A stretch of DNA of 64,000 nucleotides from Longimicrobiales bacterium (lineage in GTDB: Bacteria; Gemmatimonadota; Gemmatimonadetes; Longimicrobiales; Gaopeijiaceae). Below the pieces are notes generated by a model, which was not told the origin of the DNA, did not search any database, and worked only from the letters and a program-made list of their open reading frames with translations. The translations under genes were made by a program, and so were the position numbers. The stretch spans positions 1,024,001 through 1,088,000 of the forward strand of contig CBDBCF010000001.1 in NCBI GenBank assembly GCA_965202985.1, written 5' to 3'. This document shows, one piece after another, positions 1-64,000 of this stretch (the first letter of the stretch is position 1; every line of letters begins with the position of its first letter).

Positions 1-209
1 GCCTGCTTCAGTTCGTCGGGAGTCCGAAGCAGCGGCGCTCCCGGAGGCAGTCGATCCCAACGTTCGGCGTATTCCCGGAGGGCGGGCTCGCCGCGGGTCC
101 GGACAGCGGTTACGATTTCGGAGATCCGCGGCAGCATCTCGGGCGCCACGACCGGAGACCGGGCCTTGGCCGCCTGGGCCGCGTCCACGCGCCGCAACAC
201 CGGGTTCAC
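1..209 (-). CDS. hisD: Histidinol dehydrogenase, 5' part only (runs off window edge)
   Basis: GTG at 209 overlaps the TGA of the upstream gene; manual translation MNPVLRR...ISEIVTAVRTRGEPALREYAERWD fits the HisD N-terminal V.+.G+.AL..Y..+.D pattern; last his enzyme not otherwise accounted for. Confidence 0.75.
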   Translation of the reverse strand, partial: MNPVLRRVDAAQAAKARSPVVAPEMLPRISEIVTAVRTRGEPALREYAERWDRLPPGAPLLRTPDELKQ

Positions 210-1510
210 GCGTCCTCCGCCAAGCCCGCCCCGGCCGCCGCCGCGCCCTTCGGCGGCGAGACGGGCCTGCGCGAGACCCTGGCGCGCCTGCGGTCTAGCT
301 CGCGCTCCACATCGGCGAGGTCCGCACCCGCTCGCGCCAGCGCGACGGCCAGGAAGTAGAGCAGGTCCGCGGCCTCTTCCACAACCCGCTCCCGGCCTTG
401 GGCCTCGCCCACTTCCGCGGCTTCCTCGACCAGCTTGCCGCGCAGGAAACGCGCGTCGCCTTCGTCCGACAAGAGTCGGCTGGAGAGCGATCCGGCCACG
501 GGGGCGTCCCGCCGCTCGGTCAGCAGCCGCTCCAGCGCCTGGAGCCCGCGGGCGGGCCCGAAGCACGTCCATTCGCCCTGGTGGCAGAAGCCGCGTCCCT
601 GTTGCGCGACGGTGAAGCGGAGCGCGTCCCGGTCGCAGTCGGCGTCGATGTACAGCAGCCGCTGGACGTCGCCCGAGGATTCGCCCTTCCGCCAAAGACC
701 CCGGCGACGGGAGTGGTAGACGCCCCTTCCCTCTTCGACGGAGGCGCGCACGCTCTCGGCGCTAGACCAGACCAGCCCCAACGCGGCGCCCCGGTCGTCG
801 CACACCACGGTCGGCCACAGTTGGTCCGGCCGCTCGCTGGTCAGCGGGGCCGTGAAGGCGCGCGCCAAGTCCAAGGTCCCCCGGTACAGCGACATGCCCA
901 CCTGCGCGCCGACGCCAAGCCGGTCCAGCCAAGCCACCTCCGCCGCCGTCGTGACGCCGCCGGCCACGGTGAGCCGCGCCGGGCGCGCCGCCTCCGTCAA
1001 GCCAGCGGCCTCTTCGCGAGGGAACCCGGCTTCCTTGCCTTCGCCCTCCACAAACGTGACCAGGAACTCGCCCACCAAGCCCCGCAGCGCCTCGATCCCC
1101 TGGCGGACGGTCCGCCCCGTCCGTTCCGTCCACCCCTTCACCACGACCTCGCCCTTCCAGGCGTCCAGTGCCGCCACCACTCGCTGCGGCGGCAAGCGCT
1201 CCAGCACTTCGGGAACCGCCGCCGTTCCCAACACCACCTTTGCGGCGCCCCGGTCCAGCCACCGCATCGCGTCGTCCCGGCTGCGTATGCCGCCGCCTAC
1301 CCGGCACCGCGCCAAACTGCACAGCTCCTGCACCACATCCGCGTTGGACCCCCTCCCCAGCGCGGCGTCCAAGTCCACCACGGCCACCTCGCCCACGCGC
1401 CCGAAGCGCTCCGCCAGGGGCCGCGGGTCGCCCGCGTCCAGCACCTTCTTCCGGCCCTGGACGAGCTGGACGGCGCGCCCGTCCATGAGATCGATCGACG
1501 GGACGATCAC
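206..1510 (-). CDS. hisAIE: Fused HisA-like isomerase / phosphoribosyl-AMP cyclohydrolase (HisI) / phosphoribosyl-ATP pyrophosphatase (HisE)
   Basis: N-term IVPSIDLMDGRAVQL, VDLDAA, VGGGIR (HisA barrel); LWRKGESSG..DCDRDAL..FCH...CF (HisI); KLVEEAAE..EAADLLY (HisE); GTG start overlaps hisF stop. Confidence 0.9.
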   Translation of the reverse strand: MIVPSIDLMDGRAVQLVQGRKKVLDAGDPRPLAERFGRVGEVAVVDLDAALGRGSNADVVQELCSLARCRVGGGIRSRDDAMRWLDRGAAKVVLGTAAVPEVLERLPPQRVVAALDAWKGEVVVKGWTERTGRTVRQGIEALRGLVGEFLVTFVEGEGKEAGFPREEAAGLTEAARPARLTVAGGVTTAAEVAWLDRLGVGAQVGMSLYRGTLDLARAFTAPLTSERPDQLWPTVVCDDRGAALGLVWSSAESVRASVEEGRGVYHSRRRGLWRKGESSGDVQRLLYIDADCDRDALRFTVAQQGRGFCHQGEWTCFGPARGLQALERLLTERRDAPVAGSLSSRLLSDEGDARFLRGKLVEEAAEVGEAQGRERVVEEAADLLYFLAVALARAGADLADVERELDRRRARVSRRPVSPPKGAAAAGAGLAEDA

Positions 1511-2319
1511 GGCGCTTGGGCGCCTCCCGCCCCCGCCGGCGCGTTCCCCTCTTGAAACCGAGGCCGCACCGGCACGCCCAGGTCTTGCAGGGCGTCCTTG
1601 ATCCCGTCCACCGTCCACGCCGCCTGGTGGAAGATCGACGCCGCCAGCACGGCGTCGGCGCCGGCGTCGACCGCGCGGGCCATGTGGTCGGGCGACTCCG
1701 CTCCACCCGACGCGACGATCGGCACCGACGTCGCGGCGCGCACCTGCCGCACCAGCGTCAAGTCGTACCCCGTCCTGGTCCCGTCGCGGTCCACGCTGGT
1801 CAGCAGGATCTCGCCGGCCCCGGCTCGGGCCGCCGCCGTGGCCCACGCCACCGCATCCAAGCCCGTCGGCTCCGTGCCCGAGCGGACTATCACTTGGTAG
1901 CTTCCGTCGCCGGCCGCTGCCGCGTCCACGGCCACCACCACGCATTGGCTGCCGAAGCGGGCCGCCAGCTCCGAGAGCAGGTCGGGCCGACGCACGGCCG
2001 CCGTGTTGACCGCCACCTTGTCGGCCCCCGCTTCCAGAAGCGCCGCAGCGTCCTGGGTCCGAGTCACGCCGCCGCCGACCGCCAGGGGCACCGACAGCCG
2101 CTCGCGCACCGCCCGCACCGTCTGCAGCCGAGCGCTCCGGCCCTCGGAAGTGGCCGACACGTCCAGCACCACCACCTCGTCGGCCCCCTGCGCTTCGTAG
2201 AGGCCGGCAAGGGCGGCGGGGCTGCCTTGATCGGCAAGCTCCTTGAAGGCGACGCCCTTGACCACGCGGCCGTTTCGCACGTCGAGGCAAGGTACCACGC
2301 GGACGGGCAGACGGGTCAC
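1507..2319 (-). CDS. hisF: Imidazole glycerol phosphate synthase cyclase subunit
   Basis: RVVPCLDV..GRVVKG, GADKVAVNTAA, GAGEILLTSVDRDGT, ASGGA motifs. Confidence 0.95.
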   Translation of the reverse strand: MTRLPVRVVPCLDVRNGRVVKGVAFKELADQGSPAALAGLYEAQGADEVVVLDVSATSEGRSARLQTVRAVRERLSVPLAVGGGVTRTQDAAALLEAGADKVAVNTAAVRRPDLLSELAARFGSQCVVVAVDAAAAGDGSYQVIVRSGTEPTGLDAVAWATAAARAGAGEILLTSVDRDGTRTGYDLTLVRQVRAATSVPIVASGGAESPDHMARAVDAGADAVLAASIFHQAAWTVDGIKDALQDLGVPVRPRFQEGNAPAGAGGAQAP

Positions 2320-2933
2320 GCCGCCACCCAGCGCGAGAGCAGCGCGCGACCGTAGGCGCCCGAGAGTTCCGGGTGGAACTGGCAGGCCACCACGGCGCCG
2401 CGTTCGGCGGCCGCCAGGAAGGGACCTCCATAGTGCGACCAGGCCGAGCGCCAGGATGCCGCGTTCGCATTCGCCGGTCCAGTCAGTCGATACGAGTTCG
2501 CGAAGTAGGCGAAGCCCCTGGGGACGATCCGGCAACCGTCGTCGGGCACGACCTCGTTCCAGCCCATTTGGGGCACGCGCACCCCGTCGCCGTAGCGCTG
2601 GGCCACGCCGTTCAGCGCGCCCAGTCCGGGCGTCCCGGGCGCTTCTCGACTGCCGGCCGCCATCAGCTGCATCCCGAGACATATCCCCAGCGTGGGCCGT
2701 CCCGCGGCGATCCGGTCGCCAAGGGCCTCGGCCAAGCTGTCCGCCGCCACCGCCCTCCACGCGGCCGCGAAGGCGCCCACCCCCGGCAGCACGACGCGAG
2801 CGGCGCGGGCCACGGCGCGGGCATCCGATACGAAGCGCACGGCGCACCCGAGCCGCTCGAAGGCCACCCCGACCGAGGCCAAGTTTGCCGTGCTGGTGCG
2901 CACCACCGACACGGGGCGGGTCAGGGGCGTCAC
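2316..2933 (-). CDS. hisH: Imidazole glycerol phosphate synthase glutaminase subunit
   Basis: LPGVGAF, LGICLGMQ, PQMGWN, QFHPE. Confidence 0.95.
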   Translation of the reverse strand: MTPLTRPVSVVRTSTANLASVGVAFERLGCAVRFVSDARAVARAARVVLPGVGAFAAAWRAVAADSLAEALGDRIAAGRPTLGICLGMQLMAAGSREAPGTPGLGALNGVAQRYGDGVRVPQMGWNEVVPDDGCRIVPRGFAYFANSYRLTGPANANAASWRSAWSHYGGPFLAAAERGAVVACQFHPELSGAYGRALLSRWVAA

Positions 2934-3538
2934 AGCACCCCTTTGGTGGAGGGGACTTCGCCGGCCGGGACCGCCCCGCCGTCGCGCTTGGCGAAGGCCG
3001 CGCGGAGCGCCAAGGCCACGGACTTGAAGGCGGCCTCGGCGCGGTGGTGGTCGTTGGCGCCGCGGAGCACGTCCACGTGCAGCGCCAGCTTGGCTGCCTG
3101 GGCGAACGATTGGAAGAAGTGCGGGACCATCTCGCACGACATCGCGCCCAGCCGATCTCGGCGGAGCGTCAAGTCGCCCGCGAAGCACGGCCGACCCGAG
3201 GCGTCGGCCACGGCCCGAGCGAGCGCCTCGTCCAACGGAGCATAGGACCATCCGAAGCGCACGATCCCCTCTCGGCCCCCCAGCGCCTGGTCCACGGCGG
3301 CCCCCAATGCCAGCCCCACATCTTCCACGGTGTGGTGGTCGTCCACGTTCAGGTCGCCCTCGCAGGACACGTCCAGGTCCCAGCCGGCGTGGAACCCCAA
3401 GGCGTGGAGCACGTGGTCGAAGAAGCCGATGCCCGTGTCGGCGCGCACGGCGCCCGCGCCGTCCAACGTCACGCAAACCCGCACCCGGGTCTCGCCGGTG
3501 GCTCGCGCCGCCTCTGCGCGTCGGCCTTCGTCTTTCAT
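2930..3538 (-). CDS. hisB: Imidazoleglycerol-phosphate dehydratase (monofunctional)
   Basis: TGIGFFDH, DDHHTVED, NDHHRAEAAFK, C-terminal STKGVL. Confidence 0.95.
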   Translation of the reverse strand: MKDEGRRAEAARATGETRVRVCVTLDGAGAVRADTGIGFFDHVLHALGFHAGWDLDVSCEGDLNVDDHHTVEDVGLALGAAVDQALGGREGIVRFGWSYAPLDEALARAVADASGRPCFAGDLTLRRDRLGAMSCEMVPHFFQSFAQAAKLALHVDVLRGANDHHRAEAAFKSVALALRAAFAKRDGGAVPAGEVPSTKGVL

Positions 3539-5301
3539 GGCAGTACTCCTTCGAAGTCTGCGCTTGCGCGGACCATGCGAGCTGCGCCCGCCTGGTCCAG
3601 CGCGCAATGCATGCCGTTGCCAGCGCCGGGGGCCAAGACGCCGATCGGCACCACGCCGGCGCGCCGGGCCGCGTTCACGTCGTCGGGCGTGTCGCCCAGC
3701 ATCCACCCCGAGCGCGCGCGCAACTGGGTCATGGCGGCGCGCACGGGCGCCGGGTCCGGCTTGAGGGGGGCGTCCTCGCGGCACACCACGGCGCCGAAGA
3801 TGTCGCGGATCCGGTGCTCGTCCAGGAAGCGCTCGGCGTCTCGGCGCGGCCTGCCGGTGACCACGCCCAGCTTGAAGGAGCGCGCCAGCGCGGCCAAGTG
3901 TTCGCGATCGGGAACAAGTGTTTCGCGACGGCGCAGGCCGGGTGCCGAATCCGTGCCTTGGTAGGCCTCTTCGAAACGACGCCGGACCTGGGCGAGCGTT
4001 GCGGACACGCCGGCCTCGGCCAGCAATGTTTGCGTCAATGCCCAGTCGTCGTTGGCGTGGCCGCGGGCCTTGGCCGCCTCGATCTCCGCCGGGCCGGCGC
4101 GAACGCCGAACGACGCGCACGCCGCCACGATCGCTTCCCGGTAGGAACGGCTCACGTCGGCCAGCACGCCGTCCATGTCGAAGAGCACGGCTTCGGGTCG
4201 CATCAGGCAGCGCATGGCCTGCTCCAGCCGGTCGAACTCGCCGTCGTCGCGGGGGACGGTGATGCGCACGAACCCCGGCAGGTGCTCGAAGTGCCGGACC
4301 CGCACGCCCTGGGCCGCGAGCCCGCGCAGAACCCACTGGGCGCCCGAGTCGTCGAGAGCGGCCGTGCCGTCCCGAGCAACTGCGCCGCCCCCGGCAGCCG
4401 CGCCTTCCGCTGGATACCGGGCCAAGACGAAGTTCGTCCACGACGGCTGGGGCACGCCGCCCGTCTCGCGCACCAAAGCCGCAAGCCGCTCCCGGCCGGC
4501 CCGCGCGTAAGCCACGAACTTCCGCATCCGGGCTTGGCCCCGCTCCAACCGATCCCGCCCCAAAACCAGCGCGGGACCGCTCAGCGGATACGGGCCGCCG
4601 AACCCGCGCACCGCGGCAATCCGTTCCTGGGTACCCACGACGAAGCCGATGCGCAGTCCCGCCAGACCCCAGCACTTGGACATGGTGCGGATCTGCAACA
4701 CGTTCGGCAGGTCGGCCAGGACGCCGTCGTCCTCCGGGTTGCCGAACTCGGCGTAGGCCCGGTCCACCACCAGAGGTACGCCCTCGGGCAGGTCGCGCGC
4801 CAGTCCGGCCAACTCGTCCGCCGGGAACGCCCAGCCGGTCGGGTTGTCGGGAGACACGACGACGACCAAGCCAGTGCGCTCGTTCACGGCGTCGAGGATC
4901 GGGTCGCGGGGGAAGGTCCCCCATTCGTAATCCAGCGCCGCTAGCCGACCGCGGGCCATGCGGGCGTAGGCCGGGATCATGTAGAAGGTGGGAACCAGGT
5001 GGACTAGTTCGCGGTCCGGGTCCAGGTACGCGCGACAGACGCGATCGATTGCGTCGTCGGCGCCCGTGGTGGCCAGGACGCGCTCGGGGCCGACGCCCAA
5101 GTACGCAGCGTAGGCCTCCTCCAGCGGCGCGGGGTCGCCGTAGTCGCGGAGGATGCCGGGGCCCAGCCGACGCAAGAGGTCGAAGCATTCCTGCGGGGGC
5201 GGTTCGCCCTCGTTCATGGCCAGGTCGAGCACGGGCGCGGCGGGCCGAGCCGCCTCGAGGCCGGGCGGGGCCGGGCTGGGCTGGGCGAAGTCGGGCTTCA
5301 T
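3535..5301 (-). CDS. hisC: Histidinol-phosphate aminotransferase fused to a C-terminal HAD-family phosphatase
   Basis: LDLAMNE, SPDNPTG, DRAYAEF, RTMSKCWGLAGLRIG (PLP Lys); then FDMDGVL, VVTGR, KPDP, GDTPDD (HAD motifs I-IV) in the same frame. Confidence 0.9.
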   Translation of the reverse strand: MKPDFAQPSPAPPGLEAARPAAPVLDLAMNEGEPPPQECFDLLRRLGPGILRDYGDPAPLEEAYAAYLGVGPERVLATTGADDAIDRVCRAYLDPDRELVHLVPTFYMIPAYARMARGRLAALDYEWGTFPRDPILDAVNERTGLVVVVSPDNPTGWAFPADELAGLARDLPEGVPLVVDRAYAEFGNPEDDGVLADLPNVLQIRTMSKCWGLAGLRIGFVVGTQERIAAVRGFGGPYPLSGPALVLGRDRLERGQARMRKFVAYARAGRERLAALVRETGGVPQPSWTNFVLARYPAEGAAAGGGAVARDGTAALDDSGAQWVLRGLAAQGVRVRHFEHLPGFVRITVPRDDGEFDRLEQAMRCLMRPEAVLFDMDGVLADVSRSYREAIVAACASFGVRAGPAEIEAAKARGHANDDWALTQTLLAEAGVSATLAQVRRRFEEAYQGTDSAPGLRRRETLVPDREHLAALARSFKLGVVTGRPRRDAERFLDEHRIRDIFGAVVCREDAPLKPDPAPVRAAMTQLRARSGWMLGDTPDDVNAARRAGVVPIGVLAPGAGNGMHCALDQAGAARMVRASADFEGVLP

Positions 5302-6179
5302 GGCACGATCTGTCGAGGCCGCGAGACCACCAAGTCGGTGGCGCCCCGGGCTTTCGCGTCCAAGAGCAGCGCGGGCAGCCCTCTGCGCGGCACGGCGGCA
5401 CGGATCGCGTACCCTCCGTCGCCGTGGAGCCGCGACACGGTCGGTTCGCGCATGCACGGCAGCACCGACGCCACCTCGTCGAAGTCGGCTTCCGACACGT
5501 TGAGCTCGAGCATGACCCGGCTGCGCGCCGCCAGTACCGACGAGAGCAGCAAGACCAAGTCCTCCACCAAGCGCCTGCAACTGGGGTTGGCCAACGAGGC
5601 CCGGTTGGCGTAGAGCCGAGTGGAGGAGCGCATGAGGGTGTCCGCCACCGTCAGCCCGTTCTGTCGCAGGGTGGCGCCGCTCGCCACGTTGTCCACGATC
5701 AGGTCCGCGTCTTCGGGCGGGAAGACTTCGGTGGCTCCGTACGAGCGGACGAAGACGGCGTCGAAGGGCTGGTCGGCGATCCATGCCTCTGCGAGTCGGG
5801 CGTACTCGGACGCCACTACCAACGGCCGGTCCGCCCGAACGCGACCGTCGGAAAGCAGGCTGTCCGGCGCCGCCGCAACCACGCGAACGGGGTCCAGTCC
5901 CGTGTCCAGCAGCTCCACCAAGTCCGCGTCCAGCTCCGCAACCCAGTCGGCTCCTGCGAACCCGGCGTCCCGGGAGCCGGCCTGCAGCATCTCCACGACG
6001 TTTCGCGGATTCAGGAGCTTGGCCTGGAAGCCCGCTAGCGAGAGCGACGGACGGTAGCTCCGCTCGCCGAGATGAACGTCCACGCCCGCGTCGGCCAGGA
6101 GGCCCATGACGCCGGCCTGCATCCGTCCCTTGGGCAAGGCGATCCGGGCCGCCGCTCGGGCGCCGTCGGCTCGGCTCAC
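5298..6179 (-). CDS. hisG: ATP phosphoribosyltransferase, long form
   Basis: IALPKGR, YGATE, DLIVDNVASGATLRQNGL, C-terminal regulatory domain (PTVS..GATDLVV). Confidence 0.95.
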   Translation of the reverse strand: MSRADGARAAARIALPKGRMQAGVMGLLADAGVDVHLGERSYRPSLSLAGFQAKLLNPRNVVEMLQAGSRDAGFAGADWVAELDADLVELLDTGLDPVRVVAAAPDSLLSDGRVRADRPLVVASEYARLAEAWIADQPFDAVFVRSYGATEVFPPEDADLIVDNVASGATLRQNGLTVADTLMRSSTRLYANRASLANPSCRRLVEDLVLLLSSVLAARSRVMLELNVSEADFDEVASVLPCMREPTVSRLHGDGGYAIRAAVPRRGLPALLLDAKARGATDLVVSRPRQIVP

Positions 6180-7129
6180 GGGCCGCTGGCCTCGTCAAAG
6201 CCGATCCGCTCCTTTACGAAGTAGAGCGGGCGCGCCATGGCTTCCCGCTGCACGCGCCCGAGCTGCTCGCCCAGGATTCCAAGCGCCAGCATCTGGAGGC
6301 CGCCGACGCAAAGGAACGCGGCCAGCACAATCTTCCACGCTCCGGCCTGACCGGCGCCCAGCAGGCTCGTCGCGACGTCTCCCAAGGGCACGGCCGCCGC
6401 CCCCAGCAGCAGCAGCACTCCGACCATCAAGACGAAGCGGACGGGCGTCGTGGAGAACGACAGGACGGCATCCGCGGCTGTCTCGAACCGTGTCCGCAAC
6501 GTGTAGTTCGGCTTGCGTCCCTTAAGCGGCGGCTGCCGCCTGAAGTAAGCCGGCTCGTGGCGATACCCGATCCAGGGAGTCATGCCCCGCAGGAACGGAG
6601 TGCGTTCGGGCATGGCCAAGAGAGCGTCCACCACCTTTCGGTCCATGAGACGGAAGTTGCCCGCGTCAATGGGCATGTGGCCCGACGCCAGAAAACGCTG
6701 CACGCGGTAGAAGGCGGCGGCCAAGAAGCGCTTGAGCAACGGTTCGCCGTCGCGCCCGGTTCGCACTCCGTAGACCACGTCAGCGCCGTTCTTCCAGCGG
6801 TCCAGCATTTCGTGGACGACATCGGGCGGGTCCTGCAGGTCGGCGTCGATGACGACGGCGGCGGCGCCGTTCGTCGCCGCCAAGCCCGCGAACTGGGCGA
6901 TCTCCTGGCCGAAGTTGCGCGAGAGCGACACCACCCTCACGCGATCGTCGTTGCCCCGAAGCTCGCGAAGCAGTTCGAGCGTGGCGTCCGTGCTGCCGTC
7001 GTCCACGTACACGAACTCGACGCGCTCGGGAACGCCCGCCAAGCTCCCGGCAAGGCGGCGGTGCGCTTCCCGGATGATCTCGGCTTCGTTGAAGCAGGGA
7101 ACCACGACCGACAGAGACGTCCCTGTCAT
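6176..7129 (-). CDS. GT2 glycosyltransferase (polyprenol-phosphate sugar transferase, GtrB/YkoT-like)
   Basis: SVVVPCFNE, VDDGSTD, LSRNFG, IDADLQDPP, two C-terminal hydrophobic helices, RPLY; purine-rich SD before ATG 7129. Confidence 0.9.
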   Translation of the reverse strand: MTGTSLSVVVPCFNEAEIIREAHRRLAGSLAGVPERVEFVYVDDGSTDATLELLRELRGNDDRVRVVSLSRNFGQEIAQFAGLAATNGAAAVVIDADLQDPPDVVHEMLDRWKNGADVVYGVRTGRDGEPLLKRFLAAAFYRVQRFLASGHMPIDAGNFRLMDRKVVDALLAMPERTPFLRGMTPWIGYRHEPAYFRRQPPLKGRKPNYTLRTRFETAADAVLSFSTTPVRFVLMVGVLLLLGAAAVPLGDVATSLLGAGQAGAWKIVLAAFLCVGGLQMLALGILGEQLGRVQREAMARPLYFVKERIGFDEASGP

Positions 7130-7342
7130 CTCTACCCCCTTGTGGACCGGCGTTGGCAAGGCTGGCCCCTGCGGCAAGGCCGGGGGCGTCCTTGGCTAAA
7201 TTTGATGGGCGGCCGCCAGCGGGGTCAATGGTGACGCATGCGCGGGTCCAGCGCACCGCGGCTCGGCGTACTCGGGAGACGGCCGGTTGCGCGCCTCGGC
7301 CCAAGTTGGCGGCGCCGTCCGGCCCAGCGTAGCTTCCCAACG

Positions 7343-7567
7343 ATGACCGTTCGCCGCTCCCACTATCTGCCCCGCACCTGGGCGGGGCGCGTCGCCGCCT
7401 TCGCATTCCTTGCGTGCATGGCGCTGGCGCAGCCGCCGATTGTGCACGGGCTGGCCGACCGCATCGAGCCCTGGATCCTGGGGATGCCCTTCCTCTTCGC
7501 CTACCTGCTGGCCGTCTACCTGCTCCTGATCGCAATCCTGATCTGGACGGCCAGGAGAAGGGTCTGA
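7343..7567 (+). CDS. Small 2-TM membrane protein (DUF3311-like symporter partner)
   Basis: PWILGMPFLF motif, hydrophobic, ends 4 nt before a sodium:solute symporter gene. Confidence 0.75.
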   Translation: MTVRRSHYLPRTWAGRVAAFAFLACMALAQPPIVHGLADRIEPWILGMPFLFAYLLAVYLLLIAILIWTARRRV

Positions 7568-7571
7568 CCCC

Positions 7572-9071
7572 GTGGAGCCGTGGGTCGTATCCACCAGCCT
7601 GATCTTCGTCTACTTGGCGGCCACGATCGCGATCGGCGTGCTGGCCAACAAGAGGCTGGCCGCGAACATGGAGGACTTTCTGCTGTACGGCCGCCAAGCC
7701 GGGTTCGTGGTGCTGTACTTGACCGTGGTGGCCACCTTCCATTCGGCGTTCGCGTTCCTGGGATCGGGCGGGTACTTCTACACGCACGGAATCGGGTTCT
7801 GGGCGGCCGGAACTTGGACGATCCTGGTGGGCGCCGTCACCTACGTCCTGGGCACCCGGATCTGGGCGCTGGGCAAGAAGTTCGGCTACATCACGCCGGC
7901 CGACCTGCTGGCGGACTTCTACCAGAGCGAGACGGTGCGGGTCCTGGCCGCCGCGGTCTCGGTCGTCTTCACGATCATGTACATCCAGGTCCAAGCCACG
8001 GGGCTGGGCTACATCTTGTCGGTGGCCACGGGCGACAGGCTGCCCCTGGAGTGGGCCACGTTGATCCTGCTGGTCGTGGCCGCGATGTATTTGATCGTCG
8101 GGGGCCTGCGCGCCGTGTACTGGACCGACGTGATCCAGGGCGTCTGGATGTACGTGGCGGTCTGGGCCGGCGCCTTGGTGCTGGTCTACAAGGTCTTCGG
8201 CGGACCGGTGGCGCTTTGGCGGCGGCTGGCGACCGAGCGGCCGGACCTGCTTTCGCTGCCGGGACCGGAGGGCTTCTTCACGCCGGGCATGTGGGTGGGC
8301 ATGACGATCGTGCTGTCGTTCGGGCTCGTCTTCCAGCCCCACATGATGATCCGCTACTACACGTCGGCATCAGCGCGCACGCTCAAGCTGCTGGGAGCCA
8401 CCACGCCGCTGTACCTGATGAGCCTGTTCATCCCCATGGCCTTGGTGGGGCTGGGGGGCGCGCTCGTGCTTCCGGGACTCGAGGGCGCCGAAGCGGACAA
8501 GATCTTCCCGGAGCTGCTCTTCCGCTATGCGCCGGCGTGGCTGACGGGCCTGATTCTGGCGGGCGCGACCGCAGCGGCGATGTCCACCCTGGACTCGATC
8601 CTCCACTCCAACATGACCGTGCTCACCCGGGACGTGTACCAGCGGTACGTGGCCCCGAACCGAAGCCAGTCGCACTACGTCGCCTTCGGAAGGTGCGTGG
8701 TGCTCGTCCTGCTGGGAGTCGGCTGGTACCTCTCGGTCAACCAGATCGACTTCCTGGTCAGCTTGGTGACGCTGGCAGCGGCCGGATCGTTGCAGCTGAT
8801 GCCGGCGGTGCTGGGGGTCTGCTTCCCCGGGCGAAGGCCGACCACGGCGGCTGGCGCGGTGGCCGGCATTGCGACGGGATTGGTCGTTCTGTACCTGACG
8901 CGGATCGAGTTCGTTCGGCCTTGGGGGGTGCACGAAGCCGTGTGGTCGCTGGCGGCCAACTTCGTCGTGACGTGGGCGGTGTCCAGGTTCACGCGCCCCC
9001 CGGCTGCGGAGACCGTGGAGCGTATACACGGCGAAGTGGAGCGCTTCGTGTACGGAGACGGCACGAGCTAG
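7572..9071 (+). CDS. Sodium:solute symporter family transporter
   Basis: About 13 hydrophobic segments; ATFHSAFAFLG, GGLRAVYWTD, AAAMSTLDS. Confidence 0.92.
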   Translation: MEPWVVSTSLIFVYLAATIAIGVLANKRLAANMEDFLLYGRQAGFVVLYLTVVATFHSAFAFLGSGGYFYTHGIGFWAAGTWTILVGAVTYVLGTRIWALGKKFGYITPADLLADFYQSETVRVLAAAVSVVFTIMYIQVQATGLGYILSVATGDRLPLEWATLILLVVAAMYLIVGGLRAVYWTDVIQGVWMYVAVWAGALVLVYKVFGGPVALWRRLATERPDLLSLPGPEGFFTPGMWVGMTIVLSFGLVFQPHMMIRYYTSASARTLKLLGATTPLYLMSLFIPMALVGLGGALVLPGLEGAEADKIFPELLFRYAPAWLTGLILAGATAAAMSTLDSILHSNMTVLTRDVYQRYVAPNRSQSHYVAFGRCVVLVLLGVGWYLSVNQIDFLVSLVTLAAAGSLQLMPAVLGVCFPGRRPTTAAGAVAGIATGLVVLYLTRIEFVRPWGVHEAVWSLAANFVVTWAVSRFTRPPAAETVERIHGEVERFVYGDGTS

Positions 9072-9125
9072 CTGCACGGCCGGCAGGCTCTTGGACGCGC
9101 GCGGATCGGGCTTGGGAGGCGCGAA

Positions 9126-9188
9126 TCAGATCTTGGTGCGCAACCAGTCCAGGAGAAGCCGCACGACGCGCCGGAGGATGTATCCCAT
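9126..9188 (-). CDS. Possible 20-aa amphipathic small protein MGYILRRVVRLLLDWLRTKI
   Basis: ATG...TGA in otherwise unassigned intergenic DNA; nearly all codons end in G/C; no clear SD. Confidence 0.3.
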   Translation of the reverse strand: MGYILRRVVRLLLDWLRTKI

Positions 9189-9296
9189 GAGTCGGTTGTT
9201 CCGGTTGGGGTTCGGAGCACGCCCGCCGGCGAGCGCGCCGGCCCTTGGCCCTACGACCGTTCCGAGTCCGCGGGTTCAGGGCGGCCGGCGTTCGCG

Positions 9297-9764
9297 TCAG
9301 CCGTCGGTGGTCTCCACTTCCGTCGTGATGTCGATGCACCGGTGCAGTGTTCGGTAGACGGGACAGCGCATGGGGTGCACCTCGAAGGCGCGTTGGACAA
9401 CCTCCGGGTCGGCGCCGGCGGCCTTCAACGCGTACTTCACGTGAATCCGTCGGATCACCAAGACGCCCTCGTCCTTGCCGACCTTGCCGTGCACCTCCGC
9501 CGTCAGCCGTCCGTCCGAAGCGTCGATCCCGCGTGCCTCCAGCACGCCTCCGAAGGTGCCGACGAGTCAGCCGCCGGTGGCGGCCATCACGTAGTCCAGC
9601 GTGGTCGTGGTGTCTGCCGCCGCGCGCGCGCCGTAGTGCTCGGCGATGGCGCCGTGGACGCCGAACTCCACGGGACCGTCGCGGGCGGGCAGGTAGGCCA
9701 GGCGGTGCGGCCCGCGAGTGCGCTCGATGCGGATGCGGGCTTCGTAGACCATGGCGTCGCTCAC
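9297..9764 (-). CDS. OsmC/Ohr-family protein with in-frame TGA (9567-9569), candidate selenoprotein
   Basis: ORFs 9567..10169 and 9297..9545 share a frame; joined sequence LDYVMAATGG-(TGA)-LVGTFGGVLEARGI...HPMRCPVYRTL puts TGA at the first OsmC Cys; GTG start at 9764 overlaps the upstream TGA. Confidence 0.85.
9537..9566 (-). promoter_or_regulatory. Putative bacterial SECIS hairpin directly 3' of the UGA
   Basis: mRNA CUCGUCGGCACCUUCGGAGGCGUGCUGGAG folds by eye into a lower stem UCGGCA/UGCUGG and an upper stem CCU/AGG closing a UCGG loop. Confidence 0.6.
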
Positions 9765-10321
9765 GGCCAGAGCCATCCGAACACGGCGCCGGTGATGACG
9801 GCGTAGACCAACCCGTCCACGGCGTGCTTGACGGCGACCTTGCCGGGCAACCCGAACCAGATGCTCTCTTGCACGCCGACGAAGCCGTAGGCCAGGAACG
9901 CCGCCAGCCCCGTGACGTGGAACACCTCGGCAAAGTGCGCCTCGGTCCCGACGACCCCGGCCGCCAAGAGAGCGATCACGGCGTTGATGGCCGCGTACTG
10001 CAGGAACGCCTTGATCAGCGCGGACCGCATGTCGAGCGCCGACTTGGGGTCGCGCACGCGCAGGATGCCGACGGGGCCGGCCCGCACCTTGTCCTTGTAC
10101 GCGTCCGCGTTCTCTTGCCCCCACTTGGCGAAGGGGAAGTAGTACATGCCCGGCGCGACGCCCACGCACTTGCGCACGGCGTCCATGAGCCCGTCCTCGT
10201 CCTCGGCTTCGGCGAAGTCCTTCTTGTGGTGCGGCATCGCCATCCAGACCACGGCGCTGGCCACGAACACGGCGACCGTGGCCACGAGCGCCGGCAGCCA
10301 GAGGGCGGTGGCGTGGATCAT
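9761..10321 (-). CDS. Uncharacterised membrane protein (about 4 TM)
   Basis: Hydrophobic segments, MPHHKKD and PGMYYFP motifs, strong SD (GAAGGAAGGAG) upstream, coding-like codon bias. Confidence 0.8.
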   Translation of the reverse strand: MIHATALWLPALVATVAVFVASAVVWMAMPHHKKDFAEAEDEDGLMDAVRKCVGVAPGMYYFPFAKWGQENADAYKDKVRAGPVGILRVRDPKSALDMRSALIKAFLQYAAINAVIALLAAGVVGTEAHFAEVFHVTGLAAFLAYGFVGVQESIWFGLPGKVAVKHAVDGLVYAVITGAVFGWLWP

Positions 10322-10361
10322 CTCTTGCGCTCCTTCCTTCTCGAGGGGATCGAACCCGTGC

Positions 10362-11546
10362 TCAAGCTACGCGTGCGCGGCGCCACGCCGCCAGTCCCGC
10401 GTCCAGGCGGTCCAGCGCTCGGCGCAGCTCGCTCTCGGGGGGACCGAAGCCGATTCGCATGAAGTGCTCGGCGCCGAAGTGGGCGCCCGGCACGATCAGC
10501 ACGCCGTGCTCGGCCCGCAGTCGCTCCGCCAGCGCCAACGACGGTTCGGCGGCGTGGTACCGCACCATGCAGATGGCGCCGGCGTCGGGGGGCGTCCAGG
10601 CGAACAGCCCGTCGCGCGCGTCCAGCCACTCTGCGAGCACCGCCAAGTTACGGCGGACGATGCCGCGGGTGCGCTCCAAGATGCGGGGACGGACATCGGG
10701 CGAGAGCGCGACCACCGCCAGGGCGTCGGACAACGAGGCGGGCGTGATCGTGGTGTAGTCGGTCCGCGCCCACAGGCGGTCCACCACGGCGGCGGGCCCC
10801 GCGCACCAACCCAGCCGCACGCCGGGGATTCCGTACGCCTTGGACAGCGAGTTGGTCACCACCAGCTTGTCGTACCGGCCCCAAAAGCTGCCGACCTGCG
10901 CATCGCCGGCCTCGGCGCCCTGATACACCTCGTCGGAGAGGATCCAAGCTCCGTGCCGATCCGCCAGGCCCACGATCTGATCGATCTCGTCCGAAGTCAG
11001 GGCCACGCCGGTCGGGTTGTTGGGGTGGGTGACCAGAATCAGCCCGGCGCCCGCATGCAACGCCGACTCCAGCTCGTCCAGGTCGGGGCGCCAGCCCGTC
11101 TCTTCGCGCAAGCGGAAGGGCAGGACTTCGCCCTGGAAGTTCTCCGCCAAGCCGGGGACCTGCATGTAGTTCGGAACCAGGGCGGCCACGGGCTTGCTCG
11201 GATCGGCAAGCTCCCAGAACACCACGAAGTTGGCCTCGATGCCGCCGGTCGTCGCGACGACGGACTGGTCGGTCGCCCCCGGATACAGCGCCGCGATCAG
11301 GGACCGAAGCTCGTCGGAGCCGTTGGACTGGCCGTAGCCCAACCGAACGTCCGAAAGCAGGTCGGGGGTGCCGGCGTAGGAAAGAAGCTCGCCCGTCGTC
11401 AGCGGATGGACGCCGCTCTCCGACAGGTTGCAGTCCACGCGGTGTTCGTAGGTGGACTGCCATCTTTCCATCTTGAAGGGGGCGAACGCCTTGGGCGGGA
11501 CGAGGGCGCGGGACGGCGCGGGAGCTTGGGGCGAAGCGAGATTCAC
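10362..11546 (-). CDS. PLP-dependent aminotransferase class I/II
   Basis: NLSESG, THPNNPTG, SDEVY, SLSKAYGIPGVRLGW, VPGAHF...RIGF; GTG start preceded by GAAGG. Confidence 0.9.
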   Translation of the reverse strand: MNLASPQAPAPSRALVPPKAFAPFKMERWQSTYEHRVDCNLSESGVHPLTTGELLSYAGTPDLLSDVRLGYGQSNGSDELRSLIAALYPGATDQSVVATTGGIEANFVVFWELADPSKPVAALVPNYMQVPGLAENFQGEVLPFRLREETGWRPDLDELESALHAGAGLILVTHPNNPTGVALTSDEIDQIVGLADRHGAWILSDEVYQGAEAGDAQVGSFWGRYDKLVVTNSLSKAYGIPGVRLGWCAGPAAVVDRLWARTDYTTITPASLSDALAVVALSPDVRPRILERTRGIVRRNLAVLAEWLDARDGLFAWTPPDAGAICMVRYHAAEPSLALAERLRAEHGVLIVPGAHFGAEHFMRIGFGPPESELRRALDRLDAGLAAWRRARVA

Positions 11547-11604
11547 GGCTGGACCTTCTTCTTGGCAGGGAGCGGCGACCACCAAAACGGGAGTGCGCAC
11601 TAGC

Positions 11605-12915
11605 ATGGAGCACGACGGCTTGGCCGGGCAAGGGCGGACGGCCGCGGTCCTGGACGGGGTCGAGGAGCATAGGCTGGACAACGGGCTTCGCGTGGTCCTG
11701 GCGCCGGACCCCGCCACGCCGGTGGTGGCGGTCAACCTTTGGTACAACGTGGGATCGCGGAACGAGGCGCCGGGCCGAACCGGATTGGCGCACCTGTTCG
11801 AGCACATGATGTTTCAGGGGTCCGCCCACGTCTCCAAGAACGGCCACCTGCGCCAAGTCGAGGCCGCCGGAGGGTCGGCCAACGCCACGACGTGGTTCGA
11901 CCGCACCAACTACTTCGAGACGCTGCCGTCTCACCACCTGGACCTGGCGCTCTGGCTGGAGTCCGACCGCATGGGCTGGACGCTGCCGGCGCTGACGGGG
12001 GAGAAGCTGGAGAACCAGCGCCGGGTGGTCATGAACGAGCGCAGGCAGCGTTACGACAACCAGCCCTACGGCGACTGGGACGAGCGACTGCAAGCCCTGC
12101 TCTTCCCCCCCGGCCACCCGTACCACCACACGGTGATCGGCGCCATGGAGGACATCGAGTCGGCCACGCTGGACCACGCGCGTGCGTTCTTCCACACGTG
12201 GTACGTGCCCAACAACGCGGTGCTCGCGGTTTGCGGCGACATCGAGGCCGACCGGGCGCTGGACCGGGTCCGCCGCTACTTCGGCGACATCCCCGCGGGA
12301 CCCGAGCCTCCGCCGCCGCCCGGCGGCACGCAAGCGCCCTTCGCTACGGGCGACAGCGCTCGGCGAGAGCGGATCAGCGCCGCGGTGCCCCTGCCCCGAG
12401 TCTACGCCGCCGTCCGAACGCCTCCCTTCGGCAGCGACGCCTTCTACGTCGGCGAGGCGGTGTCGTGCTGCCTGGGGATGGGCCGCTCCGCGCGCCTGCA
12501 CGACCGCTTGGTGCGCACGCGGGCCGTGAAGTCCGCCAGCTGCCATCACCTTCCGCTTACGTGCGGGGCCGCGATCTTCCTGGTCGTCGCAACCGGCTAC
12601 CCGGAGACGCCGGTCGAGGAGCTGGAGTCCGTCGTGGCGCGGGAGCTGGACGACGCGGTCTCGATATCGGCGGAGGAGCTGGGCCGCGCCGTCGTCGGGC
12701 ACGAGACGCGGGTGGTGCAGACGCTCCAAAGGGTCGAGGCTCGGGCCGACCTTCTGTCCATGTACGCCACCGTCTTCGGCACGGCGCGTCGGCTGGCCCC
12801 GGACCTGCGGCGGCTGCGCCAAGTCTCGGCGGACGAAGCTCGGGCGTGGAGCCGCGAGTTCCTTCGCAACGACGACCTCGTCTTCGTTAGCTATCTACCC
12901 GGAGAGGCCTCGTGA
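11605..12915 (+). CDS. M16 (pitrilysin family) zinc peptidase, catalytic subunit
   Basis: LDNGL, VGSRNE, GLAHLFEHMMF (HxxEH), NATT..DRTNY, VMNERR. Confidence 0.93.
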   Translation: MEHDGLAGQGRTAAVLDGVEEHRLDNGLRVVLAPDPATPVVAVNLWYNVGSRNEAPGRTGLAHLFEHMMFQGSAHVSKNGHLRQVEAAGGSANATTWFDRTNYFETLPSHHLDLALWLESDRMGWTLPALTGEKLENQRRVVMNERRQRYDNQPYGDWDERLQALLFPPGHPYHHTVIGAMEDIESATLDHARAFFHTWYVPNNAVLAVCGDIEADRALDRVRRYFGDIPAGPEPPPPPGGTQAPFATGDSARRERISAAVPLPRVYAAVRTPPFGSDAFYVGEAVSCCLGMGRSARLHDRLVRTRAVKSASCHHLPLTCGAAIFLVVATGYPETPVEELESVVARELDDAVSISAEELGRAVVGHETRVVQTLQRVEARADLLSMYATVFGTARRLAPDLRRLRQVSADEARAWSREFLRNDDLVFVSYLPGEAS

Positions 12916-14330
12916 GCGCGCGTTCCGGCCCGCCGCCGCCCGGCGACATCCGTCCTTACGAGTTCCCCGAGGTCGTTCGTCGCCGCCTGGGCAACGGCAT
13001 GTCCGTCCGGGTCGCGCCCAAGGTCTCGTTTCCGCTGGTGACGGCGATGGTTGTGCTGAAGGCGGGCGAAACGGCGTCGCCGGGCGGGCGGGCGGGGCTG
13101 GCGTCGTTGACGGCGGACGCCCTGGAAGGGGGCACGCGGTCGCTTCCCGAGCGGGAACTGGCCCGGAGCATGGCGGAGATCGGGGCCAGCTTCGGGGCGG
13201 CCACGGGATGGGACTCGTCCACCGTCGCCGTGTCGTGCTTGGCGGAATACCTGCCGCGCGCCCTGGAGCTGTTGGCGGGGATGGTTGAGGCGCCGGCATT
13301 CGAGGTCGCCGGCTTCGACCGTCGCAAGGCTCAGCGGCTGGCGGCCGCCCGTCAGCGCCTGATGAACCCGGCGGCGCTGGCGTCGGACGCTCACGCGCGC
13401 TTCATGTATCGGGAGGGCGACACCTACGCGCGCCCCGCCGGCGGGACGGCCGCGTCGCTGGAAGGAATCCGCGTCGCCGACGCGCAGGCGTTCGCGGCCG
13501 AGTTCCACGGGGCCGGCGCGGCGACGCTCGTGCTGGTGGGCGACGTGGAGCCGGACGAGGCGGTCGCGAGCGCCGAACGGTTCCTGGGCGGGTGGGAACC
13601 GGGGAGCGCGGTCGTTCCCGATCCCCGCGCCGGACCTCGCGTTCGCGAACGGACCTTCCACGTGGTCGATCGGCCGGGGGCGGTGCAGTCCGAGGTCCGC
13701 GTCGGGCATCCGGGGATCGCAAGGGCCGCGCCGGACTACCTGCCGCTGCGGGTCGCGAACCTGGTCCTGGGCGGCTCGTTCTCTTCGCGGCTGAACCTCA
13801 ACCTGCGGGAGCGGCACGGCTACACCTACGGAGTCCGGTCCAGCTTCGCGGCGCGCAAGGGCCCGGGTCCGTTCGCCGTGTCCGCCGCCGTGGAGACGGG
13901 CGTCACCGGGGCCGCCGTTGCGGAGGTCCTTCGCGAGATCGAGCGCATGGCGGAAGAGGGGCCCACGGCGGAAGAGGTGGAGTCGGCGACCGGGTACTTG
14001 GCCGGCGTCTTCCCCTTGCGGCTGGAGACCACGGGCCAGCTGGCGTCGCGGATCGCCGGGGCGGTCGTCCACGACCTGCCGCCCGAATACGACCGGCGCT
14101 ACCGGGACCGCGTGCGCGCCGTCACGCACGAAGAGGCTGCACAAGCGGCGCACAGGCATCTTCGTCCCGGCGAGCTGTGCGTCGTTGCGGCCGGCGACGC
14201 CGAGGCCGTGGCGCCCCAGTTGGAGGCGCTGAACGCGGGGCCGGTCGAGGTGCACCGGGAGCGGGGGGTGGACGGCGGGCCGACGGACGGCGGCGGAGCG
14301 GTCGAGGGCGGCGAGGGGGCGGTGCGTTGA
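12912..14330 (+). CDS. M16 peptidase, non-catalytic partner subunit
   Basis: LGNGM, no HxxEH, LGGSFSSRLNLNLRERHGYTYG; 4-nt overlap with the catalytic subunit gene. Confidence 0.9.
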   Translation: MSARSGPPPPGDIRPYEFPEVVRRRLGNGMSVRVAPKVSFPLVTAMVVLKAGETASPGGRAGLASLTADALEGGTRSLPERELARSMAEIGASFGAATGWDSSTVAVSCLAEYLPRALELLAGMVEAPAFEVAGFDRRKAQRLAAARQRLMNPAALASDAHARFMYREGDTYARPAGGTAASLEGIRVADAQAFAAEFHGAGAATLVLVGDVEPDEAVASAERFLGGWEPGSAVVPDPRAGPRVRERTFHVVDRPGAVQSEVRVGHPGIARAAPDYLPLRVANLVLGGSFSSRLNLNLRERHGYTYGVRSSFAARKGPGPFAVSAAVETGVTGAAVAEVLREIERMAEEGPTAEEVESATGYLAGVFPLRLETTGQLASRIAGAVVHDLPPEYDRRYRDRVRAVTHEEAAQAAHRHLRPGELCVVAAGDAEAVAPQLEALNAGPVEVHRERGVDGGPTDGGGAVEGGEGAVR

Positions 14331-14938
14331 GCGAGAATCGCGGGGGCGGCGTGGCGGGGCGAGGCGGTTCGGAGGACCGGGCGGGCTCGGAAGATCGCGC
14401 AGCGCGGATGCGGAGCCGGGTCGTCCACGACGGCAGGGTGGTCCACCTGAGCGTGGACACGGTGCGCTTCCCCGACGGGTCGGTGGGCGAGCTGGAGCTG
14501 GTCCGGCACCGGGGGGCGTCGGCCGTTCTGCCCGTGTTTGGAAACGAGGGCGACCCCGACCCGGAGGTCCTGCTGGTGCGGCAGTACCGCTACGCCGCCG
14601 GAGGCGTCATCTACGAGGCGCCCGCGGGGATCGCGGAACCGGGCGAACCCTGGGACCGCTGCGCTCTGCGGGAGTTGGAGGAAGAGACCGGGTTCCGGGG
14701 CGGGCGACTGGTCCAACTGACGACGATTCACACCACGCCCGGCTTCACCAACGAGCAGATCAGGCTGTACGCCGCGTTCGACCTGACGCCGGGCAGGGCG
14801 CGTCGCGACCCCGACGAGTTCCTGGAGCCCGCGCGCCTCCGGCTGTCCCGAGCGCTGGAGATGGTCGAGTCGGGCGAGATCGCCGACGCCAAGTCCGTGG
14901 TCGCCTTGCTCTACGCCGCCCGGTTCCTCTTGGGTTGA
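14327..14938 (+). CDS. NUDIX hydrolase (ADP-ribose pyrophosphatase-like); start TTG 14327 or ATG 14408
   Basis: VRQYRY, EAPAG...ALRELEEETG Nudix box, TPGF, DEFL, DAKS. Confidence 0.88.
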   Translation: MSENRGGGVAGRGGSEDRAGSEDRAARMRSRVVHDGRVVHLSVDTVRFPDGSVGELELVRHRGASAVLPVFGNEGDPDPEVLLVRQYRYAAGGVIYEAPAGIAEPGEPWDRCALRELEEETGFRGGRLVQLTTIHTTPGFTNEQIRLYAAFDLTPGRARRDPDEFLEPARLRLSRALEMVESGEIADAKSVVALLYAARFLLG

Positions 14939-15053
14939 CCGCCGGTCCGCCGGCCCAAGCGTATCCGACCGTGGACGGCGAGCCCTCGGTCGTCGCCGCC
15001 GAAGGTCGCCGAAATCCCTTGTCGACATTGGCAATTCGAAGTCGTTCGGAGTT

Positions 15054-15070
15054 TTGGCACGCTTTATGCA
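15054..15070 (+). promoter_or_regulatory. Sigma54 (RpoN) -24/-12 promoter
   Basis: TTGGCACGCTTTATGCA gives GG-N10-GC with TGGCACG, about 70 nt upstream of the ECF sigma ATG. Confidence 0.7.
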
Positions 15071-15141
15071 GGGAATGTGGGCGGCCACGGGAATCTCACG
15101 GGTCGGGGGTCTCGACCCCAGCAACAGGAGGACAACGAACG

Positions 15142-15753
15142 ATGGCCACGACAAACACGATTCGCATCCAAGAGACGGTCGCGCCGAACGACTGCGAGGT
15201 CGTGCGGCGCTTCCTGGCCGGAGACGAGCAGGCGTTCAACGAGCTGGTGCGCAGGTACCAGGCGCGCCTGCTGCGCTTCGTCAATCGGATGATCGGGGAC
15301 TGGGAGCGGTCCGAGGACCTGGTCCAAGACATCTTCGTCCGGGTCTTCCGCAGCATCGAAGGGTTCGACCAGTCGAGGAAGTTCTCGACATGGGTCTACG
15401 CCATCGCGCGGAACGTGGCACGGACGGAGCTTCGGAGGCGCTCCAAGAGCCGCGAGGTGCTCTTCCAGACGCTCGAGGGCGACGACAACTCGGGGTGGAC
15501 GATGGACTACTGGTCGGACCCGTCCCCCGGTCCCGACGAGCTGTACCGGAAGCGGCGCCTCCAGGCGACGGTGGAAGAAGCGGTGGAGATGCTCCCGGAG
15601 CGGTACCGGGCCATCTTCGTCCTCCGGGAGCTGGAGGAGCGGTCCTACGAAGAGATCGCGGAGATCGCGGACATCAACGTGGGCACGGTCAAGAGCCGGC
15701 TGAACCGGGCGCGAGAGCACTTCGCCGAGATCGTCGCGCCGATGATCGATTGA
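15142..15753 (+). CDS. ECF-type sigma-70 factor
   Basis: GDEQAFNELV, EDLVQDIF, FSTWVYAIARN, SYEEIA, GTVKSRLNRAR; AGGAGG SD. Confidence 0.93.
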   Translation: MATTNTIRIQETVAPNDCEVVRRFLAGDEQAFNELVRRYQARLLRFVNRMIGDWERSEDLVQDIFVRVFRSIEGFDQSRKFSTWVYAIARNVARTELRRRSKSREVLFQTLEGDDNSGWTMDYWSDPSPGPDELYRKRRLQATVEEAVEMLPERYRAIFVLRELEERSYEEIAEIADINVGTVKSRLNRAREHFAEIVAPMID

Positions 15754-15822
15754 CGCGCAATCGCGGGGGTTGCGGGCCGGGGGCGTGTTGACCCCGACGC
15801 GGTTTCCTGCGACGGTTCAGGC

Positions 15823-16122
15823 GTGAACGAACGCGAAGCACCTTCGCTGGACTGTCGAAGCTTCCTGCGGGGCTACTCCGACTACCGGGACGGCCGGATC
15901 GCCGCCGGCGCCGAAGCGGCCATGACGGCGCACATGGCCTCGTGTCCGTCGTGCCGACGGTACGACCGCGCCGTCAGACGAGGCGTGGCCGTCCTTCGGG
16001 AAGCGCCGACGCCCGAACCTCGGCCGCTGGACGTGGCGCAGGTCCGGCTTCTTGCCCGGAGCGCCGGACGCTCCTCGTCCTCGTCGACCGACCCCAGCGA
16101 GGGCGCCCCGGAGTTCTGCTAG
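15823..16122 (+). CDS. Zinc-finger (zf-HC2/ZAS) anti-sigma factor, apparently soluble
   Basis: C..F...YSDY.DG...HMASCPSC (HxxxCxxC), directly downstream of the ECF sigma. Confidence 0.8.
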
Positions 16123-16145
16123 CGGCTCTGCCCGACAACGGCGGC

Positions 16146-17144
16146 GTGGCAAAGGCGACGGACGGGGGCGGAGTATTCTTCCTGCACGGCGAAGACGAGT
16201 ACAGGAAGCTGGAAGCGGCGCGGGGCTTGGTGGAACGCTACCTGGACCCGACAACCCGCGAGTTCAACTTCGACCGCCTCGATGGTTCGGCCACCACGGT
16301 GGAGCGGCTGGCCTCCGTCGTTGCCACGCCCCCGATGATCGCGGAGTGGCGCGTCGTCCACGTGAAGGAGACCGAAGCGTTCGCGGCCAGCCCGAAGGCG
16401 CGGACCGTCCTCTTGGATGCGGCCCGGAACCCTCCGCCGGGACTGGTGCTGATCCTTCAGGCCACGTTGCCTGCCCGCTCCAAGGCCAAGTTCTACAAGG
16501 ACCTGGCGAAGCTGGCCGCCACGACGGAGTTCAAGGAAGTGCCGGCTCACGAAGTGCCGGCGTGGCTGGTGGCGTGGGCGCGAGACGAACTGGACGCCAC
16601 GCTGGAGCTCGACGCGGCCCAGGCGCTGGCATCCGCGGCCGGCGCCGATCTGGGCGTGCTCGTGCACGAGGTGAAGAAGCTGTGCGCAATGATCGGCGAG
16701 GGCGAGGCGGTGGACGTGGAGGCGGTCCGCAAGAGCGGGCTGCGGCTTCCGCGACAGGACCGGTGGGGCTGGTTCGACTTGGTGGGGAACCGCCGCATCC
16801 CCGAAGCCGTTCGAGGCTTGGCGATCCTGTTGGAGCAGGGCGAGACGCCAGTGGGACTCGCGATCGGTCTCTCGGTCCAGATGCTCCGCATCGGCGTCGC
16901 GGTGGAGGGAGGCGCCCCGGCGCTCAACCAGGTCTTGCCCCCGTATCAGCGGTTCATGGCCCGTCGCGTGCTGGGCCAAGCCCGTCGCTGGACGCCCGAC
17001 GGCGTGGCGCGCGCCGTGCGGGGACTTCGCCGCCTGGATCAGCTTCTCAAGGCCAGCTCCCTGCCCGGCGGCGTGCTGTTGGAAGAGTGGCTGTGGAGCT
17101 TGACGGCGCCCGAGCGACGAGCGGGCGGCTCGGGGGGCGGATGA
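16146..17144 (+). CDS. holA: DNA polymerase III delta subunit
   Basis: [38 protein letters not shown]. Confidence 0.85.
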
Positions 17145-19519
17145 CGAGCGGCTTGCAGGCCGGGGCGGAGCGGGACGCAGGGGGCGCGGGGAAGCGGGGC
17201 GCGGGCGCTGGGGAGCGGAACGCGGAGGACGCGGGGAAGCGCGAGCTGCAGCTGGCGGTTCGGGGGATGCACTGCGCCGCGTGCGTGGGGTCGGTGGAGA
17301 AGGCGCTGGGGTCGGTGGACGGCGTGACGGAGGCTCGGGTGAACTTGGTCGAGGAGGTGGCCAGGGTCGCGGCGCGTGCGGGGGTGGAGGCGGCCCGGCT
17401 GGTGGAGGCGGTGGACGCCGTCGGCTACGAGGCCGTCGTCCTGACCGGCGCCGACGATGCCCTGGCGGCGGCGCGGGCCCGGGACGAGCGCAGGGACGCC
17501 GATTCGGCGCGGTTCATGGCCAAGTTTCGGCTGGGCGCCGCCTTGGGCGCGCCGGTCGTGGTGGTGGGCCACTGGGAGATGATCCCGGGGCTGCCGCCCA
17601 TGGAGGGACGGGTCCTCCTGGCGGCGTGGTGGTTCTCGGGGCTGGTCGCGCTCCCGATCCTGTTCTACGTGGGCGGCGGCTTCTTCGCGGGCGCCTGGGC
17701 CGCCTGGAAGCGCCGCACCGCCGACATGAACACCCTGGTCGCGCTGGGAACGAGCGCCGCCTGGGCGTACTCGACTGCTGCGGTCTTGGCGCCCGGTCTC
17801 TTTCCCGGGGGCGCGGCGCGTCCCTTTTACGAAGCCGTGGCCGTGGTGATCGCCTTGGTGGTGCTGGGCCAAGCCATGGAGGCGCGCGCCAAGGGGAGGA
17901 CCGCGCGGGCGCTGCGGGCGCTCTTCGACTTGGCCCCCGAGACGGCCGACCGCGTGACCTCGGACGGCCGCACCGAGAACGTGCCCGTAGCCAGCCTGCA
18001 ACCCGGCGACCGAGTGCGCGTGCGCCCCGGCGGGCGCGTCCCCGTGGACGGGCGGGTCGTGTCGGGGGAGAGCGAGGTGGACGAGTCGATGCTGACCGGC
18101 GAGAGCGTCCCCGTTGCCAAGTTCGCAGGCGGAACCGTGACCGGCGGAACCGTCAACGGCACCGGCGCGATGGTGGTGGAGGCCGCCCGCGTGGGCGCCG
18201 AAACAGTGCTGGCCCGGATCGTGGACACGGTTGCGCGGACCCAGGCCGCCAAGCCCCCCGTGCAGCGAACAGTGGACAAGGTGGCGGCGTGGTTCGTGCC
18301 GGCGGTGCTCGTCGTGGCCGCGGGCACCTTTGCGGCATGGTGGCTGGTCGGCCCCGAGCCCAAGCTGGCCTTTGCGTCGACCACGGCGGTCGCGGTGCTG
18401 GTGATCGCGTGTCCCTGCGCCTTGGGGCTCGCCACCCCCATCTCGGTCATGATCGCCGTCGGACAGGCAGCGAGGCACGGCGTCCTGATCCGAAACGGCG
18501 ACGCGCTCCAGAGGGCGCGGAAGGTGGACACGGTGGTGCTGGACAAGACCGGCACGCTCACCACGAACGACCTGGAGGTGACGTTCGCCGCCGAGGCGGG
18601 TGCGAGAGGGCGGAAGGGGACGGGAGGAACGACGGCGGACGCAACGGGCGACGCGAGCTTCGTCGAGGCGGCCGGCGCCGTGGCGGCGGCTTCGGAGCAC
18701 CCGGCCGGCCGCGCCGTGGCTCGATACGCGGCCCGAAGCGGCGCGCCGCCCAAGGAGGCTCTTCACTTCGCCGCGCATCCGGGCCGCGGCGCATCCGGCG
18801 TTGTGGAGGGACGGCGAGTGCTGCTGGGGTCGCCGTCGTTCCTGGCCGAAGCCGGCGTGAGCACGGAGCCGTTGGACGCAGCGCTGGGGCAGATTGCGGA
18901 ACGGGGAGAGACGCCGGTGGCGGTGGCGGTGAACGGAGCGGCGGCGGGCGTGTTCGGGGCGGCCGGGGCTCTGCGCGACGGGGCGGCCGATGCGGTGGGG
19001 CGGCTTGCGGCGGTGGGCGTCGAGCCCGTCATGCTCACGGGCGACACGGAGGAGTCGGCCGCCCAGGTGGCGCGGGCCACAGGCATCCGGCGCGTGCGAG
19101 CGCGCCTTTCGCCGGAAGAGAAGAGACGCGAAGTACGGGCTCTGCAGCGGCAGGGCCGGGTGGTGGCCATGGTGGGCGACGGGATCAACGACGCGCCCGC
19201 GCTGGCGGCGGCCGACGTGGGCATCGCCATGGGGAGCGGCGCCGAGGCGGCCGTTCGGACCGGCGACGTGGCCTTGCTGGGGGACTCGCTGCGGGGCGTG
19301 GAGACACTGTTGCGGATATCCCGGGCCGCGCAGCGGAACATCGCCCAGAACTTGGCCGGGGCGTTCGCCTACAACGTGGCGGGGATACCCGTCGCCGCAG
19401 GCGTCCTTTACCCGTCCGCGGGACTGCTCCTGTCACCTATGATCGCGGGCGCCGCCATGGCCTTTAGTTCGGTCACGGTCGTCGCGAACGCGAACCGACT
19501 GCGCAGGCGCCTTGGTTGA
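17141..19519 (+). CDS. copA: P1B-1 heavy-metal (Cu+) translocating P-type ATPase
   Basis: GMHCAAC metal-binding domain, [26 protein letters not shown] and MAFSS Cu+-type signatures. Confidence 0.92.
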
Positions 19520-19579
19520 TTGCGCCCACGTCGGCGCAATACTTTGGTCCCGTTGTCCCCGTCTAGCATCGGTAGTGCC

Positions 19580-22225
19580 TTGGCCAATTCAGCCCGCGGC
19601 TCCGAGACGCCGCTCATGCGGCAGTGGCGCGAAGTCAAGTCCCGCCACAGGGACGCCCTTGTGTTCTTTCGGGTCGGCGACTTCTACGAGATGTTCTGCG
19701 ACGACGCGGAGGAAGGCGCCCGCCTGCTGGGGCTGACCCTGACCACCCGCAACAACGGCGCCGCCGGACGCGTGCCGTTGGCGGGCATTCCCGTGAAGGC
19801 GTTGGACGAATACTTGGCGCGCCTGGTCTCGCTGGGGCAGCGGGTCGCGATCTGCGAGCAGATGGAAGACCCCGCCAAGGCCAAGGGGATCGTTCGCCGA
19901 GAGGTGGTGGAGACGGTCACGCCGGGCACGGTGCTGTCCGGCGGCCTCTTGGACGCGAAGCGGAATAACTTCATCGTGGCGGCGGCACCGTTCGGCCGGC
20001 CGGCGGGAGGCCAGGTCGCGGGGTCGGCCCAGGGCGGCGCCGGGGCGCAGGCAGGCGGCGCGGTCGGGGCGCGGGTCGGCGTGGCCGCCTTGGACGTGTC
20101 CACGGCGGAGCTCGTGGTCCTGGAGTCCGCCGAAGCGTACTTGGACGAGGTCCTGGACCGCTTCGAGCCGCGCGAGATCCTGGTCCCCGAGTCATGGGAA
20201 GCCCTTGCGCCCCGCCGTCCGCCCGCCGTGCTCACCATCCGGCCCGACTGGCTGTTCGGCCTGGAGGCGGCCCAGGACGAGCTTGTGCGGCGCTATCGCG
20301 TCCAGTCGCTGGACGGCTTCGGCTTCGAGCGGGGCGACGATGCGCTGGTCTGCGCGGCCGGCGCCGTGGTCGCGTACGTGGAGGAGATCCGCCCCGGAGC
20401 TTCCGGCCACCTGCGGGCGCCCCGAGTCGAGCGTCCCCACGCGTTCATGACCCTGGACTCGATGACGCGCCGGAACCTGGAGCTGGTAGAGCCCCTGCGC
20501 GGGGGCGACGGCGGCACGTCGCTCCTGTCGGTGCTGGACGCCACGCGGACGCCCATGGGCAGCCGCCTGTTGAGAAGCTGGCTGCTGGCGCCGTTGGTGG
20601 ACCCCCAAGCGCTGGAGCGGCGCCAGTTCGGCGTGGCGGAGCTCGTGGACGCCCCGTCCGCCCGAACCGCCCTGCGCGACTCCCTGGGCAAGGTCCGGGA
20701 CCTGGACCGGCTGGCCACGCGCATCGGGTCCGAACATGCGGGGCCGCGCGAGCTGCTGGCCCTGGGAGAGTCCGCGCGCCAGCTTCCGGCGCTCGCGGCG
20801 TCGGGCGCCGAACTGGAGAGCGAGGTCCTGGCGACGCTCTGCCGGGAGCTGGACACCTTGGCCGACTTGGAATCGCTGGTGGGGCGAGCGATCTCGGCGG
20901 ACGCGCCGGCTACGCTGGCGGACGGCGGGGTGATCCACGCCGGGTTCGACTCCGAGCTCGACGAGCTGCGGCGCGCGCGCGACGGTGCGCAGGAGTTCAT
21001 CGCCGGACTCCAAGCCCGAGAACGGGAACAGACGGGGATCGCGTCGCTTCGCGTCGGCTTCAACAAGGTGTTCGGCTACTACCTGGAAGTCACCAAGCCC
21101 AACCTGCCTCGCGTTCCGCCGCGCTTCGCCCGACGTCAGACGCTGACCAACGCCGAGCGCTTCGTAACCGCCGAGCTCAAGGAGTGGGAAGAAAAGGTGT
21201 TCGGGGCCGAGGACCGAATCGCCCAGCTCGAGCAGCGCCTGTTCCGCCGAGTGCGCAGCGAGCTGGCCCAGGCGGTTCCGCGCATTCGCGAGACCGCGCG
21301 GCGGGCGGCGGCGCTGGACGTGTTGGCCGCGCTGGCGGAGGTGGCGGAGTCCCACGGCTACGTGCGTCCGAAGGTGACGGACCAGTTCGCCTACCAAGTG
21401 ACGGCAGGCCGGCACCCCGTGGTCGAGACCGTGATGCCGCGCGAGGACTTCATTCCCAACGACCTGTGCCTGGACGACGACGGACGCGTCGTGATCCTCA
21501 CCGGCCCCAACATGGCCGGAAAGAGCACCGTGCTGCGCCAGACGGGACTGATCCAGATCATGGCGCAGATGGGATCGTTCGTGCCCGCGGCGAAGGCTTC
21601 CCTGGGCATCTGCGACCGGGTCTTCACGCGGGTCGGCGCGTCCGACAGCTTGGCCCGCGGCCAGTCCACGTTCATGGTCGAGATGAACGAGACCGCGTCG
21701 ATCATTCACGGCGCCACCGAGCGAAGCCTGGTCCTGCTGGACGAGATCGGCCGCGGCACGTCCACCTACGACGGAGTCTCCATTGCGTGGGCGGTTACCG
21801 AGTACCTTCACGAGCAGGTAGGCGCCAAGACCGTCTTCGCCACGCACTACCACGAACTGACCCAGTTGAGCGACCTTCTTTCATGCGTCAAAAACCTGAA
21901 CGTGGCGGTCCGCGAGTCGGGCGACTGCATCGTCTTTCTGCGCAGGTTGGAGAAGGGCGGCGCGGACAGGTCCTACGGCATCCAGGTGGCGCGACTGGCC
22001 GGGTTCCCGCCGGAGCTGGTGGCGCGAGCCGCGGAGCTGTTGTCCGAGCTGGAAGGCGTTCCGCGGGAAGCGGCGACACCGGTGGCGGGTCCGGCCGGCG
22101 CGCAACTTTCGCTCTTCGGGGGCGAGCACCCGGTGTTGGAGCGGCTTCGAGCTCTGGACCCCGAGCGCATGACCCCGATCGACGCCCTCAACATGCTCCA
22201 GTCCTTGCGCGCTTCGGCGGTGTGA
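19580..22225 (+). CDS. mutS: DNA mismatch repair protein MutS (start uncertain, frame open from 19520)
   Basis: TPLMRQ, FRVGDFYE, TGPNMAGKST, STFMVEM, DEIGRGT, ATHYHEL, SYGIQVA. Confidence 0.97.
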   Translation: MANSARGSETPLMRQWREVKSRHRDALVFFRVGDFYEMFCDDAEEGARLLGLTLTTRNNGAAGRVPLAGIPVKALDEYLARLVSLGQRVAICEQMEDPAKAKGIVRREVVETVTPGTVLSGGLLDAKRNNFIVAAAPFGRPAGGQVAGSAQGGAGAQAGGAVGARVGVAALDVSTAELVVLESAEAYLDEVLDRFEPREILVPESWEALAPRRPPAVLTIRPDWLFGLEAAQDELVRRYRVQSLDGFGFERGDDALVCAAGAVVAYVEEIRPGASGHLRAPRVERPHAFMTLDSMTRRNLELVEPLRGGDGGTSLLSVLDATRTPMGSRLLRSWLLAPLVDPQALERRQFGVAELVDAPSARTALRDSLGKVRDLDRLATRIGSEHAGPRELLALGESARQLPALAASGAELESEVLATLCRELDTLADLESLVGRAISADAPATLADGGVIHAGFDSELDELRRARDGAQEFIAGLQAREREQTGIASLRVGFNKVFGYYLEVTKPNLPRVPPRFARRQTLTNAERFVTAELKEWEEKVFGAEDRIAQLEQRLFRRVRSELAQAVPRIRETARRAAALDVLAALAEVAESHGYVRPKVTDQFAYQVTAGRHPVVETVMPREDFIPNDLCLDDDGRVVILTGPNMAGKSTVLRQTGLIQIMAQMGSFVPAAKASLGICDRVFTRVGASDSLARGQSTFMVEMNETASIIHGATERSLVLLDEIGRGTSTYDGVSIAWAVTEYLHEQVGAKTVFATHYHELTQLSDLLSCVKNLNVAVRESGDCIVFLRRLEKGGADRSYGIQVARLAGFPPELVARAAELLSELEGVPREAATPVAGPAGAQLSLFGGEHPVLERLRALDPERMTPIDALNMLQSLRASAV

Positions 22226-22608
22226 AGCGCTTCGGCGGCGCGAAGCGGTGCTGTTTGCTGCTGTTCGCCCTCGGTTGCGCCGACGACGGGGGCGTCGAGC
22301 AGCCCCGGCCTCTGGCGGGCGATCCTCCTGTCGAGTATCCCGTGGAACTCTGGGAGCAGGACGTGGAGGGCGTCGTGCTGTTGCGGGTTCTGGTGAACGA
22401 GGAGGGGCGCGCGGACAGCGTGGAGTTGGCGGAGAGCAGCGGCCACGCGATGCTGGACTCGGCGGCGGCAAGCGGGATCGAGGCCATGAACTTCGAGCCG
22501 GCGCGGCGCCGAGCGGACGGAGCGGCCCAGGCCGCCTGGGTTCGGGTGCCCGTGACGTTCTCGAAAGCGCCCCCGGCGGACAGCGGTGCCCAGCGACGCC
22601 CTTCCTGA
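22222..22608 (+). CDS. TonB C-terminal-domain protein, probable lipoprotein
   Basis: LLLFALGC lipobox-like; YP....EGVVLLRVLVNEEG...SSG..LDSAA...FEPA..VRVPVTF. Confidence 0.82.
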   Translation: MKRFGGAKRCCLLLFALGCADDGGVEQPRPLAGDPPVEYPVELWEQDVEGVVLLRVLVNEEGRADSVELAESSGHAMLDSAAASGIEAMNFEPARRRADGAAQAAWVRVPVTFSKAPPADSGAQRRPS

Positions 22609-24001
22609 CGTGGAGGCGCGCCACCGCCGGCCCTACGAGCACGTCATGGAGCTGGTGGGATGGACGCCCCTGGTCCGCTTGACGCGCGTCGGCGGCGACC
22701 TTCGCAGTCGCGTGTACGGCAAGGCCGAGTTCATGAATCCGGGCGGTTCCGTCAAGGACCGGATCGGACTGGCCATGATCGAAGCCGCCGAAGCCGACGG
22801 TCGCCTAAAGCCGGGGGGAACAATCGTGGAGGGAACCAGCGGCAACACGGGGCTGGCCCTGGCCATGGCGGCCGCCTCTAGGGGCTACCGCTGCGTGTTC
22901 ACCATGCCCGACAAGATGAGCCAAGAGAAGGTCAAGCTCCTTCGGGCGTTCGGCGCCGAAGTGGTCATTACGCCGACGGCGGTGCCGCCGGACCATCCGG
23001 ACCACTACGTGAACCGGGCCAAGTCGATCGCGGAGGCCACTTCCGGCGGCTTTCTGGCGGACCAGTTCTACAACCGAGCCAACCCGGAAGCCCACTACCG
23101 CACCACCGGCCCCGAGATCTGGGAGCAGACGGAGGGCGCCGTGACACACTTCTTCGCGGGGGCGGGCACGGGCGGCACCATATCCGGGACGGGCAAGTAC
23201 CTGAAGGAGCGCAACCCCGACGTGCAGGTGATCGGCGTGGACCCGGTGGGATCTGTGCTGGCCGGCTACCACGCCACGGGCCGGACGGGCGAAGGCGCGC
23301 CCTACAAGGTGGAAGGGCTTGGAAACGACAAGGTCCCGGGCACGCTGGACCTGGAGTACGTGGACGAATACGTGACCGTGACGGACGGCGAGTCCTTTCG
23401 GATGGCTCGGCGCCTGGTCGTCGAGGAAGGGCTTTTCGTGGGGGGATCCAGCGGCTTGATCGTGCATGCGGCGGTGCAGCGGGCCCGGCGGATCGACGAC
23501 CCGGACGCTTGCGTGGTCGCGGTCCTGTGCGACTGGGGCGAACGGTACCTGACCAAGCAGTACGACGACGAGTGGATGCGGAACAACGGCTTCTTGGAGG
23601 AGCGCCGGAAGACGGTGGCGGAGATGGCGGCCTCGAAGCCGGACCGACTGCCCGGGCTGGTGACGGCGTCGCCCGACATGCCCGTGCGCATGGCGGTCTC
23701 CACGCTGTCGTCCCACAACGTGTCGCAACTGCCGGTCATGGTGGACGGCGAGTGCGTGGGCAGCGTGGCGGAGCGCGAACTCATGACGCGGGTCTTGGCG
23801 GACCAGGACGTGCTGGACGCCCCGGTCGAGTCGGTCATGGAGGGGCCCTACCCGATCTTGGACGAGCAGGCCGATGCCGGGGCGGCCACGCGGCTGCTGG
23901 TCGGCGGCGCCCAGGCCGTGCTGATTCGCGCGAGCGGGCAGGTGGCCGGCATCGTGACCAGCCACGACTTGGTGCGCGCGCTGGCGGCGTCTCCCGCTTG
24001 A
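22586..24001 (+). CDS. cbs: Cystathionine beta-synthase-like PLP enzyme with a C-terminal CBS-domain pair
   Basis: KAEFMNPGGSVKDR, TSGNTG, GTGGT, YKVEGLG, GGSSG; C-terminal SQLPV/GIVT CBS motifs. Confidence 0.9.
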   Translation: MPSDALPDVEARHRRPYEHVMELVGWTPLVRLTRVGGDLRSRVYGKAEFMNPGGSVKDRIGLAMIEAAEADGRLKPGGTIVEGTSGNTGLALAMAAASRGYRCVFTMPDKMSQEKVKLLRAFGAEVVITPTAVPPDHPDHYVNRAKSIAEATSGGFLADQFYNRANPEAHYRTTGPEIWEQTEGAVTHFFAGAGTGGTISGTGKYLKERNPDVQVIGVDPVGSVLAGYHATGRTGEGAPYKVEGLGNDKVPGTLDLEYVDEYVTVTDGESFRMARRLVVEEGLFVGGSSGLIVHAAVQRARRIDDPDACVVAVLCDWGERYLTKQYDDEWMRNNGFLEERRKTVAEMAASKPDRLPGLVTASPDMPVRMAVSTLSSHNVSQLPVMVDGECVGSVAERELMTRVLADQDVLDAPVESVMEGPYPILDEQADAGAATRLLVGGAQAVLIRASGQVAGIVTSHDLVRALAASPA

Positions 24002-24009
24002 GCGCTCCC

Positions 24010-25068
24010 ATGCACGTGGTCGTCTTGATGGGCGGGACCTCCGAGGAACGCGGCGTGTCTTTGGCCAGCGGCTGTCAGGTCGCCCGAGCGTTGCGCTCCG
24101 TCGGACACCGCGTGGACGGGGTCGATTCCGCCACGGGCTTGGTGTCGCCGGCCTTCGAGGAGCGCATCCTGGAATCGGGGATCGGGAGGGCCGACGCGAC
24201 GGCGCCCGCGGTGCTCGGCGGCGGACTCGTGGATGCCCGCGTCTTGGCTTCCGAGCCGGTCGTGCGGCAGGCCGACGTGGTCTTTCTGGCCCTTCACGGA
24301 GGCGCCGGCGAAGACGGCACGGTGCAGACGCTGTTGGAGACCGGCGGCGTGCCGTATGCGGGAAGCGGCCCGGTCGGCTGCGCGCTGGCCATGGACAAGG
24401 ACCTGACGAAGCGGCTTCTGCGGGACGCGGGCATCCCGACGCCGGACTGGGTGGTGGTCGGGCCGGACGGCCAGCGGAACGACCACGGGGGCGGCGGCGC
24501 TGACGCGGCGACCCGCCTGGGGCTTCCCCTAGTGGTCAAGCCCGTCTCGGGAGGTTCGTCCGTGCGGCTTGCCCTGGCCCGCACGGAGGCCGAGAGCGCC
24601 CGGGCCCAGGCGGACGCGGCGGGCACCGGCGACGCGGTCATGTGCGAGGCCTACGTGAAAGGACGCGAATTCACGGTCGGCGTGCTGGACGGCGAGGCGC
24701 TGCCTGTGGTGCAGATCGAACCCGCGCGCGAGCTGTTCGACTTCGACTGCAAGTACGAAGACGGGATGGCCCGGGAGACGGCTCCGGCCCCGATTCCCCC
24801 GGAACTGGCTGCGGCACTGCAGACCTCCGCCGTGCGCGTCCATCGCCTGCTCGGGCTGCGCCACTTTTCGCGCGTGGACTTCATGGTGGACCCGGACGGC
24901 ACGGCTTGGTGCCTGGAGGCCAACGCCCTGCCGGGGCTGACGCGCAACAGCCTGCTGCCGAAGGCCGCCGCCGCCGCCGGAATCGCCTTCCCGGCCCTGT
25001 GCGAACGCATCTGCCGGCTGGGCATGCGCCGCGGCGCCGGGCGGTTCGGGCCGGCGGACGGCCCCTGA
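24010..25068 (+). CDS. ddl: D-alanine--D-alanine ligase
   Basis: GGTSEERGVSL, LHGGAGEDG, MDKDLTK, GGSS, KY, RVDF, LEANALPG. Confidence 0.95.
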   Translation: MHVVVLMGGTSEERGVSLASGCQVARALRSVGHRVDGVDSATGLVSPAFEERILESGIGRADATAPAVLGGGLVDARVLASEPVVRQADVVFLALHGGAGEDGTVQTLLETGGVPYAGSGPVGCALAMDKDLTKRLLRDAGIPTPDWVVVGPDGQRNDHGGGGADAATRLGLPLVVKPVSGGSSVRLALARTEAESARAQADAAGTGDAVMCEAYVKGREFTVGVLDGEALPVVQIEPARELFDFDCKYEDGMARETAPAPIPPELAAALQTSAVRVHRLLGLRHFSRVDFMVDPDGTAWCLEANALPGLTRNSLLPKAAAAAGIAFPALCERICRLGMRRGAGRFGPADGP

Positions 25069-25095
25069 TCCAGCGCGCGGCTTGCGTCTGACGCC

Positions 25096-26508
25096 GTGCC
25101 GCGGCCTCGGCGCGTGACGGGCCGCGAGTCGTGGTGGCAGGTCCTCGTTCACGCGGTACGCGGCACGGGCGGAGACCCGACCAGCGGACCGCTCGCGCGG
25201 GCGGTCGTGCTCCTGGCGGTCCCCATGGTGCTGGAGATGGTCATGGAGTCGCTCTTCGCGGTGGTGGACATCTTCTTCGTGTCCAGGCTGGGCGACGCGG
25301 CCATGGCCGCGGTGGGTCTCACCGAATCGATGCTGACGCTGGTCTACACGGTCGCCATGGGACTGAGCATCGGCACCACCGCCATGGTGGCGCGGCGCAC
25401 CGGAGAGGGGAACCGAGAGGGGGCGGCCCGAGCCACGGTCCAGGCCGTGGTCCTGGGGTTCGGCGTGGCGGCCCTGATCGGCGTCGCCGGCGCCGTGTTC
25501 GCGCCCGACCTCCTTCGCCTCATGGGCGCCGACGAGACCGTCGTGGAGACGGGCACGTCCTACACGCGCGTCCTGCTGGGCGGCAACGTCGTGATCATGC
25601 TTCTGTTTCTGCAGAACGCGGCCTTTCGCGGGGCCGGAGATGCGGCCACCGCCATGCGCGTGCTTTGGCTTGCCAACGGGCTGAACATCGTCCTGGACCC
25701 ACTGCTCATCTTCGGCGTGGGACCGTTCCCCGAGATGGGCGTCCAGGGCGCGGCCGTGGCGACCACGATCGGGCGGGGCGTCGCAGTGGCGGCCCAGATG
25801 TACGTGCTGCTCCGCCGGGGCGGGAACCTGCGCGTTCGTCGGTCGCACCTGAAAGTTCGGCTCGCCGTCATGGCTCAGCTCGTACGCCTGTCCGCCACCG
25901 GCGCGCTCCAGACCTTGATCGGAACCGCCAGCTGGATACTGCTGACCCGGGTCACTGCGGCGTTCGGGCCGGCCGCGGTGGCCGGATACGTGATCGGCAT
26001 CCGCATCGTCCTTTTCGCTCTGCTGCCGGCGTGGGGGCTGTCCAACGCCGCGGCCACGATGGTGGGGCAGAGCTTGGGCGCGGGTCGCCCGGAACGCGCG
26101 GAGCGAGCGGTGTGGCTGGCCTGCAAGATGAACTTGGCGTTCCTGGGCGTCGTCGGCGTCGCGTTCTTCGCGCTCGCGCCGGTGCTGGTGAGCCTTTTCG
26201 GCGGCTCCGCAGATGCGGGGGAGGTGGCAGCCAGCTGTTTGCGGATCGTGGCCGCGGGCTTCTTCTTCTACGCCTACGGGATGGTGCTCACCGCTGCCTT
26301 CAACGGAGCGGGGGCCGTGTGGACGCCTACGTTGATCAACCTTTTCTGCTTCTGGTTGTGGGAGGTGCCGCTGGCGTGGCTCTTCGCCTTTCCCCTGGGC
26401 TTGGGACCCAACGGCGTGTTCGTCGCCATCACGATCGCCTTCTCGACCCTGGCGGTGGTGAGCGGCGTGCTCTTCAAGAGGGGCTCGTGGAAGGAGGCGC
26501 GGGCCTGA
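25096..26508 (+). CDS. MATE family efflux transporter
   Basis: LAVPMVLE, VDIFFV, NIVLDPLLIFG, GAAVAT, about 12 TM. Confidence 0.93.
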   Translation: MPRPRRVTGRESWWQVLVHAVRGTGGDPTSGPLARAVVLLAVPMVLEMVMESLFAVVDIFFVSRLGDAAMAAVGLTESMLTLVYTVAMGLSIGTTAMVARRTGEGNREGAARATVQAVVLGFGVAALIGVAGAVFAPDLLRLMGADETVVETGTSYTRVLLGGNVVIMLLFLQNAAFRGAGDAATAMRVLWLANGLNIVLDPLLIFGVGPFPEMGVQGAAVATTIGRGVAVAAQMYVLLRRGGNLRVRRSHLKVRLAVMAQLVRLSATGALQTLIGTASWILLTRVTAAFGPAAVAGYVIGIRIVLFALLPAWGLSNAAATMVGQSLGAGRPERAERAVWLACKMNLAFLGVVGVAFFALAPVLVSLFGGSADAGEVAASCLRIVAAGFFFYAYGMVLTAAFNGAGAVWTPTLINLFCFWLWEVPLAWLFAFPLGLGPNGVFVAITIAFSTLAVVSGVLFKRGSWKEARA

Positions 26509-26540
26509 CCAGAGGCCGGGCCCGACCGGCCCTCCCGGAC

Positions 26541-27908
26541 CTACGAAGCGTCGTCGATGGGTTCGGGCAGGCGCGGATCCTCGTTTTCCGTCGGCGAACC
26601 GCGGGACGGCACCGGCAGCCGACGACTCTGACGCCACAGCGGGATGGCGAACCCAACGCAGATCACGCCCACGGCAATGAGCGTCACGCTTCGAGCCCAC
26701 GCAACACCGGCGACGCCGTGACCGGGTGCAAGGAGAACAGCCGCCACGACCTGGATGACGATCGCGGTCCCCGGTGCGATCAGCGACAGCTTGATGCGCC
26801 CCAGGCCCAGGGGGAGCACGAACAGACCGCTGGTGGCGACCGATGCGAATACGCCGGGAAGCATGAGCAGGAGGAGGGCGGCGGCGTCCCCGGACTCGGG
26901 ATCGAACAGGACGATGACGTGTTCGCCAAGAAGGAACAGTCCTAGGCACGTTACGAGCGCGACCCCGATCAAGGTCGCGCAGAGGCGCAGCGCCAATCTG
27001 CGGAACCCCTCGCCGTCGGAACGAAACCAGTTCGTGCTGCACTCCGTCTGCACCGCGTGTGCGATCGGACTGGCCAGGGTCGAGGGGAACTCCGCAAACC
27101 TGCGCGCCACACCGTAGAGGCCGACTTGGACTTGTGTGGTAAGGACGCCCGCCAGCAGCATGTCCATCTGTTCGAATACGGCTCCGAGCTTTTTCGGCCA
27201 GAACGACCGCCGCAGAAAGTCGGCAACGCTGGTCGGGACAGCGCGAAGCGGCACCCGAGTCTGCCGCACCGGCAAACCCATCTGCCGGGCGGACCCCACA
27301 GCCGCAACAAAGAGACCTGTTGCGGCGAGCCCCATGCCCCCAGCCAGCACAGATACCACTGCAACCACGGAACCGCCCATAAGCCAAGCCATCGCCAGTC
27401 CCCAAACCTGAACCACGGCGCATGCAACCGTTACGGCGAATCCGCGTGCCAAACGGTCAGTCAGTCTCAAGACGGCCAAGCTGCTTGCCCGCACGTCGGT
27501 GTGCACGACCACGGTTCCGTACACGAGCAGCGCCATGGAGTCGGTCGAGCCGAGTCCGAACAGTCCGATCCCGCTAAAGGCGAACACCCCCAAGAGCCCG
27601 TAGCCCGCCAAGCCCAGCAACGCTGAGAGCTTGAAAACGGACCACATGATCGCCGCCGCTTCCCGAGGCCGGCCGTTGGCCATCGACCGGGTCATGAAGG
27701 TGGTGACAGCTTCCGGCCCCATCAGCGACGTCACGCCTTGAAACGCCAGCGCTATTGTCACGATCAACGAGAAGGCCCCGAACTGAGCCACATCCAGCAT
27801 ATTGGCCGTCAGGTACAACTGCGCTACGGACCTTGCGGATTCCACGACCGAGATGCCGACCATCCACGTCGACCGCCGCGCGACTTGTCCCTCAAGCTTC
27901 CGGAACAA
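26541..27908 (-). CDS. Wzx/MurJ-like polysaccharide flippase family membrane protein (start uncertain)
   Basis: About 12 TM; L.VAQFGAFS, D.LLAG...VGLYGVARR, GVAGVAWA; more AT-rich than its neighbours. Confidence 0.72.
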   Translation of the reverse strand: MFRKLEGQVARRSTWMVGISVVESARSVAQLYLTANMLDVAQFGAFSLIVTIALAFQGVTSLMGPEAVTTFMTRSMANGRPREAAAIMWSVFKLSALLGLAGYGLLGVFAFSGIGLFGLGSTDSMALLVYGTVVVHTDVRASSLAVLRLTDRLARGFAVTVACAVVQVWGLAMAWLMGGSVVAVVSVLAGGMGLAATGLFVAAVGSARQMGLPVRQTRVPLRAVPTSVADFLRRSFWPKKLGAVFEQMDMLLAGVLTTQVQVGLYGVARRFAEFPSTLASPIAHAVQTECSTNWFRSDGEGFRRLALRLCATLIGVALVTCLGLFLLGEHVIVLFDPESGDAAALLLLMLPGVFASVATSGLFVLPLGLGRIKLSLIAPGTAIVIQVVAAVLLAPGHGVAGVAWARSVTLIAVGVICVGFAIPLWRQSRRLPVPSRGSPTENEDPRLPEPIDDAS

Positions 27909-30012
27909 GGCCCACCTGTCTCATGAGGAACGCGAGCTCCATGGCTGCGTTGCGGACGTTGCGGCTGAACGCCCGACCGCCGGCGTGGCCCGCCCGAGGA
28001 TCGTAGTCCAGAATGATCGGCGCCCCGGACGCCGAAGCCGCTTGGAGTCGAGCCGTCATCTTGCGGGCTTGCAGCGGCGGCACGCGCGTGTCCAGGTCGC
28101 CTTGCGCAAGCATGAACGCGGGGTAGTCCACGCCGTCCTGCACACTTTGGTACGGCGAGAAGGTCCGGAGCACCGCGAACTCGCTGGCGACGGCGGCGTT
28201 GCCGTACTCCAGAAGCGCGGGAAGGTTGTTGGTCGTCGTGAACTGGTAGAAGCGAACCATGTCCAGGTCGGGGAACCCGCAGTAGACGACTCGAAACAGG
28301 TCCGGTCGCCGGGTCGCGGCGGCGGCGACCAGCAGCCCCCCGTTGCTCGAGCCGCGGATCGCTAAACGGTTCGGGTTCGTGTAGTCGTTCGCGACCAGCC
28401 ATTCCGCCGCCGCCACGAAATCGTCGAAGACGTTGGGCTTGTTCTCCAGCATCCCGGCGCGGTGCCACGTCTCGCCGAACTCGCCGCCGCCCCGCAACGT
28501 GGCGATCGCATAGACGCCGCCCTGCTCCATCCAGGCCGCGGCGCGCGCGTCGAACCGGGGAAGCAGGCTTACGTTGAAGCCGCCGTAGCCGTAAAGCAGG
28601 GCGGGCGCGTTGCCGGCGGGATCCAAGTCGCGCCGGTGAGCCACGTACATCGGCACCCGAGTGCCGTCGCGGGACGTGTACCACACCTGTGTCAGCTCGA
28701 AATCGGCGCCGTCGAAGGGCGTCTGGGGGGGCAACCATTCGTCCGCGTCGAGGGTCTCCATGTCCACCTCGAGCACGTGGGCGGGGGCCGTCAGGGAGCT
28801 CAGCGAGAGGAGCGCGCGCCCGTCGCGCCAGGTCCGAAGCGAGGCCGCGTGGTGGGGCGGCACATCGATTTCGCCGGTGGGCGCGCCGTCCATGCCGAAT
28901 CGCTCGATCCGCGTGCTCACGTTGTGCAGGTACTCGGCGTACAGGCTGCCGTCCGCGACATGGTAGTTCGCCAGCACATCGGAGGCTTCGGGCAGCACTT
29001 CGCGCCACTGCGACGGGTCCGAACCCGGGGCGTCCAGGTCCACGGCCACGACGCGGTTGTTCGGCGCGTCCAGGTTGGTCAGCATCAGGAGCTCGCCGTC
29101 CACGAAGCGGGGACGGAAGCGCGCGGCCTCGCCGACCACGAGGGCGACGGGCGGCGTGCCTTTTTGCGGATCGTGGACGTAGACATCGGAGCGCGCCCAA
29201 CCGTGCTGGACCGCGTAGACAAACCGGTCGCCGGCCCGGGACACGCTCAGAAAGCTCTCGGGGCCGATGCCGTCCCCGAACAGCTCGGCGTCGGCGGACG
29301 GCGGCGTGCCGAGAGCGTGGAACCGGAAGCGCGGCCCCGCCGTCCGCGACCGGTGGACGTAGTAGAAGCCGGCGCCTTCGGCGTCGAAGAAGATGCTGCC
29401 GTAGAGAGCCTGGGGCAGACGGTCGGGCAAGTCTCGGTCCTCTGCCAGGTCGCGAACTCGTATCTCCACCTCGTCGCGCCCGCCGTCCCGGACCGCGTAG
29501 AGCAGCAGGCTTCCGTCGGGCGAGAAGTCCCGGATCGCCGCGCTGGTCGTGCCGCTGGGGTTCAATTCCAGCGGATCGATCACGACTTCGTACTCCGCGT
29601 CCGCGTCCAGCGGTCGGTCGTCGGGCTCGGCCGGAGCCGGGCGGCGGTAGATCGCGGCGACCTCGCGTCCCTTCTTGCGCAAGGAGAAGTACTCGTGCTC
29701 TGCTGCGCGTCGCGGGTAGACGGGGCCGGGCACGTCCATGAGCTCCGCCAAGCGGTCTTCCAGCGCCCGGCGCAGCGGCGTGTTGCCGACGATCTGTTCG
29801 GCGTAGGCGTTTTGCGCGGCGATCCAGGTGCGCGTGGCGGGGCTGTCCTGATCTTCCAGCCAGCGATAGGGATCGACGAACGCGACGCCGTGGATCGTGT
29901 CGTGCACGGGCACGCGGGCCGTCTCGGGCGGCGGCGGCCAAGCGGGGCCGCAGGCCAGAAGCAAGGCCGTGGGCGCCAGGGCGGCCGGGAGACACGGAAG
30001 GAATCTGGACAT
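27892..30012 (-). CDS. Prolyl oligopeptidase (S9A), probable lipoprotein
   Basis: LLLAC lipobox, DPYRWLED, YGYGGF, RGGGEFG, GSSNGG (Ser), DTRV (Asp), AGH (His). Confidence 0.95.
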   Translation of the reverse strand: MSRFLPCLPAALAPTALLLACGPAWPPPPETARVPVHDTIHGVAFVDPYRWLEDQDSPATRTWIAAQNAYAEQIVGNTPLRRALEDRLAELMDVPGPVYPRRAAEHEYFSLRKKGREVAAIYRRPAPAEPDDRPLDADAEYEVVIDPLELNPSGTTSAAIRDFSPDGSLLLYAVRDGGRDEVEIRVRDLAEDRDLPDRLPQALYGSIFFDAEGAGFYYVHRSRTAGPRFRFHALGTPPSADAELFGDGIGPESFLSVSRAGDRFVYAVQHGWARSDVYVHDPQKGTPPVALVVGEAARFRPRFVDGELLMLTNLDAPNNRVVAVDLDAPGSDPSQWREVLPEASDVLANYHVADGSLYAEYLHNVSTRIERFGMDGAPTGEIDVPPHHAASLRTWRDGRALLSLSSLTAPAHVLEVDMETLDADEWLPPQTPFDGADFELTQVWYTSRDGTRVPMYVAHRRDLDPAGNAPALLYGYGGFNVSLLPRFDARAAAWMEQGGVYAIATLRGGGEFGETWHRAGMLENKPNVFDDFVAAAEWLVANDYTNPNRLAIRGSSNGGLLVAAAATRRPDLFRVVYCGFPDLDMVRFYQFTTTNNLPALLEYGNAAVASEFAVLRTFSPYQSVQDGVDYPAFMLAQGDLDTRVPPLQARKMTARLQAASASGAPIILDYDPRAGHAGGRAFSRNVRNAAMELAFLMRQVGLVPEA

Positions 30013-30073
30013 GCGCTGGCCGCCTCGTGGCGTGGGGGTACGGAAGGTCAATATCGCACGGGCGGCGGCGGTC

Positions 30074-31465
30074 TCAACTCAGCACGCGCCGCAGGGCAGC
30101 GAGTTCGGGGGGTGCGCGAACCGCGCGCACGGGGCGGTCCAGCACGGCGGCGATGCCGGGAGGGACCGGCACGGAACGCCCGACCAGAGGCTCCACGGTC
30201 TCGGCGAACTTGCCCGGGTGAGCCGTCGCCAGGACGATCCCGCGGGCGCCGGGTCGGCGCGCCAGCTCCGAGCGCAGGCCCAGGAGACCCACGGCGGTAT
30301 GGGGGTCCAGGACGATTCCGGTGCGGCGCCAAACGTCCTGGATGCAGTTCCGCGTCTCGTCGTCAGTCCACGAGGAGCCGGATACGATGTCCCGAGCAGC
30401 CTCCACGCCGCCGCCGAACAAGTGCAGCACGCGCAGCCAGTTGCTGGGGTTCCCGACGTCCATGGCGCTGGAGATCGTCGGCACGGAGGGGGCAGGTTCG
30501 TAGGCGCCGCCGGCAAGGTGGGCGGGGACGACGGCATTGGCGTTGGTAGGCGCCGCGAACCGCGCAATGGGCACCCCCAGGGCCCGGGCGACGAGCCCCG
30601 CCGCCAAGTTGCCGAAGTTTCCGGAGGGTACCGAGACGACCAAGTCGGGCGACCCCAAGGCTCCAGCATGCCGCCCGACGCGCTTCCTCCTTCCGGCGTC
30701 CTCCGACCGGGCCGCGTGCTCCGCCCAGGCGTGGGCGTAGTAGAACGTCTGGGGGAGCAGCCGGCCCACGTTGATGGAGTTGGCGGGCACCAGTCCGTGG
30801 GCACGGCGAAGGGCTGAGTCGGAAAGGGCTTCCCGCACGAGGCGCTGACATTCGTCGAAGGAGCCCTGAACGCCGACGGCGAGGACGTTGCCCCCCAGCG
30901 CGCAGAACTGGACGGCTTGCCGCGGGCTGACGCGCCCGTCCGGATAGAGCACGACCACGCGCGTGCCCGGCACGTCGAAGAACGCATGGGCCACGGCGGC
31001 CCCCGTGTCGCCGGACGTGGCCGCCAGGATCGTGAGGCGGCGGCGCTCGCCGGGGGGTCGGAACGCCGCCATGATGCGCGCCATGAACCGCGCGCCGACG
31101 TCCTTGAAGGCGTGGGTCGGCCCGTGGAAGAGCTCCAGCATGTGCACGCCCCGCTCCAGCCGACGCAGCGGTACGGGGAAGTCCAGGGCGTCTCGCACCA
31201 CGCCGCGCAGCACGTCCGCGGGCAGGGCGTCGCCCAGCAGATGGCGCGCGACGACGAAAGCGCGTTCATGGAACGACCGGCCCGCCATGTCCTGCAACCG
31301 GTCTTCGCGCATCGGCGCCAACGACGCCGGCACGAAGAGGCCGCCGCCCGGCGGGCTGCCTTGGAAGAGCGCGTCCTCGAACGTCCAGGCGCGCTCGTCG
31401 CCGGCGTCCGGCGAAACCGTCTCCGCGCGTCCGCCGGGCCCCCACCGGGCTACGGCCAGCTTCAC
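30074..31465 (-). CDS. thrC: Threonine synthase
   Basis: GGLFVP, ELFHGPTHAFKD (PLP Lys), ATSGDTG, NSINVGR, VPSGNFGN, TAHPGKF. Confidence 0.95.
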   Translation of the reverse strand: MKLAVARWGPGGRAETVSPDAGDERAWTFEDALFQGSPPGGGLFVPASLAPMREDRLQDMAGRSFHERAFVVARHLLGDALPADVLRGVVRDALDFPVPLRRLERGVHMLELFHGPTHAFKDVGARFMARIMAAFRPPGERRRLTILAATSGDTGAAVAHAFFDVPGTRVVVLYPDGRVSPRQAVQFCALGGNVLAVGVQGSFDECQRLVREALSDSALRRAHGLVPANSINVGRLLPQTFYYAHAWAEHAARSEDAGRRKRVGRHAGALGSPDLVVSVPSGNFGNLAAGLVARALGVPIARFAAPTNANAVVPAHLAGGAYEPAPSVPTISSAMDVGNPSNWLRVLHLFGGGVEAARDIVSGSSWTDDETRNCIQDVWRRTGIVLDPHTAVGLLGLRSELARRPGARGIVLATAHPGKFAETVEPLVGRSVPVPPGIAAVLDRPVRAVRAPPELAALRRVLS

Positions 31466-32421
31466 AGGACAGCTTCGAGGACGCGGGCGCCCGCTTGGCC
31501 GACGCCGGAGACGATCAGATCGGAAGCCGCGCCCGCCTCTTCGCGAAAGCCGTCCGCCATGGCTTGGGCGACTCTGTCGGCAACGGACTGTCCCCGGCAG
31601 AGGGCGAAGACCGACGGCCCCGAACCGGACAGTCCCGCACCGGCGGCGCCCGCTTCCAACGCCAGCGCCTTGACGGCTTCGAAGCCCGGCACCAGGGGCG
31701 CCCGAAAGGGCTCGGCCACCGCGTCGTGCACCGAGCGCGCAAGAAGCGCCCAGTCCTCTTCGTACAGCGCGGCGACCAAGCCCGCCGTGCTTCCCCACTG
31801 GCGCACGGCCGCGGCCAGCGGAACCGAGTCGTTCAAGACGGCGCGGGCCCGCGCCGTCTCCACTTCCATGCGCGGGCGCACCACCGCCACCACGAGATCG
31901 TCGGGCGCCGGCAGGCGAACGATCCGCACGGGGTCGCCCGGCGCCGCCAAGACGATCCCGCCGGCCAGGGCCGGGGCGGCGTTGTCGGGGTGGCCCGCGC
32001 CCGATCCCAGCCGCTCGCCCGCCAAGGCGCACTCCAACAGGGCCGACTCGTCCAGGCCGCCCCCCAGCAGCACGTGCGACGCCACGGCCCCCGCGACCGC
32101 GCTGGCGGCGCTTCCCCCCAAGCCCGACGCCACCGGAAGCCCCTTGCGGACGGTCAGGGCCAATCCGTGGCGGACGCCCAGCCGCTCCCGCACCGCTCGG
32201 GCCGCCACGGCCGCCGAGTTGCGCGCCGGGTCGGTGGGCACGCGCCCCCCGTCGCCAGCCACCTGGAGCGCAAGTTCGTCCTGGCCGCCGGCCCGGCGCA
32301 CCGTCACCTCGTCGCCCGGACCCTGCAGCGCCAGTCCGAAGACGTCGAAGCCGCAGCCCAAGTTCGACACCGTGGCTGGCGCGAAGGCCCGCACTTCGGA
32401 CAGGCGGCCCTGTGCGCTCAC
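31462..32421 (-). CDS. thrB: Homoserine kinase
   Basis: APATVSNLGCGFD, GLGGSAAS, HPDNAAP, LSGSGPS. Confidence 0.95.
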   Translation of the reverse strand: MSAQGRLSEVRAFAPATVSNLGCGFDVFGLALQGPGDEVTVRRAGGQDELALQVAGDGGRVPTDPARNSAAVAARAVRERLGVRHGLALTVRKGLPVASGLGGSAASAVAGAVASHVLLGGGLDESALLECALAGERLGSGAGHPDNAAPALAGGIVLAAPGDPVRIVRLPAPDDLVVAVVRPRMEVETARARAVLNDSVPLAAAVRQWGSTAGLVAALYEEDWALLARSVHDAVAEPFRAPLVPGFEAVKALALEAGAAGAGLSGSGPSVFALCRGQSVADRVAQAMADGFREEAGAASDLIVSGVGQAGARVLEAVL

Positions 32422-33287
32422 GGCTTGGCCTTCCCCGTGCCCCGCTCCGCATCCGGTCCCCGGCGCTCCGGCCTGCGCCGACGGAAGGGCATCGCCAGCA
32501 TCCCCCGCAACGACGAACGGTCCCGGCGATCCACCCCGTCGAGCCCCAGGGCCAGAGCCCGCGGGTCCTTCGCAAGGCGGAAGCTGCCGAACAGACGGTC
32601 CCAGAACGAGAACACGCTTGCAAAGTTGGAGTCGGTCTCGGGTTGCCAGCGGGAGTGGTGAACCCAGTGCATCCACGGCGTGACCAACAGCCACCGCAGC
32701 CGTCGGTCGGCGCGCTCGGACAGCTTGAGGTTGCCGTGGTGGAAGAGCACGACCGGCAACAAGACGGCTTCGTACACGACCAGCTGGCCGACGGTCATGC
32801 CCAGCAGGGGCAGAACGAGAAGCCGGGCCGTGGAAGACAAGACGATCTCGCCGGTGTGAAAGCGAAGTCCCGAGCTGGCGTCCAGCTCTTCGTCGGCGTG
32901 GTGCACCGCGTGGAAGCGCCAGAGCACGGGCACCCGGTGGTTCAGTCGGTGCCACGCATACTGCCAGAGGTCGAACAGCACCAGCGCCGCGGCCCCCGCG
33001 ACCCACGGCGTCGGAAGATCTAGCCAGTGGAGCAGCCCGAAGGGTCGGGCTCTGGCCCATTCGGTCGCGAACAGGGTCGCGCCCGCGAAGACCACCGCCG
33101 TCACCGCCGCGTTGGCCACGCCCAGGGCCACGTTTGCGGCGTCGTGCCGGACCCGCTCCCGCCGGCCGTCGAAGCGACCCTCGAACATCGGGATCAGCCC
33201 CTCCAGCAACCATAGGATCGCCAGGGCCGCTGCGGCAACGATCGGCTTGGCGGCCAGGACCGTCTCGGCCATGTCCGCCTGGGTCAT
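32418..33287 (-). CDS. Sterol desaturase / fatty acid hydroxylase family protein
   Basis: His boxes HRLNH, HAVHH, FHH, HWVHH; NF...WDRLFG. Confidence 0.9.
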   Translation of the reverse strand: MTQADMAETVLAAKPIVAAAALAILWLLEGLIPMFEGRFDGRRERVRHDAANVALGVANAAVTAVVFAGATLFATEWARARPFGLLHWLDLPTPWVAGAAALVLFDLWQYAWHRLNHRVPVLWRFHAVHHADEELDASSGLRFHTGEIVLSSTARLLVLPLLGMTVGQLVVYEAVLLPVVLFHHGNLKLSERADRRLRWLLVTPWMHWVHHSRWQPETDSNFASVFSFWDRLFGSFRLAKDPRALALGLDGVDRRDRSSLRGMLAMPFRRRRPERRGPDAERGTGKAKP

Positions 33288-33429
33288 GTCGGGAAAGGCC
33301 GGCGCATGAGCAAATATAGCCGCGGCCGGTTGTGGCGCAGGCTCCGGCTGCGTCTATTGCGGCGCCAAGGACGCGAGAGCGCCGCTGCGGAGCGTCCGGC
33401 GGAGACGCCTTTCACCCGAGGGGGACACG

Positions 33430-34668
33430 TTGGGGCTGAACAAGAGGTACGACGGATACCGGTCGTTCCAATACTTGAAGGAGACTCGCGACTTCGACGA
33501 CTACGGGCTGGTGGAGGGCGAATCGCTCTTCGAGCGGTACTTGGTGCCCTTGTCCGAAGCGGAAGAGGCGCGCGTCCTCGATCTAGCGGGGCGCTTGGTC
33601 ATGATCTCGCTTCACGAGCACCCCCACCTGTTTCCGGCGGACCCCGGGCGGATGCGGCAGTACGACTCCGAGGGACGGGTCCACACCGCGTACGAGGCGC
33701 TGGCCAATTCGTGGTGGGACTGCGTGTTCGACAACTTCCAGGACGGCGCCGCGTTCATCACGTCGAAGAACGGCTGGAAGTGGAGCGACGTGATCCACGA
33801 CATGGGAATGCGGCTGTGCGACTTGGCGCACCAGGACTTCTTGATTCGCTGCGAGGCCGTGGCGGACATCCACCGGGCGCGGCGGGAAGGCCGGATCGCC
33901 TTGGTGGCCGCGCAGGAAGGCGCCGCCATGATCGAGAACGAACTCGACCGAATCGAGATCCTGTACGGCATCGGGCTGCGCGTGCTGGGGATCACGTACA
34001 GCGAGTCCAACGGACTGGGCACGGGCCTGAAGGAGGACCGGGACGGCGGCTTGACCGCGTTCGGACGACGGGCGGTGGCGCGCATGAACGAAGTCGGCAT
34101 GGCGATCGACTGCGCCCACTCCAGCGACCAGACCACGCTGGACACCGTGGAGGCCAGCCGGCATCCGATCTTCCTGACGCACACCGGCGCGCGCGGACTG
34201 TGGAACATCCGTCGCCTGGCGCCCGACAACGTCATCCGCGCCGTGGCCGACAAGGGGGGCGTGATCGGGATCGAGGCCGCGCCGCACACCACCGTTTCCC
34301 GTCGCCGCCCGCGCCACGACATCGAGTCGTTCATGGAGCACTTCGAGTACGTGAAGGACCTGGTCGGCATCGACCACGTGGCGTTCGGGCCCGACACCCT
34401 GTACGGCGACCACGTCGCGCTGCACAAGGTCTACGCCGAGGCGCTGTCGATCGAGGCTTCGCAGGATGTCGGGGGCGGCCCGGACGGCGGAGACGGCGAC
34501 GCGACGCCCCGTCACGAGCCCGTGGAGTACGTGCGCGGCGTCGAGAACCCCACCGAGGCGTCCAAGAACATCTTGCGCTGGCTGGTCAAGCACGACTACG
34601 GCGACGAGGAGATCACCAAGGTGGTGGGCGGGAACATCTTGCGGGTCCTGGACGAGGTCTGGCAGTGA
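33430..34668 (+). CDS. Membrane dipeptidase (M19) / amidohydrolase family
   Basis: SLHEH, DGGLT.FG, IDCAH, THTG, GGVIG, GIDHVAFGPD, GGNILRV; SD before TTG. Confidence 0.9.
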   Translation: MGLNKRYDGYRSFQYLKETRDFDDYGLVEGESLFERYLVPLSEAEEARVLDLAGRLVMISLHEHPHLFPADPGRMRQYDSEGRVHTAYEALANSWWDCVFDNFQDGAAFITSKNGWKWSDVIHDMGMRLCDLAHQDFLIRCEAVADIHRARREGRIALVAAQEGAAMIENELDRIEILYGIGLRVLGITYSESNGLGTGLKEDRDGGLTAFGRRAVARMNEVGMAIDCAHSSDQTTLDTVEASRHPIFLTHTGARGLWNIRRLAPDNVIRAVADKGGVIGIEAAPHTTVSRRRPRHDIESFMEHFEYVKDLVGIDHVAFGPDTLYGDHVALHKVYAEALSIEASQDVGGGPDGGDGDATPRHEPVEYVRGVENPTEASKNILRWLVKHDYGDEEITKVVGGNILRVLDEVWQ

Positions 34669-34784
34669 GGCGCGGCCCGAAGGGCGACGCGGGATCGGCG
34701 GGCGCCGGCGGCGGGGAAGGCGTCCGAGCGCCGGGGGACGCACGCGATTCCGGGGCATCCCGGACGCCGGCGCCGGTCGCGTCG

Positions 34785-34946
34785 ATGATCCTGATGGCGA
34801 TCTTCGTCGTGGGCGGCTGCATCGGACTGGTGGCGCGCTGGCCCGCCGGACCCGCCAACCTGGACTGGGGCGTGTGGACGGTGGTGTACGGCGGCTACGC
34901 GTACGTGGTGCTGGCGGCGCTGTTCCACGCCCGGACGGGTCGGTGA
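34785..34946 (+). CDS. Small 2-TM membrane protein, probable symporter accessory (may start at GTG 34665)
   Basis: MILMAIFVVGGCIGLV...WTVVYGGYAYVVLAALF, 15 nt before a symporter gene. Confidence 0.6.
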   Translation: MILMAIFVVGGCIGLVARWPAGPANLDWGVWTVVYGGYAYVVLAALFHARTGR

Positions 34947-34961
34947 AGGGGCGGCGCATCC

Positions 34962-36446
34962 ATGACCGCACTGTACACGGTGATCCTCGTGTTGTACTTC
35001 GCTGGCCTGCTGGCGCTGGGAGCGTGGTTCAACCGGCGGACCAAGTCGCGCGAGCAGTACTTCCTGGCTCGGGGCGAACTGGGGCCCGCGACCCTGGGGT
35101 TCTCGTATTCGGCCACCCAGATGAGCGGCAGCTCGTACATGGGCGCCGTGGGCACCGAACGGGTCCTGGGCTACAACTTCGCGCCGGGGGGCGTGTCGTC
35201 GGCTGCGGCGCCGTGGTTCACGTACATCCTGCTGGGCGAGCGTCTCCGCAGGGTCGCCTCGCGCATCCGATGCACAACGATCGTGGACGTCCTCCAAGCG
35301 CGCTACTACGGTCGCTCGATCGCGATCATCGCCACGGTGCTCATGCTGGTCGCCTTCGTGCCGCTGATCGCCGCCCAGCTCAAGGCCGCGGCGAACCTCT
35401 TCCAGGTCCTGCTAGGCTTGCCCTACTGGCTGGGCTTGACGGCGTTCGGCGGCATCGTCGTCTTGTACACGGTGATCGGTGGGATGCGCGCCGTCGCATG
35501 GACCGACCTTGTGCAAGGCGCCATCATGATCGCAGGCTTCGCCTTTCTGGCTCCGGTCGCGGTCGGAGCGGCGGGCGGCTTCGGCGAAATGCACATGCGC
35601 TACGCCGAGATCAACCCGGACGGCATCTCGTTCCTCGGGACCATGCCCGCCCTTTGGGTGGTCTCGTCTTTCCTGGTCTGGGGCTTCTTTCAGATCGGCG
35701 GCGCGCCCGCGGCGGTGACCCGCTTCTTGATCCCCGAAGACGAAAAGACCCTGAAGGGCGCCCTGGTGTTTTCGATTGCGTTCTCGTCGTTCATCTTCGC
35801 GGGCTCCACGTTGATCGCCATCGCGTCGGCGGTGCTGCTGCCTTCCTTGGAGCAGACGGACATGGCGTTGCCCGCGCTCGTGCAGATGCTGATGCATCCG
35901 GTGTTCGGGGGGATCGTCGTGGCGGCGGTCCTGGGCGCCACCATGTCCACGATCGACTCGATCCTGCTGCTGGCCGGCTCGCTGGTCGTGGAGAACCTCT
36001 ACGTGCCGGCGACCGGGCGCGACGTCTCCCGAGCCGCCGGCCTTCGGCTGGCGCGCTGGACCACCTTGGGCATCGGCGTGCTGGCCATGGCCGTGGCGGT
36101 GGACCCGCCCGCCAGCATCCTCTGGATCGTGACCATGTCCTTCAGCTTGATGGCGTCGGCGTTCACCTTCCCGCTGCTTCTAGGCATGTGGTGGCCGCGC
36201 GCCACCCGCCAGGGAGGCATCGCCGCCATGTTGGGCGGCGCCGCCACGTGCGTGCTCTGGTATGTGCTGGGCTACCTGCAGTACGGCACGCTGAACAGCT
36301 GGCCCGGCGGGCTCTGGCCAGCGCTGGCGGGGCCGCTGGTCTCGCTGGCGCTCCTGGTGGCGGTCAGCCTTCTTTCGCAGCCCCCGCCGGCCGAAGTCGG
36401 TCGGATCTTCTTCCCCGACGACGAACGCGCCGTACTCGATTCGTGA
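34962..36446 (+). CDS. Sodium:solute symporter (PutP/PanF-like)
   Basis: SATQMSGSSYMG, GGMRAVAWTD, GATMSTIDS, about 13 TM. Confidence 0.92.
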   Translation: MTALYTVILVLYFAGLLALGAWFNRRTKSREQYFLARGELGPATLGFSYSATQMSGSSYMGAVGTERVLGYNFAPGGVSSAAAPWFTYILLGERLRRVASRIRCTTIVDVLQARYYGRSIAIIATVLMLVAFVPLIAAQLKAAANLFQVLLGLPYWLGLTAFGGIVVLYTVIGGMRAVAWTDLVQGAIMIAGFAFLAPVAVGAAGGFGEMHMRYAEINPDGISFLGTMPALWVVSSFLVWGFFQIGGAPAAVTRFLIPEDEKTLKGALVFSIAFSSFIFAGSTLIAIASAVLLPSLEQTDMALPALVQMLMHPVFGGIVVAAVLGATMSTIDSILLLAGSLVVENLYVPATGRDVSRAAGLRLARWTTLGIGVLAMAVAVDPPASILWIVTMSFSLMASAFTFPLLLGMWWPRATRQGGIAAMLGGAATCVLWYVLGYLQYGTLNSWPGGLWPALAGPLVSLALLVAVSLLSQPPPAEVGRIFFPDDERAVLDS

Positions 36447-36484
36447 CAGCGCGTCGCCGTCTCGACCCCCGGAACGGGCGAGCG

Positions 36485-37192
36485 CTACCCCCCGAAGCCG
36501 AAGCGGACCGTCACGCTGGCGATCGGCCAGTACTTCAGGTAGGTGGCGGCCCGGTCCGCGATGTTTTCCTGCTCCTGGTCCAGGTGCCGCCGGAAGTCGG
36601 CGGTGCCGACGACGCTGGACCCGGTGGCTTCCAGCTCCACCTGGGCGTCCCCCAGGAACGCCACGCCCAAGTCCAGCGAGACGCCGAAGCCGCCGGGAGC
36701 GTTGGCGCCGAAGCCGATCAGCGCAAAGGGCGCGGTCTTGCGCGACTTGTGGACGCCGCCGATCGTGCCGACCTCGCCGGGCTCGTAGGTGTGTTCGCCC
36801 AGCGTGATCCGGGCCTCGGAGTCCAGCGTCACGTCGGCGGACACGTCGCCGGGCTTGTAGAGGAGTCCGCCGCCCAGCCGAAAGAAGCCGCCCAGATAGA
36901 AGTCGGCGCCCACGGTGTACCAGTTGCGGGGCAGCTTGAGCGTGGCGGACGACACGCGGTCGATGTCGTAGAAGTCGGTCGCGTCCAGCTCCAGGGGCAG
37001 CAGGCCGTAGCCGCCTCGGAAGCCCACGGGTCCCATGCGCACGGCGGCCTCGGGGCCGATCCCCACTGTGCCGCCCCGAACGCCCAAGGCGAAGCTCACG
37101 GGCTGGCCGAACGCTTCCGGCGCCGCGCCCGCCAGGACGCCGGCCCCCCCGACGAGCGCGACGAGCGCGCGAACGCGTTGCGTGGTCCTCAT
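36485..37192 (-). CDS. Exported protein, probable outer-membrane beta-barrel
   Basis: Signal peptide, GTVGIG, alternating aromatic/Gly strands, C-terminal VTVRFGF. Confidence 0.7.
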   Translation of the reverse strand: MRTTQRVRALVALVGGAGVLAGAAPEAFGQPVSFALGVRGGTVGIGPEAAVRMGPVGFRGGYGLLPLELDATDFYDIDRVSSATLKLPRNWYTVGADFYLGGFFRLGGGLLYKPGDVSADVTLDSEARITLGEHTYEPGEVGTIGGVHKSRKTAPFALIGFGANAPGGFGVSLDLGVAFLGDAQVELEATGSSVVGTADFRRHLDQEQENIADRAATYLKYWPIASVTVRFGFGG

Positions 37193-37256
37193 TCAATGAA
37201 GATAACCCCCGTATATTGGAGGAGCCGGCGTTCCATCCCCCAAGGAGACCTGCCAA

Positions 37257-38327
37257 GTGGACCCGCGGTTTGCGGCGCGGTTGGCCGACACCGAAGAGCG
37301 GTTTCGCGCCCTCGACCAAGAGCTGGCCGACCCGCAAGTCGCCCGCGACCCGGCACGGCTGCGGGAACTCGGGCGCGAGCGGGCGGGCTTGGAGGCGCTG
37401 CTGTCCGCCGGCCGCCACGTGCGCTCCCTGGAGGCGGAGCTCGAAGGCGCTCGGGAGCTGCTGGCCGACTCGGCGGACCCCGAAATGCAGGAGGTAGCGG
37501 CGGAAGAGGTGGCCGCCCTGGAAGATCGGCTGGCGGCGGCCAACCGAGGCTTCCGCGAGGCGCTGGCCCCGCGCGACCCGATGGAGGACCGCCCGGCCGT
37601 CGTGGAGATCCGGGCCGGCACGGGCGGCGACGAAGCCGGGCTCTTCGGAGCCGACCTGCTGCGCATGTACCGGCGGCTGGCCGAGCGGGCTGGCTGGACG
37701 GTGGAGATGGTGGGCCTGTCGGAGGGCGTTCCAGGGTCGATCAAGGAGGCCGTCTTCACCGTGCGCGGCAAAGGGGCCTACGGACGGCTGCGCTTCGAGT
37801 CGGGCACGCACCGCGTCCAGCGCGTTCCCGAGACCGAGAGCCAGGGTCGGGTCCACACCTCGGCCGCCACCGTGGCCGTGCTGCCCGAGGCGGAGGACGT
37901 GGACGTGCAGATCGAGCCGGCGGACCTGCGCATCGACGTCTTCCGGTCGTCCGGCCCCGGCGGACAGTCGGTGAATACGACGGACTCGGCGGTCCGGATC
38001 ACGCACCTGCCGACCGGCCTGGTGGTGTCGTGCCAGGACGAGAAGTCCCAGCACAAGAACAAGGCGCGCGCCCTCAAGGTGCTCCGCTCGCGGCTGCTGG
38101 AGCAGGTGGTGGCCGAGCGGGACGCCGAGCGCGCGGCCGAGCGCCGTTCCCAGATCGGAACCGGCGACCGCTCCGCCAAGATCCGCACCTACAACTTTCC
38201 CCAGAACCGCGTCACCGACCACCGGATCGGCCTGACCCTGTACCGCCTGGCCGACATTCTGGACGGCGACCTGAACGAGATCGTGGCGGCGCTTCGCCTG
38301 GCCCGCGACGACGAACTCCTTTCGTGA
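37257..38327 (+). CDS. prfA: Peptide chain release factor 1
   Basis: [20 protein letters not shown] (PxT), [11 protein letters not shown]. Confidence 0.97.
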
Positions 38328-39241
38328 GCGCGACCCGAGCGCTGACGGTCATGGAGGTCGTCCGTCGGAGCGGCGCCTACCTGGACGGCAAGGGCGTGGA
38401 GCAGGGCCGCCTGGACGCCGAGCTCGTCGTGGCCCACGTCCTGGGGTTCCCGCGCCTGGAGCTCTACCTGCGCTTCGACCGCCCCATGTCCGAGGACGAG
38501 CTGGCCCGGTGCCGGGCGTTGCTGCGCCGTCGCGGCGCCCGCGAGCCGCTCCAGTACGTGCTCGGCACGGCTCCCTTCCGCGAGCTGCACTTGGAGGTGG
38601 GGCCCGGCGTGGCGATCCCCCGACCCGAGACCGAGTACTTCCTGGACGCGCTGACCGCCCTGGCCGGCCCCGGTCGCACCTTCGGCGCCGCGCTGGACGT
38701 GGGCACGGGCTCGGGCGCCATCGCGCTGGCGCTGGCCGGCGAGGGGCTGGCCCGCACCGTGGTCGCCACCGACGTTTCCCCCCAGGCCTTGGCGGCGGCT
38801 CGGCGGAACGCGCGGGCGGCGGGCGTGCCCGGGGTCGACTTTCGCTCGGGCCACCTGTTGGAGCCCGTCGCCGGCGAGACGTTCGACCTGGTGCTGTCCA
38901 ACCCCCCCTACGTGACCGACGGCGAGTGGCGGTGCACGGCGCCCGAGGTGCGCGAGTGGGAGCCCCGCGAGGCGCTGGCGGCCGGCGCCGACGGACTGGG
39001 CGTGATCCGCGAGCTGGCCCCCGCCATGATGGGGGCGCTTCGCCCCGGCGGGTGGGCCGGACTGGAAGTGGGACGAACCCAGACCGAAGCCGCGGCGGCC
39101 CTCTTCCGACGGTGCGACGGAAACGCGCGAGTCGTGGTCAGGGAAGACCTGGCAGGCTTGCCGCGCTATGTTTTTTGCTCCGCTCCGTCGGTAGGCTCCG
39201 CCGCCCGGAACGGCTCCCGTCCGCCAGGAGACCCCGCGTGA
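38324..39241 (+). CDS. prmC: Release factor glutamine methyltransferase
   Basis: EPLQY, IPRPETE, DVGTGSG, SNPPY; follows prfA. Confidence 0.95.
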
Positions 39242-39597
39242 ACGAAATCCACGACTTGGCGCTTTCCCTGGGCAAAGCCTTGGGAAGAACTCACGAATAC
39301 CGGACTCTGGCGAAGGCCAGCGAGAGCGCCGACGAAGACCGGGAGATCGTCGCCTTCAAGAACCAGGCCCGACGCCTGGAACAGTCGTTCCAGTCGGCGA
39401 TCGAGCGAGGCGAGGAACCGACCGACGTGGACCTGGCCGAGTACGAAGTCGTTGCGGGCAAGCTGCAGGCGTCTTCGGTCTACCAGAGCCTGGTCGCGGC
39501 GCAGGCCAACTTCGAGCGCGTCATGGCCAAGGTGGACGCCTCCATTCAAGAAGGAATGCGCGAGGGCGCGTCCTCCCGCATCATCCTTCCGTCCTGA
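39238..39597 (+). CDS. YlbF/YmcA-like helical regulator
   Basis: 119-aa helical protein LGKALGRTHEY...YQSLVAAQANF, C-terminal RIILPS; SD AGGAG. Confidence 0.65.
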   Translation: MNEIHDLALSLGKALGRTHEYRTLAKASESADEDREIVAFKNQARRLEQSFQSAIERGEEPTDVDLAEYEVVAGKLQASSVYQSLVAAQANFERVMAKVDASIQEGMREGASSRIILPS

Positions 39598-39605
39598 TCG
39601 GTCCC

Positions 39606-40345
39606 GTGGCGTCGGGCTCGGGCGCGCCCGAGAAGGGCCTCAAGGTCCTGCGGCGTCCGGTCTACGCCCTCATCGACCCCGCCGTGCGCGGGCTGGTTCG
39701 CGCCCGGGTCCACCCGAACGCCATCTCGGTGGCGGGGTTCCTGGTCACGTTGGCCGGCGCTTGGCTGTACTCCCAAGACCATGTCCGCACCGCCGGGTTC
39801 TGCATCCTCTTCGGCGGCCTGCTCGACGTCTTCGACGGGCGCGTGGCGCGCGTGTCGGGACTGGCGTCCAAGTTCGGCAACTTCTTCGACTCCACGCTGG
39901 ACCGAATCTCGGAGATCGCCATGTACTTGGGCCTCATGACGCTCTACAACGGCTACGGCGCCCGGATGGCGGAAGGCGTTCCGCCGGGGGGCGACGCCCT
40001 GCTGGCCGAGGGCTCCCGGCTTGCGGACATGTGGATGGTCTACGCAATCACCCTGGCCATGGGCGGGTCGCTCATGGTGAGCTACACGCGGGCCAAGGCC
40101 GAGGCGCTGGGCTTCGACTGCTCGGTGGGCTTCATGCAGCGCGCCGAGCGAATCGTGCTCCTGGGCTTGGCGTCCCTGGTCTTCGGTCTGGCGTGGGGCG
40201 GCGCGGTGCTGAGTCTGGTCATCGTCGTCGTGGCCGTCCTGGCCAACTTCACCGCGGTCCACCGCATCGCGTGGGTGTTCCGGCGAGGCGCCGGCGTGCC
40301 GCTCGACCACGGACCCGCAAGCAACGGCGACGCCGCCGGAAAGGA

Positions 40346-40349
<4 letters not shown>
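39606..40349 (+). CDS. CDP-alcohol phosphatidyltransferase (phosphatidylinositol-phosphate synthase-like)
   Basis: HPNAIS, DVFDGRVAR...GNFFDSTLD signature, SYTRAKAE, R.ER. Confidence 0.9.
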
Positions 40350-41674
<1,325 letters not shown>

Positions 41675-41703
41675 GCGCGGGCGACGGAGGAGGAGGGGCG
41701 AGC

Positions 41704-42381
41704 ATCGGCGCCGCCAAGGGCCGCTTCATCGTCATCGAGGGCGGCGAGGGCTCGGGCAAGTCGACTCAAGTGCGCAGGCTGGGGGCGTTCCTTCGCGCCC
41801 GGGGCTTGCCGGTGGTGGAGACCCGCGAACCCGGCGGCACGCCCGTGGGCGAGCGGATCCGGGAAGTGGTCTTGGGCGGCGGCAGCGCCCGCAACGCGAA
41901 CAAGGCGCCGGACGACTTGGAGATGCCGACGGCCACCGAGGTGTTCCTCATCTTGGCGGCTCGCGCGGCGTTCGTGCAGCACGTCGTGGCGCCCGCGCTC
42001 GCCCTGGGCAAGTGGGTCGTCTCGGACCGCTTCGACCTGAGCACCTTCGCCTACCAGGGCTACGGCCGGGGCGTCCCCATGGAGCAGTTGGAGCGCCTGA
42101 ACCGCTACGCCGCGGGCGGCCTCCAGCCGGACCTCTACATCGTGCTGGACCTGCCGGTGCAGGAAGGCCTGGCCCGTCACGCCAAAGACGGCAAGCCCAA
42201 GGACCGCTTCGAATCGGGCGGCGCGGACTTCCTGAACCGAGTGTCGGAAGGCTATCTTGCACTGGCCCGGTCCACGCCGCAAGCCGTCGCAGTGCCCGCA
42301 AGCGGCAGCATGGACGCCGTGGCCGAACGGGTTCGACAAGTTGTAGAAGGCAGGTTTGCACGAGGTCGGGAGACGTCATGA
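41704..42381 (+). CDS. tmk: Thymidylate kinase (no canonical start; ATC 41704 or ATA 41671 inferred)
   Basis: FIVIEGGEGSGKST, TREPGG, SDRF..ST.AYQG, PDL..LD, DRFE. Confidence 0.9.
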   Translation: MGAAKGRFIVIEGGEGSGKSTQVRRLGAFLRARGLPVVETREPGGTPVGERIREVVLGGGSARNANKAPDDLEMPTATEVFLILAARAAFVQHVVAPALALGKWVVSDRFDLSTFAYQGYGRGVPMEQLERLNRYAAGGLQPDLYIVLDLPVQEGLARHAKDGKPKDRFESGGADFLNRVSEGYLALARSTPQAVAVPASGSMDAVAERVRQVVEGRFARGRETS

Positions 42382-42515
42382 GCCAGAGCACCGGGGCAGT
42401 GTACCATCGCTGTGCGCTGCAGGTCAATCCTCACGACTACCGGGCGACTTTCCGCGGTCAACGAGCCGGCGGCAGAGAGGCGTTCGAACACCGACGTCGA
42501 AAGTATGGATTCTAG
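42378..42515 (+). pseudogene. 45-codon stub resembling the N-terminus of PHP-domain / AAA-ATPase (TrlF/Ppl-like) proteins
   Basis: ATGA overlap with tmk, SD GGAG; GAVYHRCALQVNP..Y...FRG recalled as the start of that family; resemblance stops after about 28 aa. Confidence 0.45.
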
Positions 42516-42528
42516 GAGTCGGTAGAGA

Positions 42529-43755
42529 ATGAACCGGACGATACTCCACGACTTGGTTGTAAATGGCGAGAATTCGCTAGTCGAGTTTGGGCGCGACGAC
42601 GTGCGCAAAGAAGACTTGGCCAAGGAAATGGTGGCATTGCTCAACCTGGAGGGTGGACACGTTTTGTTGGGAGTGGAAGACGATGGCAGCATAAGCGGAC
42701 TAGCGAGAAGCCCGGCGGAGACGGAGGAATGGGTGATGAACATTGCGCGAGACTTGGTTCAACCTGGCTTTGTTCCGACTTGGCAATGCGTGAAAATGAA
42801 CGATAATGTGGTTGTTGGGGTGATAGGGCTTTCGGCGGACAGCCCCGACAAGCCCTACAGAGCTCGGCGAAGCGGGGCTTGGACCACCTTCCTGCGAGTA
42901 GGGACGATTTCCAGGATGGCCAGCAGAGAAGAGGATGGCAGACTGTATCAATCTTCTCACGTGATGCGTTACGATACACGACCCGTTCTGGGAACGTCCT
43001 TGGAGGACATCGATGCCGAACGCGTTCGGAACTACCTCCGAGACATCCAAGGAAGGGTGGCTGTTCCTTCCACGAAGGAGGACCGAGATTGGCGACGACT
43101 GCTGGCGAACATCGACGTGCTGGACGGCGCCAAGACGACATCGTCCGTGACGGTGGCCGGCCTGCTCCTGTTCGGTCTCAACCCGTCTCGACGCCTTCCC
43201 CAGTCCGGCATTTCGGCGTGGTCCTTTCCAGGCATCGAGAAGGACTACAACACCACCGACGAGGAGGTGATTCGCGGGCCACTGGTTTCGCTTGGAGGTG
43301 GCAACGACACGGTCGCCAAAGGCGTGATCGATCGGGCAGTGGATTTTGTTAAGCGCAACATGGGAACGACAGCTTGGCTTGAAGGAGCTCGCCGGCAGCG
43401 GAAGCCGGCATTTCCGGTGGAGACGATCCGGGAAGCGATCGTCAACGCGGTTGCGCATCGCGACTACACGCTGGCTCACACGGACGTAGAGGTGTCCATG
43501 TACGAGGACCGGATGGAGGTGATCTCGCCGGGACGGCTGCCGAACGGCGTAACCGTGCAGAAGATGGCAGACGGCTTGCGGGCGGCAAGGAACGAAATGC
43601 TCAAGGATGTGCTGCGCGACTATGGGTACGTGGAGCACATGGGCTTGGGCGTGCGCAATCGGATCATCGGCGCCATGCGGAAGCACAACGGGACCGAGCC
43701 GGACTTGGTCGAAGAGGAGAGCCGCTTTATTGTTCGGCTCTGGAAGCAAGCCTAG
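42529..43755 (+). CDS. Schlafen/AlbA_2 domain protein with RecG-C-like (HATPase_c_4) domain
   Basis: GENSLVEF, ALLNLEGG.VLLGVEDDG; REAIVNAVAHRDY, ISPG.LP, RN, GYVE..GLG; more AT-rich; SD AGGAG. Confidence 0.85.
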   Translation: MNRTILHDLVVNGENSLVEFGRDDVRKEDLAKEMVALLNLEGGHVLLGVEDDGSISGLARSPAETEEWVMNIARDLVQPGFVPTWQCVKMNDNVVVGVIGLSADSPDKPYRARRSGAWTTFLRVGTISRMASREEDGRLYQSSHVMRYDTRPVLGTSLEDIDAERVRNYLRDIQGRVAVPSTKEDRDWRRLLANIDVLDGAKTTSSVTVAGLLLFGLNPSRRLPQSGISAWSFPGIEKDYNTTDEEVIRGPLVSLGGGNDTVAKGVIDRAVDFVKRNMGTTAWLEGARRQRKPAFPVETIREAIVNAVAHRDYTLAHTDVEVSMYEDRMEVISPGRLPNGVTVQKMADGLRAARNEMLKDVLRDYGYVEHMGLGVRNRIIGAMRKHNGTEPDLVEEESRFIVRLWKQA

Positions 43756-43770
43756 GAGAGGACGCGCGTC

Positions 43771-45468
43771 ATGAAGTTCGGGAAATACTTGGCCGTGGCC
43801 GCCATGGCCGTGTCGCTGGCGGCGGCTGGCAGCGGCGGCTGGCTCCTTCAGCGGATGGCGCCCCCGTTGGAGCTTGGCGGGGAGGGGGTGCGGCAGGGGC
43901 AGGCGTCCTCGCGGGAGCTGCTCGAAGAGATCGTGCGGCGCATCGAGCTGGAGTACGTGGACGGGCTGGCGCGCGACAGCCTCTACCAAGCGGCGATTCA
44001 CGGCGTCCTGGAACGGCTGGGCGATCCGAACAGCCAGTTCGTGGAGGCGTCCGACTGGGAAGACGTGCGCATCCGCCACCACGGCGAGTACGGCGGCGTG
44101 GGGTTGGAGGTGCACGACCGCGACGGCTTCATCACCGTGGTGGCGCCCATTCCCGGCTCTCCGGGGGCCCGGGCCGGCCTGCGTCCCGGCGACCGCATCG
44201 TCGAGGTGGACGGCACGTCCGTGGAAGGCTGGCTCACCGACCAGGCGGTGGAGCTGCTTCGCGGCAAGCCCGGTACGGCGGTGCGGATCGGCGTCCGGCG
44301 CCTGGGGATCGAGACGGTCGTCCCGTTCGAGATCACCCGCGCCGTAATCCACGTCCCGTCCGTGCCCTTCGCAATGGTGCTGGACGGCGGCGTCGGCTAC
44401 GTGCCCCTGCAGGGCTTCAACGGGACCACCACCGAAGAGGTGCGGGCCGCCGTGGATTCGCTCGTCGAAGAAGGCGCGTCGTCGCTGGTCCTGGACTTGC
44501 GCCGGAACCCCGGCGGCCTGCTGGACGAGGGCGTGGGCGTGTCCGACCTGTTCTTGGACCGGGGCAAGGACGTGGTCGAGATTCGGGCACGAGGCGCGGA
44601 GCCCGAGACCTACCGAGCCACGACGCGCCAGGGGTACGCCGACCTTCCGCTGGTGGTGCTGGTGGGCCACGGCAGCGCCTCCGCCGCCGAGATCGTGGCC
44701 GGGGCGCTTCAGGATCACGACCGAGCGCTGGTGATCGGCGCGCCCACCTTCGGCAAGGGGTCGGTCCAGACGCTGTTCCCCTTGTCGGCGGGGAACGTGC
44801 TGCGGCTGACGACGGCCCGCTGGTTCACGCCCTCGGGACGTTCCATCCAAAGCGACCCGTCGGCGCGGCGGGCGGCCCGGGAAGACGCCGCGATCACGTT
44901 GGACGGAAGCTGGGCGGAACTGCCCGACTTGGAAGGAAAGCCGCAGTTCGCGTCGTCGGGCGGACGGCTCCTCTACGGCGGGGGCGGCATCGTGCCCGAC
45001 CTCTGGGTCGTCCCGGACACCCTTTCCGAAGGGGAGTACGCGGCGGTGCGCACCGTCTTCGCCGCGGGCGGCAACTTCTTCACGGCCTTGGTGAACTGGG
45101 CTGTGGCCTACATCCAGGAGCGCCCCGAGCTGGCGCCCGACTTCGTGGTCACGGAAGACGACCTGCGGTCCCTCCATGCCGCCATGGTGGAGCGCGGCGC
45201 CGAAGTGTCGTTCGACGAGCTGCTCGGCGCGCGGCGCTACGTGGAGCACCACGTGGGCGCCGAAGTCGCGTTGCAGGCATGGGACGACCAGGGCCAGTTC
45301 AGCCGCCGGGCCGAACAGGACGGCGCCTTGCAGAGGGCGCTGGAGCTGTTGGCCGCGGCCTCGGACCAGGAGGACCTCTTCGTGCGCGCGGGTTCGCCGC
45401 TGGCCGCAGCGGACGCCGTCGAAAGCGAGGCCGATTCGGTCATGGAAGCGCCCAATTTTCGGCGGTAG
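43771..45468 (+). CDS. S41 carboxy-terminal processing protease with PDZ domain
   Basis: Signal anchor, YGGVG, PDZ (GDRI..VDG), LDLRRNPGGLL, SASAAEI, TFGKGSVQ, GGGIVPD. Confidence 0.93.
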   Translation: MKFGKYLAVAAMAVSLAAAGSGGWLLQRMAPPLELGGEGVRQGQASSRELLEEIVRRIELEYVDGLARDSLYQAAIHGVLERLGDPNSQFVEASDWEDVRIRHHGEYGGVGLEVHDRDGFITVVAPIPGSPGARAGLRPGDRIVEVDGTSVEGWLTDQAVELLRGKPGTAVRIGVRRLGIETVVPFEITRAVIHVPSVPFAMVLDGGVGYVPLQGFNGTTTEEVRAAVDSLVEEGASSLVLDLRRNPGGLLDEGVGVSDLFLDRGKDVVEIRARGAEPETYRATTRQGYADLPLVVLVGHGSASAAEIVAGALQDHDRALVIGAPTFGKGSVQTLFPLSAGNVLRLTTARWFTPSGRSIQSDPSARRAAREDAAITLDGSWAELPDLEGKPQFASSGGRLLYGGGGIVPDLWVVPDTLSEGEYAAVRTVFAAGGNFFTALVNWAVAYIQERPELAPDFVVTEDDLRSLHAAMVERGAEVSFDELLGARRYVEHHVGAEVALQAWDDQGQFSRRAEQDGALQRALELLAAASDQEDLFVRAGSPLAAADAVESEADSVMEAPNFRR

Positions 45469-45480
45469 GATTTAGGCGTC

Positions 45481-46449
45481 CTGGAAATCGCGGTCGTTCG
45501 GGGCGGGGTTGTCGAGTCCCGCCACCGGGTTCACGCCGTCGTCGCGGAGGCGTCGGGTCGAGTGGTCCGCGCTTGGGGCGACGCCGGTCGGGTCACGTTG
45601 CTTCGGTCGGCGGCCAAGCCCTTTCAAGCGCTGCCCCTGGCCGACGACGGGGCGGCGGACCGTTTCGGCCTCACGGAAGAGGAGATTGCCCTGTGTTGCG
45701 GGTCACACAACGCGGAAGAGCGCCACCTGGAGGGGGTTCGGTCGATCTTGGCGAAGGTCGGGCTGCCGGAGTCGGCGCTGGCGTGCGGCCCCCACCGCCC
45801 TCTGCTGAGCGCGCGCGCCCGAGCCATGGCGGAGGCTGGCATCCCGCTCACGCCCATCGTCAGCAACTGCTCGGGCAAGCACGCCGGCATGTTGGCGCTG
45901 GCGGTTCACCACGGCTGGCCGGCGGAGGACTACCAGCGGTTCGGGCACCCGGTGCAGGTGCGCATCGGACGCGAGGTGTCGCGTTGGACCGACGTTCCCG
46001 CGGCAGACGCGGGCCAAGCCGTGGACGGCTGCGGGGTCCCCTGCTTCGCGGTCCCCTTGGAGCGCGCGGCCGTGGCGGCTGCCCGGCTGTCGGAGGCGGC
46101 GCGGGGACCGGGGCCGGTTCGCCGGATCGTGACCGCCATGACCGGCCGGCCCTTCATGGTGGCGGGCACGAAGCGGCTGTGCACCCGTCTCATGGAAGAG
46201 GAGGACGGCCGCCTCTTCGCCAAGGTGGGCGCGGAGGGCGTGTACTTGGCGGGCGACTTGGAGTGCGGACTGGGGGTCGCTCTCAAGGTGGAGGACGGGG
46301 CGTGGCGGGCCGCTCCTCCGGCGCTGATTGCGGTCCTGGACCAAGCGGGACTCCTGTCGGACGGCGCGCGGGCCGCGTTGGCCGAGTTCGCGACGCCCGC
46401 GCTGACCAACACGCTGAACGACGTGGTGGGCCGAATACAGGTCCAGTGA
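45481..46449 (+). CDS. Asparaginase of the Rhizobium AnsA/ReAV type (start inferred at CTG 45481)
   Basis: RGGVVESRH, RSAAKPFQA, CGSH, NCSGKH, DGCG, AKVGAEG, KVEDG. Confidence 0.85.
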   Translation: MEIAVVRGGVVESRHRVHAVVAEASGRVVRAWGDAGRVTLLRSAAKPFQALPLADDGAADRFGLTEEEIALCCGSHNAEERHLEGVRSILAKVGLPESALACGPHRPLLSARARAMAEAGIPLTPIVSNCSGKHAGMLALAVHHGWPAEDYQRFGHPVQVRIGREVSRWTDVPAADAGQAVDGCGVPCFAVPLERAAVAAARLSEAARGPGPVRRIVTAMTGRPFMVAGTKRLCTRLMEEEDGRLFAKVGAEGVYLAGDLECGLGVALKVEDGAWRAAPPALIAVLDQAGLLSDGARAALAEFATPALTNTLNDVVGRIQVQ

Positions 46450-46462
46450 GGGCCTGACCCGC

Positions 46463-47485
46463 ATGTTCGTCGATTCGGTGGCGGTCGAGGTGCGGGGCGG
46501 AGCCGGGGGTTCCGGCGCCGAGGCGTTTCGGCGGGAGAAGGGCGTCCCCAGAGGCGGGCCGGCGGGGGGCGACGGCGGAAAGGGGGGCAACGTGGTGCTG
46601 GTGGCGGACCCCGGACTGGCCACGCTGGTGGACTTCCGGTACCGGCGGCACCACCGGGCGGAGCGGGGGCAGCACGGAAGCGGCTTCAACCGGACGGGTC
46701 GGAGCGGCCGCGACTTGGAGCTGACCGTGCCGCCGGGCACCGCCGCCGTGGACGACGCCACCGGCCAAGTCCTGGGCGAACTGGTGACGGCGGAAGATCG
46801 GCTGGTGGTGGCCAAGGGCGGCCGCGGCGGACGGGGGAACGCGCGGTTCGCGTCCGCCGTGCGCCAAGCGCCGCGCCGTTGGGAGCCCGGAGAAGAGGGC
46901 GAAGCCAGGCGGCTGCGGCTGGAGCTCAAGCTGATCGCCGACATCGGCTTGGTGGGCGAACCCAACGCGGGCAAGTCCACCCTGCTCTCGCGGGTCAGTG
47001 GCGCGCGCCCCAAGATCGCCGGCTATCCGTTCACCACCTTGTCGCCCCAGCTGGGAGTGGCCGAGCTGCCCGGCTACCGCTCGCTGGTGGTGGCGGACAT
47101 CCCCGGCATCATCGAAGGCGCCCACGAAGGCAAGGGCCTGGGGCACCGGTTCCTGCGCCACATCGAACGCACGCGCGCCTTGGCCGTCCTGCTGCCCTCC
47201 GACGGGGGCGACCCGGCAGCCGCGCTTGCCGCCCTGCGCCACGAACTGGACCAGTATTCGCCACGGCTCTCGGCGCTGCCCTACGCGGTCGTCTTCTCCA
47301 AGGCCGACCTGCGCCCACCCGGCAGCCCCGCCCCGGACGTGGACGCCCCCCGAGCCTGGGGCGCGTATCACGTCAGCGCCGTGACCGGCCAAGGGTTGAA
47401 CGAGCTCTTGGAGGGCTGCTGGCGGCAGGTGGAGGCCGCGCGCGCCCAGGCTGCCCCGCCCGCGACGGAGGAGCCCGAATGGTAG
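46463..47485 (+). CDS. obgE: GTPase ObgE/CgtA
   Basis: MFVD, GGDGG.GG, GEPNAGKST, YPFTT, DIPG, FLRHIERT. Confidence 0.97.
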   Translation: MFVDSVAVEVRGGAGGSGAEAFRREKGVPRGGPAGGDGGKGGNVVLVADPGLATLVDFRYRRHHRAERGQHGSGFNRTGRSGRDLELTVPPGTAAVDDATGQVLGELVTAEDRLVVAKGGRGGRGNARFASAVRQAPRRWEPGEEGEARRLRLELKLIADIGLVGEPNAGKSTLLSRVSGARPKIAGYPFTTLSPQLGVAELPGYRSLVVADIPGIIEGAHEGKGLGHRFLRHIERTRALAVLLPSDGGDPAAALAALRHELDQYSPRLSALPYAVVFSKADLRPPGSPAPDVDAPRAWGAYHVSAVTGQGLNELLEGCWRQVEAARAQAAPPATEEPEW

Positions 47486-48555
47486 GCCCGAAGCGGCGTG
47501 CCCAACCCCCGCAGTCCGCTTGCGACGCCCTTGCTCTGCGTGGCCTGCGCGGCGTGGGCGCGGCCCGGTTCCGGGCGCTGGTGGACCACTTCGGCAGCCC
47601 CGCCGAGGCGCTGTCCGCAGGGACGCCCGAGTTCGCCGCCGTGGCCGGCAAGACGGCCGCGGACGCTCGCCGGAGCGGGCTCGCGGAAACGGCGGCACGC
47701 GCCCGCGAGGTGGCCGAGCAGAGCCTGGACGCCGGCATGACCCTGCTCGTCTACGGCGAGCCGGGCTATCCGGAGCGGCTGGGACACCTGTCGGACCCGC
47801 CTCCGGTCCTCTTCGCCCTGGGGGCCACGCGGTTGCTGGAGCTGCCCTGCGTGGCGGTCGTCGGCTCGCGACGGGCCACCGTCTACGGACGACGGGTGGC
47901 GCGGCGCCTGAGCGCGACTCTGGCGGCCGGCGGGCGCTGCGTGGTGTCGGGCATGGCGATGGGCGTGGACGCGGAGGCTCACCGAGGCGCCTTGCCGGGC
48001 CCCACGACGGCGGTCCTGGCCTCGGGCGCCGACGTGCCTTCGCCCCCGCGCAACGCCGGCCTCTACCGCGAGATCGCCGAACACGGGCTGATCCTCTCGG
48101 AGCACGGCCCCGGCGCGCGCGCCGAGCCCCACCACTTCCCCGTGCGCAACCGCATCATCGCCGCCCTGGCCCACGAGGTCGTGGTCGTGGAAGCGTCGAA
48201 GCGGAGCGGGGCCCTGATCACCGCCGCGCAGGCCCTGGACCTGGGCCGAGACGTGCGGGCCGTGCCGGGACCGATCGACCGCGCCACGAGCGAAGGCACG
48301 AACCGCCTCATCGCCGACGGCGCGGACCCGGTCCTGGGGTTGGAGCCCGAGGACGCCCTGGGCGCTCCGCAGAACCTGCCCGAAGAGCCGGAACTGCGCA
48401 GCCTGCTTCTGGCCGTGCCCGCCCACCCCGTCACCGTCGAGGAAGCCGCCCAGGCCGCGGGCCTGTCCGCCGACGTCGCGGCGACCTCCGCCACCGTGCT
48501 CGAGCTGCGCGGCTACCTGACTTCGACCCGCGACGGTCGGCTGACGAGGGCGTGA
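47479..48555 (+). CDS. dprA: DNA-processing protein DprA
   Basis: YPERL..L.DPP, AVVGSR, VSGMAMGVD..AH, FPVRNRII, SGALITA, AVPG. Confidence 0.92.
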   Translation: MVGPKRRAQPPQSACDALALRGLRGVGAARFRALVDHFGSPAEALSAGTPEFAAVAGKTAADARRSGLAETAARAREVAEQSLDAGMTLLVYGEPGYPERLGHLSDPPPVLFALGATRLLELPCVAVVGSRRATVYGRRVARRLSATLAAGGRCVVSGMAMGVDAEAHRGALPGPTTAVLASGADVPSPPRNAGLYREIAEHGLILSEHGPGARAEPHHFPVRNRIIAALAHEVVVVEASKRSGALITAAQALDLGRDVRAVPGPIDRATSEGTNRLIADGADPVLGLEPEDALGAPQNLPEEPELRSLLLAVPAHPVTVEEAAQAAGLSADVAATSATVLELRGYLTSTRDGRLTRA

Positions 48556-49847
48556 CGGCCCCGTCGGCAATCCGCCACGTCTACGTGCACGCGCCCTTCT
48601 GCGCGCGACGCTGCGTATACTGCGACTTCGCGGTCAAGGTGGACCGCACCCCGAACAGCCGTCGCTGGCTGGCCGCCGTCGCCGCGGAGTTCGAGGACCT
48701 GCAAGCCCGAGGCGCGGCGCCGTTGGCCCCGGTGCTGGACACGCTGTACGTGGGCGGCGGCACGCCGTCGCTTCTCTCGCCGCGGTTCACCGCCGACTTG
48801 GCAACGCTGCTGGGGAGGACCCGCACCGCCGGTGGGGAGCTGGAGTGGACCGTCGAAGCCAACCCCGAGTCGTTCGGCAGCGGCGTTGCGCGGGAGTGGG
48901 CCGCCGCAGGCGTGAACCGAGTGTCGCTGGGCGTGCAGAGCTTCGACCCCGACGCGCTCAAGTGGATGGGACGCCTTCACTCGCCCGCCGACGCCGGGAC
49001 CGCCGTGGAGCGGGCGCGGGCCGCGGGGGTCGCCAACGTGTCGATCGACCTGATCTTCGGGTTGCCGGACTCGGCGCCTCGTTCGTGGCCGGACGACTTG
49101 GAGCAGGCGCTGGCGTTGGACGCGCCTCACGTCTCGCTGTACGGCCTTGCGGTCGAGAAGGGCACGCGACTGTGCCGCCACGTGAGCGAGGGCCGGTCGC
49201 CCCCGCCCTCGGACAGCCGCTACGAAGAGGAATACCTGCTGGCCGCCCAAGTCCTGGCCGACGCCGGATACGACCACTACGAGGTGTCCAACTTCGCCCG
49301 CCCCGGCTTCGCATCGCGCCACAACCAGGCCTGCTGGAGCGGCGTCCCGTACCTGGGCCTGGGCAATGGCGCTCACAGCTTCCACGGCGGCCGCCGCTGG
49401 TGGAACGAGCGCGACTGGGACGCCTACGCAGCGGCAGTCGGGAACGGGGGCGACGCTCGTGGCGGCGAAGCGGGCGCCGAAACGCTGTCGGCCCGGCAGT
49501 CCAGGCTGGAGGCGATCTGGCTGGGACTACGAACCGCGAAGGGACTGGACCTGGGCCGCTTGACGGATGTAGACGCCGGGCCGGCGAACTCCTGCCATCC
49601 ACGTGGTACGGAGCCGCACGCAACACGGCCCAACGGCCTCCGGAGCAGGGAACCGGCGACGACCCCAGCCCGAAGTGCGGCCCGCCAAGTCGCCCAACGC
49701 TGGGAGGCTCGCGGACTGGCCTTCGCGGCCCCCGACCGCATCCGCCTGACGCCCAAGGGTTGGCTGGTTCTGGACGCCTTGGCGGTCGAGCTGGACGAGG
49801 CCGTGGAACCTTGGACTGTGGGGAGTACGCGCACGGCGGGAGTGTAG
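48552..49847 (+). CDS. hemW: Radical SAM heme chaperone HemW
   Basis: YVHAPFCARRCVYCDF, GGGTPS, EANP, SLGVQS, DLIFGLP, YEVSNF, HN. Confidence 0.92.
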   Translation: MTAPSAIRHVYVHAPFCARRCVYCDFAVKVDRTPNSRRWLAAVAAEFEDLQARGAAPLAPVLDTLYVGGGTPSLLSPRFTADLATLLGRTRTAGGELEWTVEANPESFGSGVAREWAAAGVNRVSLGVQSFDPDALKWMGRLHSPADAGTAVERARAAGVANVSIDLIFGLPDSAPRSWPDDLEQALALDAPHVSLYGLAVEKGTRLCRHVSEGRSPPPSDSRYEEEYLLAAQVLADAGYDHYEVSNFARPGFASRHNQACWSGVPYLGLGNGAHSFHGGRRWWNERDWDAYAAAVGNGGDARGGEAGAETLSARQSRLEAIWLGLRTAKGLDLGRLTDVDAGPANSCHPRGTEPHATRPNGLRSREPATTPARSAARQVAQRWEARGLAFAAPDRIRLTPKGWLVLDALAVELDEAVEPWTVGSTRTAGV

Positions 49848-50219
49848 CGATTCCATTCGCAGGAGCCGGTCACCGGAGGATTCGCCTAGTCGCCAGCTGC
49901 CTCCCGAGGGCGCGAACGGCCACTCCCCGGTGCCCCCCTCTCGGCTTCGCCCTTCGGCTTGTCCGTCGAGTAGTGGACGGGCGTCTCCCGTACGACGCCC
50001 GCGGCCAGATCCGCCCCGGTGCCGGACAGGCCAGCGCCGTCTTGCCGTCCTTTCGACTCGGTCGCGGGTTCGCTCTGCCCCGGAATCTACATCGGGACGG
50101 GCTTGGGCGAAGACCGGCGGGCAGAGTGCCACGGCATGACTCGAACCTGCTTCTCGACACGGCGGGCGGCTTCTCCCGGCCGCCTTGACGCGCCCCTCCA
50201 ACTGGCGATCTTCAAGCGT

Positions 50220-51278
50220 ATGGAGACGGTTCGCAAGACGGAGCGCGAGGCGCTCTCGCCGCGGGAACGGATGGTGCTGGAAGCGGTGATCCGCACCTAT
50301 GTGGACACCGCCGAGCCAGCGGGAAGCCGGACGGTGGCGCGCCGCTACGACTTGGGCGTGTCGGCGGCCACGATCCGCAACACCATGGCGGACTTGGAGG
50401 ACGAGGGCTACTTGACCCACCCCCACACCTCCGCGGGCCGCGTGCCCACGGACCAGGGCTACCGCTTCTTCGTGGACCGGGTCGTCCAGCCCGAGCCCTT
50501 GACCGAGGTCGAGAAGGCCCGGATCGAGCGCGAGCTGGCGGCCGGCAAGCCGACCGTGGAGCAGGTCCTTCACAACGCCGCGCGGGCTTTGGGCCTTCTG
50601 GTCAACGAGCTGGGCGTCGGCTCGGTGCCCCAGCTGGACGACGCGCGCCTGGAGAAGATCGACCTGATCCAAGTGTCGTCCAACAAGGTGCTCATGGTGG
50701 CGACCGTGCGGGGCGGCATGGTGCGGACCGTGTACGTGGACATCCCCGGCGAGGCGCCGCCGAACGTCTTGGACGCCCTTCAGCAAGTGCTCAACGAGCG
50801 CTTGGCCGGGCTCACCTTCGCCGAGCTGCGCACCTCGTTCGGGGCTCGGCTCCGGGACGCGGTGGCGGACTCGGCGGCCCAGGACGTGCTGAACATCTTC
50901 ATCGAGTCCAGCGACGACTTCTTCGGCCCCGACGCCGGTTCCGCCGATCAGGTCGTGCTTGGACGCACGTCGACGCTGGCGTCGCAGCCCGAGTTCGCCA
51001 CCAGCGAGCGCCTCAAGGACCTGATCGCGCTCACCGAGCGGAAGGAGCTGCTTGCCAGCGTGCTGGGCAACCGCGCCGCGAGCGGCGGTCCCTTCGTGAC
51101 GATCGGCGACGAGCACGCCCCCGAGCTGGCGGGCTTCACGCTGGTCACGTCGGGGTACCGGCTGGGCCGGTTGCGGGGGATCGTGGGCGTCATGGGGCCG
51201 ACGCGGATGCCCTACGAGAAGGTGATCGCGATCGTGGACTACACGTCGTCGCTGGTGACCAGAATGCTGGAGCCCTGA
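50220..51278 (+). CDS. hrcA: Heat-inducible transcription repressor
   Basis: [39 protein letters not shown]. Confidence 0.96.
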
Positions 51279-51294
51279 CGGCTTCGGAGCGCTG

Positions 51295-52419
51295 ATGGGC
51301 GACTACTACGAACGACTGGGCCTGTCCCGGGACGCCGGCCCGGAAGAGATCAAGAGGGCGTACCGCAAGGTGGCGCTCAAGTACCATCCGGACCGCAACG
51401 AGGGCTCCAAGGAGGCCGAAGCGCGCTTCAAGGAGGTGACCGAGGCGTACGAGGTGCTGCGGGACCCGAACAAGCGGGAGCGCTACGACCGCTACGGGGC
51501 GGAGGGCTTGCGGGGCCGGGCGGGGGGTGCCGGCTTCGACTTCTCGGACGCGCTGAGCGTGTTCATGCGGGACTTCGGCGGGTTCGGCGGACTGGAGGAC
51601 CTGTTCGGCGGTCGGCGACGGCGCAACGAGCAGCGCCTGCAGATCACCCTGCCGCTCACGCTGTCCGAGGTCCGCGCGGGCGTGACCAAGACCGTGCAGG
51701 TGGCGGTGCTCGACCTTTGTTCCTCCTGTCGCGGCACCGGCGTGCGCGACGGCGGCCGGCCCTCGGCGTGCCCCTCCTGTCGCGGCTCGGGGCAGGAGCG
51801 CCGGGTCGAGCGCTCGGTCTTCGGCCAGTTCGTGAGCGTGGGACCGTGCTCCCGCTGCCGCGGCCAGGGCTCGGTGATCACCGACCAGTGCCGCGCCTGC
51901 CACGGCGAGGGCCGCACTCGCAAGACCCGCAAGGTGAGGGTTCGCGTGCCGCCCGGCGTTTCCACGGAGAACTTCATCACCCTGCGGGGCGAAGGGAACG
52001 CCGGCCCTCGCGGAGGCCCGCGCGGCGACATCGTGGTCCTGCTGGACGTGAAGGAGGACCCCCGCTTCCGCCGCGACGGGAACGACCTGGTCGCCGAGCT
52101 GCCGATCACGTTCAGCCAAGCCGCCCTGGGTGCGCGGGTCAAGGTCCCCACCGTGGACGGCGAAGCGGAGATCGACGTGCCGCCCGGCACCCAGAGCGGC
52201 GCCGTCATCCCCGTTCGGGGCGAGGGCCTTCCCGACGTGCACGGCCGCGGCCACGGCGACCTCCATGTGCAGGTGGCCGTGTGGGTCCCCAGCCACCTCA
52301 CGCCCGAGCAGGAGAAGGCCGTCCGCGCGCTGGGCGACTTGGAGGACGCCGCCCCGGCCGAGATCGACGGGGACGCGTCCCGCGGCTTCTGGTCGCGCGT
52401 GAAGGAGGCGCTGGGCTGA
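51295..52419 (+). CDS. dnaJ: Chaperone DnaJ
   Basis: J domain with HPD, G/F region, four CxxCxGxG repeats. Confidence 0.97.
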
Positions 52420-52424
52420 GAACG

Positions 52425-52459
52425 GCCGCGGGGGCGCGGCGGCCCGGCGGAAAGCCGCC
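52425..52459. terminator. Two GC hairpins between convergent genes, possible bidirectional terminator
   Basis: GCCGCG-GGGG-CGCGGC and GGCGG-AAAG-CCGCC; no U tract. Confidence 0.35.
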
Positions 52460-53920
52460 CTACCGCGTGTAGATCAGCAGGACGCCGTTGGCGCCGCGCT
52501 GGCCGTAGAGCAGGCCGGCCTCCAGGGGCGAGATGAACTGCATCGACTTGATGTCCTGGGGGTTCACCTCGAGCAGGAAGAAGGCGGCGTCGCTTCCCGC
52601 CGGGGCGTCGTTGATCCGCACGTCCACCATGTTGCAGGCGTTGGAGTTGCCGCCGGCGCGGGCGCGGGCCATCTCCACGCAGACGCCCATCCGCGGATTG
52701 CCGAAGGCGTCGGACATGTAGCGCTCGGTGATCGTCACGCCGGGCGTGCGGGCCGCGCGGGCCAGCGTGGCGAAGTCGAAGACCCGGGGCGCGATCGAGT
52801 CCACCTGCGCCTCGGTCAGCCCCGAGAAGCGGGTGCCGGGGGTCGTCAGCACCAAGTCGCGGCGGCGGCCCGTCACCACCAGCGGCTCCAGCACGATCGC
52901 CTCGGTGGAGAGGGCGATCTCCAGTCCCAGCGCCTCTCGGCTGAAGACGGTCAGCGAATCCACCCGCGGGGCGTAGCCCAGCATCTCCGTTTGGACGACC
53001 TGCCGACCGGGCGGCACGCCGACGAAGCCGAACTGGCCCGCCGTGTCCGTGAAGGTGAGGTACTCGGTGCCCGCCAAGCGGACCTGCGCGCCGATCAGCG
53101 GCGCCTCGGTGGCCCAGTCGTGAACGGTCCCGGCAATGCTGACCGGTTCGGAGATCGAGATCACCAAGTCGAGCACCTGCGGCCCCCGCCGGACGACCTC
53201 TACGGGCAGCGCCCGGTTGGACCCGAAGACAGCCTGGATCGTGATGCCCGACCCCATCTCCAGGTTGCACAGCCGGTAGTCGCCCGCGTCCTCGGCAACC
53301 GACTCGACCAACACTCGGGGACGCCGCAGCACGCCCGTCGGTTCGCCCAGCACGGCCACCCTGGCGCCCGGCAGCGGCACCCCCGTCAGCGCGTCGGTCA
53401 CGACGCCGCCCACCGAGGTGTCGCCCGCGCCGGGCTCGCCCGAGCACCACGCCCCCAGGATCGTGGCCCTCGAAGGCACCGACAGGTAGACCTCCGCCAC
53501 CGTTCGGTCGGACACCAAGATCCGCTGCTGGGAGCCGTTCACGCCCAGTGCGCCCAGCCGGGGGTGGAAGAACGACACCACGCGCTCGCCGGCGGGGACC
53601 CCTTCCAGGCGGAACTGCCCGTCCGGGCCGGTCTCGGCCATGGCGGAGGTGCCCAGGATCGCCACGCGGGCGCTGGCCAAGGGGGCGCTCGAGGTGCTGT
53701 CGTACACCAGCCCCACGACGGTGCCGACCGTCTCCTCCTGGCCGGACGCGGGGGCGAACGCCGCCAGCACGGCCAAAAGCGGCAGGGCCGGGGCGAGCGC
53801 GGTCGCGCAGCGGAGGCGAAGGCGAAGGCGGGCGCTGGCTGGGCCTGGCCGACGACCCCGAGCGGCAGGCAGTGACGCGGCCGGGGTTCGGAAACGGGAG
53901 CGGGCGTTCGTGGCGTTCAT
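52460..53920 (-). CDS. Exported protein with three carboxypeptidase-regulatory-like domains and a C-terminal TonB-plug-like region
   Basis: Three G.V.D..T..PL.GA.V repeats; C-terminal IKSMQFI...YGQRGANGVLLIYTR; signal peptide. Confidence 0.78.
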   Translation of the reverse strand: MNATNARSRFRTPAASLPAARGRRPGPASARLRLRLRCATALAPALPLLAVLAAFAPASGQEETVGTVVGLVYDSTSSAPLASARVAILGTSAMAETGPDGQFRLEGVPAGERVVSFFHPRLGALGVNGSQQRILVSDRTVAEVYLSVPSRATILGAWCSGEPGAGDTSVGGVVTDALTGVPLPGARVAVLGEPTGVLRRPRVLVESVAEDAGDYRLCNLEMGSGITIQAVFGSNRALPVEVVRRGPQVLDLVISISEPVSIAGTVHDWATEAPLIGAQVRLAGTEYLTFTDTAGQFGFVGVPPGRQVVQTEMLGYAPRVDSLTVFSREALGLEIALSTEAIVLEPLVVTGRRRDLVLTTPGTRFSGLTEAQVDSIAPRVFDFATLARAARTPGVTITERYMSDAFGNPRMGVCVEMARARAGGNSNACNMVDVRINDAPAGSDAAFFLLEVNPQDIKSMQFISPLEAGLLYGQRGANGVLLIYTR

Positions 53921-54007
53921 GTCCTATCATACGTTCCAAGAAATCGATCGTTGCGCAAGTATATTTCGGGCGGCGTGCGCCGCGCGGGCGCGCCCGGGGG
54001 AGACGCC

Positions 54008-54742
54008 GTGGCCGGACACAGCAAGTGGGCGCAGATCAAGCGGAAGAAGGCGGCCAACGACCAGAAGCGGGGCCAAGTCTTCACCAAGCTGATCCGGGAG
54101 CTGACGGTGGCGGCCCGGGAGGGCGGCGGCGACCCGAACTTCAACCCGCGCCTGCGCCTCGCGGTGGACACGGCCAAGGCCGCCAACATGCCGCAGGACA
54201 ACATCGACCGCGCGATCAAACGGGGGACGGGCGAGCTCGAGGGCGTTTCCTACGAGGAGATCGCGTACGAGGGGTACGGCCCCGGCGGCGTGGCGCTGTA
54301 CATCGAGACGCTGACGGACAACCAGAAGCGGACGGTGGCGGCGGTGCGCCACATCTTGGACAAGAACGGCGGCAACTTGGGGACCGCCGGGTCGGTGGCG
54401 TGGCAGTTCGACCGCAAGGGCATGATCTGCGTGAGCGCGACGGACGCGGAAGAGGACGCGGTCTTCGAGGCGGCGGCAGAGGCGGGCGCCGACGACGTGA
54501 CGCTCCAGGCCGGCGAGTACGTGGTGACCACGAAGCCGGGCGACCTGCACGGGGTGCGACGGATGCTGGACGCGGCGGGGATGCCCCCGGCGTCGGCCCA
54601 GCTGGTGATGGTGGCCAAGAACGACGTGGCCGTGACGGGGCGCGAGGGCGTGCGGCTTCTCAAGCTGCTGGAGGCCCTGGACGACCACGAGGATGTGCAG
54701 CAGGTCCACTCGAACGCCGATCTGGACGAGAGTCTGCTGTGA
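54008..54742 (+). CDS. yebC: YebC/PmpR family protein
   Basis: AGHSKWAQIK, NPRLR, YEGYGPGG, TDN, DVQ.V.SN. Confidence 0.96.
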   Translation: MAGHSKWAQIKRKKAANDQKRGQVFTKLIRELTVAAREGGGDPNFNPRLRLAVDTAKAANMPQDNIDRAIKRGTGELEGVSYEEIAYEGYGPGGVALYIETLTDNQKRTVAAVRHILDKNGGNLGTAGSVAWQFDRKGMICVSATDAEEDAVFEAAAEAGADDVTLQAGEYVVTTKPGDLHGVRRMLDAAGMPPASAQLVMVAKNDVAVTGREGVRLLKLLEALDDHEDVQQVHSNADLDESLL

Positions 54743-55356
54743 GCCCAGGGACCGGCGCGGGGCCGGCGTCCTTGGGCGGGACCGGCGCGCACGCCGGCGC
54801 GGCAGCGGCGCCGTTGGGCGAAGGCGACGCGAACACCGGCTGCGGCGGCGGCGAAGTCGGACCGCCGGTGGGCGCCCGGGTGCTCCTGGGCGTGGACCCG
54901 GGGACCGCTGTCACGGGGTTCGGCGTGGTTCGCGTAGATCGGCGGCGACGGGCGGCGCTCTTGCAGTGCGGGGTTGTGCGCACGTCGGCCGGGGCGGCGC
55001 TGTCCGTCCGGCTTCGGCAGATCCACGAGGCCATGGCGGAGCTGCTGGCCGAGTTTCGCCCCGTCGCCATGTCGATCGAGAACGTCTTCCAGGGCAAGAA
55101 CGCGCGGTCGGCGCTGACGCTGGGGCACGCCCGGGGCGTGATCATACTGGCCGCGGCGCTCGAGGACGTGAAGGTATTCGAGTACGCGCCCCGCGAGATC
55201 AAGCGAGCCGTTGCGGGGACGGGCTCCGCCACGAAGGACCAGGTCGCATACATGGTGCAGCGCCACCTGCGACTTCGCTCCGCACCCCGGCCCGCCGACG
55301 CGGCCGACGGGGTGGCCGCCGCCCTTTGCCACGGCTTGAAGGGCGCTCTGCCGTGA
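54739..55356 (+). CDS. ruvC: Holliday junction resolvase (N-terminal extension; start uncertain)
   Basis: LGVDPG, IENVF, LGHARG, EYAP..IK, K.QV, DAAD. Confidence 0.93.
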
Positions 55357-55967
55357 TCAGCCGGGTCCAGGGCCGTCTGCTGGAGGCGGAGGACGGGCGG
55401 CTGGAGGTGCTGACCCGCGCCGGGGTCGCATACGAAGTGCACGTGCCGCTGACGGTGTTGCAGCGCCTGCCGGGCCAGGGAGCGGACGTGGACTTGCGGA
55501 CGGTTCTCGTGGTCCGGGACGATTCGCAGACGCTGTTCGGTTTCTTGGAGGAGCGCGAGCGGACCCTGTTCAACCGGTTGACGACGGTGCCCAAGGTGGG
55601 CGCCAAGCTGGCCGCGACGATGATGGGCACGTACAGCGCCGGGCGGCTGGCCCAGGCCCTGACGGAGCGCGACGTGAAGGCCCTGACCCGCATCGTCGGC
55701 GTGGGCAAGAAGACGGCCGAGCTGGCCGTGCTTCACTTGGCCGACAAGGTCCAGGACTTGGCGGTCGGCGACGCCGAGACCGGCCCCGAAGCCGCCCGAA
55801 ACCGCGAGGCCGTGGACGCCCTGGTGCGCCTGGGCCTCTCCTTCCCCGACGCCGACGCGGCCGTGCGCGAGGTGGCGGGCGGACCGGGCGGCCCCGAGAC
55901 GGCCGAAGAGGTGATCCGGCAGGTCCTGGCCCGGCGCCCCTCCAGCCGGAGCCGAGCCGCGACGTGA
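55353..55967 (+). CDS. ruvA: Holliday junction branch migration protein RuvA
   Basis: MISRVQG, GVAYEV, VRDD..LFGF, VGAKLA, GVGKKTA. Confidence 0.93.
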
Positions 55968-57016
55968 CGACGGGCCGCACCGAGATCACGACGCCCCGGG
56001 CCCTTCCCGACGAGTCCGCCCCCGAGGAATCGCTGCGCCCGGCCAGCCTGTCCGAGTTCGTCGGGCAGGACAAGGTCCGCGAATCCCTTCGCATTGCGGT
56101 CGAAGCGGCCCGCCAGCGCCGCGAGCCGCTGGACCACCTGCTCTTTCACGGGCCGCCGGGGCTGGGCAAGACGACGCTGGCATCGCTCATGGCCCGCGAA
56201 ATGGGGGCCAGCATCAAGACGACCTCGGGACCGGTCCTGGAGAAGCCGGCGGACTTGGTCGGCGCCCTCACCAACCAGCAGCCCGGCGACATCCTCTTCA
56301 TCGACGAGATCCACCGCCTGCGGCCCGTCATCGAAGAGTTCCTGTATCCGGCCATGGAAGACTTCCGAGTCGAGATCCGCCTTTCGGAAGGCCCGAACGC
56401 CCAGACGATGACGATGGCGGTGGAGCCGTTCACCTTGGTGGGCGCGACCACGCGCTTCGGGCTACTGACCGCGCCGATGCGGGCTCGCTTCGGGATCATC
56501 GAGCGGCTGGGCTTCTACTCCCACGACCAGTTGGCGCGGATCGTCGAGCGCAGCGCACGCATTCTGAAGTTGGCGTCCACCGCCGAGGGCGCTCGCGAGC
56601 TGGCGGAGCGCGCCCGCGGAACCCCGCGAGTGGCCAACCGCCTGCTGCGCCGGGTACGCGACTACGCCCAGGTTCGGGCCGACGGCGTGCTCGACCGGAA
56701 GGTGGTGCGCGACGCCTTGCAGCTGCTGAACGTGGACGAATACGGGCTGGACAGCATGGACTCGCGCATCCTGTCCACGATCGTGGAGAACTTCGGCGGC
56801 GGTCCGGTCGGGCTGAACTCGCTGGCCGTGGCGATCGGCGAAGACGCGGGCACCATCGAAGAGGTGTACGAGCCCTACCTGATCCAAGAGGGGTTCATGA
56901 TGCGCGGACCTCGCGGGCGAATCGCCACTGCCAAGGCGTACGAGCGCCTGGGGATCGAGCCGCCCCGGCAGGCGGCCGCCGAGGCGGAGCGCGCCCAGGG
57001 GGCTCTCGAGTTCTGA
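55964..57016 (+). CDS. ruvB: Holliday junction helicase RuvB
   Basis: [34 protein letters not shown]. Confidence 0.97.
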
Positions 57017-57030
57017 CCTGGTCCCGGGCG

Positions 57031-59733
<2,703 letters not shown>

Positions 59734-59742
59734 CCGTCGCCG

Positions 59743-60276
59743 TTGGCGCGCCTGGAGATCCAGCTCTTGGGCGCTCGGGTGCTTCGGCAGGAAGCCGCTC
59801 CCGTCAAGGAAGTGACGGACGACCTTCGCCGCCTGGCCCGAGACATGTTCGAGACCATGTACCACGCCGAAGGGGTCGGACTGGCGGCGCCCCAGGTCGG
59901 CGTGTCCCAGCGGCTGTTCGTGGTGGACGTGCCCGAGCGCGCCGAGGGCGGGGGCGAGCCGGTGCGCCATGTGCACGCGCTGGTCAACCCCGTGATCGTG
60001 TCGTCCAGCGCCGAGACCGCCAAGGACACGGAAGGCTGCCTGAGCATCCCGGGGTTCGAGGAGTCGGTGACCCGGCCCGCCCAGGTGGTGGTCGAGGCCC
60101 AGTCGCTGGACGGCGCCCCGGTGCGCATCGAGGCGGACGGGATGCTGGCCCGAGTCCTGCAACACGAGGCCGATCACCTGGACGGCATCCTGTTCATCGA
60201 CCGCCTGTCGCCCCTGAAACGAAGCCTGATCCGCAAGAAGTGGCGCAAGAGTCGAGAGACCGGCCGGGACGGGTAG
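59743..60276 (+). CDS. def: Peptide deformylase
   Basis: GVGLAAPQ, EGCLS, QHEADHLDG. Confidence 0.96.
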   Translation: MARLEIQLLGARVLRQEAAPVKEVTDDLRRLARDMFETMYHAEGVGLAAPQVGVSQRLFVVDVPERAEGGGEPVRHVHALVNPVIVSSSAETAKDTEGCLSIPGFEESVTRPAQVVVEAQSLDGAPVRIEADGMLARVLQHEADHLDGILFIDRLSPLKRSLIRKKWRKSRETGRDG

Positions 60277-60349
60277 GCTCCCGCCGCGAAGGCGCGAGGC
60301 CACTGCCCGACACCGGCTCGTCGCGCCGCGCAGGGCTGGACCGCGAGGC

Positions 60350-61333
60350 GTGAGGGTCCTCTTCTGGGGGACGCCGGAGTTCGCGCTGCCCGCACTTCGC
60401 GCGCTGGAGGCGGCTGGGCACGAGGTGGCGGCAGTGGTCACGCGGCCGGACCGCCCCCGGGGCCGAGGCCGCAAGGTGCAACCTTCGCCGGTGAAGCGCT
60501 TCGCCCAGGCTCGGGGCTGGCCCGTGCTTGCGCCCGAGAGCCCGCGAGGGGCCGAGTTCGTGGATTCGCTCCGGGAACTCGCGCCTTGCGTGTCCGTGGT
60601 CGTGGCCTACGGCCGCATCTTGCCCCAGCGCGTGCTGGACCTGCCGGCCCTGGGATCGGTGAACGTGCACGCTTCGCTGCTGCCAGCGCTGCGCGGAGCG
60701 GCGCCCGTGGCGTGGGCGATCGCGCGCGGGCATCGGCGGACAGGCGTGACCGTGATGCGGATGGTGGAAGAGATGGATGCGGGTCCGGTGCTGGCGCGGC
60801 GCGCGCTGCCGATCGAGCCCGACGACACGGGATCGGCGCTGTCCCGGCGGCTGTCGGACGCCGGTGCCCGGTTGCTCGTCGAGACGCTGGACGGGCTGGC
60901 CGCGGGCTCGGTCCCGGAGGAAGAGCAGGACCACACAGCCGCCACCTACGCCCCCAAGGTGGACCGCGCGTCGGCCCGCGTGGACTGGTCCCGAGACGCC
61001 GTCGCCGTGGCCGACCTGATCCGCGCCATGGACGACGCCCCCGGCGCCTGGACGCTGCTGCACGGCCGGCCGGTGAAGGTGTTCGGGGCGGTGGCGGCGG
61101 ATGGGGTTGCGGGCGAACGCGACACCAGCGCTGGCGATGACGCCCCAGCCGGCAGCGCGCCTCCTTTGCCGGGGCGAATTGCGGTTGCGGACCCCCGCCG
61201 GGGCTTGCTCGTACAGGTCGGTGACGGCGCGAGGCTTTGGATTGCCGAAGTCCAGCCGCCGGGCAAGCGCCGCATGGCTGCGACAGATTGGGTGCGGGGC
61301 CGGGGCGTCCGTGCCGGCGAGCACTTCGAGTAG
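60350..61333 (+). CDS. fmt: Methionyl-tRNA formyltransferase
   Basis: GTPEFA, VVAYG, NVHASLLP..RGAAP, MDAG, QPPGKR. Confidence 0.96.
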   Translation: MRVLFWGTPEFALPALRALEAAGHEVAAVVTRPDRPRGRGRKVQPSPVKRFAQARGWPVLAPESPRGAEFVDSLRELAPCVSVVVAYGRILPQRVLDLPALGSVNVHASLLPALRGAAPVAWAIARGHRRTGVTVMRMVEEMDAGPVLARRALPIEPDDTGSALSRRLSDAGARLLVETLDGLAAGSVPEEEQDHTAATYAPKVDRASARVDWSRDAVAVADLIRAMDDAPGAWTLLHGRPVKVFGAVAADGVAGERDTSAGDDAPAGSAPPLPGRIAVADPRRGLLVQVGDGARLWIAEVQPPGKRRMAATDWVRGRGVRAGEHFE

Positions 61334-61337
61334 CGGA

Positions 61338-62042
61338 GTGACGAACCGGCCGTCGGTTCCCCGGCTTCACGTGATCGTGCCGGACCCCTTGCTGGACGAC
61401 CCGGACCATCGGAAGCGCTTGACCCCTGTGCTGGAGGCGGGCGGCAACGCCTTGGCGCTTCAGCTGCGGGCGCGCCGGACGTCCGCTCGAAAGCTCTACG
61501 AGGTGGCCGAATGGCTGATGCGGCACGCGGCAGACGTGGGCGGCACCGGCGTGGGCGGGCGCGACGAATCGGCGCCCCGTGGCCCCGTGGTTCTCGTCAA
61601 CGATCGCCTGGACGTGGCGTTGGCCGCGGGGGCCGGCGGCGTCCATCTGCGGGAGGACTCGATGCCGCCTCTCGATGCACGAGCCCTGGTCGGTCCGTCC
61701 GTGCTGCTGGGTCGTTCGGTGCACTCCGCTGACGCCGTCACGGAGCTTGGCGGCCAGGTGGACTACCTGATCCTGGGCGCCACCCACGCCACCCGTTCGC
61801 ATCCGGGCTGCGCGCCGTTGGGTCCCCAAGCCGTGGCCGCCGCCGCCCGGTCTTCGCCCGCGCCCGTCGTCGCCATCGGCGGGATTACGCCGAGGCGCGC
61901 GGCATCGTTGGTGCGCTCAGGAGTTCACGGCGTTGCGGTCATGAGCGGGATCTGGCGCGCAACCAACCCCGCAGGCGCCGTTGGGCGGCATCTGGACGCG
62001 GTGCGCAACAGCATCGCGGATCGAAGAAACTGCAAGCGCTGA
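61338..62042 (+). CDS. thiE: Thiamine phosphate synthase / TenI family
   Basis: QLR, VNDRLD, GVHL, GRSVH, T.SH, AIGGI, GVAV. Confidence 0.8.
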   Translation: MTNRPSVPRLHVIVPDPLLDDPDHRKRLTPVLEAGGNALALQLRARRTSARKLYEVAEWLMRHAADVGGTGVGGRDESAPRGPVVLVNDRLDVALAAGAGGVHLREDSMPPLDARALVGPSVLLGRSVHSADAVTELGGQVDYLILGATHATRSHPGCAPLGPQAVAAAARSSPAPVVAIGGITPRRAASLVRSGVHGVAVMSGIWRATNPAGAVGRHLDAVRNSIADRRNCKR

Positions 62043-62061
62043 GCGGCGAGCCGGCGGCGTC

Positions 62062-63615
62062 CTACATCCCCCAGATCGTTACGGTCGCAATGCCGATCCG
62101 TTCGGTTCGACGAAACACTTTCTCTTCCCAACTGCGGTCGGGGCTGCGGTCGAACACTATCAAATGGCCCGATTCGGCGCCGCAGCGATCCATGTACGCC
62201 GCCGTCTGCTCGGCGCCCTTGCGGACGACGGCGTCCAGCCCGTCGCGCGCCCGGCGCAATTTGCACTCGACCACGAACTTGCGAGCAACGCCGGCGTGCC
62301 GCCACAGCACCAGCAGATCGGTGCGCCCGCGTCCAAGGCCATACTCGCGCTCTATGCGTCCGCCGCTGTTGACCACCCTTTGCAAGAAAGCCTGCAACAG
62401 AAGCTGCGGCCAAGCCTCCTGATACAGGAACCGCTCCGACCAGTGTTCCGAGTGTTCGCGAAAGAACTCCTGGAACGCGGCGAGCAACTTGGGCATGTCC
62501 AAGGCGCCGGCGGCGGTCACGTACCACGCCGCGTCTTGCGTCAGCCCCTCCTGGGCGGCCAGGGTCAGCTCGCGGGGCACGACTTCTGCGTAGATGGGGT
62601 TGGCAATGCGCAAGGGGACGTCTTGCGCAACCAGCCCCAAGTCCCGCGCGTACTCCAAGTCCCTTGCGCTGAACTCCTGTTTGTCGCCCCCGCTCAGAAT
62701 CGGTTCGATCACGCGCCTTACGCGTTGTTGACGAAGCTTGTCGGCCAGCTGGTCCAAGTGCGTCTGTCGACGCAAGATGACGCGTTCTTCGGCATCCTCG
62801 ACGTCGACCTCGCGGATCGCGCGCGACCGATCGCGGTCGGCCTCGCCGGCACGACACGCTTCCGATGCAAGGGCGTTGACCAGCCAGGGCTGACCTCGGG
62901 TCCTGTTCCATATCCGCTGCACCGCCGCGGGAGCAAAGTCTTGTCCGGTCTCTTCGACGTGCTGAGCGAGCAGCGCCTCGACCTGACGCCTCGAGAAGTC
63001 GCCCAGGCGCAAGGACGTGGCCATAATGTTGAAGGGGCTTCCGCCGGACTCGATGCGATAGTCGCGCACGTCTCGCAATCCGCACAGGACAATGCTGTGG
63101 GGAAAAGCAGTCGGTCTGCGGTCGTACCCCGAACGCAGCTGGCGAAGCACGGAGAGCAAAGTGTTGCCGACCAGAGAGTCGATTTCGTCGATGAGCACGA
63201 CGAGCGGCTTGTCGGCGTTCGTCGCCCACTGGCTTAGGCAACCGCCCAAGGCGTTCCCGGCGCCGGCCCTGCCAAGGATCGCCGGCCAAGCTTCTTCCAA
63301 GAATCCGTCGCCGGCCTCCTGCGCCCTGGAAGCCAGCTCGTACAGGATCGCTCGCATCGCGGCGTCCACGTCCTCGTGCATGGCCTGTCCCGCCTCGAAG
63401 TTCGCGTAGACGCACTGGTATTCGCCGCCGGCGTTGATCAGGTCTCGAAAGGCCAACAGCACAGTCGTCTTTCCGGACTGCCGAGGAGCGTGGAGAACGA
63501 AGTAGCGCTTGTCGTGCAGAAGACGCACAAGTTCGGCCAAGTCCAGGCGCTCGAGCGGCGGCACGCAGTAATGGTCGGCGGGAACCACGGGGCCGGTCGT
63601 ATTGAAGAAGCGCAT
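62062..63615 (-). CDS. AAA-like P-loop ATPase with C-terminal PD-(D/E)xK nuclease-like domain
   Basis: MRFFNTTGP, APRQSGKTT (Walker A), LIDEID (Walker B), SPFNI, GQPWLVN; REY..GRGRTDL...VECK. Confidence 0.85.
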   Translation of the reverse strand: MRFFNTTGPVVPADHYCVPPLERLDLAELVRLLHDKRYFVLHAPRQSGKTTVLLAFRDLINAGGEYQCVYANFEAGQAMHEDVDAAMRAILYELASRAQEAGDGFLEEAWPAILGRAGAGNALGGCLSQWATNADKPLVVLIDEIDSLVGNTLLSVLRQLRSGYDRRPTAFPHSIVLCGLRDVRDYRIESGGSPFNIMATSLRLGDFSRRQVEALLAQHVEETGQDFAPAAVQRIWNRTRGQPWLVNALASEACRAGEADRDRSRAIREVDVEDAEERVILRRQTHLDQLADKLRQQRVRRVIEPILSGGDKQEFSARDLEYARDLGLVAQDVPLRIANPIYAEVVPRELTLAAQEGLTQDAAWYVTAAGALDMPKLLAAFQEFFREHSEHWSERFLYQEAWPQLLLQAFLQRVVNSGGRIEREYGLGRGRTDLLVLWRHAGVARKFVVECKLRRARDGLDAVVRKGAEQTAAYMDRCGAESGHLIVFDRSPDRSWEEKVFRRTERIGIATVTIWGM

Positions 63616-64000
63616 GCGTCAATCTAACCCGAACCGCGAAACACGAGTGGCAGCGCGGCGGGCGCCAGGTCGCCCTCATCGAGTCCCGCCGTGGAGCCTC
63701 GAACGGTGGTGCGTCCGCCGGACGTGTTTCCCTCGCATCGTGGCATTGGCGCGCCGGTCGGCGGCCCTCGACGTGGTTCGTCCGCCTGCACCTCGATCAA
63801 CCCCGCGCTGTCGGGCTCGTCGTCTTCGGCCTCCAGGTCGATCCGCGCCAGGGCGGCCATCGGCAGATCCGCTTTCGCCAGGGCGGACGCGCATCCCGGA
63901 GCAGGTCGCCGGACCCGCCGCTTCCTCCGCTAGCTTTGAGCAACGCCGCAGCGCGCCCGCTGCCTCCGAAGCCGTCGTCCTCGCGTCCGCCGATCCGCCC

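Follow-up and report, generated by a model that had tools for sequence, protein, structure and literature searches.

A predicted selenocysteine-containing protein of the OsmC/Ohr fold, encoded across an in-frame UGA in a Longimicrobiales bacterium

The stretch examined here (the window) comprises 64,000 nucleotides of a Longimicrobiales genome of 3.86 Mb that is 92% complete. On its minus strand, the frame from 9764 to 9297 is interrupted by one internal TGA, at residue 66, and gives a protein of 155 residues when this codon is read through (Table 1). In the list of open reading frames the gene appears as two entries, 9567..10169 and 9297..9545, and translation confirmed the proposal of the initial annotation that these belong to a single frame split by a lone TGA. 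The readthrough product carries the motifs ...LDYVMAATGG-U-LVGTFGG... and ...HPMRCPVY.... Coding-like signal had also been described on either side of the UGA, and this held: GC at codon positions 1, 2 and 3 was 0.74, 0.55 and 0.94 before the TGA and 0.71, 0.44 and 0.87 after it, and by their third-position composition both halves look coding-like.

The GTG start overlaps the stop TGA of an upstream gene for a hydrophobic protein of 186 residues; an ATG is found near this start position in 35/35 closest relatives. The upstream gene is directly adjacent in 31 of these 35 relatives and at none of the other loci searched, and its product matched nothing in Pfam or NCBIfam. The two genes are likely co-transcribed. 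Elsewhere in the window, the minus-strand ORF run at 2316-6179 presumably corresponds to histidine biosynthesis genes, and the frame at 3535-6198 seemingly ends in an aminotransferase with a HAD-type phosphatase joined to it, after which comes a distinct hisB-like frame.

Table 1. Features of the OsmC-like gene, its upstream neighbour and its paralog (window positions unless a contig or locus is named)
Feature	Position	Strand	Basis or remark
OsmC/Ohr-fold protein gene, predicted intact, 155 aa	9297..9764	-	readthrough of one TGA; likely GTG start
In-frame UGA, codon 66, predicted Sec at peroxidatic-Cys position	9567..9569	-	codon column in relatives
SECIS-type hairpin, 7-bp stem, GGA loop (9538-9540)	9531..9547	-	covariation; loss in Cys genes
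Cys134 of CPV motif, putative resolving Cys	9363..9365	-	Cys codon in 80/80 genome loci (best 80 of 453); invariant in 71 aligned proteins
Subfamily signature His37, His43-Tyr44, Asp57; candidate active-site helpers	9594..9656	-	alignment of 71 proteins
Terminal TGA of OsmC-like gene	9297-9299	-	
186-aa hydrophobic protein, no family	9761..10321	-	stop overlaps start of OsmC-like gene
Second OsmC-like gene (paralog)	C1:129277-129714; locus L098:5245-5727	-	35% identical, TGA at same column

The codon corresponding to residue 66 was then read in relatives. Among the best 80 of 453 confirmed stretches from a genome scan, which derive from Gemmatimonadota and Acidobacteriota, the column held TGA in 79 and TGT in 1. 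A metagenome scan was seeded with Cys homologues, and in the best 80 of its 540 loci the column held TGA in 65 and TGC or TGT in 15. Sampling of the phylum returned the gene in 49 of 201 genomes, 28 of which have two copies; every one of the 77 matches has a TGA inside it, and the 20 that were read at the DNA level have it at the codon-66 column in every case. TGG was not seen in any of the 180 DNA loci (80 genome, 20 phylum, 80 metagenome). The column is thus occupied in DNA by TGA or a Cys codon, the pairing that the initial annotation had suggested looking for in homologues, and in profile alignment it falls on the first Cys of the OsmC (1ukk) and YhfA-like (1ml8) chains, as expected for a UGA at the first catalytic Cys.

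Of the 120 hits listed from the protein database, 18 were full length, 17 were N-terminal halves and 85 were C-terminal halves, with 16 of the 17 N-terminal halves stopping exactly before the UGA codon; the prediction that standard callers would split the gene is borne out by these 102 halves. The same 102 entries, ending or starting near codon 66, are what would be seen if the TGA were a true stop, whether through pseudogene formation, natural splitting of the protein into two pieces or misassembly. We regard this as very improbable. The same single TGA is kept at the catalytic column in Gemmatimonadota and Acidobacteriota, in both paralog clades and down to ~30% identity; a break there would cut the central helix (residues 55-77 of the structural model), intact Cys orthologues exist, and independent contigs have the same codon. 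Because it is conserved in two phyla, the TGA is not a sequencing error. The codon is also covered by assembled contigs (not raw reads) of four runs from four studies, with no differing letter among the rows listed. Near-identical DNA occurs in runs labelled sponge and marine metagenome, and the nearest relatives of the gene are labelled Longimicrobiales or Gemmatimonadota.

The 18 full-length database proteins have Cys (7), Trp (7), Ala (1) or Leu (1) at the column, the remaining 2 being frame-disturbed. Because two of the Trp-bearing proteins, P0004 and P0012, also have Trp where other homologues end, the Trp entries appear to come from gene callers translating TGA as Trp. A wider profile search of 1.84 billion representatives gave 685 at E values up to 1e-10; when the best 150 of these are taken together with the query, the column is spanned by 99 rows, of which 76 (the query row included) have Cys there and 23 do not. 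At the first redox position, P0007, P0011 and these 23 rows carry Ser, Gly, Ala, Leu, Asp or Arg, and several such members also have Ser at the second. They are possibly non-redox members or sequence errors.

The genome was searched for selA, selB, selC and selD, all of which were found above curated cut-offs: SelA at 402 bits, SelB at 309 bits and including winged-helix domains 2 and 3 of the SECIS-binding type, SelD at 379 bits and a tRNA-Sec with anticodon UCA. Among ordinary stops TGA is also the most frequent, with 389 of 623 long coding-like ORFs ending in it; as the initial annotation had anticipated, recoding would therefore be site-specific. Selenocysteine use is common in the phylum, since SelA was matched in 161 of the 201 sampled genomes. 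SelA was present in 49/49 genomes that bear the OsmC-like gene, and the gene was in 0/40 genomes without a SelA match; this co-occurrence is supportive and carries no statistical test, SelA being common and related genomes not being independent. All five further genomes examined also had SelA, that with the TGT gene among them. Reading of the UGA as Trp or Cys, through code reassignment or near-cognate readthrough, would explain the Trp in seven full-length database proteins, but TGA remains the main stop, TGG is missing from all 180 DNA loci, P0004 and P0012 look as if every TGA had been read as Trp, a tRNA-Sec is present and the hairpin described below tracks TGA. This reading is scarcely credible to us.

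The genome presumably encodes other selenoproteins. We take these to include a formate-dehydrogenase-like gene near C1 59937 (plus strand; ...SRA-U-HAP...) and a peroxiredoxin-like gene near C1 1693072 (minus strand; ...GHW-U-PHC...). The selD gene (C1 1645220-1646140, minus strand) itself contains an in-frame TGA and is a further likely selenoprotein gene.

A SECIS-type hairpin follows the UGA at +20 to +36, with its GGA loop at +27 to +29 (a spacing of 26 nt) and an energy of -9.7 to -11.3 kcal/mol. It fits the bacterial consensus that PMC13188914 states in the legend to its Fig. 2. The initial annotation had placed a hairpin with a G-containing loop in the first 30 nt after the UGA: the loop is GGA and the pairing covaries, but the element lies further downstream. 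Its suggestion of a folding check gave a divided answer, as folding energy was not significantly beyond chance in four windows (z = -1.83, -0.80, 0.02 and -0.09), while fit to the consensus and covariation support the structure. A loose bacterial-SECIS rule also matched 71 of the 389 ordinary TGA stops; the exact hairpin type of the OsmC-like gene matched 0/389.

Pairing was kept in 559 of 560 cells over 80 distinct sequences, and 2 of the 7 base pairs changed on both sides (C-G/U-A in 20 sequences and G-C/A-U in 12). None of 500 shuffles matched the pairing, the count of both-sided cells or the covariation score, and all slid controls were exceeded too; the count of two covarying pairs was reached by 433/500 shuffles. 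RNAalifold recovered the same hairpin unaided. At codons +8 and +11, only three combinations occurred in 100 loci, namely GCG/GCG (Ala/Ala) in 52, GTG/GCA (Val/Ala, the type of the window gene) in 35 and GCA/GTG (Ala/Val) in 13, so that each change to Val is paired with a synonymous change on the opposite arm of the hairpin. The two compensatory pairs may each represent only one or two events. In the best 80 of the 540 metagenome loci, the hairpin with its GG loop was intact in 63/65 TGA genes and 0/15 Cys genes, the latter mostly from one clade. Glu at the loop codon was similarly frequent in the aligned proteins (66/71) and less so in Cys representatives (16/47). One TGT member (L088:3992-4462) lies beside a TGA member in the tree, retains an intact hairpin and comes from a SelA-positive genome, which suggests a recent Sec-to-Cys change. 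We judge the hairpin to be real because of its covariation and its loss in Cys homologues, not because of its folding energy.

The Pfam OsmC family (PF02566) matched residues 52-149, across the UGA, at 53 bits (cut-off 27.5), and the predicted structure (pLDDT 95.5) is an OsmC/Ohr fold over its whole length, with residue 66 in the central helix. Two conserved redox residues about 60 residues apart are the hallmark of the OsmC/Ohr superfamily according to the part of PMC5384416 consulted, and the window protein has two in Sec66 and Cys134. The OsmC/Ohr-like identity proposed by the initial annotation therefore stands at the level of fold; the protein belongs to a separate subfamily, which is neither Ohr/OsmC proper nor the reported Sec-OsmC family. 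In an alignment of 71 proteins, His37 and Asp57 are invariant and His43 is present in 66; full-length Cys representatives have His37 in 35/47 and Asp57 in 43/47, the other 4 having Glu. Gly at +3 from Sec occurs in 71/71 and Thr at +4 in 70/71. Arg21, a possible counterpart of the catalytic Arg next to the peroxidatic residue in Ohr/OsmC, is Arg in 67/71 and Arg or Lys in Cys representatives.

Identity to Ohr and OsmC proper (TIGR03561 and TIGR03562; Xylella Ohr, E. coli OsmC) is 12-18%, with Sec in place of Cys; TIGR03562 scored 22.7 bits against a cut-off of 85.8, TIGR03561 gave no match at E 0.01, and no model in NCBIfam 20.0 was passed by the window protein. Xylella Ohr has Glu51, Cys61 and Cys125 in the section of PMC5962072 consulted, to which the 68-residue spacing of Sec66 and Cys134 may be compared. 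The catalytic Glu found in Ohr 10 residues before the peroxidatic Cys is absent from the subfamily, where this position is Leu, Ile or Val in 71/71 and is followed by Asp at -9. Relative to YhfA and the "Ohr-like" third group (1ml8, 2onf and 2opl), the window protein has an extra short His-containing helix (38-43) and a signature of its own; an ordinary YhfA-like Cys gene is encoded separately in the genome (C1:1915525-1915818).

As the initial annotation stated, OsmC-like proteins with Sec are already on record: Zhang, Fomenko and Gladyshev predicted them in 2005 (PMC1088965). They recur in later catalogues, and in the parts of these sources consulted Sec-OsmC is listed once, as UxxT, in PMC2398784, PMC9312934, Table 1 of PMC13188914 and a supplement row of PMC12013277. 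Among the 119 entries tabulated in the 2026 review (PMC13188914), OsmC is represented by UxxT only. The window protein resembles the 2005 family in its PF02566 fold, in the in-frame UGA with Sec at the first conserved Cys and in a second Cys about 70 residues later. It differs in its motifs: the published representatives, so far as the excerpts extend, have GIGF-U-LLT and GCFAE, whereas the window protein has ATGG-U-LVGT (UxxGT, with Gly rather than Thr at +3) and RCPVY, and also an N-terminal GVHG..AEHY segment. NCBIfam NF041052 (OsmC_like_Se), which from its name probably models the 2005 family, gave 18 bits against a cut-off of 95, and the best E value among 19 homologues was 0.0006. The motifs of the subfamily were not found in three selenoprotein supplements, that of BSepDB being covered in part only. 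No description of the subfamily was found in the literature covered, which included few subscription papers; one may nonetheless have been published. PMC13188914, in the portion consulted, takes differing Sec motifs as the mark of separate subfamilies, and by that rule the group of the window protein would count as new.

Taken together, we consider it probable that the locus is one intact gene, in which the UGA very likely encodes Sec at the reactive site of an OsmC/Ohr-fold protein, predicted to be a selenol/thiol peroxidase. In the proposed decoding step, which is strongly supported, SelB carrying Sec-tRNA(UCA) would bind the hairpin with the GGA loop, 20-36 nt downstream of the UGA, and Sec would be inserted at codon 66, other UGAs remaining stops. 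Judging from the fold, the protein would form a homodimer of the Ohr/OsmC type. Sec66 would attack the hydroperoxide and then condense with Cys134 to a selenenylsulfide, which would be re-reduced by a dithiol, e.g. a lipoyl group; because the catalytic Glu of Ohr is absent, His37, His43 and Asp57 may take over activation. The peroxidase activity is proposed by analogy with the fold. Also counting for this reading, the four listed Acidobacteriota loci (L074, L084, L087 and L093) have upstream a second TGA-containing gene, a peroxiredoxin-like ORF whose in-frame TGA lies in a UxxC motif (...RSADW-U-PFC...); this ORF has a hairpin of its own and continues into a further domain.

Against this reading stand the missing Glu, the 23/99 representatives that are non-Cys at the first redox column, and an Ohr-like protein without peroxidase activity described in PMC5384416, which, in the part consulted, calls Ohr-like proteins lacking the Arg and Glu poorly characterised. 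A selenoprotein that is not a peroxidase, using Sec66, Cys134 and the histidines in disulfide or persulfide exchange, sulfur or selenium transfer or metal binding, is a possible if doubtful alternative. It would suit the loss of the Ohr/OsmC Glu and the subfamily-specific His37, Asp57 and His43, and it draws on the top structural matches of the model (2onf and 1ml8), which are uncharacterised, on the YhfA-type proteins, described as being without established activity in the part of PMC8945050 consulted, and on the retention of both paralogs in 28 of the 49 genomes. Yet neither catalytic position has been lost and the fold is kept throughout, those Ohr and OsmC proteins that have been characterised act as peroxidases, and no conserved neighbourhood indicates a sulfur or metal pathway.

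The paralog in the same genome carries the Ala/Val form of the hairpin, and the ten genes of its type form one clade with a support of 100 in a quick tree, on which 7 changes are required to account for the distribution of Sec and Cys. By sequence look, the paralog lies downstream of TRAP transporter membrane-like genes. A broader joint reading, which we offer as speculation and think unlikely as a whole, would make these genes a second lineage in which Sec arose independently within the OsmC fold, and an old two-paralog family among the larger unannotated bacterial selenoprotein families, with a His37/His43/Asp57 site whose chemistry is other than Ohr-type peroxide reduction and a SECIS hairpin that fixed the GALEAR stretch and steered the paired Ala-to-Val changes.

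Sec at this position of the OsmC fold has thus been predicted since 2005, and the subfamily is absent from the selenoprotein catalogues checked, in the portions covered. It is an addition to the selenoprotein catalogue, and one that is widespread in the sampled phylum genomes (about a quarter carry it, many in two copies). The general mechanism is textbook, so specialists would probably welcome the finding without being surprised by it. The hairpin also illustrates cleanly how an RNA signal can constrain a coding sequence. A systematic annotation error, by which most of the listed homologues are stored as halves, is corrected. With matched Sec and Cys members at hand, the function of the "third group" of OsmC-fold proteins, which is poorly understood, can be tested directly.
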